Source: an uncultured Gammaproteobacteria bacterium | GTDB lineage: Bacteria; Patescibacteriota; Microgenomatia; PFEM01; JAPLYW01 | Direction of reading: 5' to 3' | Assembly (NCBI GenBank): GCA_964546445.1 | Contig: CAZJJY010000002.1 | Coordinates: forward strand, 1-38,099 | Length of the DNA stretch: 38,099 nucleotides | In this document: positions 1 to 38,099 of the stretch, piece by piece | Layout of the letters: each line of letters starts with the position of its first letter | Position numbering within the stretch: the first letter of the stretch is position 1 | Program-made: the position numbers and the translations under genes | Notes under the pieces: generated by a model | What the model was told of the DNA's origin: nothing | The model's database searches: none | What the model saw: only the letters and a program-made list of their open reading frames with translations

Positions 1-22
1 TAAAAAAGAAACTAAAACAAAG

Positions 23-50
23 AAAGAGCAATAAAGCTCTTTTTGTTTTT
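23..50 (+). terminator. Rho-independent terminator-like hairpin (possibly bidirectional)
   Basis: Hairpin AAAGAGC (23-29) / GCTCTTT (36-42) with a 6-nt loop, followed by TTGTTTTT. It lies between an off-window + strand gene end (taa at 1-3) and the 3' end of aspS. Confidence 0.45.
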
Positions 51-62
51 AAGGAGGTTATT

Positions 63-1469
63 TTATTCTTCGTCGTCAACAATTTTAACAATCTTTTCAA
101 GCAAACTATCATCTTTTTTCCCTCTTTCTTTCCCAAACTTAGACAAAGGAACATCAACCCTCTCTAAATCTCTTGGGAATAAAGAAGCTTCTCTAATATT
201 ACTAAGCCCTAGTACATTTTGAGTAATTCGCTCTAATCCTAGACAAAAACCCCCTTCAGGTGGCATCCCATATTTAAAGGCTTGTAAGTAAAAAGAAAAA
301 TTATCTGGATTATAACCACGACCTTTAATACTGTTTAAAAGTTGCTTGTAATCGTTAATTCTCTGTCCACCGGTTATCCATTCAACTCCTTTTCCTAAAA
401 TATCAAAACTTAATGTATTTTTTGGATCTTTAGGATCAGGATAGGTATACATTGGTCTTTTGTCTGTTGGATAATGAGTAATAATAACCAAATCAGAACC
501 TTTTTCTTCTAAAGCCCAACGACAAATCTCTCTTTCATCTTCTGGGCTTAAATCTGGTTCCTTGCGATTATCTTTTTTTGTTCTTTTATAAATAATTTCC
601 AAGGCTTCTCTAAGTTTTAGAACTGGAGTTTCTTTGACTGTCTTTGGTAAATCTAGTTTCTTATCATATTCCCTAAGTTTTTTAAAAATAAATTTCAAAA
701 GATCATCAGCTAATTTATAAATATCTTCCCAACTATTAATGAAACCCATCTCTGCGTCTAATCCAACGTATTCTGTTATATGTCGAGTGGTAATACTCGG
801 TTCAGCCCTGTAAGCATGCGCAATCGTAAAAACCCTCTCAAAAACACCAACGCCAATTTGTTTATAAAACTGAGGGCTTTGGGCTAAATAAGCATCATAA
901 TCAAAATAATTAATCTTAAAAAGTTCAGCTCCGCCTTCAGTAGCCGTAGCTGTAATAGTTGGACAAAAAATTTCTGTAAAATCATTATCCGTTAAATATT
1001 GCCTGAACGACTGAACTATTTTTTCTTGAATTTTGAAAATAGATTTTTGAGAAGGATGACGTAAACTTAAAGGTCTATAATCAAGCAAAGTTGGTAATTG
1101 CAAGTTTAACTTTTTTTCTCCAATATCAAAAGGTAATTCTGCTGCTTTAGAAATAATATTTACTTTTTCTGCTTCAATTTCAACAGTTCCTGTAAGAATA
1201 TTTTTATTGACCATTGAAGATGGTCTTTTCTTAACTTTACCGACAATTTCAATAATATCTTCATTCCTAAATTCAGCTAATTTTTTACTACCAACAACTT
1301 GAATAATCCCTGAACGATCACGAAGATCGATAAAAACCAATTTCCCATGATCACGATAACTATCAACCCAACCTGAAAGCTGAACTTCTTTGCCTATTTT
1401 TTTGATTGCTTCTTTAACTAGAGTTCTATCCATGTTTTTAATTCTAGCTTTTATGCCTATTTTTTGCAA
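63..1469 (-). CDS. aspS: Aspartate--tRNA ligase, archaeal/eukaryal-type class IIb
   Basis: N-terminal OB fold GWVDSYRDHGKLVFIDLRDRSG. Motif 2-like YRAEPSITTRHITEYVGLDAEM, then GGQRIND, then motif 3 YLQAFKYGMPPEGGFCLGLERI. AsnRS is not fully excluded. Confidence 0.8.
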   Translation of the reverse strand: MQKIGIKARIKNMDRTLVKEAIKKIGKEVQLSGWVDSYRDHGKLVFIDLRDRSGIIQVVGSKKLAEFRNEDIIEIVGKVKKRPSSMVNKNILTGTVEIEAEKVNIISKAAELPFDIGEKKLNLQLPTLLDYRPLSLRHPSQKSIFKIQEKIVQSFRQYLTDNDFTEIFCPTITATATEGGAELFKINYFDYDAYLAQSPQFYKQIGVGVFERVFTIAHAYRAEPSITTRHITEYVGLDAEMGFINSWEDIYKLADDLLKFIFKKLREYDKKLDLPKTVKETPVLKLREALEIIYKRTKKDNRKEPDLSPEDEREICRWALEEKGSDLVIITHYPTDKRPMYTYPDPKDPKNTLSFDILGKGVEWITGGQRINDYKQLLNSIKGRGYNPDNFSFYLQAFKYGMPPEGGFCLGLERITQNVLGLSNIREASLFPRDLERVDVPLSKFGKERGKKDDSLLEKIVKIVDDEE

Positions 1470-3110
1470 TTACTTTAATTTAATATCTTTTAATCTAAGT
1501 TGCAATTTTTTATGTCCATTCCAGGTATTAATTAAAAAATTATAAGCAATATCAATTGGTTTCTCTCTATTTAACTTTGAATAAAATTCACCCATATTAA
1601 AACCAATCGCTTCTAATACTTGCCCACTACCATCTTCAACCTTCATTTTCAAATGTTGGTTATCTGTCCCCATAAGTTGAGCATCTGAAACTTTTACCTG
1701 AGAAGTTGTAAAAACAGGTTCTGAATTACCCCGCCCAAAAGGATATAATTCTTGTATTATTCTATGTAGATCAAAATTCAATATCTCTAAATCTAGCTCT
1801 ACATCAATTTTTGTAGTTGGAGAAAGATCAACCTTTCCTAAAGCCTCTTCAGTTATTTTTAAAAGTTTGTTTTTAAAAGTTTGAATTTTATCTGTTTTAA
1901 TAGTAAATCCGGCTGCTTTGGGATGTCCCCCTGAAGAAGTTAAAAGATGATCACAACTTTGGATTGCTTCAATAATATTAAACTCATCGATTGAACGAGC
2001 TGAGGCCCGAGAAAACTTTTCTCCCTGAGAGATGATAATAGTTGGTCTATAAAATTCTTCCATTAATTTACCAGCTACTAAACCAATTATTCCTTCATGA
2101 TAACTTTCATGAGTAATAAAAATTAAATTACCTTTCTTTTTTTCTGCCAACCAAATATCCTTGGCATGTAAAACTGCCTTTGTGGTTAGTTCCCTTCTTT
2201 CTTTGTTTTTTTGATCAATTCTTTGAGCTAAACTAATGGCTCTATTCTCATCCAGTGTACAAAGAAGCCTTAATGCTTCCATTGGATCATCTACCCTTCC
2301 TGAAGCATTTAATCGAGGACCAATAACAAAACCAATTTCATAAACTCCAATTGTCGATCTGTTCAAAGAGGCAAAATCAAATAATGACAAAAGTCCTAAT
2401 CTTTTTGTTTTTCTTAAAGAGTCAATTCCATATTTAACCAAAGAACGATTCACTCCTACCAAAGGAATCATATCGGTAATAGTGGCCATGGCTACTAAAT
2501 CTAAACCAAAATTATTATTCTTTAGATCTAGAAGTTTATTGGCTAAGTACCAGCCTGTAGTTGCCCCGGCAATTAAAGTACTATGTATAATGGCTTTGGC
2601 CTGTTTAGGATATCTCCTCTTATCAATAACATGATGATCGCAGACAATGATATCAACACCTAATTCTTTTGTCTCACTAACAGCTTTTCCTGCCACAATA
2701 CCATTATCAACGGTAATAATTAATTTCACTCCATCATTAGCAAACTCTTTAACTTTTTCAATTTTTAAACCATAACCTTCATCACGACTAGGAATAAATG
2801 GTAAGGCATCTGCTTTTAATTTAAATAGTGCCTCCCATAAAACAGCCGCTCCGCAAATACCATCAGCATCATAATCGCCATAGACAATAATTCTTTCTTT
2901 GTTTTTGATGGCTGTTTTAATTCTTGAAATAGCTTTTTTTATTTCAGATGAAGAAAGACCTAAATCTTTATGAGTTAAATCTTTAATCTTTTTAGGATCT
3001 AAAAAATCATCAATTTCTTTCTTTGTCTTTAATCCTCTATTATTTAAAAGAATCTTCAAAAGCTGATCTTTATCTTTGATCTTTTGTTTATTTAATAATT
3101 TCCATTTCAT
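1470..3110 (-). CDS. recJ: Single-stranded-DNA-specific exonuclease RecJ
   Basis: DHH-family motifs VYGDYDADGICG, VDNG and IIVCDHH, plus DHHA1-like GGHPKAAG. 546 aa. Confidence 0.9.
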   Translation of the reverse strand: MKWKLLNKQKIKDKDQLLKILLNNRGLKTKKEIDDFLDPKKIKDLTHKDLGLSSSEIKKAISRIKTAIKNKERIIVYGDYDADGICGAAVLWEALFKLKADALPFIPSRDEGYGLKIEKVKEFANDGVKLIITVDNGIVAGKAVSETKELGVDIIVCDHHVIDKRRYPKQAKAIIHSTLIAGATTGWYLANKLLDLKNNNFGLDLVAMATITDMIPLVGVNRSLVKYGIDSLRKTKRLGLLSLFDFASLNRSTIGVYEIGFVIGPRLNASGRVDDPMEALRLLCTLDENRAISLAQRIDQKNKERRELTTKAVLHAKDIWLAEKKKGNLIFITHESYHEGIIGLVAGKLMEEFYRPTIIISQGEKFSRASARSIDEFNIIEAIQSCDHLLTSSGGHPKAAGFTIKTDKIQTFKNKLLKITEEALGKVDLSPTTKIDVELDLEILNFDLHRIIQELYPFGRGNSEPVFTTSQVKVSDAQLMGTDNQHLKMKVEDGSGQVLEAIGFNMGEFYSKLNREKPIDIAYNFLINTWNGHKKLQLRLKDIKLK

Positions 3111-3123
3111 TTTTATTTTATAA

Positions 3124-3152
3124 TGAACAATCTCTGTTTATTGTGCTATAAT
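3124..3152 (+). promoter_or_regulatory. Sigma70-like promoter for cca
   Basis: TGAACA (3124-3129), a 17-nt spacer, then extended -10 TGcTATAAT (3144-3152), about 33 nt upstream of the cca ATG. Confidence 0.4.
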
Positions 3153-3184
3153 TTGAATAGAAAACCACCAATCATTTTACCAAG

Positions 3185-4564
3185 ATGAAGATTAACTTAC
3201 CAGCGTTTGTTGAAAAAATCCTCGATACATTTGAAAAAAACAATTATCAAATCTACATTGTTGGTGGTGGTGTTAGAGACATGATTATGGGTAAAAAACC
3301 ACTTGATTGGGACTTTACCACTAATGCCAAACCTGAAGTAATTTTAACTCTTTTTGATGACGCCTTCTATGGTAATAAATTTGGAACTGTTAGCATTCCT
3401 GACCCTAGAGAAAAAAAAGATAAATTTGGCAAGCCTGCTGTTTATGAAATAACAACCTTTCGAAAAGAAGCTGGCTATTCAGACGCTCGTCATCCAGATA
3501 AAGTTACTTGGGGAAAAACTATTGAAGATGATTTAATCCGAAGAGACTTCACTATGAACGCCATTGCTCTCAAAAAAGAAAATGGAAATTTTAAGATTAT
3601 CGATCCTCATAAAGGGCAGGAAGATATAAAGAAAAAAATAATTAGGGCTGTTGGTAAGCCAGAAACAAGATTTAAAGAAGATGCCCTACGGATGATGAGA
3701 GCTGTAAGATTAGCCACTCAACTTAGTTTTTCTATTGAAAAAGATACTTTTCAAGCCATTAAAAATAATGTTGATTTAATTGACAAGATTAGTGCTGAAA
3801 GAATAAGAGATGAACTTTTTAAACTTTTCTCCTATGAACACAATGCCGATGGCTATATGCTCTTAAGGAATTCTGGTTTAGTTGAAAAAATACTTCCAGA
3901 AACAGAAAAAGGCTTTGGTATCAACCAAAAAAGTCCTAAACGTCATCATATCTGGGATGTTGGTACTCATTCTGTAAAATCTCTCCAAGTATCTAAATCA
4001 ACCGATCCTGTTTTAAATTTAGCTATTTTGCTTCATGATGTTGGTAAACCTTTGGTAGCTCAAAAACTAAAAGACGGTACTCCAACTTTTTATAATCATG
4101 AAGTTGTTGGGGCAACTATTGCCCAAAGTATTGCCAAAAGATTAAAGCTCTCTAATAAAGATAAAAAAAGATTAGTAACTTTAGTCAGATGGCATCAATT
4201 CACTCTTAATGAAAATCAAACTGATAAAACTATTAGAAGATTTATTAAAAATGTTGGTAAAGAAAATATAGAAGATATGTTTACCTTAAGGAGGTCAGAT
4301 AGATTAGGTAGTGGAGCTAAAGAAACTTCTTGGAGATTAAAAAAATTTAAAAAGAAAATAAAAGAAGTCCAAAAACAACCATTTAAAGTAACTGATCTTA
4401 AAGTAAATGGTAAAGATGTTATAAAAACACTTAAAATTAAACCAAGCCCAACCGTAGGTAAAATCCTAAATAATCTTTTTAATGAAGTCGTCAATCACAA
4501 AGTAGAAAATAAAAGAGAGATACTCCTTAAAAGGATAAAGGAAGTTAAGAAACTTAAAATTTAA
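3185..4564 (+). CDS. cca: CCA-adding tRNA nucleotidyltransferase with HD domain
   Basis: PolyA-pol/CCA head motif IVGGGVRDMIMGKKPLDWDFTT and RRDFTMNA. C-terminal HD motif LLHDVGKP. Confidence 0.85.
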   Translation: MKINLPAFVEKILDTFEKNNYQIYIVGGGVRDMIMGKKPLDWDFTTNAKPEVILTLFDDAFYGNKFGTVSIPDPREKKDKFGKPAVYEITTFRKEAGYSDARHPDKVTWGKTIEDDLIRRDFTMNAIALKKENGNFKIIDPHKGQEDIKKKIIRAVGKPETRFKEDALRMMRAVRLATQLSFSIEKDTFQAIKNNVDLIDKISAERIRDELFKLFSYEHNADGYMLLRNSGLVEKILPETEKGFGINQKSPKRHHIWDVGTHSVKSLQVSKSTDPVLNLAILLHDVGKPLVAQKLKDGTPTFYNHEVVGATIAQSIAKRLKLSNKDKKRLVTLVRWHQFTLNENQTDKTIRRFIKNVGKENIEDMFTLRRSDRLGSGAKETSWRLKKFKKKIKEVQKQPFKVTDLKVNGKDVIKTLKIKPSPTVGKILNNLFNEVVNHKVENKREILLKRIKEVKKLKI

Positions 4565-5761
4565 TTATTTCTTTCTTGAATTTCTGTAGGAAGCTTTAAC
4601 ACTTAAAACAAATGCTCCTAGTCCAACGGTAATAAAGACGAAGTTAACAATACCGCCAATGATAGGAAGTATACTTAAAACATAATAAATTAATAATCCA
4701 ATAACCAATCCCCATCCTAAAGTATTTTTAATTTTAGAATTAGCAAGTATTTTTTGCCCAATAAAGAAAGCGACAAAAATCTTTGCAAAATAAACAAGAA
4801 GTATAAACAAAGGAATCAAAAGCATTAAGAATGGAATACCGACGATACTAACGGCTAAAAAGATAAGTAAAAAGACAAAGATAATTGGAGTTAAAATACC
4901 TACTCCTAAACTACCAAGTGGTCTTTTTTGGATAACATCAATAACTCCTTTAGTTCTCTTAGAGAAAAGATACAAGAAAAGTAAACCCAAACCAATGGCA
5001 ATTAAAAAGGCCACAAATTTAAGATAGATACTTACTGTTAAAAATCCGAAGAAAGCAAAAGGAGCAAAGTTTTTAAATAAATCCTTATCTTTTAAAAATG
5101 CTTTCTCTTTGGTTTTCTCATAATTAATTTCTCCTAAAACTATTCCTTCTTCAATCTCCACTTCTTGGGATGATTGATAATCAAAATTACCTAAAACTTG
5201 AGCCCCTTTAGCAAAATTGATATTTTCAAAAGCTCCTTTGAAATCACGATTAACTAAACTAGCAAGATTAACTTCTTGAGCATAGACAGTTAAATCTTTC
5301 CCAACAGGAGCATCTAAGCTAAACAACTGACCTCCAGCTAAAATACTTCCAGAAATTTGAGCCTCCTTACTAATAGTCAAAGCATTACCAAAAACATTTA
5401 GATTTTTACCAATAATTCCACTTATAGAAATATTATTTCCACCAATCCTCACATCATCAGTTACTTGCCCTGAAATAGTAATTGTATTGGCTCCAGCTAA
5501 TAAATCACCATTTATTGTTCCATCAATAACTATATTATTAGCTCCAGCAAAAACATCGCCATTGACGATGCCTGAAATAGTGACTGTTGTTCCACCTAAA
5601 AAAAGATCTTTATTAATAACTTCATCTTTACCAATAACAACATTAGCTTGTTTACTTTCGGCCGCATCGGTAGATACCTCTACCGCTGAAATATTTTTAC
5701 CAAAAAAAGAAAAACAGGCCACGAAGGTTAAAATGACAAAAAGAAGTTTTTTGATCATCAA
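4565..5761 (-). CDS. Membrane protein with a bactofilin-like beta-helix repeat domain and a polytopic C-terminal anchor
   Basis: N-terminal signal/anchor MMIKKLLFVILTFVACFSFFG. About seven 17-20-aa repeats (GDVFAGANNIVIDGTIN, GDLLAGANTITISGQVT, DDVRIGGNNISISGIIG and others). Roughly 4-5 hydrophobic helices in the last 170 aa. Confidence 0.6.
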   Translation of the reverse strand: MMIKKLLFVILTFVACFSFFGKNISAVEVSTDAAESKQANVVIGKDEVINKDLFLGGTTVTISGIVNGDVFAGANNIVIDGTINGDLLAGANTITISGQVTDDVRIGGNNISISGIIGKNLNVFGNALTISKEAQISGSILAGGQLFSLDAPVGKDLTVYAQEVNLASLVNRDFKGAFENINFAKGAQVLGNFDYQSSQEVEIEEGIVLGEINYEKTKEKAFLKDKDLFKNFAPFAFFGFLTVSIYLKFVAFLIAIGLGLLFLYLFSKRTKGVIDVIQKRPLGSLGVGILTPIIFVFLLIFLAVSIVGIPFLMLLIPLFILLVYFAKIFVAFFIGQKILANSKIKNTLGWGLVIGLLIYYVLSILPIIGGIVNFVFITVGLGAFVLSVKASYRNSRKK

Positions 5762-5795
5762 GGATAAAATAGCAAATTAAAATTTAAAAGTCAAA

Positions 5796-6668
5796 TTATT
5801 TTCTTTCTTTTAGCTTTTGCCAGACAACCAGAAGAGGCACAGCATTAAAGGTTGAAGAATAAGTTCCTGAAACTGTTCCAATCAGTAAAGCCAAGACAAA
5901 CCATTTAATTGTTACTCCACCTAATAAAAACAAAGCAATTAACATAAATATAATAGTCAAAGAATTATTAAGTGATCTTGATAAAGTTTCAGTAATAGCT
6001 TTATTAGCTAAACTTTCAAAATCAGTTTTGGGATAATTCTTTTGTGATTCTCTTATCCTGTCATAAACGACAATTGTGTCATGAACTGAGAAAGATAAAA
6101 CCGTCAGTACAGCTGTGACAAATAAAGTATCAATTTCAACATTCAAGAAGTGTCCCAGTAAAGAAAAAATACCAATTAAAACTAAAGTGTCATGGAACAT
6201 TGCTAAAATGGCACAAACTCCAAATTTGGCATTTTTAAAACGCCAAGTAACATAACCGACAATGAATCCAGCCGCTAGAATAATAGCCACAATTGTTTTT
6301 ATTAAAAGCTCTCTCCCTAAAGTTGGGCCAACCGTTTCAAAACGAAGCTCTATGGGTGCTTGACTTAATTCACTTTCCAAAACTTCTATTATTTTTAAGT
6401 CTTGGCCATTTTCTATTGGAGGAAGTCTTAGAAGATAAGTATTATCTCCTGAAGATTGAATAGAACTTAAATGATATTCATTTTTTTCTAAAACTTCGGC
6501 TATCTTTTCTTTTTCAACTTGTTCTTCAAATTTATATTCAGCTAAAGTCCCTCCAGTAAAATCAATGGAAGGTTTTAAACCAAAACGAATCAAGGAGAAA
6601 ATTCCTGGGATAATAACCAAAGCTGATATTAAAAAATAAAGATATTTAAACTTCATCCATCTAATCAT
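5796..6668 (-). CDS. secF: Protein translocase subunit SecF
   Basis: SecF-type N-terminus (FDFTGGT-like IDFTGGTL), six-TM profile, and a 4-nt overlap with secD. Confidence 0.9.
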   Translation of the reverse strand: MIRWMKFKYLYFLISALVIIPGIFSLIRFGLKPSIDFTGGTLAEYKFEEQVEKEKIAEVLEKNEYHLSSIQSSGDNTYLLRLPPIENGQDLKIIEVLESELSQAPIELRFETVGPTLGRELLIKTIVAIILAAGFIVGYVTWRFKNAKFGVCAILAMFHDTLVLIGIFSLLGHFLNVEIDTLFVTAVLTVLSFSVHDTIVVYDRIRESQKNYPKTDFESLANKAITETLSRSLNNSLTIIFMLIALFLLGGVTIKWFVLALLIGTVSGTYSSTFNAVPLLVVWQKLKERK

Positions 6669-8011
6669 CTTTTTACCTCCGCTTTAGTAAAAGTCCTCAA
6701 TAATGTTCGAGTAACGGCAATTCCAGTGAATAAACTTAAAATAACTCCCAATCCTAATGTCAAAGCAAAACCCCTCACCATTCCTGAACTATTCAAAAAT
6801 GACCAATTAAAAGGATTAAACAAAATAAAACAGGTAATTAAAGTGGCCACGTTAGCATCTCTTATCGAATCCCAAGCTCTGCCAAAACCAAGCTCTACGG
6901 CCATGGCTCTTGGTTTACCATCTCTTATTTCTTCTTTCATTCTTTCAAAGATTAAAATATTAGCGTCAACGGCCATCCCCACCGACAAGATAAAACCAGC
7001 TACTCCAGGCAAAGTTAAAGTTATCGGAATTAATTTATAAATAGTTAAAGTTACCAAACCATAAACAATGAGAGCTAAACTGGCTAAAACACCAAGTTTT
7101 CCATAATAAGAAATCATAAAAACGATAACCATCAATAAACCAATTAAACCAGCGTTAACGCTTTTTTGGACTGAATCAGCCCCCAGAGTGGCTCCAATAT
7201 TACGCTGTTCAATAAGAGTTATTGGAACAGGTAAAGCCCCAGCATTTAACTGAATGACTAATTGTTTTGCTTCTTCAATTGTAAATTCGCCACTGATAAT
7301 TGCCTCTCCAGTAGTAATCCTTTCCTGTACTGTTGGAGCTGTAACTGGAAATTCATCCAAAAAGATGGCCACCTGTTTACTAATATTTCTACCGGTAATT
7401 TCAGAAAACTTCGTTCCTCCTTCTGAAGAAAATATTAACCCAACTGTTGGCTGACCTGTGTTTGGATCAAATTTAACTTCGGCTTTAGTCAAATCTTTTC
7501 CCGTTAAACCAGTCTGTTTAAAATCAAAGATAGTCGCCGCCGCCGTTGCTTCTTCTTCTAGTTCTCTAAAATCTAATTGAGCTGTTTGACCAATTAAATC
7601 AACGGCCGTGTTGATATCTTCGACTCCTGCAAGCTCAACAATTAAACGATAATCATCGCCAGCCCTAGAAGTTTGGATAACTGGTTCTGTTACTCCAAAA
7701 AGATTAACTCTTTTTTCAATATTATCCCTAGAAGCTTCGATGGCTGCTTTTTGATCTTCTTTTTTAACCTCGGCCATATCGGCTTGAAAAACTAAATGAG
7801 CCCCACCAGCTAAATCAATTCCTTTCTTAATTTCCAGATCTCTTTTTAAACTAAAACTACCTGCTTTCCAATTTAAAGCAGGTCTTTTAATCTCTTGATC
7901 AATACTAAAATTTCTAAAAGAAAATTTAACCGGAATTACTCCAGGTAAAGAAACATATAAAGAAACTAAGGTTAGAATAATAATAAACCAAAGTAAACGA
8001 CGATTTTTCAT
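6665..8011 (-). CDS. secD: Protein translocase subunit SecD
   Basis: GIDLAGGAHLVF, a periplasmic domain, and an RND-like C-terminal TM bundle (LPGVAGFILSVGMAVDANILIFERMKEE). Confidence 0.9.
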   Translation of the reverse strand: MKNRRLLWFIIILTLVSLYVSLPGVIPVKFSFRNFSIDQEIKRPALNWKAGSFSLKRDLEIKKGIDLAGGAHLVFQADMAEVKKEDQKAAIEASRDNIEKRVNLFGVTEPVIQTSRAGDDYRLIVELAGVEDINTAVDLIGQTAQLDFRELEEEATAAATIFDFKQTGLTGKDLTKAEVKFDPNTGQPTVGLIFSSEGGTKFSEITGRNISKQVAIFLDEFPVTAPTVQERITTGEAIISGEFTIEEAKQLVIQLNAGALPVPITLIEQRNIGATLGADSVQKSVNAGLIGLLMVIVFMISYYGKLGVLASLALIVYGLVTLTIYKLIPITLTLPGVAGFILSVGMAVDANILIFERMKEEIRDGKPRAMAVELGFGRAWDSIRDANVATLITCFILFNPFNWSFLNSSGMVRGFALTLGLGVILSLFTGIAVTRTLLRTFTKAEVKR

Positions 8012-8214
8012 TTTTTATTTTTTTTCTTTCTTAAGAGGCCCTGAGAAAGTGGCAGTTGCTTAGTCCCCGAAAAAGTATAAACAATTTGACCTGTTTCTGG
8101 TTCAATCTCAACTTCAACATCACCACCTGATTTAAGCCCTAATGATTGAGCAAACCTTGAAGGAATAGTGACAGCTAGACTATTACCAGTCTTAATTATC
8201 TTTTGTCTACTCAT
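8008..8214 (-). CDS. AbrB/MazE/SpoVT-family DNA-binding protein (solitary antitoxin-like)
   Basis: Swapped-hairpin motif KIIKTGNSLAVTIPSRFAQSLGLKSGGDVEV. 68 aa. Its stop overlaps the secD start (ATGA). Confidence 0.7.
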   Translation of the reverse strand: MSRQKIIKTGNSLAVTIPSRFAQSLGLKSGGDVEVEIEPETGQIVYTFSGTKQLPLSQGLLRKKKNKK

Positions 8215-8222
8215 TTTTAAAA

Positions 8223-8801
8223 CTATTCTTCAGAAAAAGCCTCTTCATCTCCAATTAACATTACTTTTGATGACGATAAAATTCCCAATAAGAAAGGATC
8301 TCTTCTTTTTTTGCGAAAATTAAATTCTTCTCTAGTCATAACACTGTAATTGACTTCCCGACCTGTTTCTTTTTCCGTTTCTTTAACAATACTCGATAAT
8401 TTCTGCATGTCAATCTCACCCACAACCAACAAGTCAACCTCGTCTTCCCTTGTCTTTAAACCTCGCGCCATTTTCCCTGACAAAAGAGCAAATTTAACAT
8501 TACCTAATTTTCCTTTTCTTTTAACAATTTCTCCACCTAAACCAACTGTTTTTGAAACTAAGGAAATTAAATCTTGATAAAGAGGATAGTCTTTATTAAA
8601 CCAGTAGTAGATTCTATTCCCTCTGTTCTCCTTCTTAACCATCCCTAATCTTTCCATTCTTTGAAGTTCTCTTCTAACAGCATTAATTTCCTCTTTTAAA
8701 AGACGAACTAACTGGCGAATATAAAACATTTCTTTTGGTTGGGAAAGAAGGGTCTGGAGCAGTTTGACTCGTACCTTAGATACCATCAGGTCTTGAAGCA
8801 T
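8223..8801 (-). CDS. Winged-HTH (ArsR-like) regulator fused to a nucleotidyltransferase-like C-terminal domain
   Basis: N-terminal wHTH (FYIRQLVRLLKEEINAVRRELQRMERLGMV). The C-terminal segment VDLLVVGEIDMQKLSSIVKETEKETGREVNYSVMTREEF resembles a minimal NTase fold. Confidence 0.55.
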   Translation of the reverse strand: MLQDLMVSKVRVKLLQTLLSQPKEMFYIRQLVRLLKEEINAVRRELQRMERLGMVKKENRGNRIYYWFNKDYPLYQDLISLVSKTVGLGGEIVKRKGKLGNVKFALLSGKMARGLKTREDEVDLLVVGEIDMQKLSSIVKETEKETGREVNYSVMTREEFNFRKKRRDPFLLGILSSSKVMLIGDEEAFSEE

Positions 8802-8813
8802 AATTCTTTGATG

Positions 8814-9974
8814 TTAATAACTAACTTCACTTCCTATAGGAATAATTTCAATCCAAATAGGTCCACCGTTAAATGAGATTTCTTTGCCTTTACTATCAGC
8901 AAAGGTTGTCCTTGACTCTCGTTCATCTTTTTCCCAAGTTCCTTTAATGGCTTCTCCATCTTGAAAGACAACCGCACTACCTGATCCTGTCGTCTTATAC
9001 AAAAGATGTTTTAACTCATCAATTGGACCAGTTTCTTTCATATATTGAACAACGATTGTTTTAGCTTTGACTTGAGAATCATCATTTTTATCTATGTAAC
9101 CACTACCACCATTAGTTCTTGCATATTGATTGCTCTCTTTATCATATTTCCAGTTAACAGCGTAGTCTGTTCCATTCTCCCAAAACTCAAAACTGATTTT
9201 ATCAACATTCCCTCTGTCTTCTTCTTTTTTATCATCTTTAAATTTCCAAACAACAAAATTTTCATCCCAAGCATTTCCTTCATCATCAACATTAGTCAAT
9301 TCTCTTTTCTTAGCCACTTCCCAAAGTTTTTGTGTCGTTGAGTACATGGTATGTTCAGTCGCTACTGGATGACCTAGTCTTTCATAATCTCGCCAAAAAA
9401 CTGGAAACCCTAAAGAGAATTGATTCATATCATTGCCTTTTCTTAACCAACCATAATCACCAATTTGCCCTAAAGCATCGGCCTTACCGGGTTTATTAGC
9501 TCCACCGACATGAGCATAAAGTGGATAATCTCCATATTCTGAAGCAAAATCCATAAAGTAAGTTCGGGCTGAACGAACCGGCCCGATAGTTACCTCTTGA
9601 CCTGCTCCACAATAAAAGACAGCCAAGAAACGAGTAATTCCACCTTCAGCTATCGCTTCATAAACAATATCAGCCGAAGATAGCCCTGATTGAGGACGTG
9701 ATTCGGCATGATTTTCAATCATAACTGTTAAGGGACGTCTTGTTTCCCAAATTCTACGTTCGGCCTTACTAAACATTTTTCCATTTAAAGGACATGCTTC
9801 TGTTTTAGGAGCTTCAGGATCAATAATAAAACCACCCTTACCATCATGTAATGGAGAAAGTAAGCCTAAAGAAGGACCACCTAGATAATTAAACAAAGCA
9901 AAAGAAATACCAGAAGAAGCTAAGTATAATAGTATACCGCCAATAATTAAAACTAATTTTTTATTTTTCATCAT
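8814..9974 (-). CDS. DUF3048 (YerB-like) secreted/lipoprotein-like protein
   Basis: N-terminal TM/signal sequence. The hallmark RPLTVMIENHAESRPQSGLSSADIVYEAIAEGGITRFLAVFY matches my recollection of the DUF3048 core. Confidence 0.7.
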   Translation of the reverse strand: MMKNKKLVLIIGGILLYLASSGISFALFNYLGGPSLGLLSPLHDGKGGFIIDPEAPKTEACPLNGKMFSKAERRIWETRRPLTVMIENHAESRPQSGLSSADIVYEAIAEGGITRFLAVFYCGAGQEVTIGPVRSARTYFMDFASEYGDYPLYAHVGGANKPGKADALGQIGDYGWLRKGNDMNQFSLGFPVFWRDYERLGHPVATEHTMYSTTQKLWEVAKKRELTNVDDEGNAWDENFVVWKFKDDKKEEDRGNVDKISFEFWENGTDYAVNWKYDKESNQYARTNGGSGYIDKNDDSQVKAKTIVVQYMKETGPIDELKHLLYKTTGSGSAVVFQDGEAIKGTWEKDERESRTTFADSKGKEISFNGGPIWIEIIPIGSEVSY

Positions 9975-10441
9975 TTTATTCTTTTAGCACTTTTAACTGC
10001 TCTTTTCTCCTCAACCGACAACTCATAACCTTCTTGTTTACTTTTACTAACTTCTTTAGCATACGTTCTTGTTATCTCTCGACTATGCAAACTTGTAATA
10101 ACAAAACCACTATCTTCACCATCAAGCAAAGCTAAAGAAAAGCTTTGATTACCACCGGTCTCAGAAAAAGGATTAAATCTGACCAACCCTACTTTTTGTA
10201 TATTAAAGACATTATCTTTTTGAAGCTTGTTTATTTTTTCAAAAAGCTCATCAATTCTCTTAGTTTCTTTTTCAGAATTATTTAAAAGCTCTTCCAAAAT
10301 CGACTTCAAATCCTTTTTAGCAATACCCTTACCTAGCTTACGATAATGGTTATAAAGATTATAAAAGATAACTGACAAAAATACTAGCCAAAAAAAAATG
10401 AGCCCCAAAACGATAGCTACCAGTTGATCAAATCCGATCAT
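9971..10441 (-). CDS. DUF4446 family membrane-anchored protein
   Basis: One N-terminal TM, a coiled segment, then VGLVRFNPFSETGGNQSFSLALLDGEDSGFVITSLHSRE, which is typical of DUF4446. 4-nt overlap with the next gene. Confidence 0.65.
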   Translation of the reverse strand: MIGFDQLVAIVLGLIFFWLVFLSVIFYNLYNHYRKLGKGIAKKDLKSILEELLNNSEKETKRIDELFEKINKLQKDNVFNIQKVGLVRFNPFSETGGNQSFSLALLDGEDSGFVITSLHSREITRTYAKEVSKSKQEGYELSVEEKRAVKSAKRIK

Positions 10442-10483
10442 AACTTGATTTTAGGAATCTTTCATGCTAATGTCAATTAGAAA

Positions 10484-10774
10484 ATGGTTAAAAAACGCAA
10501 GACTCGTAAAGAAAAAATCATTCTTCAGCTTAAAAGGCAACTTCAAAGTCAACAAGCTAAAACCCCTGTTGAATTCAAAAAAAATAAACCTAGTCAAGAG
10601 GCAATTTTAGAACAGCCAAAACTCGAACCTATTCAGGTTCAGAAACAAAAAAATGTTGATAATACGGCCTTTTTAGGTGATTTGAAGCTAATCAAGAAAG
10701 ACCTACTCAAAACACTTATGCTTGCCTTAATCATCATTAGCTTCGAAACGGTGATATACTTATACCTAAGGTAG
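10484..10774 (+). CDS. Hypothetical small tail-anchored protein
   Basis: 96-aa ORF in an otherwise empty region. Lys/Gln-rich N-terminus and a single C-terminal TM (LMLALIIISFETVIYLYL). No family recognised. Confidence 0.4.
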   Translation: MVKKRKTRKEKIILQLKRQLQSQQAKTPVEFKKNKPSQEAILEQPKLEPIQVQKQKNVDNTAFLGDLKLIKKDLLKTLMLALIIISFETVIYLYLR

Positions 10775-10818
10775 ATTATTCTTCCTGTCCAAAGAAAGAG
10801 AGGAGGTGAAGAAGAACA

Positions 10819-10959
10819 ATGGCAGATTTTTATTGTGTAAAATGTCGCGCTAAAAGAGAAGGTAAAGATGTCGAAAAAGTTACCCTCAAAAATGGTAAGC
10901 CTGCACGAAAGGCTACTTGTGAAGTTTGCGGCACAAAAATGTTTAGAATTGGTGCATAA
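10819..10959 (+). CDS. Small zinc-ribbon protein (DUF5679-like), 46 aa
   Basis: Not in the ORF track. Strong SD AGGAGGTG at 10801-10808 upstream of ATG 10819. Translation is MADFYCVKCRAKREGKDVEKVTLKNGKPARKATCEVCGTKMFRIGA, with CxxC...CxxC. Confidence 0.6.
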   Translation: MADFYCVKCRAKREGKDVEKVTLKNGKPARKATCEVCGTKMFRIGA

Positions 10960-10978
10960 TCGAAAGATTTAAAACCAG

Positions 10979-11022
10979 CAAAAACCCTCTTACTCCTTTT
11001 AAAGTGTAAGTTTGGGTTTTTG
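10979..11022. terminator. Bidirectional terminator-like hairpin between convergent genes
   Basis: AAAAACCC...GGGTTTTT outer stem with an inner CTTAC/GTAAG pairing. Flanked by A-runs and T-runs, between the zinc-ribbon ORF (+) and uppP (-). Confidence 0.45.
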
Positions 11023-11040
11023 TTTGAAAAAATAAAAGAA

Positions 11041-11829
11041 TTAGCTAAAAAGCAAAACCCCTGCTCCTAGAAGTAGACAATAGACAGCAAAAACATGCAG
11101 TCTTGAATTTATTAAAACTTTCTTTAAAATCTTTAAGGCAAAAACTCCAACTATCCCTGCAATAATCATCCCTATTAAGGCTTGGTTCATTGAATTACTT
11201 GAATAATTTATCAAATCAGGAATTTGTAATATTAATGCCCCCATAATGGCTGGAATAGCCAAAAAGAAAGAAAACTTAAAAGCTAAGTTTCTATCAAACT
11301 TTCTAAACAACCCTGCCGAGATAGTTGCTCCTGAACGAGAAATACCGGGTAAAATAGCCAAAGCCTGAAAAATACCAACAAACAAGGCATCTTTCCAATT
11401 AGAAAAAGCTACTTTATCTTTCTTAGCCCTACCTTTATATATATTGGTTAACAAAAGTAAAATTCCGGTAATTAATAAGGTTATCCCTACTAATCTAAAA
11501 GAATCAAAAATCATTTCAATTCTCTTTTCTAATAAAAGCCCTACAATCACTGCTGGAATAGTTCCAATAACAATCAAAAGGAGAAAATATAAACTTTTGT
11601 TTTCTTTTTTTAATATACCTATTATCAGCTTCTTTAATTCCCTTTTAAAGTAAAAAATAATCGCTCCTAAAGTTCCGACATGAACAAAAATATCAAATAA
11701 GATCGGTGGTTTTAAACCAAAAATCTTTTGGAATAGAACTAGATGTCCCGAAGAAGAAACAGGTAAAAATTCTGTTAAACCTTGAACTATAGATAAGAAA
11801 AAAACTTGAAACCAAGACATTGTCTTCAT
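11041..11829 (-). CDS. uppP: Undecaprenyl-diphosphate phosphatase (BacA/UppP)
   Basis: GLTEFLPVSSSGHL and PGISRSGATI motifs, multi-TM. The track ORF begins at a TTG (11856). The first ATGs are at 11829 and 11820, so the start is uncertain. Confidence 0.85.
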   Translation of the reverse strand: MKTMSWFQVFFLSIVQGLTEFLPVSSSGHLVLFQKIFGLKPPILFDIFVHVGTLGAIIFYFKRELKKLIIGILKKENKSLYFLLLIVIGTIPAVIVGLLLEKRIEMIFDSFRLVGITLLITGILLLLTNIYKGRAKKDKVAFSNWKDALFVGIFQALAILPGISRSGATISAGLFRKFDRNLAFKFSFFLAIPAIMGALILQIPDLINYSSNSMNQALIGMIIAGIVGVFALKILKKVLINSRLHVFAVYCLLLGAGVLLFS

Positions 11830-11873
11830 TCTAAAGGCAAGATTGCAAAGAAGCAACCTAAAAACAAAAAGGC

Positions 11874-11902
11874 TTGAAAAATGGGGCTTTTTTTGCTATA
11901 AT
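11874..11902 (+). promoter_or_regulatory. Near-consensus sigma70 promoter of rnpB
   Basis: TTGAAA (11874-11879), a 17-nt spacer, TATAAT (11897-11902) preceded by TGc. The predicted start falls at about 11908-11909, matching the first base of the P1 helix. Confidence 0.6.
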
Positions 11903-11907
11903 AATGT

Positions 11908-12208
11908 CGCCTGAGGAACTGAGCAGTCGCTCACCGTTTCGGTGAGAGGAAAGTCCAGACAGCAGAAGACAGGGTGGCTTTGGGTAACCAAGGCACTGTA
12001 AACTTTTAGTAGTTTACGGCTAGATAGGGCCACAGAGACTACGACTCATCTTTAAGTTAAATCTTAAAGGCAGAGAGTGAAAAGAGGCAACCCTCCCCGC
12101 TGCAACCTCCGATCGGCACGTTTGTAGGGGTCTTCCCAAGTGCTAAAGTTTGAGGGCAAAGATAGATGGCTGCATAAAACAGGATCTGGCTTACTGGTTT
12201 CTCAGGCG
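11908..12208 (+). ncRNA. rnpB: RNase P RNA (bacterial, compact, about 301 nt)
   Basis: Universal GAGGAAAGTCC (P4 5' strand) and 3' ACAGGATCTGGCTTAC (ACAGnnnnnGGCTTA consensus). The 5' cgcctgaggaac pairs with the 3' gtttctcaggcg as a 12-bp P1 with one G-U. The element is followed by T7. Confidence 0.85.
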
Positions 12209-12225
12209 TTTTTTTATGGAAAGGT

Positions 12226-13224
12226 TTAAAGTCTCTTAAATCTCTTAGAGGAAGAAACTTCAGAAAGAATTATTTCAATCAGAAGAACAACTGGAACAGC
12301 TAGAATAGCTCCAACTACTCCGGCTAATTTAAATCCAGCAATTAAAGAAAGAATAACAACCAAAGGGTTAATCCCCACTTCCTTGGCCATAATTTGTGGA
12401 ACAATAAATTGGTTTTCAAACTGTTGAATTAAAAAGTACAAAGCAGCGACAGCCAATGCTGTCCAAGGACCAAGAATTAATCCTGCCAAAACAGCTGGAA
12501 CAGCAGAAATAAAAGGACCAATATTAGGAATAATCTCCAAAACCCCAGCAAAAATTGCCAAAGGCAAAGCATACTCAATACCCAATAATCGCAAGCCAAT
12601 ATAAGAAAGTAGACCAACAATAAACATTAAAAGAAGTTCTGCTCTTACCCAACCACCTAATCTTGTTTCAATCTTGTCCACAATTCTCGCTCCTGTTTTT
12701 TGTTCTGAACCCAAAAATTTGACTAAAAATTTATCTAGATTCTTTCTTTGTAAAAGAAGATAAAAACTAATAACAATAAAAATAATAAAGTTTAAGATAT
12801 TTTGGAAGATACCACCAATAGTTTTAATAACCCCACCTGAAAAAATATTAAATTTCTCTAAAAACTGATTAATTTGACTATCAACTACTTTTTGATTAAC
12901 ACCCAACCAATTAAAAGAATCAAAATCAGAAGGCAATCTAGAAAGTAATGTCTGTGTCTGCTCAACCAAAGGAGGAATAACACCAGCAATAACCAAACTT
13001 AAAGCACCAATAATCAGAATATAGATAACAACGATTGATAAAACCCGAGGTATATGCCATCTTTCTAGCCTATCAACTAAAGGATTCAAAGCTGCCATCA
13101 GGATAATACCAAAGAATAAAAGAACAATAACACTTCTTAAATACCAAATTAACCATAAAAACAAAAGGAAGAAGACAGCGAAAATAATAGTACGATGGGA
13201 GATCTCAATCTTTCTGGGCATCAT
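12226..13224 (-). CDS. AI-2E family transporter (PerM/UPF0118)
   Basis: 332 aa with about 7-8 TM helices. The conserved C-terminal segment is FENQFIVPQIMAKEVGINPLVVILSLIAGFKLAGVVGAILAVP. Confidence 0.8.
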   Translation of the reverse strand: MMPRKIEISHRTIIFAVFFLLFLWLIWYLRSVIVLLFFGIILMAALNPLVDRLERWHIPRVLSIVVIYILIIGALSLVIAGVIPPLVEQTQTLLSRLPSDFDSFNWLGVNQKVVDSQINQFLEKFNIFSGGVIKTIGGIFQNILNFIIFIVISFYLLLQRKNLDKFLVKFLGSEQKTGARIVDKIETRLGGWVRAELLLMFIVGLLSYIGLRLLGIEYALPLAIFAGVLEIIPNIGPFISAVPAVLAGLILGPWTALAVAALYFLIQQFENQFIVPQIMAKEVGINPLVVILSLIAGFKLAGVVGAILAVPVVLLIEIILSEVSSSKRFKRL

Positions 13225-14155
13225 CTTTTTTAGTATACCAAAGAGAAACCGTTCTTTCTACTTTATCTTGCCATTTGCTACCTAAAATGTCAAACCACTT
13301 AATATCTTTATCTCTTTTAAACCAAGTAAGTTGACGGCGAACATAACCATGTTCAAAATTTTTCCAATCAACAATAACTTTGTCCTTTTTCTTTTTACCT
13401 AAAAAGTAAGGTTCCCAATCTTTATAACCAAGAGTTGTTCCTAAGGCAGAGTTTTTAAAATCATAACCACTATCCATCAATATTTTTATTTCTTTCTCTA
13501 CTCCATCTTTTACTCTTTGCTCAACTCTCTTATCAACTAAACTGTAAAGATCTTTCAAAGAAGTTTTTAAACCAATTTTTAAACAATTAGCTTTTAAAGG
13601 TTCTATCTTTTCGGTTTCATTTTTATTTAAAGAAATTTCAATTGCTCTCATTAAACGACGAGGATTTTTTCGATCAGAATCATTCATTTTCCCCCATCTT
13701 TGAAAATTTAATTTCTTTAACTTGTCTTGAAGATCAATTAAAGACAAGGAATCCAATCCTTCTCTTAATTCAAAGTCTGGAAGAACACCTAGATTCTCAA
13801 CATCTTCGATTAATCCTTGAAGATAGAAACCAGTTCCCCCTACCAAAATCGGCAACTTGTTTCTCTTCCAAATATCACCAACTACTTTTTTAGCTTCTTT
13901 GATAAAATCGACCACATTAAATCGATAATTCGGACTGACCAAATCATAAAGCCAAATTTTAATCCCTTTTACTACATAAAAACCATTTTTAAATTCATAC
14001 CCTTTTATATCCTTACCAGTTCCTATATCCATACTTTTATATACTTGCCGAGAATCAAAGGAAACAATCTCTCCATTAAATCTTTTAGCCAACTTTAAGG
14101 CTAAATTAGTTTTTCCAGTCGCTGTAGGGCCACAAACAATAAGTAATTTTTCCAT
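13205..14155 (-). CDS. miaA: tRNA dimethylallyltransferase
   Basis: P-loop GPTATGKT, DSRQVYKSMDIGTGK, and LVGGTGFYL. Confidence 0.9.
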   Translation of the reverse strand: MEKLLIVCGPTATGKTNLALKLAKRFNGEIVSFDSRQVYKSMDIGTGKDIKGYEFKNGFYVVKGIKIWLYDLVSPNYRFNVVDFIKEAKKVVGDIWKRNKLPILVGGTGFYLQGLIEDVENLGVLPDFELREGLDSLSLIDLQDKLKKLNFQRWGKMNDSDRKNPRRLMRAIEISLNKNETEKIEPLKANCLKIGLKTSLKDLYSLVDKRVEQRVKDGVEKEIKILMDSGYDFKNSALGTTLGYKDWEPYFLGKKKKDKVIVDWKNFEHGYVRRQLTWFKRDKDIKWFDILGSKWQDKVERTVSLWYTKKDDAQKD

Positions 14156-14191
14156 GCCTGAATTATAGCGCGTTGATATCCTTTTTAAAAT

Positions 14192-14785
14192 ATGCTAAAA
14201 ATAAGTAAGAGAATGAAAGAAACACTTCAAAATCTTACCAAGGCATTTATCGGCGAAAGCCAAGCTCGTAATCGTTATACTCTTTACTCTAAAATTGCCT
14301 ACAAAGAAGGCTATGACCAAATCTCAGAACTTTTCTTGATCACCGCTGATAATGAAAGAGAACATGCCAAATGGCTCTTTAGATTAATTAATCAAATTAA
14401 GAAAGATCAAAATCCTATCGTTATTGAAGCTGAAGCTCCAACTGTTTTGGGAAAAACAGAAGATAATATCAAGGCAGCTATTGCTGGAGAAAATTATGAA
14501 CATACTAAAATGTACCCTGGGTTCGCCGAAACAGCTGATAAGGAAGGATTCCCTGATATTGCTAATAGATTAAGAGCTATTGCTATTGCTGAAAAACATC
14601 ATGAAGACCGTTATAAAAAACTTCTTAAAATAGTAATAGACAAAACTGTCTTTAAGAAAAATAAAGATGTTATGTGGGTCTGTCGTAAATGTGGATATAC
14701 TAGCTTCGGAAAACAGCCTCCAATAGAATGCCCTTCTTGTAATCATGAAAAAAAATTCTTTCAATTAAGATATGAGATTTATTAA
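14192..14785 (+). CDS. rbr: Rubrerythrin
   Basis: Ferritin-like diiron domain ([37 protein letters not shown]) plus a C-terminal rubredoxin-type CRKCGY...CPSCNH. The true start may be ATG 14213 (MKETLQNL...). Confidence 0.9.
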
Positions 14786-14818
14786 AAAATGTTAATTTAG
14801 AAAGGAGGTCAAAATAAA

Positions 14819-15094
14819 ATGGCTGAATTAAATAAATCATACAAATGTAATATTTGTGGTAATGTAGCAAAAATTGTCGAAGCTGGTATTGGTGAATTAG
14901 TTTGTTGTGGTCAACCTATGGCTGTTGTTGAAGAACAAGCTGAAGCTGCACCAGAAGCAAAAACTGAAAGTTCTCCAATTACTGAAACACCTGTATCTGA
15001 GGCTCCACCAGCAGAAAGTACTTCTGCTCCAGCTTCAGAAACACCAATGGCTGAACCTACAGAAACAAAACCTGAAGAAAAACCAAGTTTTTAA
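14819..15094 (+). CDS. Desulforedoxin-domain protein with a Pro/Glu/Thr/Ala-rich tail
   Basis: YKCNICGNVAKIVEAGIGELVCCGQPM matches the Dx / Dfx-N-terminal CxxC...CC site. SD AAAGGAGG lies upstream. Residues from about 40 to 91 are low complexity. Confidence 0.65.
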   Translation: MAELNKSYKCNICGNVAKIVEAGIGELVCCGQPMAVVEEQAEAAPEAKTESSPITETPVSEAPPAESTSAPASETPMAEPTETKPEEKPSF

Positions 15095-15102
15095 AAAACT
15101 TT

Positions 15103-16518
15103 TTATTTTTTATCTTTGATTTCTGAAGAGTTATTTCCTGTCCAACAGTAAAGACAAAGTCTGTTTTTGGGTAGTCCTATGGCTTTGACCATATCATCAA
15201 CTGTTTGATAAATTAACGAAGTAACTCCTAATTCTTTCCTAATCGCTTCAACCATTTTTTTATAAGAAGGAGATTTATCATCAAGGAATTGTTCAATATC
15301 TATTTTTTTCTTCCCCATTAATTTTTTAATAGTCCTTCTGGCGGCTAACTCCCTTTTAGTTCTGGTTGATAAAAGATAAGGGCAAGGAAACATCAAAGGA
15401 GGGCAAGCAATACGAACATGAATTTCTTTGGCTTTGTTTTTCCATAATTTTTCAATGGCCTGATTTTTTAATTGGGTTCCCCTAACAATAGAATCATCAC
15501 AAACAACAATTTTTTTTCCTTCGATAACACTGCCAACGGGAATTAATTTTAATTTGGCAATTTTATTTCTTATTTCCTGTGAGGGTGGAGTATAACTCCG
15601 ACCATAGCCATCAGTATATTTAATTAAAGGACGTTCATAAGGGATTTTAGCTTCTTTGGCATAACCTACGGCATGAGCAATCCCAGAATCAGGAACTCCA
15701 GTTACCAAATCGGCTTTAACCTTATCCCTTTTGGCTAAATTAGCTCCACAACGTTCTCTAACCATCTCAACATTAATATCTTCATAAGAAGATGCTGGGC
15801 AACCGGTATAAATCCATAAAAAAGAACAGAGCTTATTTTCTACACCAACTATTTTCTTACTTTTTAACCCATTTTTATTAAAGAAAACTATTTCACCGGG
15901 TTTAAATTCTTTAATTGGTTTAAAACCTAAGTTGGGAAGAGCGCATGTCTCAGAAGTAATAACTAAAGAATCTTTATCGCGACCAACAACCAAAGTTGTC
16001 TTACCACTTTTATCACGAGCAGCATAAATTCCCTCCTTAGATAAAACTAATAAGGACATTGCACCTTTAATCTGCTCAAACATATATTCAATACCAGAAA
16101 TAATATCATCTTTTCTAGCGATAAGCTTTCCTATCACTTCGGTAGTATTAATTTCACCACCACTCATTTCAGAAAAGCTTCCTCCAACTTTCATAATAGA
16201 TTTAGCTAGACTATTTTTATTTCTTAAAAGGCCAGCGGTCACTAAAGCAAAATTACCAAAAGAACAGGAAACAATTATTGGTTGAGGATCAAAATCACTA
16301 ATAACCCCAATACCCTTTTTACCTTTTAATTTAGAAATCTCTTCAATGAATTTTGATTTAAACTGAGAAGTAGAAATGTCATGAATACAACGAGAAAAGC
16401 CTCGGCTAAAAACAACCAAACCAGCCTTTTTAGTCCCTAGATGAGAATGATAGTCAGTCCCATAAAAAAGGGTCTGACGACAATCTTTCTTGGAAAGAAC
16501 TCCAAAGATACCACTCAT
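15103..16518 (-). CDS. Amidophosphoribosyltransferase (PurF)-like protein with Ser in place of the N-terminal Cys
   Basis: Ntn-GATase-like N-terminal domain plus a PRTase domain: VPDSG, RSYTPPSQEIR, and the PRPP loop VVCDDSIVRGTQ. The N-terminus is MSGIFGV rather than MCGI. Confidence 0.75.
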   Translation of the reverse strand: MSGIFGVLSKKDCRQTLFYGTDYHSHLGTKKAGLVVFSRGFSRCIHDISTSQFKSKFIEEISKLKGKKGIGVISDFDPQPIIVSCSFGNFALVTAGLLRNKNSLAKSIMKVGGSFSEMSGGEINTTEVIGKLIARKDDIISGIEYMFEQIKGAMSLLVLSKEGIYAARDKSGKTTLVVGRDKDSLVITSETCALPNLGFKPIKEFKPGEIVFFNKNGLKSKKIVGVENKLCSFLWIYTGCPASSYEDINVEMVRERCGANLAKRDKVKADLVTGVPDSGIAHAVGYAKEAKIPYERPLIKYTDGYGRSYTPPSQEIRNKIAKLKLIPVGSVIEGKKIVVCDDSIVRGTQLKNQAIEKLWKNKAKEIHVRIACPPLMFPCPYLLSTRTKRELAARRTIKKLMGKKKIDIEQFLDDKSPSYKKMVEAIRKELGVTSLIYQTVDDMVKAIGLPKNRLCLYCWTGNNSSEIKDKK

Positions 16519-16575
16519 AAAAATTATGTTTTAGATTTTAACAACAAACTTAATAATGTAAAGGAGTAATTCTGT

Positions 16576-17601
16576 TTAATTGATTAAATTATCCAAAATT
16601 TTCCATCTTCTTTTCTTTTCTGGAGGAAGAACATCATCTTTCAGTTTAAAAGCTGCTGTTCCTTTTCTTGGAGAATAACGATTTACAAAGGCTCTATCAA
16701 AACCAACTTTTCTACATAACTTAACGGTATTTTCAAATTGTTCTTTAGTTTCTCCTGGAAAACCAACGATAATATCAGTCCCTATCTTAATATCAGGAAT
16801 CTCTTTTCTAATCTTTTTAACTAAATTAAGATAATCTTTTATTTTATAAGAACGATTCATTTTCTTTAATATCTCATCATCACCCGATTGCACAGGTAAA
16901 TGTAAATAACGATCAATCTTAGGTAACTTCATAACCTCTATAATCTCATCAGATAAATCCCAAGGATTAGAAGTTAAGAAAGAAATCTTTTCAACTCCTT
17001 TAACCCCATGAACTTTTTTTAATAAATTTGCAAAGGACTTCCCTGCCTTATCATCATAATAAGAATTAACATTCTGTCCTAATAAAACAACCTCTTTACA
17101 GCCATCCTCAACCAATCTCTCTATTTCACAAAGAATTTCATCTAAAGGAAAACTTTTTTCTTTTCCCCTTCCATAAGGGACAACGCAATAAGAACAAAAA
17201 TTATTACAACCTTTCATTATTGGAATTAAAACAGAAGTTTTATTTTTTCTTTTAGGAACAGTTGAATCAACCAATTCTCTAATCAATTTAAATTCATCAA
17301 CGTTAGGAAGTTTTTTCTTTAATTCAGAAATAGAGTAACGACGCCTATCTTCTCTAGCTGAGCCAACCATACAACCAGTCAAAATAATGTGAGGAGATTT
17401 CTTTAACTTATTTAAATTATTAACTAATCCAAAAACACGATTCTCTGCTGATTCTCTTACAGAGCAACTATTAATAACCACCAAATCAGCATCTTCTGGT
17501 TTTAAAACCAATTTATAACCTTTCTTTTCCAAAACACCAGAAATCTTTTCAGAATCTGCCTCGTTCATCTGGCAACCAAAGGTTTTAACAAAGTATTTCA
17601 T
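16576..17601 (-). CDS. MiaB-family radical-SAM methylthiotransferase, apparently lacking the TRAM domain
   Basis: MTTase N-domain [18 protein letters not shown]...NSCSVRE...TGC. Radical-SAM motif CNNFCSYCVVPYGRG. It ends at 341 aa, where a TRAM domain normally begins. Confidence 0.8.
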   Translation of the reverse strand: MKYFVKTFGCQMNEADSEKISGVLEKKGYKLVLKPEDADLVVINSCSVRESAENRVFGLVNNLNKLKKSPHIILTGCMVGSAREDRRRYSISELKKKLPNVDEFKLIRELVDSTVPKRKNKTSVLIPIMKGCNNFCSYCVVPYGRGKEKSFPLDEILCEIERLVEDGCKEVVLLGQNVNSYYDDKAGKSFANLLKKVHGVKGVEKISFLTSNPWDLSDEIIEVMKLPKIDRYLHLPVQSGDDEILKKMNRSYKIKDYLNLVKKIRKEIPDIKIGTDIIVGFPGETKEQFENTVKLCRKVGFDRAFVNRYSPRKGTAAFKLKDDVLPPEKKRRWKILDNLIN

Positions 17602-17644
17602 AGACTATATTTTAACTTATTTTTGAGGCTAAAGTAAGGAGAAA
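17526..17644. repeat. Direct repeat, left copy (5' end of the MiaB-like gene plus 43 bp upstream)
   Basis: Aligns gap-free with 19197-19315 at an offset of 1671 bp. I count 110/119 identities. Confidence 0.85.
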
Positions 17645-17743
17645 ATGAAGATTGATAAATACATAAATAAATATATTGATTATATGAAGTATGAGCGTGG
17701 TTTTGCTGAAAATACCATTATTGGGAGAAAAAAGCTCTTTTAG
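17645..17743 (+). pseudogene. Tyrosine recombinase (XerC/D / phage integrase) N-terminal fragment
   Basis: A 32-codon ORF, MKIDKYINKYIDYMKYERGFAENTIIGRKKLF-stop, preceded by AAGGAG. The YL..ERG.s.NTi pattern is typical of the integrase SAM-like N-domain. No catalytic domain follows. Confidence 0.5.
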
Positions 17744-17812
17744 ATTAAACAGGTTTTTTTTTAAATTTTTATCTCCCTATTTACAACTCCAATAAAAAAT
17801 TATAATATAAGA

Positions 17813-17843
17813 TTGTGGTTATATATACCAAATATGGTATAAT
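17813..17843 (+). promoter_or_regulatory. Cassette promoter with an operator-like palindrome
   Basis: TTGTGG (17813-17818) and extended -10 TGgTATAAT (17835-17843). The perfect inverted repeat TATACCA-aata-TGGTATA (17824-17841) overlaps the -10. The first ATG of the cassette is only 13 nt downstream. Confidence 0.5.
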
Positions 17844-17855
17844 TGTTGAGGATGA

Positions 17856-18206
17856 ATGCAAGATGAAATTGATTATTACAAATCTCTTAATGGCAGAAAG
17901 TATGCCAAAGAGTTTTTGGACGGAATTTTTTCGTCGCATAAGCAATTATGGATTCAAATAAATACTATTTTAAAACATATCAGGAACAGGCAAAACAGGA
18001 AACGTCCGTTTACCGCCTCACTGGGTAACGGTTTATTTGAAGAAAGGGCAAGGTCTAATACATTACAAGCTAGAATAAATTTTTGCTATGATAAAGACGG
18101 AATAAAATTACTGAATGGTTATCTTAAAAATGATAGAAGAAGTATGAATAGTGGAATAGCTTTTGGAAGAAAATTATTAAAGGAAAAAAATAAAAAGGAA
18201 AAATAA
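17856..18206 (+). CDS. Gp49-like / HigB-like toxin (RelE/ParE superfamily)
   Basis: EIDYYKSLNGRKYAKEFLDGI...LGNGLFEERARSNTLQARINFCYDKDGIKLLNGYLKN...GIAFGRKLLKE follows the phage Gp49-like addiction-toxin pattern (I.YY...V..FL..L...L..GLyELR...aRI.F....i.LLhGf.K...I..A). Confidence 0.7.
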   Translation: MQDEIDYYKSLNGRKYAKEFLDGIFSSHKQLWIQINTILKHIRNRQNRKRPFTASLGNGLFEERARSNTLQARINFCYDKDGIKLLNGYLKNDRRSMNSGIAFGRKLLKEKNKKEK

Positions 18207-18208
18207 AA

Positions 18209-18631
18209 ATGAAAAATAGTTATTATAAAGATATCTCTAAAAAGGTTTCAAGCGATTCAAGTTTAAAAAAAGAACTAAAAGATGCAGAAAAAGCTGTTGC
18301 CATTGCTCAACAATTATATAATTTAAGAAAAAATAAAGGCTTAACTCAAACACAATTCGCTAAACTTATTGGTGTTAGTCAACCAAATATAGCTAGATTA
18401 GAAAGTGGAGATTATAAAAGTTATTCTCTGAGGACTCTTAACAAAGCTGCTGATGCTCTAGATTCTAATGTTGAAGTTAGAATTACACCTAAAGAAACCA
18501 AAACATATAAACAAGTTTGGGATATTCCTTCAGTTAAGATTTCTTTAGAAAAAACGGTTAAAAAAACGGATACTAAAGACGTGTCTAAAAATTTTAAAAT
18601 ATCTGGTTTTTTAGAAAATTACGCAATATGA
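18209..18631 (+). CDS. XRE-family HTH antitoxin-like protein with a C-terminal extension of about 50 aa
   Basis: The HTH is LRKNKGLTQTQFAKLIGVSQPNIARLESG. The gene starts 2 nt after the toxin stop. Residues from about 92 to 140 lie beyond the HTH domain. Confidence 0.75.
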   Translation: MKNSYYKDISKKVSSDSSLKKELKDAEKAVAIAQQLYNLRKNKGLTQTQFAKLIGVSQPNIARLESGDYKSYSLRTLNKAADALDSNVEVRITPKETKTYKQVWDIPSVKISLEKTVKKTDTKDVSKNFKISGFLENYAI

Positions 18632-19110
18632 AAATAAAACACATATGGTCAGTTTTATGTAAGGAAAGTGTAATCAATCAAGATGATAACACTATCTCTT
18701 TACATGGAATATTAGAGAAACTCAGCTCAACACTAAAACCAATAAATAATCCAAAAACAACTGATTTAAAAAAACAAAAAAAGATTGTATTTCCTATCAG
18801 TTATGAAATAGTAAGTTTTTGGACTAAGGAATTAAGTAAAGAAATAAATCTTAATATTAGTATCAAATTGATTGACCCCAAAGGAAATATATTAGAAAAG
18901 ATAATAAATGAAGCAAAATTTCCAAAAGAAAGTAAAAGATTAAGAACTAGATTAAAAGTGCAAGGTCTTCCAGTATCAGAAAATGGTATGTATTTATTTA
19001 AAGTATCTGTTAAATCAGAGAAAGAAAAAAAATATACTATTGTGTCAGAAATCCCATTAGAAGTGCAGTATAAAATTATTCCTGATAATAAAAATACTCC
19101 GCCTAATTAA
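18628..19110 (+). CDS. Uncharacterised 160-aa protein, third cassette gene
   Basis: ATGA overlap with the antitoxin stop. No signal peptide, TM segment or catalytic motif is visible. The alternating hydrophobic pattern suggests a beta-rich fold. It loosely recalls small DUF-type proteins (possibly DUF6941), unverified. Confidence 0.6.
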   Translation: MKIKHIWSVLCKESVINQDDNTISLHGILEKLSSTLKPINNPKTTDLKKQKKIVFPISYEIVSFWTKELSKEINLNISIKLIDPKGNILEKIINEAKFPKESKRLRTRLKVQGLPVSENGMYLFKVSVKSEKEKKYTIVSEIPLEVQYKIIPDNKNTPPN

Positions 19111-19196
19111 TTAGATATAAGAATAAGTAAATAACTTATAACTAAAAACGGGAATTAAAAGTAGTTTAAAAAATCAAAGAATGGGGTACAATCTGG

Positions 19197-19272
19197 TTTC
19201 CAAAACACCAGAAATCTTTTCAGAATCTGCCTCATTCATCTGACAGCCAAAAGTCTTAACAAAGTATTTCAT
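19197..19272 (-). pseudogene. Orphan 5' fragment of a MiaB-like gene
   Basis: Reads [25 protein letters not shown], identical in protein to codons 1-25 of the intact gene. It then diverges and stops within 8 codons. Confidence 0.75.
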
Positions 19273-19315
19273 AACCTATATTTTAACCTATTTTTGAGGC
19301 TAAAGTAAGAAGAAA
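19197..19315. repeat. Direct repeat, right copy
   Basis: Matches 17526-17644, with 9 substitutions and no gaps. Confidence 0.85.
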
Positions 19316-19350
19316 CTCTAAGCTTTAATAAAAATAATATAATTAAGATC

Positions 19351-19991
19351 ATGGATGAAAAAAATAACTCTTCCGGACTTAAATTTCACCAACTATCTGA
19401 AGAAGCGAGAGAAAAAGACAATCATCTCGAGGCTTTAAAATTTATTGAAGAGGCCATCTTTAATTACCAGAAAGAAAAAGATTATTCTAGTCTTGTTAAA
19501 GCTATGCTATTTTAGCTCAAAAAGATTCCGAAGCAAGTCTTTCTATTGCTGAAAAATATAATCTTACAGAAATAATTGGTTCTTCTTATTTTAATCTTGG
19601 TAAGACAGCCATGCTTTTCAAGAGCTATAAAGAGGCTATAAAACAATATGAATTAGCCATTGAAAAATATCATGGAACTAATACAGAAAAGGGAGATTAT
19701 TATTATCATTTAGGCGAAGCCTTCTTTAAAGACAATCAAAAAGAAAAAGGTAAAGAAACAATACTCAAGGGATTAAAACAAATAGAAGATTATGCTGACG
19801 AAGTTGATCCATTCCTTGTACATGTATGGTCTTCAGGCTGTCATATATATTTAGCAAAACTATTAAAAGAAGATAACCCTCAAGAAGCAAAAGAAAGTTT
19901 TGATAAAGCAAAAGCAATTATTGACTCCGACGATAAACTTATTATTCGTAAAAGACAAATAAAAGAATTGGCTAAAGATTTTGAACAATAA
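19351..19991 (+). pseudogene. TPR-like helical-repeat protein, interrupted by a frameshift near 19500-19512
   Basis: Frame A (ATG 19351) stops at TAG 19513-19515. Frame B is open from 19500 and runs to 19991. The joined product of about 210 aa has repeated A-x-x-Y/F...G...A TPR-like helices. The pattern is consistent with a 1-nt deletion. Confidence 0.6.
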
Positions 19992-20527
19992 AAAAGGTTA
20001 TTGTTTCATAAAAAAAGAAGTATACAATAAAAATTAGTACATGAACAAGTGAGCAAGAAAAAATAAGCAAATGCGCTTATATAAAACTTTCTTAAAATAA
20101 TACTGAGAGAAAGGATATAATTGACTCGCCAAATCATTGAATGAATCATCACGCTAAAAAAGGAGGCACTTATGCGCTCGACAAGAGGATTTAACCAAAC
20201 TAAAACGCAGATGGAGGACAAAAGCTAAAACCGACAAGAGAACTAGGTTTTAACACTAAGGTTTCAACGAAGAAAGGAATGATGTTTATGAAAGTAATGG
20301 GTAGTGGTTTCAAGGATATTGATGTATTGGTAGCAAGAAGCAGTCGTAGTTAAGGTAAACAATATAAGCCCTTAACACTATATTTCTCAGGCGGGAGTAG
20401 GCTATCTTTAAAGGCTATATAGCAAATATAGATACCATAAACAAAGACCCTACTCCTCCCCTCAACACAATTCCAAATATTTAAATAAATTAAAATAGAA
20501 AAACTTTAAAAACTTTTTAGAGGTATT

Positions 20528-20800
20528 TTATCGTACGGATTTTTTTAAGGGTTTTCCTGGAGAAAAACGAGGGGCACGATGTCCTTTGACCATTCTCTTT
20601 TCACCGCTACCAGGAATAATGACAGGTTTATCTTTAACTTTCACAACTCTGAAAGTCCCAAATCCAGATAAAACTACTTTTTCCCCTTTAGCTAAAGATT
20701 TAGAAACTTCAGATAGAAAAACATCAATGACTTCTTCAGCAGCTTTTTTAGTAGAATGGGCTTTACTAGCAACAAGATTAATTAAGTCTTTTTTAGTCAT
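20528..20800 (-). CDS. hup: DNA-binding protein HU
   Basis: MTKKDLINLVA...GFGTFRVVKVKDK...PRFSPGKPLK. Classic HU/IHF fold signature, 90 aa. Confidence 0.9.
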   Translation of the reverse strand: MTKKDLINLVASKAHSTKKAAEEVIDVFLSEVSKSLAKGEKVVLSGFGTFRVVKVKDKPVIIPGSGEKRMVKGHRAPRFSPGKPLKKSVR

Positions 20801-20837
20801 AGGGAGATTCTACTACAAATAGTATAAATTGTCAAAG

Positions 20838-22238
20838 CTATTTAGCCTTGGTAACATCAGAAGCCCGTAGCTCTCTAATACAGGTTACTTTGATCTGTCC
20901 AGCATAAGAAGCCTTCTCTTCTAATGACTTGGTGATCTTATCAGCTAAGACCGTTAACTCATCGTCAGAGACCTCTTCTGGCTTAACCATGACCCTAACA
21001 TCTCGACCGGCTTGATAAGCAAAAGCTTCTTTAACCCCTGGGAAATCAGAAGCAATGTCTTCAATCTGAGACATATGTTCTATATATTCCTCATGAGGCT
21101 CATACCTTGCTCCAGGTCTTGCTCCAGAAGCAGCATCAGCTATCCAAACACAACGAGATTCTGCTGAAGAGAAATCTTTGTCTTCATGATGTTCAGCAAC
21201 ACAAGCTACTACTTCTTCAGGTAGTCTGTATTTCCTGACCAAGTTAACCCCTAAATCGACATGGGTTCCCTCTTCTTCATTAATAACTTTTCCAATGTCA
21301 TGAAGTAAACAACCTAATCTGACAATATTAATATCAGCTCCTACTTCATGCGCAAGCTGAATACCAATCTTTGTTTCTTCTAACGTATGAACAATCATGT
21401 TCTGTCCATAAGAAAAACGGAATTTGAAACGACCTAAGAGTTTAATTAAATCAGGATGAAGTCTGTAAACCTTGACGGCATGACAAAGTTTTTCTCCTTC
21501 TTCGAACATGATCTTATCAACTTCTTTTTTCGTCTTTTCAACTACTTCTTCAATACGAGAAGGTTGAATACGTCTGTCTTTAACTAATTTCTCAATAGAA
21601 CGACGAGCAATTTCCCTTCTAACTGAGTCAAAAGAAGAGAGACGAATATCATTTGTTTCGTCTATTTCTATTTCTACTCCAGTTGCTCTTTCAAAGGTCC
21701 GAATATTTCTTCCTTCTCGACCAATAATTCTTCCTTTCATATCTTCATCAGGAAGATGAATACTAGAAACAGTATATTCAGCAACCCAATCGGTTGCTCC
21801 ATGTTGAATAGCTTCGACAAATAACTCTTTAGCTTTTTCATCAACAATGGCCTTAACCTCATCTTTTCCTTCTTTAATACGACGAGCAACATCATCAGCA
21901 ATCTTTTTCTCCATGGCTGATAAGATTAAATCACGAGCTTCTTTTTTAGTTAAAGAAGAAATCTTTTCTAATTTAGAAACTTCTTTCTTTTTAATATCTT
22001 CAACTTCTTTTTGAAGTTTATCTAAATCTCCTTCTTTGTTATTTAAAAGTCTTTCTCTTTCTTTTAAAGCCCCTTCTTGACGTTCTAATTCAGCCGCCCT
22101 TAAAACCACCTGTTGGGCGATTGATTTTTCAGAAGATGTTTTTCTGGCTGTTTTCCCTTTAGCTTTTGTTTGTTTTCCTCCAGCTTTATTTTTTTCTTCT
22201 CTAATAGGTTTAGTAAGTAATGTATCAAAAATTCCCAT
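20838..22238 (-). CDS. rny: Ribonuclease Y
   Basis: Coiled-coil region, KH domain GRIIGREGRNIRTFERATGVEI, and HD domain LLHDIGK...HHED. The N-terminus is Lys-rich with no TM helix. Confidence 0.9.
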   Translation of the reverse strand: MGIFDTLLTKPIREEKNKAGGKQTKAKGKTARKTSSEKSIAQQVVLRAAELERQEGALKERERLLNNKEGDLDKLQKEVEDIKKKEVSKLEKISSLTKKEARDLILSAMEKKIADDVARRIKEGKDEVKAIVDEKAKELFVEAIQHGATDWVAEYTVSSIHLPDEDMKGRIIGREGRNIRTFERATGVEIEIDETNDIRLSSFDSVRREIARRSIEKLVKDRRIQPSRIEEVVEKTKKEVDKIMFEEGEKLCHAVKVYRLHPDLIKLLGRFKFRFSYGQNMIVHTLEETKIGIQLAHEVGADINIVRLGCLLHDIGKVINEEEGTHVDLGVNLVRKYRLPEEVVACVAEHHEDKDFSSAESRCVWIADAASGARPGARYEPHEEYIEHMSQIEDIASDFPGVKEAFAYQAGRDVRVMVKPEEVSDDELTVLADKITKSLEEKASYAGQIKVTCIRELRASDVTKAK

Positions 22239-22411
22239 AATAATATCCTTTCTAAAATAAAATAATCAAACTTTAATGTCTTAATAAGGAAAGCAATACC
22301 AAACCAGAAAGATTAACGAATCTTTTTAAGTAGTTTTTTGCAGATAGCTATAATTTTTTTCATCTCAAAAATAAACCAATATTCCTTAAAGACATTAATA
22401 CAGTAGTCATT

Positions 22412-22891
22412 TTACTTCTTTTTGATCTTTTCATCAAGTATTTTCTTAACTGTTTCGTAAGAAAAGCCTCTTCTTAATAAGAAATTACCCATCTTTTGCC
22501 TTTTCTTAAAAAAAGGCAAATTAGCTAAAGCTCTTTCCTTTTTTAAAAATATCTTCTTTGCTAAAGGGACTTCTTTTATCTTTCCTTTAACCATTTCATC
22601 CAATAGTTCTTTAGCAATACCTTTGTTTAATAACTCCATGATTAACAATCTCTCCCCCCGCGGACGGAAAGTAGATCTTTGATCTAACCACCACTTTACA
22701 AAATCTTTATCGTTGATTAAATTTAAAGTTCGAAGTTCAACTAAAACTTTTTCTCGAAGTTCTTCATCTTTAGGTCTTTTTTTAAAAAGATAGTCTTTGA
22801 TTTCTTTTTCGCTACGGGGTCGAGAAGATAAAAAACGTGTTGCTTTATCTAAAAGTCTTTGAAAATTTATAATTGCTTTTCCTTTTTCCAA
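22412..22891 (-). CDS. recX: Recombination regulator RecX
   Basis: 159-aa basic helical-repeat protein. It overlaps the 3' end of recA by 25 nt. RecX-like N-terminus ([19 protein letters not shown]). Confidence 0.75.
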
Positions 22892-23862
22892 ATTTCTGCC
22901 TCAATTTGCTTACTTAACTTAGGATTCTCTTCTAAAAATATACGAGCGGCTTCTTTACCTTGAGCGGTCATCTGTTTTCCATATTTATAAAAAGCACCCG
23001 ATTTTTCAACAATCCCTAATTCTACACCCTTATTAATAATATCTGCCTCTCTAGAAATACCAGCATTATTAAGAATATCAAATTCAGCTACTCTAAAAGG
23101 TGGAGCCATTTTGTTTTTCTTAATCCTAACTCGATGGCGAGAACCAATTGCTAATTCTCCATCTTTGATAACTTCTATCTTTCTAATATCTAATCTCATC
23201 GAACAATAAAATTTCAAAGCTAAACCACCAGGAGTTGTTTCTGGGTTACCAAACATGACACCAATTTTATGGCGTAATTGATTGGTAAAGAGAACAACTG
23301 TTTTTGATTTAGAAATAGCCCCTGTTAATTTACGCAAAGCCTGAGACATTAATCTGGCCTGTACTCCAATCATTGAATCTCCCATTTCGCCTTCTATTTC
23401 TGCTCTAGGGACTAAAGCGGCGACAGAATCAACAACAATTATATCAATTCCTCCAGATCTAACTAAAGTCTCAACAATTTCTAAAGCTTGTTCTCCTGTA
23501 TCTGGTTGAGAAATTAAAAGCTCATCTAAATTAACTCCCAAAACCTCAGCCCATGTTGGGTCTAAAGCATGTTCGGCATCGATAAAAGCGGCGACTCCGC
23601 CAGCTTTTTGCGCTTGGGCAATAACACTTAAAGCAACAGAAGTTTTTCCAGAAGCTTCGGGACCGAATACTTCAACAACTCTTCCACGAGGAAAACCACC
23701 AACTCCTAAAGCAATATCTAAAGAAATAGAACCAGAAGAAATAACATCAACTTTCTTAACCGCACCCTTTTCTCCCATCTTCATAATAGAACCCTTACCA
23801 TACTGTTTTTCTATCTGTTCCATGGCAATTTTTACTGCTTGTTTTTTCTGATCTTGGCTCAT
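22867..23862 (-). CDS. recA: Recombinase A
   Basis: [12 protein letters not shown], Walker [18 protein letters not shown], and L1/L2 loops. Start set at ATG 23862 (MSQDQKK...) because the longer track ORF adds 13 non-conserved residues. Confidence 0.95.
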
Positions 23863-23925
23863 AGTGAATGTAATTTTGGCATAAAGCATACCAAAAAACA
23901 AGAGATAAATTTAAAATAATAAGAA

Positions 23926-24336
23926 TTAACGTTTTGGAGATTGTTTCTTTGCTCTAGCTCGACCACCTCGGCCAACTTTTCTTCTTTCTCTGGCTCTTGG
24001 GTCTCTAGTAAGAAGTTTATGTTTCTTTAAAATATCATGATAGACTTCTCTGTTTTCTTTATCTAAAGCTCTAGCTACTCCATGAATAATAGCACCTAGT
24101 TGAGCACTCTTACCTGATCCTTTTACTCTCACCGTAATATAATATTTTCCTTCTTTATCAGTTACTCTAAAAGGTTTTGAATAAAAGAACTCTTCCTGTT
24201 TTGAAGGGAAGTATTCATTAATTGGTTTATCATTAACAATTGATTTTCCTTTGCCTTTAAAAAGACGAACTCTAGCAACAGCCTCTTTTCTTCTTCCTAC
24301 AGTATAAATATAGTCTTTCTTTTTTTTAGTTGCCAT
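23926..24336 (-). CDS. rpsI: 30S ribosomal protein S9
   Basis: GRRKEAVARVRL...GGG.SGQ-like KGSGKSAQLGAI...RDPRARERRKVG...KR terminus. Confidence 0.95.
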   Translation of the reverse strand: MATKKKKDYIYTVGRRKEAVARVRLFKGKGKSIVNDKPINEYFPSKQEEFFYSKPFRVTDKEGKYYITVRVKGSGKSAQLGAIIHGVARALDKENREVYHDILKKHKLLTRDPRARERRKVGRGGRARAKKQSPKR

Positions 24337-24338
24337 TT

Positions 24339-24788
24339 TTATTTAGTTTCCTTTTCTTTCTTTGTTTGTCCTTTTAATTTATCTTCATAAATATGTTTAT
24401 CATCAACAAAGATTTTTAATCTCGACATTCTTGGATCTCTTAATTTATTCTTTGGGAGCATCCCCTTAACAGCATGTTGAATAATTTTTCTTGGATCTTT
24501 ATCCATTTGCTGTTCAAAAGTTAATTCTTTAAATCCTCCAGGATAACCTGAATGCCTTCGGTAAAGTTTTCCTCTTTCTTTATTTCCACTGATCTTGACT
24601 TTTTTAGCATTGATGACAATAACATAATCACCACAGTCTAAATAGTTAACAAAATAAGTTTTTGTCTTACCCATTAAAAGATTGGCTACTTTAACGGATA
24701 ATCTTCCCAATATCTCACCCTTAGCGTCTAAAAGATGCCATTCTCTTCTAATATCCTTGGCTTTGGTTGTTCTTGTCTTGAAAGTCAT
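24339..24788 (-). CDS. rplM: 50S ribosomal protein L13
   Basis: REWHLLDAKGEILGRLSVKVANLLMGK, and YRRHSGYPGG. Confidence 0.95.
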   Translation of the reverse strand: MTFKTRTTKAKDIRREWHLLDAKGEILGRLSVKVANLLMGKTKTYFVNYLDCGDYVIVINAKKVKISGNKERGKLYRRHSGYPGGFKELTFEQQMDKDPRKIIQHAVKGMLPKNKLRDPRMSRLKIFVDDKHIYEDKLKGQTKKEKETK

Positions 24789-24790
24789 AA

Positions 24791-25228
24791 TTATTTCTTG
24801 GCAGTTTCTTTAGAAGTTTTTACTTCCTCCTTTGTTCCTTTTTTATCTTCTTTTTTCTCTACTTTCTTTTCTGGTTTCTTGGTTAATTCTATCTTAACCA
24901 TCAAAGCATCATCGCCTCTGCGATTACCAATTTTGGTAATCCTGGTAAATCCGCTTTTTTTATCTTTAAACAAAGGGGCTAATTCATCAACGATTTTATT
25001 AACCGCCTTTTTGTTCTGTAAAAAAGAAAGAATAAGGCGTCGGGCATGAAGGGTCTGCTTCTTTCCCTTGGTAATCAGTTTATCAGTTAGCCCTCTAATA
25101 GCCAAAGCCTTGGTTTGGGTGGTTTTAATTTCCCCATGTAAAACCAAGCTGTTTATTAAACTTTTAAAGAGGGCTTTTCTCTGAGCTGAGTTTCGAGAAA
25201 GTTTTCGACCCTTAACTCTGTGCCTCAT
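24791..25228 (-). CDS. rplQ: 50S ribosomal protein L17, with a Lys/Glu-rich C-terminal tail
   Basis: MRHRVKGRKLSRNSAQRKALFKSL. The start ATG forms an ATGA overlap with the rpoA stop. Confidence 0.9.
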   Translation of the reverse strand: MRHRVKGRKLSRNSAQRKALFKSLINSLVLHGEIKTTQTKALAIRGLTDKLITKGKKQTLHARRLILSFLQNKKAVNKIVDELAPLFKDKKSGFTRITKIGNRRGDDALMVKIELTKKPEKKVEKKEDKKGTKEEVKTSKETAKK

Positions 25229-26151
25229 TTCTTTTTGCCAACCTCCCACTCAATACCCTGCTTTTTCAAAGCAGCTTTAACGGTTTTAATTGATTTATCC
25301 CCAAGGTTTTTAACCTTAGCTAAATTATCAGGATTAGCTCCGAATAAATCGGAAACAGTTCCGTAACCGCTCTTACGTAGAGCATTGACAATTCTGGTTG
25401 GAAGATCTAACTCTTCTAGAGTTAAGCTCCCCGTTTCAGAATCAATCTTTGATTCTTTAACCTTCTTAACCACTGCTTTCTTAGGGTTAATAATTTGGTT
25501 AAAGAAAGCAAGTAAGATATCGGCACTTGAAACAAGTGCGTCTTTTGCTTTAATACTACCATCGGTAGTAATTTCTAGAATCAACTTATCAAAGTCAATA
25601 CGTTGACCAATACGAGTTGCCTCGACTTGATAGTTAACTCTTTTGACAGGTGAAAAAGCAGCGTCAACTGGAATAACTCCCAATTTATCTACCTCTCTTT
25701 CTGTGGCCGGTGCATAACCAAAACCACGCTCAACGGTAATCTCAGCCTTCAAACTACTTTGTTTGTTAGCTAAATTAGCCAAAACATGATCTTTGTTAAC
25801 AATTTCTACTCCGGCGGAAGCCTTAATGTCTCCGGCTTTAACTTCACCAGGACCATTTTTTTCAAGCTCTAGCTTAACTGGCTTTTCACCTTCGTATTGA
25901 ACTCTAACTTCCTTAAGGTTAAGGATAAATTCAATGATATCCTCACTCATCCCCTCCAAAGTTGAGAATTTATGTTTAGCGCCGTTAATTTTTACCTGAG
26001 TGATAGCCGCTCCAGGTAAAGAACTTAGTAAAACTCGGCGTAGAGAATTACCTAAGGTTTGACCGTAACCTTGTTCTAAAGGTTCAATAATAAAACGACC
26101 ATAATCGTTTTTACTTTCTTCTGTCTTTATATCGAAAAGTGTTTTAAGCAT
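25225..26151 (-). CDS. rpoA: DNA-directed RNA polymerase subunit alpha
   Basis: GRFIIEPLEQGYGQTLGNSLRRVLLSS. The C-terminal domain has LEELDLPTRIVNALRKSGYGTVSDL. Confidence 0.95.
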   Translation of the reverse strand: MLKTLFDIKTEESKNDYGRFIIEPLEQGYGQTLGNSLRRVLLSSLPGAAITQVKINGAKHKFSTLEGMSEDIIEFILNLKEVRVQYEGEKPVKLELEKNGPGEVKAGDIKASAGVEIVNKDHVLANLANKQSSLKAEITVERGFGYAPATEREVDKLGVIPVDAAFSPVKRVNYQVEATRIGQRIDFDKLILEITTDGSIKAKDALVSSADILLAFFNQIINPKKAVVKKVKESKIDSETGSLTLEELDLPTRIVNALRKSGYGTVSDLFGANPDNLAKVKNLGDKSIKTVKAALKKQGIEWEVGKKK

Positions 26152-26177
26152 AATTTGCCTCCTTTAATATTTTAATT

Positions 26178-26801
26178 TTAACGAGAATAATATTCTACTA
26201 TTAATTTTTCATCAATGTCGCCTTCAATCTCATCTCTTTTAGGTAACCTGACTACTTGACCAACAGCGGCTTTTTTCTTCAGCCATGCTGGAATTTTTTC
26301 TTTAGTTTTTAACAACTTTTTAATTTCATCTAATTTTAAAGCTTTATCAGACAAACTTACAGTTTGTCCTGGTTTAAGTAAAAAAGAAGCGATGTTAACT
26401 TTCTTACCATCAACCAAAATATGTTTATGAGAAACTAATTGTCTCGCAAAAGATTTTGATGGAGCAAATTTTAATTTAAAAACAACATTATCCAATCTTG
26501 ATTCTAACATCTGTAATAATACTTCTCCTTTAAGTTCTTTTGCTTTCTGAGCTTTCTTAAAGTAATTATGAAGTTGCTTCTCTAATATTCCATAAGTTCT
26601 TTTAACCTTCTGTTTTTCTCTTAATTGTTTCCCATATTCACTTACTCTCGCTCTTGATGTTCTTAAACCATGTTGCCCTGGTGCAACCGGTCCTTTTTTA
26701 TCTATTGGACATGAAGGAGAATAACAACGATCTCCTTTTAAAAACAGTTTTACTTTTTCTCGCCGACATAGTCTACATTTAGGTCCTGTGTATTTTGCCA
26801 T
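26178..26801 (-). CDS. rpsD: 30S ribosomal protein S4
   Basis: MAKYTGPKCRLCRREKVKLFLKGDRC, with an S4 RNA-binding domain. Confidence 0.95.
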   Translation of the reverse strand: MAKYTGPKCRLCRREKVKLFLKGDRCYSPSCPIDKKGPVAPGQHGLRTSRARVSEYGKQLREKQKVKRTYGILEKQLHNYFKKAQKAKELKGEVLLQMLESRLDNVVFKLKFAPSKSFARQLVSHKHILVDGKKVNIASFLLKPGQTVSLSDKALKLDEIKKLLKTKEKIPAWLKKKAAVGQVVRLPKRDEIEGDIDEKLIVEYYSR

Positions 26802-26804
26802 TTT

Positions 26805-27146
26805 TTATACTCTCCTTTGCTTTCTTGCTCGAGGTCCATTATGAGGAATCGGTGTTACATCGGCAATTAAACTCATTTTTAGGCCAACTGACCTTAAAGC
26901 TCTTAAAGAAGCGTCTCTACCTGGCCCAGGTCCTTTAATATAAACTTCAACTTCGGTTACTCCCAATCCTTGGGCTTTTCTAGCCACGGTGTCAACAGCA
27001 CTAGTAGCCGCATAAGGAGTTGATTTTCTTGTTCCTTTAAAACCTAATGTTCCGGTTGAACCCCAACATAGAGTCTTCCCTTCCATATTGGTAAAGGTTA
27101 CTAAAGTATTATTAAAAGTGGCGGAAACAAAAACTTTTGCTTTCAT
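26805..27146 (-). CDS. rpsK: 30S ribosomal protein S11 (short N-terminus)
   Basis: SATFNNTLVTFTN..G....WGSTG..GFKGTRKSTPYAA...GPGPGRDASLRAL. Confidence 0.95.
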   Translation of the reverse strand: MKAKVFVSATFNNTLVTFTNMEGKTLCWGSTGTLGFKGTRKSTPYAATSAVDTVARKAQGLGVTEVEVYIKGPGPGRDASLRALRSVGLKMSLIADVTPIPHNGPRARKQRRV

Positions 27147-27150
27147 TATT

Positions 27151-27543
27151 TTATTCTGTTCCTAACTTAGCTCGATCATCTTTTTTCATCGCTCCGATAG
27201 TTTTTCTCTTACCGCGTTTAGTACGAGCGTTAGAACGAGTTCTTTGCCCTCTGGCTGGTAATCCATCGGTGTGTCTATGACCGCGATAGGAACCAATAGT
27301 TTTTAATCTTTGAATATCTTCTGAAACTTTCTTTCTTAAATCACCTTCAACCAAAAAAGTATCTAAAGATTTGGTGATACGAGATACTTCTTCACCAGAT
27401 AATTTACCAATTCTTTTATCAGGCTCAATTTTGGCCTTTTTTAAGACTTCCAAAACATTATGCTTACCTAAACCATAGATATAAGTAAGCCCAATGTCGG
27501 CTCTTTTGTTCTCTGGTAAGTCAATTCCAATAATTCTAGTCAT
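27151..27543 (-). CDS. rpsM: 30S ribosomal protein S13
   Basis: MTRIIGIDLPENKR...LTYIYGLG...GSYRGHRH..GLPARGQRTRSNART. Confidence 0.95.
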   Translation of the reverse strand: MTRIIGIDLPENKRADIGLTYIYGLGKHNVLEVLKKAKIEPDKRIGKLSGEEVSRITKSLDTFLVEGDLRKKVSEDIQRLKTIGSYRGHRHTDGLPARGQRTRSNARTKRGKRKTIGAMKKDDRAKLGTE

Positions 27544-27549
27544 CTTTAA

Positions 27550-27663
27550 TTAACCCTGCCTCTGTTTATGGGTCGGGTTTTCACAAATAATATAAAGTTT
27601 GTTTCGGCGTCGTACTGTTTTACATTTAATACAACGTTTTTTAACACTTGATTTAACTTTCAT
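27550..27663 (-). CDS. rpmJ: 50S ribosomal protein L36
   Basis: Not in the ORF track. Translation is [37 protein letters not shown] (37 aa), with CxxC...C..H zinc ligands, in the canonical infA-rpmJ-rpsM position. Confidence 0.9.
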
Positions 27664-27665
27664 TT

Positions 27666-27884
27666 TTAATTTCTTCTAACTATTCTTCCTTTTTCGTCAT
27701 CATAAAGGGTCATCTCTAAATCAACTTGATCACCAACCATAACCTTAATATGATAAATTCTCATCTTCCCGGCTAGATGACACAAGATAATTCTTCCGTC
27801 TTCTAGCTCTACTCTAAAAGTTGCATTCGGTAGGGACTCAGTAACTTCGCCCTTTAATTTAATAGTTTCTTCCTTTTTTACCAT
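27666..27884 (-). CDS. infA: Translation initiation factor IF-1
   Basis: S1-like fold: [26 protein letters not shown]...I.V..GD.V..E...YD..KGRIV.R. Confidence 0.95.
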
Positions 27885-27932
27885 CTTTTTTGTTCTTATA
27901 TTCTACCAAACCTATAACCTTTAGTCCAGAAC

Positions 27933-28691
27933 CTAATTTAAGGCTGTTAAAACTACCGGTTCTTTACCTCTAACAAGCACCGAATGTTCAAAAAGTGCGG
28001 ATAATTTTCCATCTTCCGTCTCTATTGTCCAATCATCCTCCTTAATAACTAACCCAGGTTTCCCCTGTACATAAATAACTTCTATAGCTAAAACCATGCC
28101 ATCTTTGATTAAATCTGTATTTTCCATTCTTCCTTGAAAAAAACAAGGAATCATTGGATCTTCATGCAATTCTCTACCTACTCCATGCCCAGTTAGATTC
28201 TTGACTGGATTAAAACCAGCCTTTTTTAACTCTTTTTGAATAGCTTGTGAGATATGACCAATTCGGTTACCTGATTTGGCCTGTTTTATAGCTGACCTCA
28301 AGGCTTTTCTACCTGCTTTTAAAAATTTCTCTTTTTTCCTATCCTTTTTGTCACTAATAAGAATTGTTTCGGCCATATCAGTATGGAAACCCTTATAAAA
28401 TATACCAATATCAATACTTAAAAGATCACCTTTCCTTAATTTATAACCATCAGGAATACCATGAACAACCCCTTCATTAATATTTAAACAACTTGCCCAT
28501 CTATACCCTGAAACCATTTTAAAAGAAGCTTTTCCATTTTGTTCTTCAATTAACTTGGATATTAGATTTTCTAAAGAAGATAAACTTTTCCCTACTTCTG
28601 CTTGCTTTTTAGCCTCCCTTAAAACAAAGGCTAATTTTTTACCCCCTTCGATCATGACATCAACCTGCTTTTTATTCTTAATAAATATCAT
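27933..28691 (-). CDS. map: Methionine aminopeptidase, type I
   Basis: Pita-bread fold ligand context (GIPDGY.L..GDLLSIDIG..Y.GFHTD, GHGVGRELHEDP, LAIEV, EH). Confidence 0.9.
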   Translation of the reverse strand: MIFIKNKKQVDVMIEGGKKLAFVLREAKKQAEVGKSLSSLENLISKLIEEQNGKASFKMVSGYRWASCLNINEGVVHGIPDGYKLRKGDLLSIDIGIFYKGFHTDMAETILISDKKDRKKEKFLKAGRKALRSAIKQAKSGNRIGHISQAIQKELKKAGFNPVKNLTGHGVGRELHEDPMIPCFFQGRMENTDLIKDGMVLAIEVIYVQGKPGLVIKEDDWTIETEDGKLSALFEHSVLVRGKEPVVLTALN

Positions 28692-29227
28692 TAGCTACTC
28701 AAATTTAATTTTTCTAAAATATCTTGATGAATTTTTTCTATTTCTCTTTCTCCACCAACTTCAATTAAAATCCCTTTTTCTTTATAAAAATCTAAAACTT
28801 GCCTAGTCTCTTCGTGAAAAATATCTAATCTTTCTTTAATAGCCTCTTCTGTATCATCTTTTCTTCCTCTTTTAAATAATCTTTTTTTACTTTCTTCATT
28901 AGAAATATTAATATATAAAACCTTTTCTAATTCAAAATTAAATTCCCTAGCTTGTTCAACATTTCTTGGGAAACCATCAATAACTACTCCATTTTCATAA
29001 GAAGATGATTTTAACTGTTCATTTAAAATCTTTAATGTTAATTCATCTTCAACTAAAGTTCCTTCTTCCATCGCCTCTTTTATCTCTTTTGCTTCTTTAG
29101 TATCTGCTTTAGAAATATAGGAAAGTAAATTCCCAACGGTTAAACAGGGAACTCCCAGAAAATCAGCTAACATTTTAGCCTGAGTTGATTTACCTGATCC
29201 TGCAGGTCCTAATAAAATAAAATTCAT
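28691..29227 (-). CDS. adk: Adenylate kinase (short-lid form)
   Basis: P-loop LLGPAGSGKSTQAK, and VIDGFPRNVEQA. 178 aa, with no Cys4 lid. Confidence 0.9.
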   Translation of the reverse strand: MNFILLGPAGSGKSTQAKMLADFLGVPCLTVGNLLSYISKADTKEAKEIKEAMEEGTLVEDELTLKILNEQLKSSSYENGVVIDGFPRNVEQAREFNFELEKVLYINISNEESKKRLFKRGRKDDTEEAIKERLDIFHEETRQVLDFYKEKGILIEVGGEREIEKIHQDILEKLNLSS

Positions 29228-30514
29228 TTATTTAGAATAACTATCATAACTACGCATAACCATCATTGATTCCAATTGTCTGGTTGTTTCTAAAACAACT
29301 GAGACAACAATAAGAATTCCTGTTCCCCCTAAGCTCATGGTCGCAACCCCAGTTATTCCTTGGGCAATAGAAGGTAAAATAGCAACAACACCTAAGAATA
29401 ATGCTCCAACTAAAGTAAGCCTACTTAAAATTTTATTAAGGTAATGAACGGTTGGTTCTCCTGGTCTAATACCAGGAATAAAACCACCGTACTTTTTAAT
29501 CTCATCAGCAACCTTTTTAGGATTAAAGATAGCAGCGGTATAAAAATAAGTAAAACCGATAACCAAAACAAAATAAATAAAATTATAGGAAAATCCATTC
29601 GGTCTAAAAAATCTTGTTACACCTGTAGCAAAACGAGCCAAAAGATCATTCGGAACTCCTTGTAAAAAATTAGCTAACATGGAAGGAAGTAAAACTAAAG
29701 AAACAGCAAAAATAATAGGAATTACTCCAGCTTGATTAATCTTCAAGGGCAAATAGGTAGACTGACCTCCATACATTTTTTGCCCACTAATACGACGCGC
29801 ATACTGAATTTTAATCTTTCTTTTAGCCTCATTAATAAAGACAATCCCCGCAATAACGGCAATTCCCATAATGACAAAGATTAAAATATTCAAGGCATTT
29901 TCTGGACTAAAGATACTGGCTGTCTGTCCAAAAGAAGCTGGTAAACGGCCAACAATACCGGCAAAAATAACCATAGAAATACCGTTACCAATTCCTTTTT
30001 CAGAAATTAATTCTCCCAACCACATTAAAAAGACAGTTCCGGCCACCATGGTTACAACTAAAGTCAATAGCCTGAGAGGGTCTAAATTAGCAATAATACC
30101 TTGGTTACGTAGTAAAGCGTACATTCCAAAAGATTGCATGGCTGCCAAAGGAATTGTGGTCATTCTAATATACTGTTGAATTTTCTTTTGCCCATATTCA
30201 CCTTCTTTTTGTAAAGCCTCTAACTTAGGAATAACCATGGTTAAAAGTTGGAAAATAATGGAAGCATTAATGTAAGGATTTAATCCCAAAGCCATAATGG
30301 AGAAGTTGGCTAGTGTTCCTCCGGAAAAGATATCCAAGAGACCTAAAAGCTGGTTTTGAGCAAACAAGCTCTTTAAAGCAGCTGCATTAACAGCTGGAAC
30401 AGGAATATGAGCGGCTAATCTGAAGACAACAAAAATAAAAGCCGTAAATAAGATACGACGGCGAAGTTCAGGAATTCTCCAAGCATTAACAATAGTATTT
30501 AAAATTTTGTTCAT
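29228..30514 (-). CDS. secY: Preprotein translocase subunit SecY
   Basis: 10-TM profile. [16 protein letters not shown], and [13 protein letters not shown]. Confidence 0.95.
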
Positions 30515-30978
30515 TTAGCTTTAGATTTCTCTTGCAAAACCTTACCGCCTGCTTTTTCTATTTTCTTTTTGGCTGACTTAGAACAGGGCAAATCAACCTT
30601 TAAGGCTATCTCTAGTTTACCATCACCGAGTATTTTAACGCCAAATTTTTCGGCTTGCTTTGAATCAACAATACCTAATTTGGCTAAACTATCTTTATTA
30701 ACCTTATCATCTTTTTTAAATAAACTAAGATAACTAAGGTTAACTATCAAAGGTTTGTTTTTGATAGCCTTTAGTTTTTCTTTACCTCTTTGCAAAGGTA
30801 ATCTTTTGAAAAGTGACTTTTTAGATTTTGTCCCTGAAAAATCCAAAGGAATTTTCCCTCTAGACTTGGCTCCTTTAGAACCGCGACCCGATGTATGGCC
30901 ACCTTTACCTGAGCCGTAACCACGACCGACTCTTTTCTTTGATGATTTGGTGGTTTTCTTAAGATTATTAAGATTCAT
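30511..30978 (-). CDS. rplO: 50S ribosomal protein L15
   Basis: [23 protein letters not shown]. Its ATG overlaps the S5 stop by 1 nt (TAATG). Confidence 0.9.
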
Positions 30979-31439
30979 TATTTTTTCTCCTTTTGATAAA
31001 TAGTTGATAATTTTTGTAAAGCTGCCAAAGTAACATAAACATTACTGGCCTTGTTAGTTGTTCCTAAAATCTTAGCTACGATATCTCTTATCCCAGCTAA
31101 TTCAACAACCACCCTGACTGGGCCACCAGCAATAAGACCGGTTCCTTTTGGAGCTGGTTTTAATATTATTTTAGCCGCTCCTTTTTTCATTCTTACCTCA
31201 TAAGGAATAGTTGTCTCTTTTATAGGAACATCAATTAAATTTTTTCTAGCCTTACTAATTCCTTTCTTAATTCCTCCTCTAACATCTAATGCTTTCCCTA
31301 AACCTACTCCAACTCTTCCTTTTCTGTCACCGACAACGGTCAGAACAGAAAACCCAATCTTGTTTCCTCCTTTGGTTTTTTTAGAAACACGACTAATTTG
31401 AACTATTTTTTCTTCAAAATCCCTAGCATCTTCTTCCAT
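30978..31439 (-). CDS. rpsE: 30S ribosomal protein S5
   Basis: KIVQISRVSKKTKGGNKIGFSVLTVVGD..G.VG.G.GKA..V..........AGGPVR.V.E.AGI.D. Confidence 0.95.
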   Translation of the reverse strand: MEEDARDFEEKIVQISRVSKKTKGGNKIGFSVLTVVGDRKGRVGVGLGKALDVRGGIKKGISKARKNLIDVPIKETTIPYEVRMKKGAAKIILKPAPKGTGLIAGGPVRVVVELAGIRDIVAKILGTTNKASNVYVTLAALQKLSTIYQKEKK

Positions 31440-31774
31440 TAGAATTCTAAGCCTCCTTTTCTGGCCCCTTCAGCTAATGCTTTAACACGACCATGATATT
31501 TATAAGAACGTCTATCAAATTTTATTTTTTTAACTCCTGCTTTTTTAGCCTTTTCAGCTAAAAGCTCACCAACTAAACCTGCCTTTTTAACCTTGGTTAT
31601 TTTTTCTTTAAGATCTTTTTTATTTAATTCTTTTTCACCACATGATACTAAGGTATGACTCTCTTTATCATCAATAATCTGAGCATAAATATATTTATTG
31701 GAACGAAAAACAGCCAAGCGAAAACGTTTATCTACATTTTTATTATTTTTCTGTTTTTTTATTTCTTTTTTCAT
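31439..31774 (-). CDS. rplR: 50S ribosomal protein L18
   Basis: RFRLAVFRSNKYIYAQIIDD...FDR..YKYHGRVKALAEGAR..GL.F. Confidence 0.95.
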   Translation of the reverse strand: MKKEIKKQKNNKNVDKRFRLAVFRSNKYIYAQIIDDKESHTLVSCGEKELNKKDLKEKITKVKKAGLVGELLAEKAKKAGVKKIKFDRRSYKYHGRVKALAEGARKGGLEF

Positions 31775-31776
31775 TT

Positions 31777-32346
31777 TTATTCTGCTCCTCCGGCCCCAGC
31801 AGCTCCAGCCTTACCAGCCTTACCAGCTTTTCTTCTAACATGTTCATCTTCATAACGGATCCCTTTTCCTTTATAGGGTTCTGGTGGACGAAAACTACGG
31901 ATCTTGGCCGCAGTTTCACCAACTAAACCTTTGTCAATTCCAGAAACAATAACGGTATCATTCCCTTGAACCTCAAATTTAATTCCTTCAGGTGAGGTAA
32001 TTTCTACTAAATGAGAAAATCCCAAAGAAAAGACTAATTTATTACCCTCTAGATTTACTCTATAACCAACGCCGACAATTTTTAAAGTTTTACTAAAGCC
32101 TTCGGTAACTCCATAAATCATATTAAAAGTTAGAGTTCTTATTAAACCATGCAAGGCTTTAAAAGATTTTACTTTTGGCTTTGAATTTGTAACAAAAATT
32201 TGATTATCTTTAATCTCTACTTTTATTCCAAAAGGGACTTTAAGATTTAAATTTCCTTTAGGACCACTGACCTCAACTTTATGTCCTTCAAGTTTAATGG
32301 TCACTCCTTCTTTAATATCAATTGGTTTTTCTCCGACTCTACTCAT
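31777..32346 (-). CDS. rplF: 50S ribosomal protein L6, with a Gly/Ala/Lys tail
   Basis: MSRVGEKPIDI..GV......V.V.GPKG, and PEPYKGKGIRY. Start set at ATG 32346. The tail is KAGKAGKAGAAGAGGAE. Confidence 0.9.
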   Translation of the reverse strand: MSRVGEKPIDIKEGVTIKLEGHKVEVSGPKGNLNLKVPFGIKVEIKDNQIFVTNSKPKVKSFKALHGLIRTLTFNMIYGVTEGFSKTLKIVGVGYRVNLEGNKLVFSLGFSHLVEITSPEGIKFEVQGNDTVIVSGIDKGLVGETAAKIRSFRPPEPYKGKGIRYEDEHVRRKAGKAGKAGAAGAGGAE

Positions 32347-32353
32347 ATTATTT

Positions 32354-32752
32354 TTACCAAATCTGGCAAATGACCTCCCCTCCAAGATTAGCTTTCCTAG
32401 CCTCTTTTCTGGTCATTAATCCTTTAGGCGTTGAAACAATGGTTATACCAATTCCTTCCCTAACTTGAGGAATTTTATCAACCTTGGCATAAATTCTTAA
32501 ACCCGGTTTTGAAATTATTTTAATAGTTGTCAAAGAAGGTTGGTGAGATCTATATTTTAAGGTTAATTTTAGTCTCTTAAAGTTCTTATTTACCTTTTCT
32601 TCTTTGATATTCTTAAGATAACCTTCTTTAAGAAGAAGCTTAGCTATTTCATTCAAGATCTTAGAATAATCAACCTCAACCGTTCTCTTGCCGACCTGAT
32701 AGGCATTTTTAATTCTAATTAACATATCTGATACTGGATGCATAACTACCAT
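32354..32752 (-). CDS. rpsH: 30S ribosomal protein S8
   Basis: [17 protein letters not shown]...GGEVICQIW. Confidence 0.95.
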
Positions 32753-32931
32753 GATGATTTTGTTACTCCTGGTAACTCTCCTTTATTGGCTAATTCTCTA
32801 AAACAAATTCGACATAAACCAAAAAGACGCATAAAAGAACGTGGTCGTCCACAAAGCAGACAACGATTACGTTTTCTTGTTACGTATTTTGGTTTTTTTA
32901 GATTTTTAACTCTCTTTGATGTTTTAGACAT
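32746..32931 (-). CDS. rpsN: 30S ribosomal protein S14, type Z (zinc-binding, 61 aa)
   Basis: [41 protein letters not shown]. Confidence 0.95.
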
Positions 32932-33478
32932 TTTTTAAATCCTTTTCAAACGGCATTCCTAATTCTGTTAACAATCTTTCTGCTTTTTTATTTTCATTGG
33001 TATCGGTCACAATGGTAATTTGCAAACCACGAGTCTTATCAATCTTGGCGTAATCAATTTCTGGAAAAACGATTTGCTCCTTTAAGCCCAAATTATAATT
33101 ACCACGACCGTCAAAACCTTTTTTAGGAACTCCCTTAAAATCACGCAGTCTAGGAAAAACAATTGTAAACAGTTTTTCCAAGAAATTATACATTCTTTTA
33201 CCTCTTAAATTAACTACCAAACCGATTGGATCACCTTCTCTTAATTTAAAACCAGCAATTGATAAACGAGCTTTAGCCACTTTTGGAATTTGTCCAGTAA
33301 TGGCAATCATATCTTCTTTGGCTTTTTCAACAATCTTTTTATCTTCGGTTGCCTCCCCAATCCCCATGTTAATAACAACCTTTTCAACCTTAGGAACAGT
33401 AAAAACATTATCAATCTTAAACTCCTTTTGTAGCTTAGCTTTTATTTCTTTTTGGTATCTTTCTCTTAAATTAGTCAT
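32924..33478 (-). CDS. rplE: 50S ribosomal protein L5
   Basis: [12 protein letters not shown]...[11 protein letters not shown]...[18 protein letters not shown]. Start set at ATG 33478. Confidence 0.9.
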
Positions 33479-33480
33479 TT

Positions 33481-33786
33481 TTATAATAAGGCATGACATT
33501 TTTTACAAATACGTTGTTTTTCTCCTTTGCTTAATTGAAAACCAACTCTTGTTTTTTTATTACATTTAGAACATAACAAAGCGACATTAGTTAAAGATAT
33601 CGGCATAACCTTATCAACAATACCTCCTGGCTTACCTTGACCTTGAGATTTAAGATGTCTTTTAGAAACATTAATCCCAGGAATCAAAACTTTTCCTGTT
33701 TTAGGAAAAACTTTATCAATTTTTCCTTTTCTTCCTTTATCTTTACCTTTAATAACAATAATTTTATCGCCTTTTTTTAATTTCAT
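33481..33786 (-). CDS. rplX: 50S ribosomal protein L24 (with a CxxC...CxxC insertion)
   Basis: [23 protein letters not shown] (KOW motif). The C-terminal part carries CSKC...CKKC. Confidence 0.9.
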
Positions 33787-34151
33787 ATAACCTCCGGAGC
33801 TAAGGATGCTATCTTAGCATAGCCTTTATCTTTAATCTCTCTGGCAATCGGTCCAAAAACACGAGTTCCTCTAGGATTACCATCTTTGTCAATAATAACA
33901 ACGGCATTATCGTCAAAGCGGATATAAGAGCCATCATCTCTTCTTCTTTCTTTTCTAGTTCTAACAATTAAACATTTCACCATTTCTTTATCCTTAACAA
34001 CTCCGCTTGGAGTAGCTTGATCGACAACAGCTAAGACAATATCTCCAATTCTAGAAAAACGCCTTCTAGAACCACCATAAAGATGAATGACCATTAATCT
34101 TTTGGCGCCACTGTTATCGGCTGGTTTTAAAATACTTCTTAATTGAATCAT
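33783..34151 (-). CDS. rplN: 50S ribosomal protein L14
   Basis: [22 protein letters not shown]...[10 protein letters not shown]...[10 protein letters not shown]. Confidence 0.95.
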
Positions 34152-34153
34152 GA

Positions 34154-34420
34154 TTATTTTTTACTTTTTTTAGTTTCTTTTTTAACTTGCTTATCTTTGA
34201 CAATCTCGACAATTTTATGTTTTTTAGTTTTGCTAATTGGGCGACAATCCTGAAATTTCACCTTGTCATTAACTTTAACCCCAATTTCATCATGAACATG
34301 ATAAGTCTTCTTGACTCTTAAACGTTTTTTATAAATCGGGTGGACTTTAATTCTTAAAACCGACACCTTAGCCGTTTTATCCATTTTAGTCCCAATAACT
34401 TTACCTACAAACTGTTTCAT
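34154..34420 (-). CDS. rpsQ: 30S ribosomal protein S17
   Basis: [17 protein letters not shown]...HP.YKK......K.YHVHDE...V.GD.V....CRP.SK.K. Confidence 0.9.
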
Positions 34421-34620
34421 GAATTTAACTCCTTTTCTCTAATAATCGTTTTAATTTTTGCTAAATCAACTTTCTTTTGACCTAATAAAGAAATATTTTT
34501 TAACTTGGCTGTTCTTTTATCCATTTTTAATTTAAAAATTTCTTGATCGACTTTTTTAACCTGTTCTCTTAAGGCTTTTAAATCTTTTGTTTTTAATTCT
34601 TCAAATTGTTTCTTTTTCAT
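34417..34620 (-). CDS. rpmC: 50S ribosomal protein L29
   Basis: 67-aa helical protein, ...ELKTKDLKALREQV..........LKM.......N.......K.DLAKIKTI. It sits in the canonical position between L16 and S17. Confidence 0.85.
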   Translation of the reverse strand: MKKKQFEELKTKDLKALREQVKKVDQEIFKLKMDKRTAKLKNISLLGQKKVDLAKIKTIIREKELNS

Positions 34621-34623
34621 TTT

Positions 34624-35034
34624 TTAATCCTCTTTACTAATAATTTTTGTTTTAAAAGGTAATTTAGCTGCCGCTCTTTTTAAAGCCTGATGGGCAATCT
34701 CTTTTGGAACTCCGGCTAATTCAAAAATAATTTTTCCAGGAATAATAGTCACCACATATGTATCGACATCTCCTTTACCACCACCCATTCTAACTCCACT
34801 TGGTTTTTTGGTAATTGGTTTATCGGTAAAAACTCTAATCCAAACCTTACCAGCTCTTTTAGTATGATGAGAAATTGATTTTCTAGCTGCTTCAAGCTGG
34901 TTGTTTTTAAGCCAACCACGACCCAAACTCTTTAATCCATATTCACCAAAAGCTAGGGTATTACCTCTGGAAGCAAAACCTCTCATCTTGCCGCGAAACT
35001 GTTTTTTAAATTTACTTTTCCTTGGTTGTAACAT
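34624..35034 (-). CDS. rplP: 50S ribosomal protein L16
   Basis: MLQPRKSKFKKQFRGKMRG.A.RGN.L.FGEYGLK...RMGGGKG. Confidence 0.95.
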   Translation of the reverse strand: MLQPRKSKFKKQFRGKMRGFASRGNTLAFGEYGLKSLGRGWLKNNQLEAARKSISHHTKRAGKVWIRVFTDKPITKKPSGVRMGGGKGDVDTYVVTIIPGKIIFELAGVPKEIAHQALKRAAAKLPFKTKIISKED

Positions 35035-35036
35035 AA

Positions 35037-35699
35037 TTACTTATTCCCTTCTTCTCCTTTATAAATCCAAACTTTAACGCCTATGTAACCTGATCTCGTT
35101 AGAGCGGGAACACTGGCAAAATCGATATCGGCTCTCAAAGTTTGTGTCGGAACATTTCCTGTTTTTCCTTTATCACCAAATTTTTCAGTTCGACTAATCT
35201 CGGCTCCATTAATTCTTCCGGCTAAAACAATTTTTATTCCCTTAGCTCCTGAAGCCATAACCGTTTCTATAGCTCGACTAACAGCTCGACGATGTGGAAA
35301 TCTTCTTTCCAACTGTTCAACAATTTTATTAGCAACTAAAAAAGCGACTAAATCAGGGCTTTTAATTTCAACTGCTTCAATTTCTAGATTTTTTTCTGGT
35401 TTATCAATAGAAACCATCTGGCAAAGTTCCCTTTTTAAAGTCTCTAAACCTGAACCACCACGTCCAATAACAACACCCGGACGACTAACATGTAAAATAA
35501 CTTTCATCTTGTTAATTGAACGTTCAATTATAACTTGAGAAATACCAGCTAATTTTAATTTTGCCATTAAAAACCTTCTGATTTTAACATCTTCAATTAA
35601 ATTATTTTGATATTGATTTTTATCAGCGGCAAACCAACGAGATTTCCAATCTTTTGTTTGCGGCAATCTAAAACTGAAAGGATTAACTTTTTGTCCCAT
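35037..35699 (-). CDS. rpsC: 30S ribosomal protein S3
   Basis: MGQKVNPFSFRL, with KH domain VVIGRGGSGLETLK, then GRINGAEISRTE. Confidence 0.95.
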   Translation of the reverse strand: MGQKVNPFSFRLPQTKDWKSRWFAADKNQYQNNLIEDVKIRRFLMAKLKLAGISQVIIERSINKMKVILHVSRPGVVIGRGGSGLETLKRELCQMVSIDKPEKNLEIEAVEIKSPDLVAFLVANKIVEQLERRFPHRRAVSRAIETVMASGAKGIKIVLAGRINGAEISRTEKFGDKGKTGNVPTQTLRADIDFASVPALTRSGYIGVKVWIYKGEEGNK

Positions 35700-36099
35700 T
35701 TTCCTCCTTTTTAGTTTCCTTTTTACCTCTTAATATTTTTTTCTTTGGTTTTTCTTCTTTCTTTCTTTCTTCGCCTTCAATAATCATTCTAATATGGCTT
35801 GTTCTTTTTAAAATAGGATGCCAATAACCTCGGGAAGCTGGTCTTCCTCTTTTGTAAGTTGGTCCTTTCCCAATTTCTAAACTTTTTAAAACTAAAGTCT
35901 CTTTAATCAAATCAAAGTTTTTAGTGGCGTTGGCCACTCCCTGCTTCAATACTAATAAAAGAGGTCCAGTCGCCCTTTTATTAACCCCAATTAAAATCTT
36001 TTCTGCTTCTTCCACTTTTAAACCACGAACAACATCAGCCACTAACCTAACTTTTCTAGGACTCATTCTGATATTTTTACTTTTAGCGATAACTTCCAT
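35683..36099 (-). CDS. rplV: 50S ribosomal protein L22, with a Lys/Glu-rich tail
   Basis: MEVIAKSKNIRMSPRKVRLVADVVRG. Start set at ATG 36099. The track ORF adds 26 residues that overlap S19. Confidence 0.9.
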   Translation of the reverse strand: MEVIAKSKNIRMSPRKVRLVADVVRGLKVEEAEKILIGVNKRATGPLLLVLKQGVANATKNFDLIKETLVLKSLEIGKGPTYKRGRPASRGYWHPILKRTSHIRMIIEGEERKKEEKPKKKILRGKKETKKEENGTKS

Positions 36100-36112
36100 T
36101 TTTATTTTCCTT

Positions 36113-36397
36113 TTAAGTTTTACTAATGATTCTTTTAACAATTTTACCGTGCCCTCTAAAAGTTCTTGTGAGGGCAAATTCTCCTAAACGATGACCAACC
36201 ATTTCTTCACCGACAAAAACATCAATAAAAATTTTCCCATTATGAACTTGGAAGGTATGATTAACAAATTCCGGTGGAATTTGACTAGATCTTGCCCAAG
36301 TTTTAATCGGCTCTTTTTTATTATCATCTTTTTGAGCCATAACTTTCTTTAATAATTTTTGGTCAATATAAGGACCTTTTTTTGATGATCTTGACAT
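36113..36397 (-). CDS. rpsS: 30S ribosomal protein S19
   Basis: [16 protein letters not shown]...V.VHNGK.F..V.V...[15 protein letters not shown]. Confidence 0.95.
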
Positions 36398-36398
36398 C

Positions 36399-37145
36399 TT
36401 ATTTCTTTCTCCTTTTAATAATTAATTTATTAGAATATTTCTTTTTCTTTCTAGTTCTTTTACCTAAAGTCTTTTTACCCCAAGGTGATTTTGGAGAAGG
36501 CATCCCGATTCCTGATTTACCTTCACCCCCACCATGTGGATGTGAAGAAGGATTCTGAGCGACTCCTCGAACCGTAGGCCTAATCCCCATATGTCTTTTA
36601 ATCCCGGCGTTTTTAAAAACTCTGTTTTTCCAATCAACATTTCCGATTTGCCCAACAGTAGCATAACAGTTTAAACTAATTTTCCTTTGTTCGCCAGAAG
36701 GAAGTCTTAAAATAGCATTTTTCTCTTCTTTACTCATCAAAGTTGTTCCAGTTCCTGCTCCTCTGGCAATTTGTCCACCCTTACCTGGTCTTAACTCAAT
36801 ATTATGAATCACTGTTCCCAAGGGAATTTTATTTAAAGGTAGAGCATTACCTGGTTTAACTTCTACTTCTTCTCCAGATAATAGCTCTTGACCAACTTCC
36901 AAACCGACAGGAGAAATAATATAGCGCTTTTCTCCATCAGCATAAAAAAGTAGCGCAATATCTGCCGTTCTATTAGGATCATATTCAATTGACATGACTT
37001 TGGCCTTAATATCTTTTTTATCTCTTTTAAAATCAATTTCTCTTAGAAATCTCTTTTCTCGGCCACCTTGATGACGGGTGGTAATTTTACCGGTCGCATT
37101 TCTTCCTGATTTTTTTGGTAGTATTTTTATTAATTTTCTAGCCAT
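36399..37145 (-). CDS. rplB: 50S ribosomal protein L2
   Basis: [49 protein letters not shown]. Start set at ATG 37145. Confidence 0.95.
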
Positions 37146-37146
37146 T

Positions 37147-37440
37147 TCATTTTTCTGTTTCAAATAAATCTATTTTATCGCCTTCTTTTAGTAAAACTAT
37201 TGCCTTTTTCCAATTAGAACCCTGTGTTTCTTTTCTCGTCTTTACAGCTCTATGTTTCTTTCCTTTAATCACCATTGTTCTCACCTTTAAAACGTTAACT
37301 TTAAAAAACTTTTCTATTGCCTTCTTAATTTCTTCTTTGGTTGACCTTCTATCAACTTCAAAAATATACTTTTGCTCCGCAGTTTGAGCGGTTGCTTTTT
37401 CAGTTATAACTGGTCTTTTTACGACGTCACTTAGTTTCAT
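37147..37440 (-). CDS. rplW: 50S ribosomal protein L23
   Basis: [11 protein letters not shown]......KYIFEVD..STK.EIK.AIEKFF.V.V..V.T...KGK. Canonical position. Confidence 0.9.
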
Positions 37441-38075
37441 TTTTTCTTTAAATATTTATTTTTAATTTCTTCTATACTTTCTTGAGCAAATAAGATATTT
37501 TGAGCATTGAGAATCTGATAAGTACTTAATAAATCTGCCTGGTATAAATTTAAATTCTCAATATTTCTTGAAGCTCTTTTAGCTTCTTCAAAATCTTTGG
37601 GTAAAACCAAAATAACTTTTTGATTGTCTAACTTTAATTTTTTCAAAACTTCAGCCATATTCTTGGTTTTAGGTTCTAGTTTTTTAAAATCTTTAATAAC
37701 TAAAATCTTCTTTTCGGCTAATTTCTGACTTAAAGAAGAAAACAAAGCTTTTTTCTTTAAAGCTTTGCTTAATTTTAATTTAAAGTTCTCAATTCCTTTT
37801 GGCCCATGGGCTGTACCTCCCCCAACAAAGATATGAGCAGACTTTGCCCCATGTCTAGCTTTTCCACTCCCTTTTTGTCTGCCCCATTTTGATTTTGTTA
37901 GATTAATTTCAGATCTAGTCTTAGATTTAGCCTTAGCTTTTCGCTGATTACTTAAATAAACCTTTACCGCCTGTGACATTAAAGCCTCATTTACATCTAC
38001 TTTAAAAATTTCATCAGGTAAACTTAATTTTCCTGATTTAGTCCCCTTAATGGTGTAAAGATCAACTTGAGTCAT
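37437..38075 (-). CDS. rplD: 50S ribosomal protein L4
   Basis: QRKAKAKSKTRSEI..........RQKGSGKARHGA...HIFVGGGTAHGPK. SD GGAGG lies upstream. Confidence 0.95.
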   Translation of the reverse strand: MTQVDLYTIKGTKSGKLSLPDEIFKVDVNEALMSQAVKVYLSNQRKAKAKSKTRSEINLTKSKWGRQKGSGKARHGAKSAHIFVGGGTAHGPKGIENFKLKLSKALKKKALFSSLSQKLAEKKILVIKDFKKLEPKTKNMAEVLKKLKLDNQKVILVLPKDFEEAKRASRNIENLNLYQADLLSTYQILNAQNILFAQESIEEIKNKYLKKK

Positions 38076-38099
38076 ATTATTCCTTCTTTTCCTCCTCTT
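38072..38099 (-). CDS. rplC: 3' end of an upstream gene, probably 50S ribosomal protein L3 (partial, runs off the window)
   Basis: A frame open to the window edge reads ...RGGKEGII-TGA, and the TGA overlaps the rplD ATG (ATGA). Identity is inferred only from S10-operon synteny; 8 codons are visible. Confidence 0.3.

Follow-up and report, generated by a model that had tools for sequence, protein, structure and literature searches.

Direct repeats of a miaB 5' end in a Patescibacteria genome suggest a decayed insertion that was imported from a related species

In the window (the whole 38,099-nucleotide stretch of DNA that was analysed), two 119-bp direct repeats of the 5' end of a miaB gene bracket a cassette that relatives lack, and both repeats and the cassette lie within a tract of divergent DNA of about 3.1 kb. 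Comparison with co-occurring strains shows that this whole block reached the CPR-type genome from a related species via recombination and not by integrase action. As to its full history, we give slightly better than even chances to two steps, in which an integrative element decayed at the miaB 5' end and was afterwards imported en bloc by homology-facilitated illegitimate recombination (HFIR). The features on which the argument draws are as follows.

16385 to 19497, no strand: imported divergent tract of about 3.1 kb ("type 1" haplotype), as delimited by comparing the window with the sister strain L101
16576 to 17601, minus strand: miaB, a radical-SAM methylthiotransferase gene of 341 aa, intact, with no TRAM domain (Pfam UPF0004 and Radical_SAM)
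17526 to 17644, minus strand: left repeat, attL-like, joined to the working miaB (putative promoter and first 25 codons), from alignment
17526 to 17562, with its twin at 19197 to 19233, no strand: identical 37-nt block covering miaB codons 14-25, the presumed crossover region
17645 to 17743, plus strand: 32-codon tyrosine-recombinase-like ORF (MKIDKYINKYIDYMKYERGFAENTIIGRKKLF and a stop), with weak similarity to recombinase N-termini
17775 to 19110, plus strand: three-gene cargo module with its own predicted promoter and operator (Pfam, PHROGs and NCBIfam matches)
17825 to 17840: palindrome ATACCAAATATGGTAT, overlapping a -10 TATAAT (17838-17843)
17856 to 18206, plus strand: Gp49/HigB-like gene (Pfam Gp49, sub-threshold)
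18209 to 18631, plus strand: XRE-HTH gene (HTH_3 match, 4 × 10−12)
18628 to 19110, plus strand: DUF6941 gene (Pfam, PHROGs and NCBIfam searches)
19111 to 19196, no strand: non-coding insert tail of 86 nt, up to the right-repeat junction
19197 to 19315, minus strand: right repeat, attR-like, an orphan that appears to be the displaced original promoter and miaB codons 1-25, from alignment
19351 to 19991, plus strand: TPR-like gene, broken into ORFs of 54 and 126 aa by a 58-bp deletion at 19497/19498

Elsewhere in the window, the ORF at 22867-23901 has a RecA-like sequence, and Pfam RecA_N is matched by the orthologous gene.

The two repeats give a gap-free alignment (offset 1671 bp, 110/119 identities), and similarity stops beyond their ends (12/40 and 16/40 matches in the outside 40 nt). 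Relative to the miaB start they span -43 to +76, i.e., codons 1-25 plus 43 bp upstream. The five coding differences between the copies (AAA/AAG, ACC/ACT, GGT/GGC, TGC/TGT and AAC/AAT) are all synonymous and the same 25 residues are encoded by both, as the first-pass annotation had reported and the pairwise alignment confirmed; at random, five out of five synonymous changes in these 25 codons would arise with a probability of 2 × 10−4 for any change and 3 × 10−3 for transitions only. The same annotation took the synonymous-only pattern as a pointer to a mobile element, for which it proved unspecific: the orphan copy differs from L101 at six coding positions, again all synonymous, and the same holds whichever orthologous alleles of this conserved N-terminus are compared. 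The distribution of the differences is more informative. All nine (coding and upstream) fall in the promoter-proximal 82 nt, while the distal 37 nt are free of them (P = 0.03 under uniform placement) and form the only uninterrupted identity longer than 21 nt between the repeats. Since this block is the part that varies more among relatives than the remaining 82 nt, its identity is unlikely to be due to chance, although it could reflect gene conversion between the repeats instead of a crossover.

Empty sites confirmed that the repeats bracket a true insertion, as had been predicted. In L101, whose flanking genes (purF-like, rny, rubrerythrin and miaA) are 99.2-99.8% identical to those of the window at the nucleotide level, the TPR-like gene directly adjoins miaB and a single 119-bp copy is present. 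Single-copy empty sites were also found in L102-104, L105, L106, L107/L110 and L113, representing at least four related lineages; the two alignments of the window to L107 overlap by exactly 119 nt, and cassette and empty haplotypes coexist in one sample (ERZ27315536). At these sites the TPR-miaB intergenic region is colinear with the right copy and the sequence flanking it. In line with the earlier suggestion, this repeat is a displaced, once-functional miaB 5' end; it still opens a 32-codon ORF that runs from 19272 down to 19174, antisense into the cassette. Relatives that have diverged by 12-13% across the genome show changes at just 1-2 of the 82 nt. From the relatives' consensus the left copy departs at 7 of these positions, the right copy at 2 and close relatives at 1-2. 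At six of the nine sites that differ between the copies the left one has minority or derived alleles (unique at -3, +21 and +39, rare at -38, -16 and +18), and the right one has the common alleles. Judged by these alleles, the right orphan copy is the original chromosomal end and the left gene-attached copy is the incoming one. The left copy also contains a promoter-like -10 (TAAAAT, 17609-17614) located 7 nt upstream of the miaB ATG. The claim that miaB is regenerated was borne out to the extent that its ORF is complete despite the insertion, with a product that scores 367.8 bits against the NCBIfam MiaB equivalog TIGR01574 (cutoff 355.3; profile positions 1-367 of 437).

The evidence for import comes from the edges of the divergent tract. 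Compared with L101, the window has 0-2 mismatches per 100 nt up to about position 16400 and then 8-17 through miaB, which is only 88% identical to its L101 counterpart, and the tract as a whole (the 5' codons of the purF-like gene, all of miaB, both repeats, the cassette and the 5' third of the TPR-like gene) is 10-12% diverged. At the left edge, between 16384 and 16459, divergence jumps from ~0.2% to ~12% with neither rearrangement nor indel, i.e., the indel-free ancestry switch of a homologous junction. The right edge falls exactly at 19497/19498: the preceding 42 nt contain 9 mismatches and the following 90 nt none (P about 8 × 10−5 at 10% divergence). The end of divergence coincides exactly with the 58-bp deletion in the TPR-like gene, which is intact in relatives (231-242 aa). 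In every intact relative an 8-bp direct repeat borders the missing 58 bp, and one copy of it, AAAGCTAT, is retained at 19498-19505. Because the right tract edge is a 58-bp deletion at an 8-bp microhomology, we infer that the block entered by HFIR. As outlined in PMC6382021, which summarises de Vries and Wackernagel 2002 and Prudhomme et al. 2002, HFIR combines one homologous anchor with a joint at 3-10 bp of microhomology at the other end and loss of recipient DNA, and such joints are documented there in naturally transformable bacteria; within the CPR, natural competence has been shown only for Saccharibacteria (PMC10633639). The miaB tract shares with HFIR the homologous left junction and the right joint with loss of recipient DNA, with 1.55 kb of heterologous DNA in between, whereas it differs from the experimental cases in being deduced from natural haplotypes in an uncultivated CPR population, and part of its right side would be homeologous and not fully foreign, since the donor is taken to be a congener about 88-90% identical. 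Strain-to-strain variation of the left edge was also seen: L122 has the same cassette and the same right junction with a left tract edge near 16838, and the 3' part of miaB carries sister-strain alleles despite the cassette at 40/40 informative sites in L122 and 9/9 in L019. The first-pass annotation had offered two sources for the diverged allele, the element itself or recombination with a relative; the latter is correct for the arrival of the block, and no integrase-mediated integration took place in the present genome.

What the insert was before its import is less firmly constrained. The 32-codon ORF begins one base past the left repeat, and its Shine-Dalgarno sequence AAGGAG (17636-17641) sits inside the repeat, where it is created by a G at 17639 that is absent from the right copy and every empty site and is otherwise found only in L021. 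Its sole NCBIfam family was NF001399 (XerD-type tyrosine recombinase), a weak match (E = 0.07) in N-terminal register (ORF residues 4-25 on profile positions 6-27 of 300). By tblastn against 80 related loci the best match was to residues 1-30 of the L096 Phage_integrase protein, a genuine CPR integrase (10/30 identical; E = 0.014 in the 80-locus set, 2 × 10−5 pairwise). Searches of 1.84 billion representative proteins, a 5.8-billion-protein collection, PDB, Pfam, PHROGs and phage records gave no match, and no full-length recombinase starting MKIDKYINKYIDYMKYERGFAENTI was found in the protein collections searched, so that the integrase assignment depends on 32 residues and the two weak scores (0.07 and 0.014). 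An intact tyrosine recombinase with catalytic residues is absent beside the att-like site, where only the 32 codons remain, and no C-terminal recombinase remnants occur in the insert tail or downstream. The integrase remnant proposed just inside the left repeat is retained as weakly tyrosine-recombinase-like. L021 (79% MiaB identity) shows the same attL-like junction: beyond the 43-nt upstream region come 11 codons from the start of this ORF (27/32 nt identical), and a second miaB 5' copy was not found within 8 kb; among the 86 other miaB loci, none has a duplicated 5' end.

The remainder of the insert consists mainly of the cargo module. Its first gene matches Pfam Gp49 with E = 0.0011 and 19.4 bits, below the 23.9-bit threshold, and a precomputed Gp49 match is on record for the L117 and L120 counterparts; together with the XRE gene it would form a toxin-antitoxin-like pair. 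The layout recalls HigBA/Gp49-type type II systems, in that an XRE-HTH gene follows and overlaps the small Gp49-like gene and a palindrome covers the promoter -10. The third gene, DUF6941, sets the module apart; it is conserved, translationally coupled to the other two and predicted to encode a beta-sandwich. The AlphaFold model of the DUF6941 protein (pLDDT 87.7) is an all-beta sandwich of nine strands with no helices, with UNC119/PDE6-delta/RhoGDI-type and carbohydrate-binding beta-sandwiches as best PDB matches (TM 0.4-0.5). A tripartite toxin-antitoxin-chaperone system was rejected, as the SecB-like chaperone is alpha/beta. A search of other loci, as the first-pass annotation had proposed, turned up the three-gene module with its upstream palindrome in L114 (74% nt identity) and, flanked by pgk and gap, in L116 (65%); in L117 it forms an operon that lies between rpsG and fusA. 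The module sits in at least four unrelated housekeeping contexts, recurs among housekeeping genes of other Patescibacteria, and is found without any integrase in L116, L117 and L120, a patchy distribution that resembles that of addictive toxin-antitoxin modules which outlive their mobile carriers. The insert tail has no homologue in any of the loci compared and no integrase remnant in any frame. A transposon or IS was also rejected, given the absence of a transposase domain and of terminal inverted repeats at 17645/19196, and a repeat that is 119 bp long and 8% diverged.

The two-step history that we favour would run as follows. The donor lineage would be an unsampled one that shares about 88-90% identity with the present species. 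There, a small circular element would have integrated by a single crossover that fell in the 37-nt identical block, and thus inside the first 76 nt of miaB. On board it would have had the tyrosine-recombinase-like gene, the module of Gp49/HigB-like, XRE and DUF6941 genes, and a 119-bp sequence mimicking the miaB promoter and codons 1-25. Thereafter the working miaB would have run on the element-borne promoter and codons 1-13 (left repeat), with the original promoter and 5' end stranded on the far side (right repeat). The recombinase gene would later have been cut to 32 codons and the presumably self-regulated toxin-antitoxin-like module kept. In the second step, which the comparison with co-occurring strains shows, the block moved into the present species; with it came the miaB allele and TPR 5' end of the donor as well as the cassette and its two repeats. 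On the left this took a homologous crossover within the opening codons of the purF-like gene, and on the right an illegitimate joint at AAAGCTAT in the TPR-like gene, at the cost of 58 bp and a frameshift. Homologous exchange with insert-free strains then trimmed the left tract edge in some strains. The 1.55-kb remnant is now immobile: no integrase body is left, and no excised form was seen among contigs with the window's miaB allele that cross the site (ten of the twelve listed were examined, and all carry the cassette). Neither a circular form nor an attP nor an intact element was seen.

Integration of this kind has well-known counterparts. SXT/R391 ICEs give prfC a new 5' end and promoter, and the gene stays functional. 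Phage 21 and e14 in the E. coli icd gene carry a diverged copy of one end of their target, keep the gene intact and leave a displaced pseudo-end at the other junction, with mostly silent differences between the ends; they replace the 3' end of icd, have an active integrase and are complete or defective prophages, whereas the miaB insert would replace a 5' end with its promoter. PMC2791158, citing Hochhut and Waldor 1999, describes a tyrosine recombinase that acts for SXT/R391 at the prfC 5' end through near-identical attP and attB. As with these ICEs, the promoter and first codons that serve the working miaB appear to be those on the insert side, and the repeat has an integrase-like gene as its neighbour. 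Unlike them, the miaB element is about 1.5 kb and dead, with 32 recombinase-like codons, no conjugation genes and another target; its repeat is 119 bp with 8% divergence, and no excision product or attP was seen.

The most serious competitor to the two-step history, though we doubt it, dispenses with the integrase: recombination between diverged haplotypes would itself have left the duplication behind. The incoming fragment would stem from a lineage where the MKIDKY gene simply precedes miaB, as in L021; miaB homology would have anchored it, and its far end would have been joined illegitimately inside the recipient miaB at +76, such that the donor 5' end keeps miaB intact and the recipient 5' end becomes the orphan. 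Microhomology-mediated illegitimate joining is demonstrable at the locus (the TPR junction), the cargo module moves without an integrase elsewhere, and an intact integrase and attP were not found. In addition, the insertion found at this site in L111/L112 is a GT87 gene, and the segment duplicated there is a different, shorter one (about -35 to +9), of which the gene-attached copy is likewise divergent (17/82 differences from the consensus) and the TPR-proximal copy conserved; the shorter duplication does not fit a fixed att core and suggests that non-site-specific processes can create such duplications at the miaB 5' end. Against this, described HFIR events usually delete recipient DNA and do not duplicate it, and recombination of this sort leaves unexplained the perfect identity of the 37 nt at the distal, most variable part of the repeat. 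Moreover, the miaB body beside the repeat shows no extra divergence to mark the end of a donor tract, and the ORF abutting the repeat specifically resembles a recombinase N-terminus, in the canonical layout of integrative elements with the recombinase gene directly beside the repeat.

That the miaB 5' end was instead duplicated locally in tandem on insertion of the cassette (a long target duplication), with the copies diverging in place, is highly improbable. The direct repeats do border the insert exactly, and synonymous coding differences are expected in a functional copy under purifying selection. However, the constrained working copy has 6-7 derived or minority states and the unconstrained orphan about 2, the opposite of what is predicted, in a segment that hardly changes among relatives. 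The left-copy G at 17639 is common to L021 along with the recombinase-like ORF, terminal inverted repeats and a transposase are lacking, and 119-bp target duplications are not known as a transposon feature. An assembly artefact, produced by the collapse or chimeric joining of miaB 5' variants from different strains, had been named as a possible refutation; single samples do contain several haplotypes of the locus, and there are short "bubble" contigs (L102-L104). The refutation failed and we consider an artefact practically excluded, because the identical repeat-cassette-repeat structure was recovered at 99.7-100% identity in 20 contigs of independent JGI and ENA metagenome assemblies and in at least 21 contigs overall, which derive from different samples, assemblers and sources, span both repeats and reach up to 89.7 kb.

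None of the mechanisms invoked at the miaB locus is new in kind. Small CPR/Patescibacteria genomes are, however, mostly uncultivated and their gene gain is poorly documented, and here haplotypes that coexist at one locus allow a step-by-step reconstruction of an element remnant, an interspecies transfer that cost the neighbouring TPR-like gene, and the erosion of the imported tract. The locus thereby gives direct population-level evidence that transformation-like recombination, an illegitimate joint among it, takes place in natural CPR populations such as this one, and it flags an uncharacterised Gp49-XRE-DUF6941 module that spreads between housekeeping loci. More tentatively, and with less confidence than in any step above, the remnant may belong to a family of small tyrosine-recombinase elements in Patescibacteria, with the first 76 nt of miaB as their specific target and a promoter-plus-25-codon mimic that takes the place of the gene's own start. 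If so, it would be the first gene-5'-regenerating integrative element described in CPR; the miaB promoter and 5' end would be a recurrent capture site (the toxin-antitoxin-like module here, nadE in L021 and GT87 in L111), and natural transformation-type recombination would pass the loaded miaB site between species.

The two 119-bp direct repeats reported by the first-pass annotation (17526-17644 and 19197-19315) form an ungapped alignment, offset by 1671 bp, are identical at 110/119 positions and are embedded in unrelated outer flanks. The features of the region are as follows.

16576-17601, minus strand: miaB, MiaB-type radical-SAM methylthiotransferase (Pfam UPF0004 and Radical_SAM; NCBIfam MiaB equivalog score above the cutoff)
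17526-17644: left repeat, 43 bp upstream (-43 bp) plus codons 1-25 of miaB (minus strand)
17645-19196: insert between the repeats
17645-17743, plus strand: 32-codon ORF beginning one base past the left repeat, MKIDKYINKYIDYMKYERGFAENTIIGRKKLF followed by a stop
About 17775 to 19110: three-gene operon with its own promoter and a palindrome, ATACCAAATATGGTAT, overlapping the -10
Cargo gene 1: Gp49/HigB-like, 116 aa (weak Pfam match; phrog_2523)
Cargo gene 2: XRE-HTH protein, 140 aa (Pfam, PHROGs and NCBIfam profile matches)
Cargo gene 3, 18628-19110: DUF6941 protein, 160 aa (Pfam, PHROGs and NCBIfam profile matches)
19197-19315: right repeat, the orphan copy of the miaB 5' end

Since the same structure recurs at 99.7-100% identity in 20 contigs, as long as 89.7 kb in some cases, from independent metagenome assemblies of JGI and ENA, it is not an assembly artefact. 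All five coding differences read earlier between the copies were recovered exactly, and all are synonymous (5/5; P = 2e-4 to 3e-3 for changes falling at random). The nine differences in total are confined to the 82 nt nearest the promoter, leaving the distal 37 nt (17526-17562 and 19197-19233) identical (P = 0.03). The synonymous-only pattern had been taken as the mark of a once-functional allele, but all it shows is that each copy evolved as a working gene start, in different lineages; it is not peculiar to the repeat pair, as the orphan copy differs from the same segment of a sister strain with an empty site (L101) at six coding positions, again all synonymous (6/6). A second miaB 5' end was not found in 86 loci of other genomes, nor was a tRNA or tmRNA target in the window. 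A generic genome-wide motif was ruled out for the promoter segment, whose matches in the window are the two repeats only. The MiaB of this clade, at 341 aa, ends at profile position 367/437, still above the MiaB equivalog cutoff, and therefore has no C-terminal TRAM domain. The orphan repeat retains a promoter-like region and an ATG, which opens a 32-codon ORF (19174-19272, minus strand; MKYF...ETRLYPIL and a stop) running antisense towards the DUF6941 gene.

Empty sites, in which the TPR-like gene directly adjoins miaB with a single 119-bp copy, were found in L101-L104, L105, L106, L107/L110 and L113. In these contigs MiaB is 84-88% identical and the TPR-like gene is intact (231-242 aa) and divergent from miaB, and when the window is aligned to L107 the two matching segments share exactly 119 nt. 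At the nine differing sites the left copy holds six unique or minority states (-38, -16, -3, +18, +21 and +39, counted from the miaB ATG) and the right copy two; departures from the consensus of relatives number 7/82 in the left copy, two in the right copy and 1-2 in close relatives. The right copy and the sequence beside it run colinear with the empty sites, and together with the minority alleles of the left copy this makes the orphan the native end, i.e., the displaced original promoter and miaB 5' end. The working miaB now runs from an incoming promoter and first codons.

The sister strain L101 is nearly identical to the window in the purF-like (99.2% at the nucleotide level), rny (99.8%), rubrerythrin (99.2%) and miaA (99.8%) genes and belongs to the same species, yet its miaB is just 88% identical despite these near-identical flanks, and its site is empty. 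The two begin to diverge at a point between 16384 and 16459, within the opening codons of the purF-like gene. The divergence amounts to 8-17 mismatches per 100 nt across miaB, the two repeats and the initial 150 nt of the TPR-like gene, and ends exactly at 19497/19498 (nine mismatches in the preceding 42 nt, none in the following 90 nt; P about 8e-5). At this point the window is without 58 bp that are present in every relative, a segment flanked in the intact genes by two copies of AAAGCTAT. A homologous left junction, an 8-bp microhomology at the right junction and the loss of recipient DNA are the signature of homology-facilitated illegitimate recombination (HFIR), joints of which measure 3-10 bp in transformable bacteria (PMC6382021); natural competence has been demonstrated in Saccharibacteria (PMC10633639). 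The repeats and the cassette thus came in together from an unsampled congener, and the structure that produced the repeats predates the import. The TPR-like gene (19351-19991) is a pseudogene in the window, where the 58-bp deletion shifts the frame and leaves ORFs of 54 and 126 aa in place of the 231-242 aa of its relatives.

Homologous exchange after the import can also be seen in the population. Two contigs combine the cassette with sister-strain alleles in the 3' portion of miaB: L122, which shares the right junction of the window and has L101 alleles at 40/40 informative sites in 16384-16838, and L019, where a patch of nine SNPs matches L101. A V23A SNP (17534 A>G) occurs in 8/20 contigs, inside the 37-nt block that shows no other difference, and sample ERZ27315536 contains both a cassette (L014) and an empty (L102) haplotype. 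A third haplotype (L102-104) equals L101 over 16300-19527 and is 17% different thereafter. In the intergenic region between the TPR-like and HU genes (20117-20450) the window differs strongly from L101, with many indels, although both flanks are more than 98% identical. Over some of this region the window is nearer the third haplotype (L103) than L101; it may be a further recombination patch.

An integrase remnant had been claimed just inside the left repeat. The N-terminus of the short ORF's product reads MKIDKY(I)NKYIDYMKYERGFAENTI, and two directed tests agree on its affiliation: among 18,950 NCBIfam models the sole one reported is a XerD-type tyrosine recombinase (residues 4-25 on profile positions 6-27, E = 0.07), and when 80 related loci are translated in all six frames the top match is residues 1-30 of the L096 tyrosine recombinase (10/30 identical; E = 0.014 for the 80-locus set, 2e-5 pairwise), a protein with Phage_integrase and N-terminal SAM-like domains and one of only two tyrosine recombinases among these loci. 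However, a full-length protein with this N-terminus was not found, as a word search of 5.8 billion proteins and HMMER on 1.84 billion representatives returned the stump only, and comparisons with PDB, Pfam (E <= 10), PHROGs (E <= 10) and phage sequences (tblastn) gave nothing meaningful. The ORF is taken as a probable, not a proven, integrase stump. In L021 (OZ246397.1, 6940-8001), a 615-kb CPR chromosome whose MiaB is 79% identical, the first 11 codons of the recombinase-like ORF occur at the same position and distance from miaB (27/32 nt identical) and are followed by nadE; neither a TPR-like gene nor, within 8 kb, a second miaB 5' copy was found there. The left-copy-specific G at 17639, which makes the short ORF's Shine-Dalgarno AAGGAG, is otherwise present only in L021. 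The L021 record bears the name Gammaproteobacteria, apparently in error.

The cassette was also sought at other loci, and the three-gene module recurs with its palindrome in unrelated contexts of other Patescibacteria at 65-74% nucleotide identity.

Window, 17775-19110: module copy between the repeats
L114, 2997-4318: module copy in another setting, palindromic operator ATACCAAATATGGTAT conserved
L116, 7131-8459: module copy between pgk and gap, operator conserved
L117, 6233-7465: module copy between rpsG and fusA
L120, 1716-3026: module copy in another setting

The copies in L114, L116, L117 and L120 have neither an integrase neighbour nor flanking repeats. The DUF6941 protein is confidently predicted to be a nine-stranded all-beta sandwich (pLDDT 87.7), with nearest solved folds, at low TM (0.4-0.5), in the UNC119/PDE6-delta/RhoGDI lipid-binding proteins and the Wzt carbohydrate-binding domain; the predicted fold rules out a SecB-like chaperone of a toxin-antitoxin-chaperone system, and the literature searched did not mention DUF6941. 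PADLOC returned generic HTH matches only for known defence systems. Transposon and integron readings were ruled out, with no transposase, inverted repeats, or intI- or attC-like features. The 86-nt tail 3' of the operon held no coding remnant but has a weak promoter-like match (TTTAAA-16-TACAAT, 19165-19192, plus strand) directed through the right repeat. Among the viral contigs of IMG/VR, neither the pattern of the repeat nor either of two cargo proteins had relatives. The conserved promoter pattern, when metagenome DNA was scanned for it, gave four loci only, all empty sites or other contexts, and no intact element.

How the repeats arose can be read in more than one way. We give slightly better than even chances to an integrative element whose product was later imported en bloc. 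If a circular molecule with a 119-bp mimic of miaB -43 to +76 entered the chromosome by one Campbell-type crossover, this would account for the direct repeats, the hybrid polarity, the distal identity block and the abutting recombinase-like gene: the incoming promoter-proximal part would end up next to the gene, with its native counterpart across the insert, and the distal block of perfect identity would be the crossover region. Phage 21 and e14 have a comparable placement in icd. SXT/R391 elements occupy the prfC 5' end in the manner of this crossover model (PMC2791158).

The main rival, possible but rather unlikely in our estimation, needs no integrase: the duplication itself would be a product of illegitimate recombination, with the MiaB 5' end coming from donor DNA. 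In its favour, two loci of a lineage with 81% identical MiaB (L111 760-2100 and L112 630-800) carry a GT87 glycosyltransferase gene at the same site, between the TPR-like gene and miaB, with a different segment duplicated (the miaB promoter region from about -35 to +9); the GT87 ORF appears to begin on the native miaB ATG (MRY...), and the miaB-attached promoter copy is the far more divergent one. Illegitimate recombination leaves both the identity block and the recombinase-like ORF unexplained, although gene conversion between the repeats could imitate the block. Donor DNA reaching into the miaB body beside the repeat was considered and rejected, as there is no excess divergence there. A local duplication followed by divergence in place is disfavoured because the constrained copy has more changes than the free one.

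Import of the block as a whole is well supported under either reading of the repeats. The att-site interpretation offered initially is partly right: the insertion and the empty sites are real, the integrase stump is probable and the gene is regenerated, but entry into this genome was by recombination with a relative, not by integration. In a circular form, the weak promoter-like match of the tail would face the recombinase-like ORF. The element is now dead, and the locus adds a case to two known kinds, the remnant of an integrative element and the HFIR-type acquisition, in a poorly studied phylum.

Follow-up and report, generated by a model that had tools for sequence, protein, structure and literature searches.

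The window analyzed here, a stretch of DNA of 38,099 nucleotides, contains a cassette of three open reading frames that all lie on the plus strand: gene 1 (116 amino acids; positions 17856 to 18206), gene 2 (140 amino acids; 18209 to 18631), and gene 3 (160 amino acids; 18628 to 19110). The window sequence bears out the tight packing described in an earlier note on this DNA. Genes 1 and 2 are spaced by 2 nucleotides (18207 to 18208), and genes 2 and 3 overlap as ATGA (18628 to 18631), with the start codon of gene 3 placed over the stop codon of gene 2 and without a Shine-Dalgarno-like sequence. Upstream of gene 1 lies a perfect 7-nucleotide inverted repeat, TATACCA-N4-TGGTATA (17824 to 17841; no strand assigned), a candidate operator for the helix-turn-helix (HTH) antitoxin described below, which overlaps an extended -10-like TGGTATAAT element (17835 to 17843). 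In the promoter scan, promoter-like sites were found at chance level (10 found versus 9.9 expected), and the terminator scan likewise returned numbers no higher than chance. PADLOC, used to search for known defense systems, gave only generic HTH matches for gene 2 and no meaningful match for genes 1 or 3.

Direct repeats bracket the cassette

The cassette is flanked by housekeeping genes, as had been described, namely those for RNase Y, HU, a MiaB-like radical-SAM protein, and MiaA; the description of the window as otherwise minus-strand did not hold, since other plus-strand genes are present. GC content is 0.25 to 0.28 across the cassette versus 0.30 to 0.36 in the flanks. A pair of 119-nucleotide direct repeats, 92% identical and unmentioned in the earlier note, brackets the cassette. 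The left copy (17526 to 17644; no strand assigned) consists of the first 76 nucleotides of the MiaB-like gene, which is intact on the minus strand (16576 to 17601), and of 43 nucleotides upstream of it. The right copy (19197 to 19315; no strand assigned) also codes for the first 25 residues of the MiaB-like protein, all differences in that part being synonymous, and its reading frame stops after 32 codons. Because these repeats duplicate the 5' end of miaB around the cassette, the cassette probably arrived as an integrated element or is the remnant of one. No empty site lacking the cassette was found; all 12 of the 12 contigs with an identical MiaB-like protein also have the cassette. Just inside the left repeat lies a 32-codon open reading frame on the plus strand (MKIDKYINKYIDYMKYERGFAENTIIGRKKLF; 17645 to 17743), annotated as a gene in part of the contigs, which may resemble the N terminus of a tyrosine recombinase. 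Its candidacy as the remnant of an integrase N terminus found no support, as it has no Pfam match and no similarity to the open reading frames of related loci.

Genes 1 and 2 encode members of a toxin and an antitoxin family

Profile comparison assigns gene 1 to the HigB/Gp49-type toxins, within the RelE/ParE superfamily. On its own, it matches Pfam Gp49 with an E value of 1.1e-3 and 19.4 bits, under the 23.9-bit cut-off, and its identity therefore rests on the profile of its orthologues. This profile, built from gene 1 and 24 orthologues (25 sequences), matches HigB 6af3 over its full length (E = 8.7e-16), which places gene 1 in the HigB/Gp49 family, and it also matches the structures 7nbu and 7awk of Mycobacterium tuberculosis HigB1, the toxin of a toxin-antitoxin-chaperone (TAC) system (~2e-5); phrog_2523 is a further match (3.8e-9). 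The earlier assignment of gene 1 as Gp49/HigB-like thus stands as to its identity, although gene 1 alone falls short of the Pfam threshold. Only two columns, R73 and K91, are invariant in the alignment of the orthologues.

Pfam identifies gene 2 as an XRE-family HTH antitoxin, with an HTH_3 domain at residues 36 to 87 (E = 4e-12) and a match to HTH_37 (1.4e-10). As in XRE/HigA-type antitoxins, the Cro/C1-type HTH is encoded right behind the toxin. The HTH domain ends near residue 90 of 140. In the AlphaFold2 model, the folded part comprises residues 1 to 95, with pLDDT values of 75 to 90 over residues 11 to 90, whereas residues 96 to 140 have pLDDT values below 50. These residues form a 45-residue C-terminal tail (18494 to 18628, plus strand) that is predicted to be disordered, in agreement with the earlier view of gene 2 as a canonical-looking XRE antitoxin with about 50 extra C-terminal residues. 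Such an unstructured extension past the folded antitoxin domain is the counterpart of the ChAD of TAC antitoxins. Two aromatic patches are conserved in the tail, namely QVW.I, around residue 112, and a terminal F.ENYAI (18608 to 18628); its last residues, ..FLENYAI, form an aliphatic end after the aromatic patch.

Gene 3 is a divergent DUF6941 protein without SecB homology

Gene 3 had been described as family-less. By transitivity through its homologues, it is a divergent member of DUF6941 (PF22091): gene 3 itself scores 22.9 bits against the Pfam model, under the gathering cut-off of 27, and many homologues with 40 to 52% identity to it carry PF22091 in their precomputed annotation. It has 89 close homologues, and its profile retrieved 3,053 clusters at an E value of ≤1e-3 and 1,791 at ≤1e-10, all of them single-domain proteins of ~140 to 165 amino acids; the DUF6941 clusters, defined at 50% identity (~3,000), are all unnamed. 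The family is found mostly in Patescibacteria/CPR. Five residues of gene 3 are invariant (His5, Glu30, Glu60, Arg106, and Arg108), its conserved face comprises H5/W7, E60, R104/R106/R108, and Y122, and the protein has no significant enzyme, toxin, or PADLOC match. No family in NCBIfam or PHROGs contains gene 3, no phage or plasmid record matched members of the gene 3 family by tblastn, and a scan of IMG/VR contigs returned no relative.

The model of gene 3 is an all-beta sandwich of nine strands with no helix. Homology to SecB was considered and rejected, since gene 3 has no match to Pfam SecB at an E value of ≤1 and its model lacks helices. An hhalign comparison with a manually entered E. coli SecB sequence gave a probability of 0.13%, and SecB was not among the top 50 PDB fold matches of the model. 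The third protein of the cassette is thus not a SecB homologue as it is in TAC systems, in line with the earlier remark that no SecB-like sequence could be recognized in it. The best PDB fold matches were PDE6-delta and UNC119, GDI-like solubilizing factors that are Ig-like beta sandwiches of ~150 amino acids; these matches are weak (Foldseek E value of ~1e-4, TM of 0.40 to 0.50, 10 to 16% identity) and do not indicate homology. PDE6-delta and UNC119 are eukaryotic proteins that bind lipidated termini, with the end of the client protein lodged in a hydrophobic pocket. Structural similarity overall was highest to two uncharacterized phage proteins of the same fold, BFVD entries A0A2H4JCJ7 and A0A2P1JU14 (Anoxybacillus phage A403), with a TM of 0.57 to 0.71, an rmsd of ~4 Å, and lengths of 134 to 164 amino acids.

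DUF6941 genes lie directly behind antitoxins of four families

Gene order was counted in 78 non-identical loci with at least 500 nucleotides of upstream sequence. A gene 3 homologue lies directly behind an antitoxin in 71 of the 78 (91%), and the linkage of gene 3 homologues to toxin-antitoxin (TA) pairs, which had been set in advance as a test, therefore holds. These 71 antitoxins belong to the XRE (45 loci), DUF4926 (18), DUF2283 (5), and HicB (3) families, and the gene upstream of the antitoxin, counted at 70 loci, encodes Gp49 in 34, DUF6883 in 15, and HicA in 2. The DUF6883 toxin is a BECR RNase (bioRxiv 10.64898/2026.08.28.747851). Independent gene calls gave the same order of toxin, antitoxin, and gene 3. 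Of 79 loci, 34 have the ATGA overlap between antitoxin and gene 3, and 77 have a gap of ≤41 nucleotides between the two. In each of the four antitoxin types, tails extend 40 to 70 amino acids past the Pfam domain. One family of third proteins thus accompanies several unrelated TA families, namely Gp49/XRE, DUF6883/DUF4926, DUF2283-type, and HicA/HicB. A classical TA pair is absent from ~9% of loci; one gene 3 sub-branch has no upstream TA pair, with gene 3 located ahead of a 526-amino-acid DUF6119 protein, and at one locus an orphan gene 3 lies near AbiEii. Given these loci, the role of the DUF6941 family may be broader or different.

The tail motif follows the gene 3 clade

In the gene 3 clade to which the window belongs, the antitoxin tails end in an aromatic-x-aromatic...Leu/Ile motif. 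An aromatic...aliphatic ending is present in 26 of the 29 tails of this clade (16 DUF4926 and 13 XRE antitoxins) versus 2 of the 20 tails of the other large clade. Among the XRE antitoxins alone, the terminal motif is present in 11 of 13 versus 1 of 17 (Fisher P = 1.5e-5). Across these sequences, the tail motif goes with the gene 3 clade rather than with the antitoxin family, and at the level of sequence it appears to be specific to the cognate third protein, as are the aromatic motifs of TAC systems. The tails of the second large clade lack the aromatic C-terminal motif, which makes any recognition rule clade-specific. In contrast to the clade with aromatic termini, another has tails ending in ..TNTNTINK. 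The co-variation of motif and clade could derive partly from co-inheritance of neighboring genes.

A Shine-Dalgarno site and the ATGA overlap were each rejected as the origin of the terminal motif, as a Shine-Dalgarno-like motif is absent in 27 of the 29 loci, and wherever antitoxin and gene 3 overlap as ATGA the last antitoxin codon is TTA, ATA, or CTA, never AAA or GAA. The nearest two-gene Gp49-XRE relative (P0104), from the one clade without gene 3 that was compared, has a tail that is short and basic and lacks the motif. When whole tails of XRE and DUF4926 antitoxins were compared by HMM, no single sequence was significant; collectively there was an enrichment, in that scores exceeded the 95th percentile of shuffles in 8 of 13 versus 1 of 17.

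Comparison with TAC systems

The closest known systems to the cassette are the TAC systems, represented by HigB1-HigA1-SecB^TA (Rv1955-1957) of M. tuberculosis and by HigBAC and CmdTAC of E. coli. In TAC systems, the third protein is protective, and these systems act as phage sensors. To our knowledge, every known TAC example uses SecB, and we know of no other well-understood TA control by a dedicated third protein acting via a portable tail. The cassette shares with TAC the co-oriented, tightly linked order of toxin, antitoxin, and third gene, a disordered C-terminal antitoxin extension with aromatic motifs, and a tail motif that is apparently partner-specific; with the M. tuberculosis system it also shares a toxin of the HigB/Gp49 family (gene 1 and HigB1). 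In contrast, its third protein is not SecB, having nine strands and no helix where SecB has an alpha/beta fold. In SecB-type TAC systems, the ChAD tail is portable and contains aromatic motifs, partners are specific, TA families of several kinds are involved, and there is a C-terminal degron (PMC5105189; bioRxiv 10.1101/2024.02.24.581848). The third genes of TAC and DUF6941 each join several unrelated TA families, with HigBA and HicAB represented in both (PMC5105189), whereas the DUF6883/DUF4926 and DUF2283 pairs that partner DUF6941 are unreported for TAC. The DUF6941 cassettes further differ in occurring chiefly in Patescibacteria/CPR and in having a presumed rather than an established chaperone. 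Collectively, the linkage at 71 of 78 loci, the co-variation of the motif, and the all-beta model of gene 3 support the earlier proposal of a TAC-like layout with an antitoxin extension and a third protein other than SecB. A literature search on DUF6941/PF22091, non-SecB third components, and CPR TA systems, with most subscription journals outside its reach, found no description.

Proposed mechanism and alternative explanations

We favor, with somewhat better than even confidence, the interpretation that the cassette is a type II TA module with a third component, built like TAC around an unrelated third protein that binds the antitoxin tail. Gene 1 would act as a HigB-type ribosome-dependent mRNA endonuclease, and gene 2, a probable autorepressor, would neutralize it. 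Gene 3 would be translated by termination-reinitiation at the antitoxin stop codon. The analysis suggests that gene 3 binds the tail of gene 2; we infer this binding, its protective direction, and a role as sensor alike. Binding would keep the antitoxin soluble or shield it from proteolysis, and neutralization of the toxin would thereby depend on gene 3. If gene 3 were lost or titrated, such as by a ligand of phage or stress origin competing for the same site, the toxin would be freed.

All of the evidence that links the tail to gene 3 would fit equally well if binding had the opposite effect, with gene 3 serving as an adaptor or anti-antitoxin that promotes toxin release through protease delivery (compare SspB/ssrA) or sequestration. 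We consider this unlikely, because a cassette with an obligatorily co-translated destabilizer of its antitoxin would be self-toxic, because the ATGA coupling without a Shine-Dalgarno sequence ties the synthesis of gene 3 one-to-one to that of the antitoxin, and because the third protein of the analogous TAC systems protects. What speaks for a destabilizing gene 3 is also the end of the tail (..FLENYAI), which resembles ssrA or the Val-Ala/Ala-Ala degrons discussed for TAC antitoxins (bioRxiv 10.1101/2024.02.24.581848).

It is similarly improbable that gene 3 is itself the true effector, a second toxin or a general conflict-system sensor module, with the TA-like pair as its regulator, an alternative raised by the earlier note that has gained little support. 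Every associated pair already has a recognized toxin (HigB-like, DUF6883, or HicA), and gene 3 is a 150-amino-acid all-beta sandwich with no significant match to an enzyme or toxin. The five invariant residues could in principle form an active site, and the sub-branch ahead of DUF6119, the orphan near AbiEii, and one Panacea-type neighbor are in keeping with an effector; however, an effector role would leave unexplained why the tails of unrelated antitoxins have a motif that varies with the gene 3 clade. We would give still less credence to gene 3 being a co-transcribed passenger or accessory regulator, such as a co-repressor, that makes no specific contact with the tails, these being unrelated low-complexity extensions. 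In favor of a passenger, disorder is a common property of tails, homology between whole tails of different antitoxin families is weak, and one gene 3 clade has no clear motif. Against a passenger stand the linkage of the family to tailed antitoxins of four families at nine-tenths of loci, the frequent overlap of the gene 3 start with the antitoxin stop, the significant co-variation of motif and clade, and the absence of both tail motif and gene 3 from the nearest two-gene relative.

To return to the interpretation of gene 3 as a tail-binding third component, the occurrence of DUF6941 behind antitoxins with long tails, which are of at least four unrelated kinds across about a hundred related loci, suggests a second TAC design that is unrelated to SecB. 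More tentatively, and at rather less than an even chance, DUF6941 may be a second, independent "addiction" partner and sensor family. Its beta sandwich would clamp a portable peptide carried by at least four antitoxin folds, would replace SecB where SecB is absent (mainly in Patescibacteria/CPR), and would also be wired to DUF6119-like effectors; like HigBAC and CmdTAC, it would sense infection as a decoy, through a ligand that competes with the tail. If this is true, TA control by a tail and its keeper evolved more than once, and a Pfam DUF that has thousands of members would gain a function. Such a family would also provide a compact, graftable pair of peptide and binder for synthetic biology and a view on stress and phage defense in ultra-small CPR bacteria, which are hard to reach experimentally.

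Panacea (PanA, DUF4065) resembles DUF6941 in being a portable module found again and again beside toxins of many unrelated families, a recurrence that represents modular shuffling in TA evolution. Panacea is the antitoxin domain itself, whereas DUF6941 is a separate third protein encoded behind the antitoxin; the two co-occur at one of the related loci (L018), where gene 3 lies behind a Panacea-type TA.

Cassette layout and protein families

The cassette consists of three plus-strand ORFs (gene 1, 17856-18206, 116 aa; gene 2, 18209-18631, 140 aa; gene 3, 18628-19110, 160 aa), lying where the earlier note had placed them from sequence; a 2-nt spacer separates the first two and an ATGA stop/start overlap joins the last two. 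Its GC content is 0.25 to 0.28, compared with 0.30 to 0.36 in the flanks, where precomputed annotation of identical contigs assigns the neighboring genes to housekeeping functions (RNase Y, HU, a MiaB-like radical-SAM enzyme, MiaA, and rubrerythrin). A promoter scan found promoter-like sites at chance level (10 found, 9.9 expected). A perfect 7-nt inverted repeat (TATACCA-N4-TGGTATA, 17824-17841) overlaps a TGGTATAAT element just 5' of gene 1.

Gene 1 alone scored 19.4 bits against Pfam Gp49, under the 23.9-bit threshold. When gene 1 was combined with 24 positional orthologues, the resulting profile matched the solved Streptococcus pneumoniae HigB (6af3) over its full length (E = 8.7e-16), as well as Mycobacterium tuberculosis HigB1 (7nbu/7awk; E about 2e-5), the toxin of the classical toxin-antitoxin-chaperone (TAC) system. 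Gene 2 contains a Cro/C1 helix-turn-helix (HTH) domain of the XRE type at residues 36 to 87 (E = 4e-12). In an AlphaFold2 model based on a shallow 12-sequence alignment, residues 1 to 95 are folded and residues 96 to 140 have a pLDDT below 50; this tail carries two aromatic patches that are kept in close homologues, QVW.I and a terminal F(Y).NYAI. Two gene 2 homologues may be variants with an altered tail, of natural origin or from assembly: P0090 is 92% identical, with frameshifted sequence in place of its tail, and P0093 (212 aa) fuses a truncated gene 1-like segment to gene 2.

Gene 3 had been described as family-less, a view that no longer holds: it matches DUF6941 at 22.9 bits, under the 27-bit cut-off, and many of its 89 close homologues (40 to 67% identity, 150 to 160 aa) carry PF22091. 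An exhaustive profile search returned 3,053 clusters at 50% identity with E <= 1e-3 (1,791 at E <= 1e-10), all of them single-domain proteins of about 140 to 165 aa, which, where named, are called hypothetical protein or, in one case, DUF6941. None of the sequence relatives has a solved structure. The AlphaFold2 model of gene 3 is confident (pLDDT 88.9, pTM 0.81), with nine beta strands and no helix. Its best PDB fold matches are weak ones to PDE6-delta/UNC119 beta sandwiches (E about 1e-4, TM 0.40 to 0.50), and its best structural matches overall are uncharacterized phage proteins of 134 to 164 aa (BFVD A0A2H4JCJ7, A0A2P1JU14, and A0A8S5TTK3; TM 0.57 to 0.71); a sequence comparison with phage records gave no match. 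In line with the earlier note, which had recognized no SecB-like sequence in gene 3, there was no Pfam SecB match and hhalign gave a probability of 0.13%. Two 76-aa truncated homologues, each following a 159-aa XRE antitoxin (L102, 1459-1689; L103, 1037-1267), look like decayed copies.

Most gene 3 homologues follow toxin-antitoxin pairs

Gene 3 homologues were found at 29 loci in a scan of one genome per species and at 80 loci in JGI metagenomes. The genomic matches were mostly metagenome-assembled genomes of Patescibacteria/CPR (Daviesbacteria, Gottesmanbacteria, Moranbacteria, WWE3, Saccharibacteria, and others), with a few in Planctomycetota, Dehalococcoidales, and Syntrophorhabdus. Linkage to toxin-antitoxin (TA) pairs, the absence of which the earlier note had named as refuting its reading, was counted in the 78 non-identical loci that had 500 nt or more of upstream sequence. 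In 71 of these (91%), the homologue lies directly 3' of a same-strand antitoxin-type gene, encoding an XRE-HTH (45 loci), DUF4926 (18), DUF2283 (5), or HicB (3) protein. The gap was 41 nt or less in 77/79 loci, 34 of the 79 having the ATGA overlap. A Gp49/HigB-like toxin is next upstream in 42/47 XRE loci; in the other five no upstream toxin ORF was classifiable, mostly owing to the contig end. HicA precedes HicB, and DUF6883 is the next upstream gene in 15 loci. A recent preprint describes DUF6883 proteins as BECR RNases with a DUF4926 immunity partner (bioRxiv 10.64898/2026.08.28.747851). The same trios were seen in independent gene calls with precomputed Pfam matches. The gene 3 family is therefore strongly linked to TA pairs, which belong to at least four unrelated families. 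The cassette is real as an observation and more general than could be seen from the window.

The antitoxin tail motif tracks the gene 3 clade

All antitoxin types reach 40 to 70 residues past their Pfam domain, which ends at residue 60 to 71 of 104 to 139 (DUF4926), 57 to 60 of 95 to 105 (DUF2283), near 104 of 158 to 161 (HicB), or near 90 of 140 to 158 (XRE). The gene 3 clade of the window comprises 29 loci, with DUF4926 antitoxins in 16 and XRE antitoxins in 13. Of these antitoxins, 26/29 carry a tail motif, in which the last residue is aliphatic and one of positions -9 to -3 is aromatic, as in the ends FLENYAI, FRYPIAAL, FNYPVATI, FYYQNL, and FSYATL. The motif occurs in only 2 of the 20 loci, mostly XRE, that make up the other large clade, where the tails have ends such as ..KTNTNTINK and ..ESIIIK. 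Among XRE antitoxins alone, the motif is present in 11/13 of the window's clade versus 1/17 of the other (Fisher P = 1.5e-5), and it therefore tracks the gene 3 clade rather than the antitoxin fold, a pattern to be expected were the tail read by gene 3. The nearest gene 2 relative with no gene 3 behind it (P0104; 45 to 54% identity over the HTH, with a common VEIRITPK boundary) belongs to a plain two-gene Gp49-XRE pair, and its tail is short, basic, and without the motif. Whole-tail homology across antitoxin families is weak, no single score being significant, and scores above the 95th percentile of shuffles were obtained for 8/13 same-clade XRE tails versus 1/17 from the other clade.

The possibility that the motif is a nucleotide artefact was also considered. 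A Shine-Dalgarno-like sequence before gene 3 is absent in 27/29 loci of the window's clade, and the last antitoxin codon in the ATGA overlaps is TTA, ATA, or CTA in 27/34 and never AAA or GAA, despite the AT-rich genomes; together these rule the artefact out. The lack of a Shine-Dalgarno sequence further implies translation of gene 3 by reinitiation, which ties its synthesis to that of the antitoxin.

Comparison with TAC systems

In SecB-type TAC systems, the chaperone binds aromatic motifs of the C-terminal antitoxin extension (ChAD), the C-terminal dipeptide can be a degron for ClpX, and the toxin can be triggered by a phage protein that competes with the ChAD (bioRxiv 10.1101/2024.02.24.581848); the chaperone is used modularly with HigBA, HicAB, and MqsRA (PMC5105189). 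The cassette resembles these systems at the sequence level in gene order, disordered tail, aromatic motifs, a partner-linked motif, and the combination of its third-gene family with several unrelated TA families. Its third protein, however, is DUF6941 and not SecB, the defining component, and the cassette therefore falls outside the TAC group; it is a TAC-like system built on an uncharacterized family and is not to be filed as a TAC member. The best-supported reading, and a somewhat probable one, is that it is a functional analogue of TAC. The XRE antitoxin would neutralize the HigB-like toxin, its disordered, aromatic tail would make it dependent on the DUF6941 protein, and that protein would bind the tail, perhaps via its conserved face. 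Conserved residues that may form such a face in the model are H5, I6, and W7 (strand 1), E60 (strand 4), the alternating R104/R106/R108/K110 (strand 7), and Y122 (strand 8). The DUF6941 protein may shield the antitoxin, hand it over to a protease, or act as a sensor of a trigger. A literature search, with most subscription journals outside its scope, returned nothing on DUF6941/PF22091 or on a non-SecB keeper of antitoxin tails.

Some loci depart from this pattern. A sub-branch with the N-terminus MQHIWSVLCQ.SSIDFETNL (L083, 2088-2528; L094, 1880-3939; L101, 3001-5049) lacks an upstream TA pair. The homologue is followed in L094 and L101 by a 526- to 528-aa DUF6119 protein (E about 1e-127), which points to a different partner; the downstream sequence of L083 is too short to show such a gene. 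In L126 (2001-2456), an orphan homologue lies 3' of AbiEii and an AbiEi-like gene, after a 196-nt gap, and is followed by a gene for a small membrane protein. In L018 (2622-4166), the homologue follows a 227-aa HTH-Panacea (PanA-type) antitoxin and a 130-aa toxin-like protein, which would be a fifth TA type, in antitoxin-first order. Three further homologues (L026, L068, and L089) have unclassified neighbors. These exceptions hint at a wider role for DUF6941, perhaps as a general accessory of conflict systems.

Direct repeats bracket the cassette

Two 119-nt direct repeats with sharp ends and 92% identity bracket the cassette. The left copy (17526-17644) includes the genuine 5' end of the MiaB-like gene; the right copy (19197-19315) encodes the same 25 N-terminal residues, followed by a stop. 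All five differences in the coding part are synonymous, which suggests that a functional homologue was the source of the right copy, as is the case where an element has integrated into the 5' end of a gene; the repeats look like att-like ends. No integrase is present. Every contig that encodes the identical MiaB-like protein also has the cassette. Immediately on the cassette side of the left repeat lies a 32-codon ORF (17645-17743), called as a gene on some contigs. It may resemble a tyrosine recombinase N-terminus; a Pfam match is lacking, as is similarity to any ORF of the fetched loci. Just beyond the right repeat, two plus-strand ORFs (19351-19515, 54 aa; 19611-19991, 126 aa) without a Pfam match could represent a single gene with helical repeats that has been broken into two halves. 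Elsewhere, a 23-nt direct repeat (96% identical; 4025-4047 and 5479-5501) flanks another Gp49-XRE-DUF6941 cassette in L010, and in L003 (3189-8545), from a Daviesbacteria-like genome, a cassette lies between rpsL-rpsG and fusA, inside the conserved str operon.

What the first reader, a model, noticed from the sequence alone, without database searches (positions are those of the whole stretch)
18628..19110. Orphan 160-aa protein with no recognisable motif
The translation begins MKIKHIWSVLCKESVINQDDNTISLHGILEKL and ends YLFKVSVKSEKEKKYTIVSEIPLEVQYKIIP. It has no TM segment, signal peptide, nucleotide-binding or nuclease motif that I can see. The alternating hydrophobic/polar pattern suggests an all-beta sandwich. 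The N-terminal W..LC....I.....ISL.GI pattern and the C-terminal G.Y.F.V.V pattern vaguely recall small uncharacterised DUF proteins (possibly DUF6941), but I cannot verify this. Its coupling to an antitoxin stop codon implies stoichiometric co-production.
Basis: inference. Interest (0 to 1): 0.6.

Follow-up and report, generated by a model that had tools for sequence, protein, structure and literature searches.

The report
SecB-free toxin-antitoxin-chaperone-like third gene
The 160-residue protein is not an orphan: it belongs to a large uncharacterised family (DUF6941) and is the fixed third gene of toxin-antitoxin cassettes whose antitoxins carry a long floppy tail, so it probably does the job that the SecB chaperone does in known three-part systems, with an unrelated fold.

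Summary
The ORF at 18628-19110 (+) is real. It overlaps the stop codon of the upstream XRE antitoxin gene by ATGA, and AlphaFold2 folds it as an all-beta sandwich (pLDDT 88.5). "Orphan" is wrong: 1540 cluster representatives match it. It is a divergent branch of Pfam DUF6941 (hhalign 96.3%).

In 103 of 107 related loci the gene abuts a same-strand upstream gene; the other four lack upstream DNA. That neighbour is an antitoxin of at least four unrelated families: XRE/HigA, DUF4926, HicB and DUF2283. Each is preceded by its matching toxin.

All these antitoxins carry a 31-102-residue C-terminal extension. For XRE the median is 58 residues, against 3 in 30 Gp49-XRE pairs of the same phylum that lack the third gene, with no overlap. 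The window's tail is modelled as disordered. Aromatic residues are enriched near the C-terminus.

Canonical DUF6941 genes in the same phylum often sit between dnaK and dnaJ. No SecB was found in this genome.

Best reading (0.55): a SecB-independent analogue of toxin-antitoxin-chaperone (TAC) systems. Binding is inferred, not shown. No paper on DUF6941 was found. Earlier notes of this scan reached the same reading on other genomes.

The parts
17526..17644 (.). Left copy of a 119-nt direct repeat: the first ~25 codons plus ~43 nt of upstream region of the intact MiaB-like radical-SAM gene on the minus strand.
   Evidence: the repeat finder family D1, 92% identity to 19197-19315 at a spacing of 1671 nt. 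Pairwise alignment. The differences inside the coding part are synonymous (read from the alignment).
17856..18206 (+). Toxin candidate, 116 aa, Gp49/HigB-like (RelE/ParE-superfamily mRNA interferase).
   Evidence: Pfam Gp49 PF05973 at E 1.1e-3, 19.4 bits, below the cut-off of 23.9. It clusters by BLAST with 44 other 'second-upstream' genes of related loci. Of 26 such genes scanned, 15 hit Gp49, the best at 5e-17.
18209..18631 (+). Antitoxin, 140 aa. XRE/HigA-type HTH domain (residues ~1-93, nt 18209-18487) plus a 46-48-residue C-terminal extension (residues ~95-140, nt 18491-18628) that ends ...SKNFKISGFLENYAI.
   Evidence: HTH_3 at E 4e-12, residues 36-87. AlphaFold2 gives pLDDT 72-97 for residues 1-93 and below 50 for 95-110 and 115-140. 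The tail length is typical of DUF6941-linked XREs and is absent from unlinked ones.
18628..19110 (+). The finding: 160-aa DUF6941-type Ig-like beta-sandwich protein, third gene of the cassette and proposed chaperone-like partner of the antitoxin tail.
19197..19315 (.). Right copy of the 119-nt direct repeat, a remnant 5' end of a MiaB-like gene. Together with the left copy it brackets a 1671-nt insert that holds the three genes.
   Evidence: Public contigs break at both copies, and one 1694-nt contig spans 17533-19226 without a difference. GC of the insert is 26-28% against 31-40% in the flanks.

Best explanation
The gene encodes the third component of a three-gene type II toxin-antitoxin cassette: a Gp49/HigB-like RNase toxin, an XRE/HigA-like antitoxin with a disordered C-terminal extension, and a DUF6941 beta-sandwich protein. 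I propose that it works like the SecB-type chaperone of toxin-antitoxin-chaperone (TAC) systems.

Proposed mechanism:
- The beta-sandwich protein binds the aromatic-tipped, disordered tail of the antitoxin.
- This keeps the antitoxin soluble, or shields it from proteolysis. Lon is present in this genome; ClpP was not found.
- The antitoxin can then neutralise the toxin.
- Loss, titration or competition for the third protein would free the toxin.

Shown here: the gene order and overlaps, the constant partnership across unrelated TA families, the tail that is specific to linked antitoxins, and the family's link with dnaK-dnaJ operons. Inferred: physical binding to the tail, the stabilising direction of the effect, and any phage-sensing role.
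For: 1. Gene order. Of 107 related loci with a target ORF, 103 have a same-strand gene ending within -47 to +32 nt of the DUF6941 start, mostly with a 4- or 1-nt overlap. The other four lack enough upstream DNA.

2. Partner families. Among 95 non-redundant loci the adjacent gene falls into unrelated antitoxin families: XRE-HTH 49, DUF4926 18, HicB 10, DUF2283 9, plus 3 of an unnamed family and 2 singletons. The gene before it co-varies: Gp49/HigB 45, DUF6883 14, HicA 9, and an unnamed 93-aa protein 7.

3. Tails are specific to linked antitoxins.
- Linked XRE tails beyond the HTH are 31-102 aa, median 58, n=48.
- In 30 Gp49-XRE pairs of the same phylum without the third gene they are 2-25 aa, median 3. 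There is no overlap (Mann-Whitney p=6e-14).
- The four other TA-type DUF6941 genes in that unbiased genome sample all follow XREs with tails of 46-60 aa.
- DUF2283: 37-55 aa linked, against a median of 19 unlinked.
- DUF4926: 32-67 aa linked, against 15 and 15 in the two unlinked examples.
- HicB: 55-67 aa linked; no control.

4. Nature of the tail. The window antitoxin tail is modelled with pLDDT below 50. Aromatic residues make up 23-40% at positions 4-6 from the C-terminus, against 8.7% background. The motif [FYW]x[FYWLIV] occurs in the last 12 residues in 33 of 73 tails, against 18.2 +/- 3.7 in shuffles, with a maximum of 30 in 2000 shuffles.

5. Phylogeny. The 90 TA-linked proteins form one clade (SH-aLRT 99). 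Inside it the antitoxin family changes at least 21 times. The window's protein nests (98) among five DUF4926-linked ones. So the third gene is exchanged between TA families.

6. Family context. In a sample of the same phylum, 7 of 28 canonical DUF6941 genes lie directly downstream of dnaK, and at least four of these are followed by dnaJ. Two more lie next to ClpP-like SDH proteases.

7. No SecB was found in this 95%-complete genome.

8. Published SecB-TACs show the same logic: T-A-C order, HigBA/HicAB/MqsRA cassettes, a ~46-aa aromatic-dependent C-terminal ChAD, and a transferable ChAD/chaperone module (PMC5105189; bioRxiv 10.1101/2024.02.24.581848).
Against: - No direct evidence of binding or of any chaperone activity exists.
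- The fold is a generic Ig-like sandwich. The best PDB Z is about 10, shared by GH2 Ig domains, RhoGDI, Wzt-CBD and many others. It says nothing specific about function.
- The tails of different antitoxin families are not detectably homologous: a tail HMM scores cross-family hits no better than decoys.
- The correlation between tail similarity and DUF6941 distance is weak and is matched by a control on the N-terminal domains.
- Only 45% of non-redundant tails carry the simple aromatic motif.
- The tail-length controls come from one phylum. They are the 30 best-scoring loci rather than a random draw.
- Most TA-linked loci were collected with peptide patterns taken from this subfamily.
- Expression of the gene is unknown.
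Confidence: 0.55

Rival explanations
1. The DUF6941 protein is a negative regulator or trigger sensor rather than a stabiliser. It recognises the antitoxin's C-terminal tail as a degron-like tag and hands it to Lon or FtsH (a protease adaptor). Alternatively, it binds a phage or stress signal and thereby releases the toxin.
For: The tails end in hydrophobic or aromatic C-termini (...YQTL...AAL...NYAI), which resemble C-terminal degrons (established knowledge of ssrA and Lon tags). Canonical relatives sit next to ClpP-like SDH proteases in 2 of 28 loci. In SecB-TACs the chaperone is also the phage sensor.
Against: A cassette that permanently encodes an antitoxin destabiliser, translationally coupled to the antitoxin, would be constitutively toxic unless balanced. 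The dnaK-dnaJ context of relatives fits holding or folding better than degradation. No adaptor-like fold match was found.
Confidence: 0.15
2. The DUF6941 protein is an integral structural subunit of the antitoxin complex, a detachable 'body'. It gives oligomerisation, co-repression at the operator or direct toxin contacts, without any chaperone-like action on folding or stability.
For: It is always adjacent to and translationally coupled with the antitoxin. Earlier scan notes on MazF-type cassettes with small acidic antitoxins proposed this reading (e1-5287891; not tested here). There is a conserved exposed R104/R106/R108/K110 strand (the exposed position is inferred from the alternation).
Against: Two-gene Gp49-XRE pairs without a tail and without DUF6941 are common in the same phylum (30 of 30 inspected). 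The antitoxin core therefore suffices; the extra protein goes with the extra tail, not with the core.
Confidence: 0.12
3. The DUF6941 protein is a second toxin or effector that is held in check by the antitoxin's C-terminal extension (one antitoxin, two toxins).
For: The extra tail and the extra gene appear together. Invariant polar residues (H5, E30, E60, R106, R108, Y122) could form an active or binding site. The ESM Atlas holds clusters in which some members carry both HNH_2 and DUF6941.
Against: There is no catalytic motif and no match to any toxin family in Pfam, NCBIfam or PADLOC. It is an Ig-like sandwich. Sister-clade members sit in dnaK-dnaJ housekeeping operons without any antitoxin, which is hard to reconcile with toxicity.
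Confidence: 0.08
4. The gene is functionally unrelated to the TA pair and merely hitch-hikes in the same small mobile insert.
For: The cassette is a 1.67-kb insert between direct repeats, so its genes travel together anyway.
Against: Adjacency holds in 103 of 103 informative loci across at least five TA families and several phyla. There are stop-start overlaps, and the tail is specific to linked antitoxins.
Confidence: 0.03

Closest known systems
SecB-type toxin-antitoxin-chaperone (TAC) systems: M. tuberculosis HigB1-HigA1-SecB(TA) (Rv1955-1957), E. coli HigBAC, MqsRAC and CmdTAC (PMC5105189, PMC6377645, bioRxiv 10.1101/2024.02.24.581848)
   Same: - A tricistronic toxin-antitoxin-third-gene order.
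- The third gene is combined with several unrelated TA families, including HigBA-like and HicAB.
- The antitoxin carries a ~45-60-residue disordered C-terminal extension with aromatic residues, which two-gene relatives lack.
- The extension-plus-third-gene unit looks transferable between TA families.
   Different: - The third protein is an all-beta Ig-like sandwich of Pfam DUF6941, with no sequence match to SecB.
- Further TA families take part (DUF6883-DUF4926 and DUF2283-type).
- The hosts are mainly Patescibacteria/CPR, which lack SecB.
- No experiment exists.
- The likely protease differs: Lon is present and ClpP was not found in this genome.
Pfam DUF6941 (PF22091), canonical members
   Same: They are homologous over the whole length (hhalign 96.3%, E 1.7e-9). 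The predicted fold is the same (TM 0.79 to an Atlas DUF6941 cluster). The N-terminal motif is of the same kind (hydrophobic-x-LC-D/E...S...KLS.IG.F).
   Different: The window's clade has its own KHIWSVLC motif, an insertion at residues ~37-55 and an R-x-R-x-R-x-K strand. It falls below the Pfam threshold. It sits in TA cassettes, whereas canonical members of the same phylum sit between dnaK and dnaJ or in other contexts.
HigBA-family type II toxin-antitoxin pairs (Gp49/HigB toxin with XRE/HigA antitoxin)
   Same: The first two genes are of this type, in toxin-first order, as in 30 two-gene pairs of the same phylum.
   Different: The antitoxin is about 45 residues longer at its C-terminus, and a third, translationally coupled gene follows.
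Beta-sandwich solubilising factors and chaperones (RhoGDI, PDE6D, UNC119)
   Same: These are the top Foldseek matches. They are small Ig-like sandwiches that shield a hydrophobic C-terminal appendage of a client (RhoGDI Z 10.1, rmsd 2.8 over 114 residues).
   Different: TM is only 0.38-0.51 at 9-14% identity, and many unrelated Ig domains score equally. This is a resemblance in shape only and is no evidence of common function.

Membership tests
Pfam DUF6941 (PF22091) | Score at or above the curated gathering threshold (27 bits) of the family HMM | tested here: not met
   The window protein scores 22.9 bits, E 1.2e-4, and only residues 55-138 align. In the whole-genome scan it scores 20.9 bits.
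Pfam DUF6941 (PF22091) | Homology to the family shown by relatives and by profile-profile comparison | tested here: met
   26 of 30 homologues hit PF22091, the best at 9.5e-8. hhalign of A1 against 15 canonical members gives 96.3% probability, E 1.7e-9, over 125 columns.
Pfam DUF6941 (PF22091) | Same predicted fold as family members | tested here: met
   ESM Atlas clusters that carry PF22091 match at TM 0.79/0.80 over 142 residues, rmsd 2.1, and at 0.78 with the Atlas's own model.
Toxin-antitoxin-chaperone (TAC) systems | Tricistronic operon: a type II toxin-antitoxin pair followed by a third gene | tested here: met
   Window genes at 17856-18206, 18209-18631 and 18628-19110, with a 2-nt gap and a 4-nt overlap. 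The same order holds in 103 of 107 loci.
Toxin-antitoxin-chaperone (TAC) systems | The third gene encodes a homologue of the SecB chaperone | tested here: not met
   No SecB (PF02556) match at E<=1 in Pfam or NCBIfam. The model is all-beta, whereas SecB is alpha/beta with two long helices (the SecB fold is from established knowledge). The absence of SecB from the fold-search lists is not counted as evidence.
Toxin-antitoxin-chaperone (TAC) systems | The antitoxin carries a C-terminal extension (ChAD) that two-gene relatives lack | tested here: met
   Linked XRE tails are 31-102 aa (median 58, n=48), against 2-25 aa (median 3, n=30) unlinked. The trend is the same for DUF2283 and DUF4926.
Toxin-antitoxin-chaperone (TAC) systems | The extension is intrinsically disordered and its recognition depends on aromatic residues | tested here: inconclusive
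   pLDDT is below 50 for residues 95-110 and 115-140. Aromatic residues are enriched at positions 4-6 from the C-terminus. Dependence on them cannot be tested in silico.
Toxin-antitoxin-chaperone (TAC) systems | The third protein binds the extension and prevents aggregation or degradation of the antitoxin; without it the toxin is free | not testable with these tools
   This needs co-expression, pull-down, and solubility and half-life assays.
Toxin-antitoxin-chaperone (TAC) systems | The same third component serves several unrelated TA families | tested here: met
   XRE/Gp49, DUF4926/DUF6883, HicB/HicA, DUF2283 with a 93-aa partner, and an NlpC/P60-like module. At least 21 label changes on the tree.
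HigBA-type type II TA (first two genes) | Toxin of the Gp49/HigB (RelE/ParE) family | tested here: inconclusive
   The window toxin scores 19.4 bits, below the cut-off of 23.9. It clusters by BLAST with 44 partners, and 15 of 26 such genes scanned match Gp49, the best at 5e-17.
HigBA-type type II TA (first two genes) | Antitoxin with an XRE/Cro-C1 HTH domain encoded directly downstream of the toxin | tested here: met
   HTH_3 at 46.4 bits against a cut-off of 23. The gap between the genes is 2 nt.

The most novel reading that the evidence does not exclude
DUF6941 is an unrecognised family of ATP-independent holdase or co-chaperone proteins. General members would work with DnaK and DnaJ in Patescibacteria, which lack SecB. 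One clade would have been recruited, together with a portable disordered aromatic tail, into at least five unrelated toxin-antitoxin families. That would be a convergent re-invention of the SecB/ChAD 'chaperone addiction' principle with a completely different fold, possibly also serving as a phage sensor.
Probability: 0.35. Interest if true: 0.85.

Novelty: new variant of a known kind. Interest (0 to 1): 0.72.

Why it matters
TAC systems are so far defined by a SecB-like chaperone. They have become a model for how a chaperone can serve as the phage sensor of an abortive-infection module.

A second, structurally unrelated third component with the same genomic logic would show three things:
- Chaperone addiction is a general, convergently evolved design rather than a peculiarity of SecB.
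- A family of more than 1500 sequence clusters with no known function would gain a first functional handle.
- There would be a proteostasis factor (dnaK-DUF6941-dnaJ operons) in the minimal genomes of CPR bacteria.

The hypothesis is directly testable with standard co-expression assays in E. coli.

Tried and rejected
- Complex prediction of the full-length XRE antitoxin (A4) with the DUF6941 protein (A1): ipSAE 0.01 and 0.00. No verdict, and no evidence either way.
- Search for fused or longer forms of the protein, with the single sequence and with the profile: none found, which is weak evidence.
- Viral contigs, the phage collection and the plasmid collection: no relative found.
- PADLOC: no match for the DUF6941 protein.
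- PDB by sequence with both profiles: only insignificant Ig-domain hits.
- Fold searches: only generic Ig-like sandwiches at Z about 10.
- Language-model look-alikes outside PF22091: none usable.
- Test for a portable homologous tail module: an HMM of nine XRE tails does not find tails of other antitoxin families better than shuffled decoys.
- Mantel-like test of tail similarity against DUF6941 distance across families: rho -0.136 (0 of 300 permutations as low). A control on the N-terminal domains gave -0.176, so I count it as inconclusive.
- DUF4926 control for tail length: only two unlinked examples in 391 genomes, which is too few.
- Promoter and terminator scan of 17500-19500: not above shuffles.
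- Expression: no RNA holder is listed among the public runs.
- Search for an empty-site variant between the 119-nt repeats in contigs of four salt-lake runs: none seen. Contigs break at the repeats.
- Idea that the protein is a SecB homologue: rejected on sequence and secondary structure.
- Idea that the C-terminal tail is simply the toxin-neutralising region: rejected as the main explanation, because tail-less XRE partners of Gp49 are the rule in two-gene pairs.

Full report
**Observation**

The window holds an ATG-initiated ORF at 18628..19110 (+) of 160 aa with the quoted termini. Its start overlaps the stop of the preceding ORF in ATATGA.

The preceding ORF (18209..18631, 140 aa) has an XRE/Cro-C1 HTH at residues 36-87 (HTH_3, E 4e-12). 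The ORF before that (17856..18206, 116 aa) is weakly Gp49/HigB-like (E 1.1e-3).

The three genes lie between housekeeping genes. On one side are an amidophosphoribosyltransferase-like gene and a MiaB-like radical-SAM gene. On the other are HU, RNase Y, RecX and RecA. The genome is 588 kb and 95% complete, of the Patescibacteria type (organism names of the relatives).

**Not an orphan**

- The word-indexed search found 89 homologues at 40-67% identity, many pre-annotated PF22091.
- The exhaustive HMMER search found 1540 cluster representatives at E<=1e-3 and 537 at E<=1e-10.
- The protein itself is just under the Pfam DUF6941 threshold (22.9 against 27 bits).
- 26 of 30 aligned homologues hit DUF6941.
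- A profile of the subfamily aligns to 15 canonical DUF6941 proteins over the whole length at 96.3% probability, E 1.7e-9.
- The alignment shows 14 invariant positions, including H5, I6, W7, E30, E60, R106, R108 and Y122, and a KHIWSVLC...S.INQDDN motif.

**Structure**

AlphaFold2 with 30 sequences gives pLDDT 88.5 and pTM 0.81, with ten beta strands. One low-confidence loop at residues 41-50 corresponds to an insertion relative to canonical members.

Foldseek and VIA-align find only generic Ig-like sandwiches: GH2 Ig domains, the AlkC Ig domain, Wzt-CBD, RhoGDI, PDE6D and UNC119, at Z about 10 and TM 0.4-0.5. The ESM Atlas returns DUF6941 clusters at TM 0.79, and one cluster in which some members carry HNH_2 as well as DUF6941.

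No solved structure is related by sequence. No paper in the library mentions DUF6941.

**Context is the informative part**

I collected 29 loci from GTDB genomes, 80 from metagenomes and three by exact look-up.

Of 107 loci with a recognisable target ORF, 103 have a same-strand gene ending within -47 to +32 nt of its start, mostly with a 4- or 1-nt overlap. The four exceptions have 35-228 nt of upstream DNA or a truncated target.

After removing exact duplicates (95 loci), the adjacent gene falls into BLAST clusters that Pfam names as follows:

| Adjacent gene (antitoxin) | Loci | Gene before it (toxin) | Loci |
|---|---|---|---|
| XRE-HTH | 49 | Gp49/HigB | 45 |
| DUF4926 | 18 | DUF6883 | 14 |
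| HicB | 10 | HicA | 9 |
| DUF2283 | 9 | unnamed 93-aa protein | 7 |
| unnamed family | 3 | NlpC/P60/CHAP-like (DUF7689) | 3 |
| singletons | 2 | | |

A 2026 preprint classifies DUF6883 as a BECR-fold RNase toxin (BECR-Tox3) with DUF4926 as its conserved downstream partner, and DUF4258 as colicin-like BECR (10.64898/2026.08.28.747851). So the third gene follows complete toxin-antitoxin pairs of at least four or five unrelated families.

**The antitoxins share one thing: a C-terminal extension**

By Pfam coordinates the domains end 35-67 residues before the stop in DUF2283-, DUF4926- and HicB-type partners.

- With one HTH-only model, the 48 linked XRE antitoxins have tails of 31-102 aa (median 58).
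- The XRE partners of the 30 best-scoring Gp49 genes, from a 401-genome sample of the same phylum, have tails of 2-25 aa (median 3). None of these is followed by the third gene. The two distributions do not overlap.
- In that same unbiased sample the subfamily profile finds four further genomes. In all four the gene lies 440-540 nt downstream of a Gp49 hit, and the XRE in between has a tail of 46-60 aa.
- DUF2283: linked 37-55 aa (median 39, n=9), against unlinked median 19 (range 4-33 with one at 69, n=30).
- DUF4926: linked 32-67 aa (median 59, n=18), against 15 and 15 in the only two unlinked examples found.
- HicB: linked 55-67 aa; no control.

AlphaFold2 models residues 1-93 of the window antitoxin confidently and residues 95-140 at pLDDT 33-43.

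The tails are rich in S, T, E, K and N. Aromatic residues make up 23-40% at positions 4-6 from the C-terminus, against 8.7% further upstream. The motif [FYW]x[FYWLIV] occurs in the last 12 residues in 33 of 73 non-redundant tails, against 18.2 +/- 3.7 in shuffles.

The tails of different antitoxin families are not detectably homologous.

**Phylogeny**

A quick IQ-TREE run used 108 proteins. It places the 90 TA-linked proteins in one clade (SH-aLRT 99), apart from the canonical members.

Inside that clade the antitoxin-family label needs at least 21 changes. The window's protein sits (98) among five proteins linked to DUF4926 antitoxins. The third gene has therefore been recombined repeatedly with different TA cassettes.

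**Family-level context**

PF22091 is found in 29 of 401 sampled genomes of the phylum and in none of 14 control genomes. One of those 29, G154, is unpublished; it enters this tally and the neighbour listing only.

Of the 28 canonical loci:
- 7 lie directly downstream of dnaK, in four GTDB families, and at least four of these are followed by dnaJ;
- 2 lie next to ClpP-like SDH proteases;
- 1 lies next to a Fic gene.

The window's genome has DnaK and Lon. No SecB or ClpP was detected.

**Interpretation**

These features reproduce the published logic of SecB-type TAC systems:
- a classical TA pair followed by a third gene;
- the third gene serves HigBA, HicAB and MqsRA cassettes;
- chaperone dependence is conferred by a ~46-residue disordered C-terminal ChAD that depends on aromatic residues;
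- the ChAD/chaperone unit is transferable (PMC5105189; 10.1101/2024.02.24.581848).

Here the third protein is not SecB-like in sequence or in secondary structure. I therefore read the finding as the third component of a SecB-independent TAC-like system.

Physical binding, the direction of the effect on antitoxin stability, and any sensor role are inferred. The one complex prediction gave no verdict.

**Mobility**

The three genes lie in a 1671-nt insert bracketed by 119-nt direct repeats (17526-17644 and 19197-19315, 92% identical). The repeats consist of the 5' end and upstream region of the MiaB-like gene. The differences in the coding part are synonymous, as if the right copy came from a related allele together with the cassette.

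GC is 26-28% in the insert against 31-40% in the flanks. Contigs of four salt-lake metagenome runs hold the insert unchanged, and no empty site was seen.

In a Daviesbacteria genome the same three-gene unit is inserted between rpsG and fusA.

**Novelty**

No paper was found on DUF6941. None was found on a non-SecB TAC chaperone either.

After I had formed this reading (stated), a look-up showed that earlier notes of this scan reached the same SecB-free TAC-like reading on other genomes. These include MazF- and RelE-type cassettes that I did not examine. They are unchecked AI notes, not independent evidence.

- the same-phylum controls for tail length;
- the tree with repeated cassette exchange;
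- the dnaK-dnaJ context of the sister clade;
- the repeat-bounded insert.

Noticed in passing
L039, L044, L048, L054, L056, L058, L062 (loci): Canonical DUF6941 genes of the same phylum lie directly downstream of dnaK. In at least four loci they are followed by dnaJ, giving a dnaK-DUF6941-dnaJ operon in four GTDB families. In L062 a DUF3467 gene sits between dnaK and DUF6941.
   Followed up: partly
window 17526-17644 and 19197-19315: 119-nt direct repeats (92% identical) bracket the three-gene cassette. They duplicate the 5' end of the MiaB-like gene and differ only synonymously in the coding part. This suggests acquisition by recombination from a related genome.
   Followed up: partly
L002:4233-5465 (also L003, L004, L008): In a Candidatus Daviesbacteria genome the same Gp49-XRE-DUF6941 triple is inserted between rpsG and fusA of the str operon.
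   Followed up: no
L023:2622-4166: A variant cassette: an HTH-Panacea (SocA-like) antitoxin of 227 aa, then an unassigned 130-aa protein, then DUF6941. The order looks like antitoxin-toxin-third gene.
   Followed up: no
L115:1001-2617, L124:1223-2888, L130:1398-2947: DUF6941 follows a pair made of an NlpC/P60/CHAP-like protein (DUF7689, ~170 aa) and an unassigned 190-240-aa protein. This may be a fifth toxin-immunity type served by the same third gene.
   Followed up: no
L051, L055, L060, L041: Other canonical DUF6941 genes lie next to ClpP-like SDH-type serine proteases (in L055 preceded by an XRE gene), a Fic/DOC protein and a NUDIX hydrolase.
   Followed up: no
L120:1459-1689, L121:1037-1267: Two metagenome loci carry a DUF6941 ORF of only 76 aa (59% identical over residues 1-70), downstream of a 159-aa XRE. 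It is probably a truncated or decayed copy.
   Followed up: no
window 19351-19515 and 19611-19991: Two TPR-like ORFs (54 and 126 aa) lie in different frames just downstream of the insert. They may be one gene broken by a frameshift, or two small genes.
   Followed up: no
window 14819-15094: A 91-aa ORF with a CxxC...CC zinc-ribbon-like N-terminus and a P/E/T/A-rich low-complexity tail.
   Followed up: no
own genome (G000): No ClpP (PF00574) and no SecB (PF02556) were detected in the 95%-complete genome. Lon and DnaK are present.
   Followed up: partly
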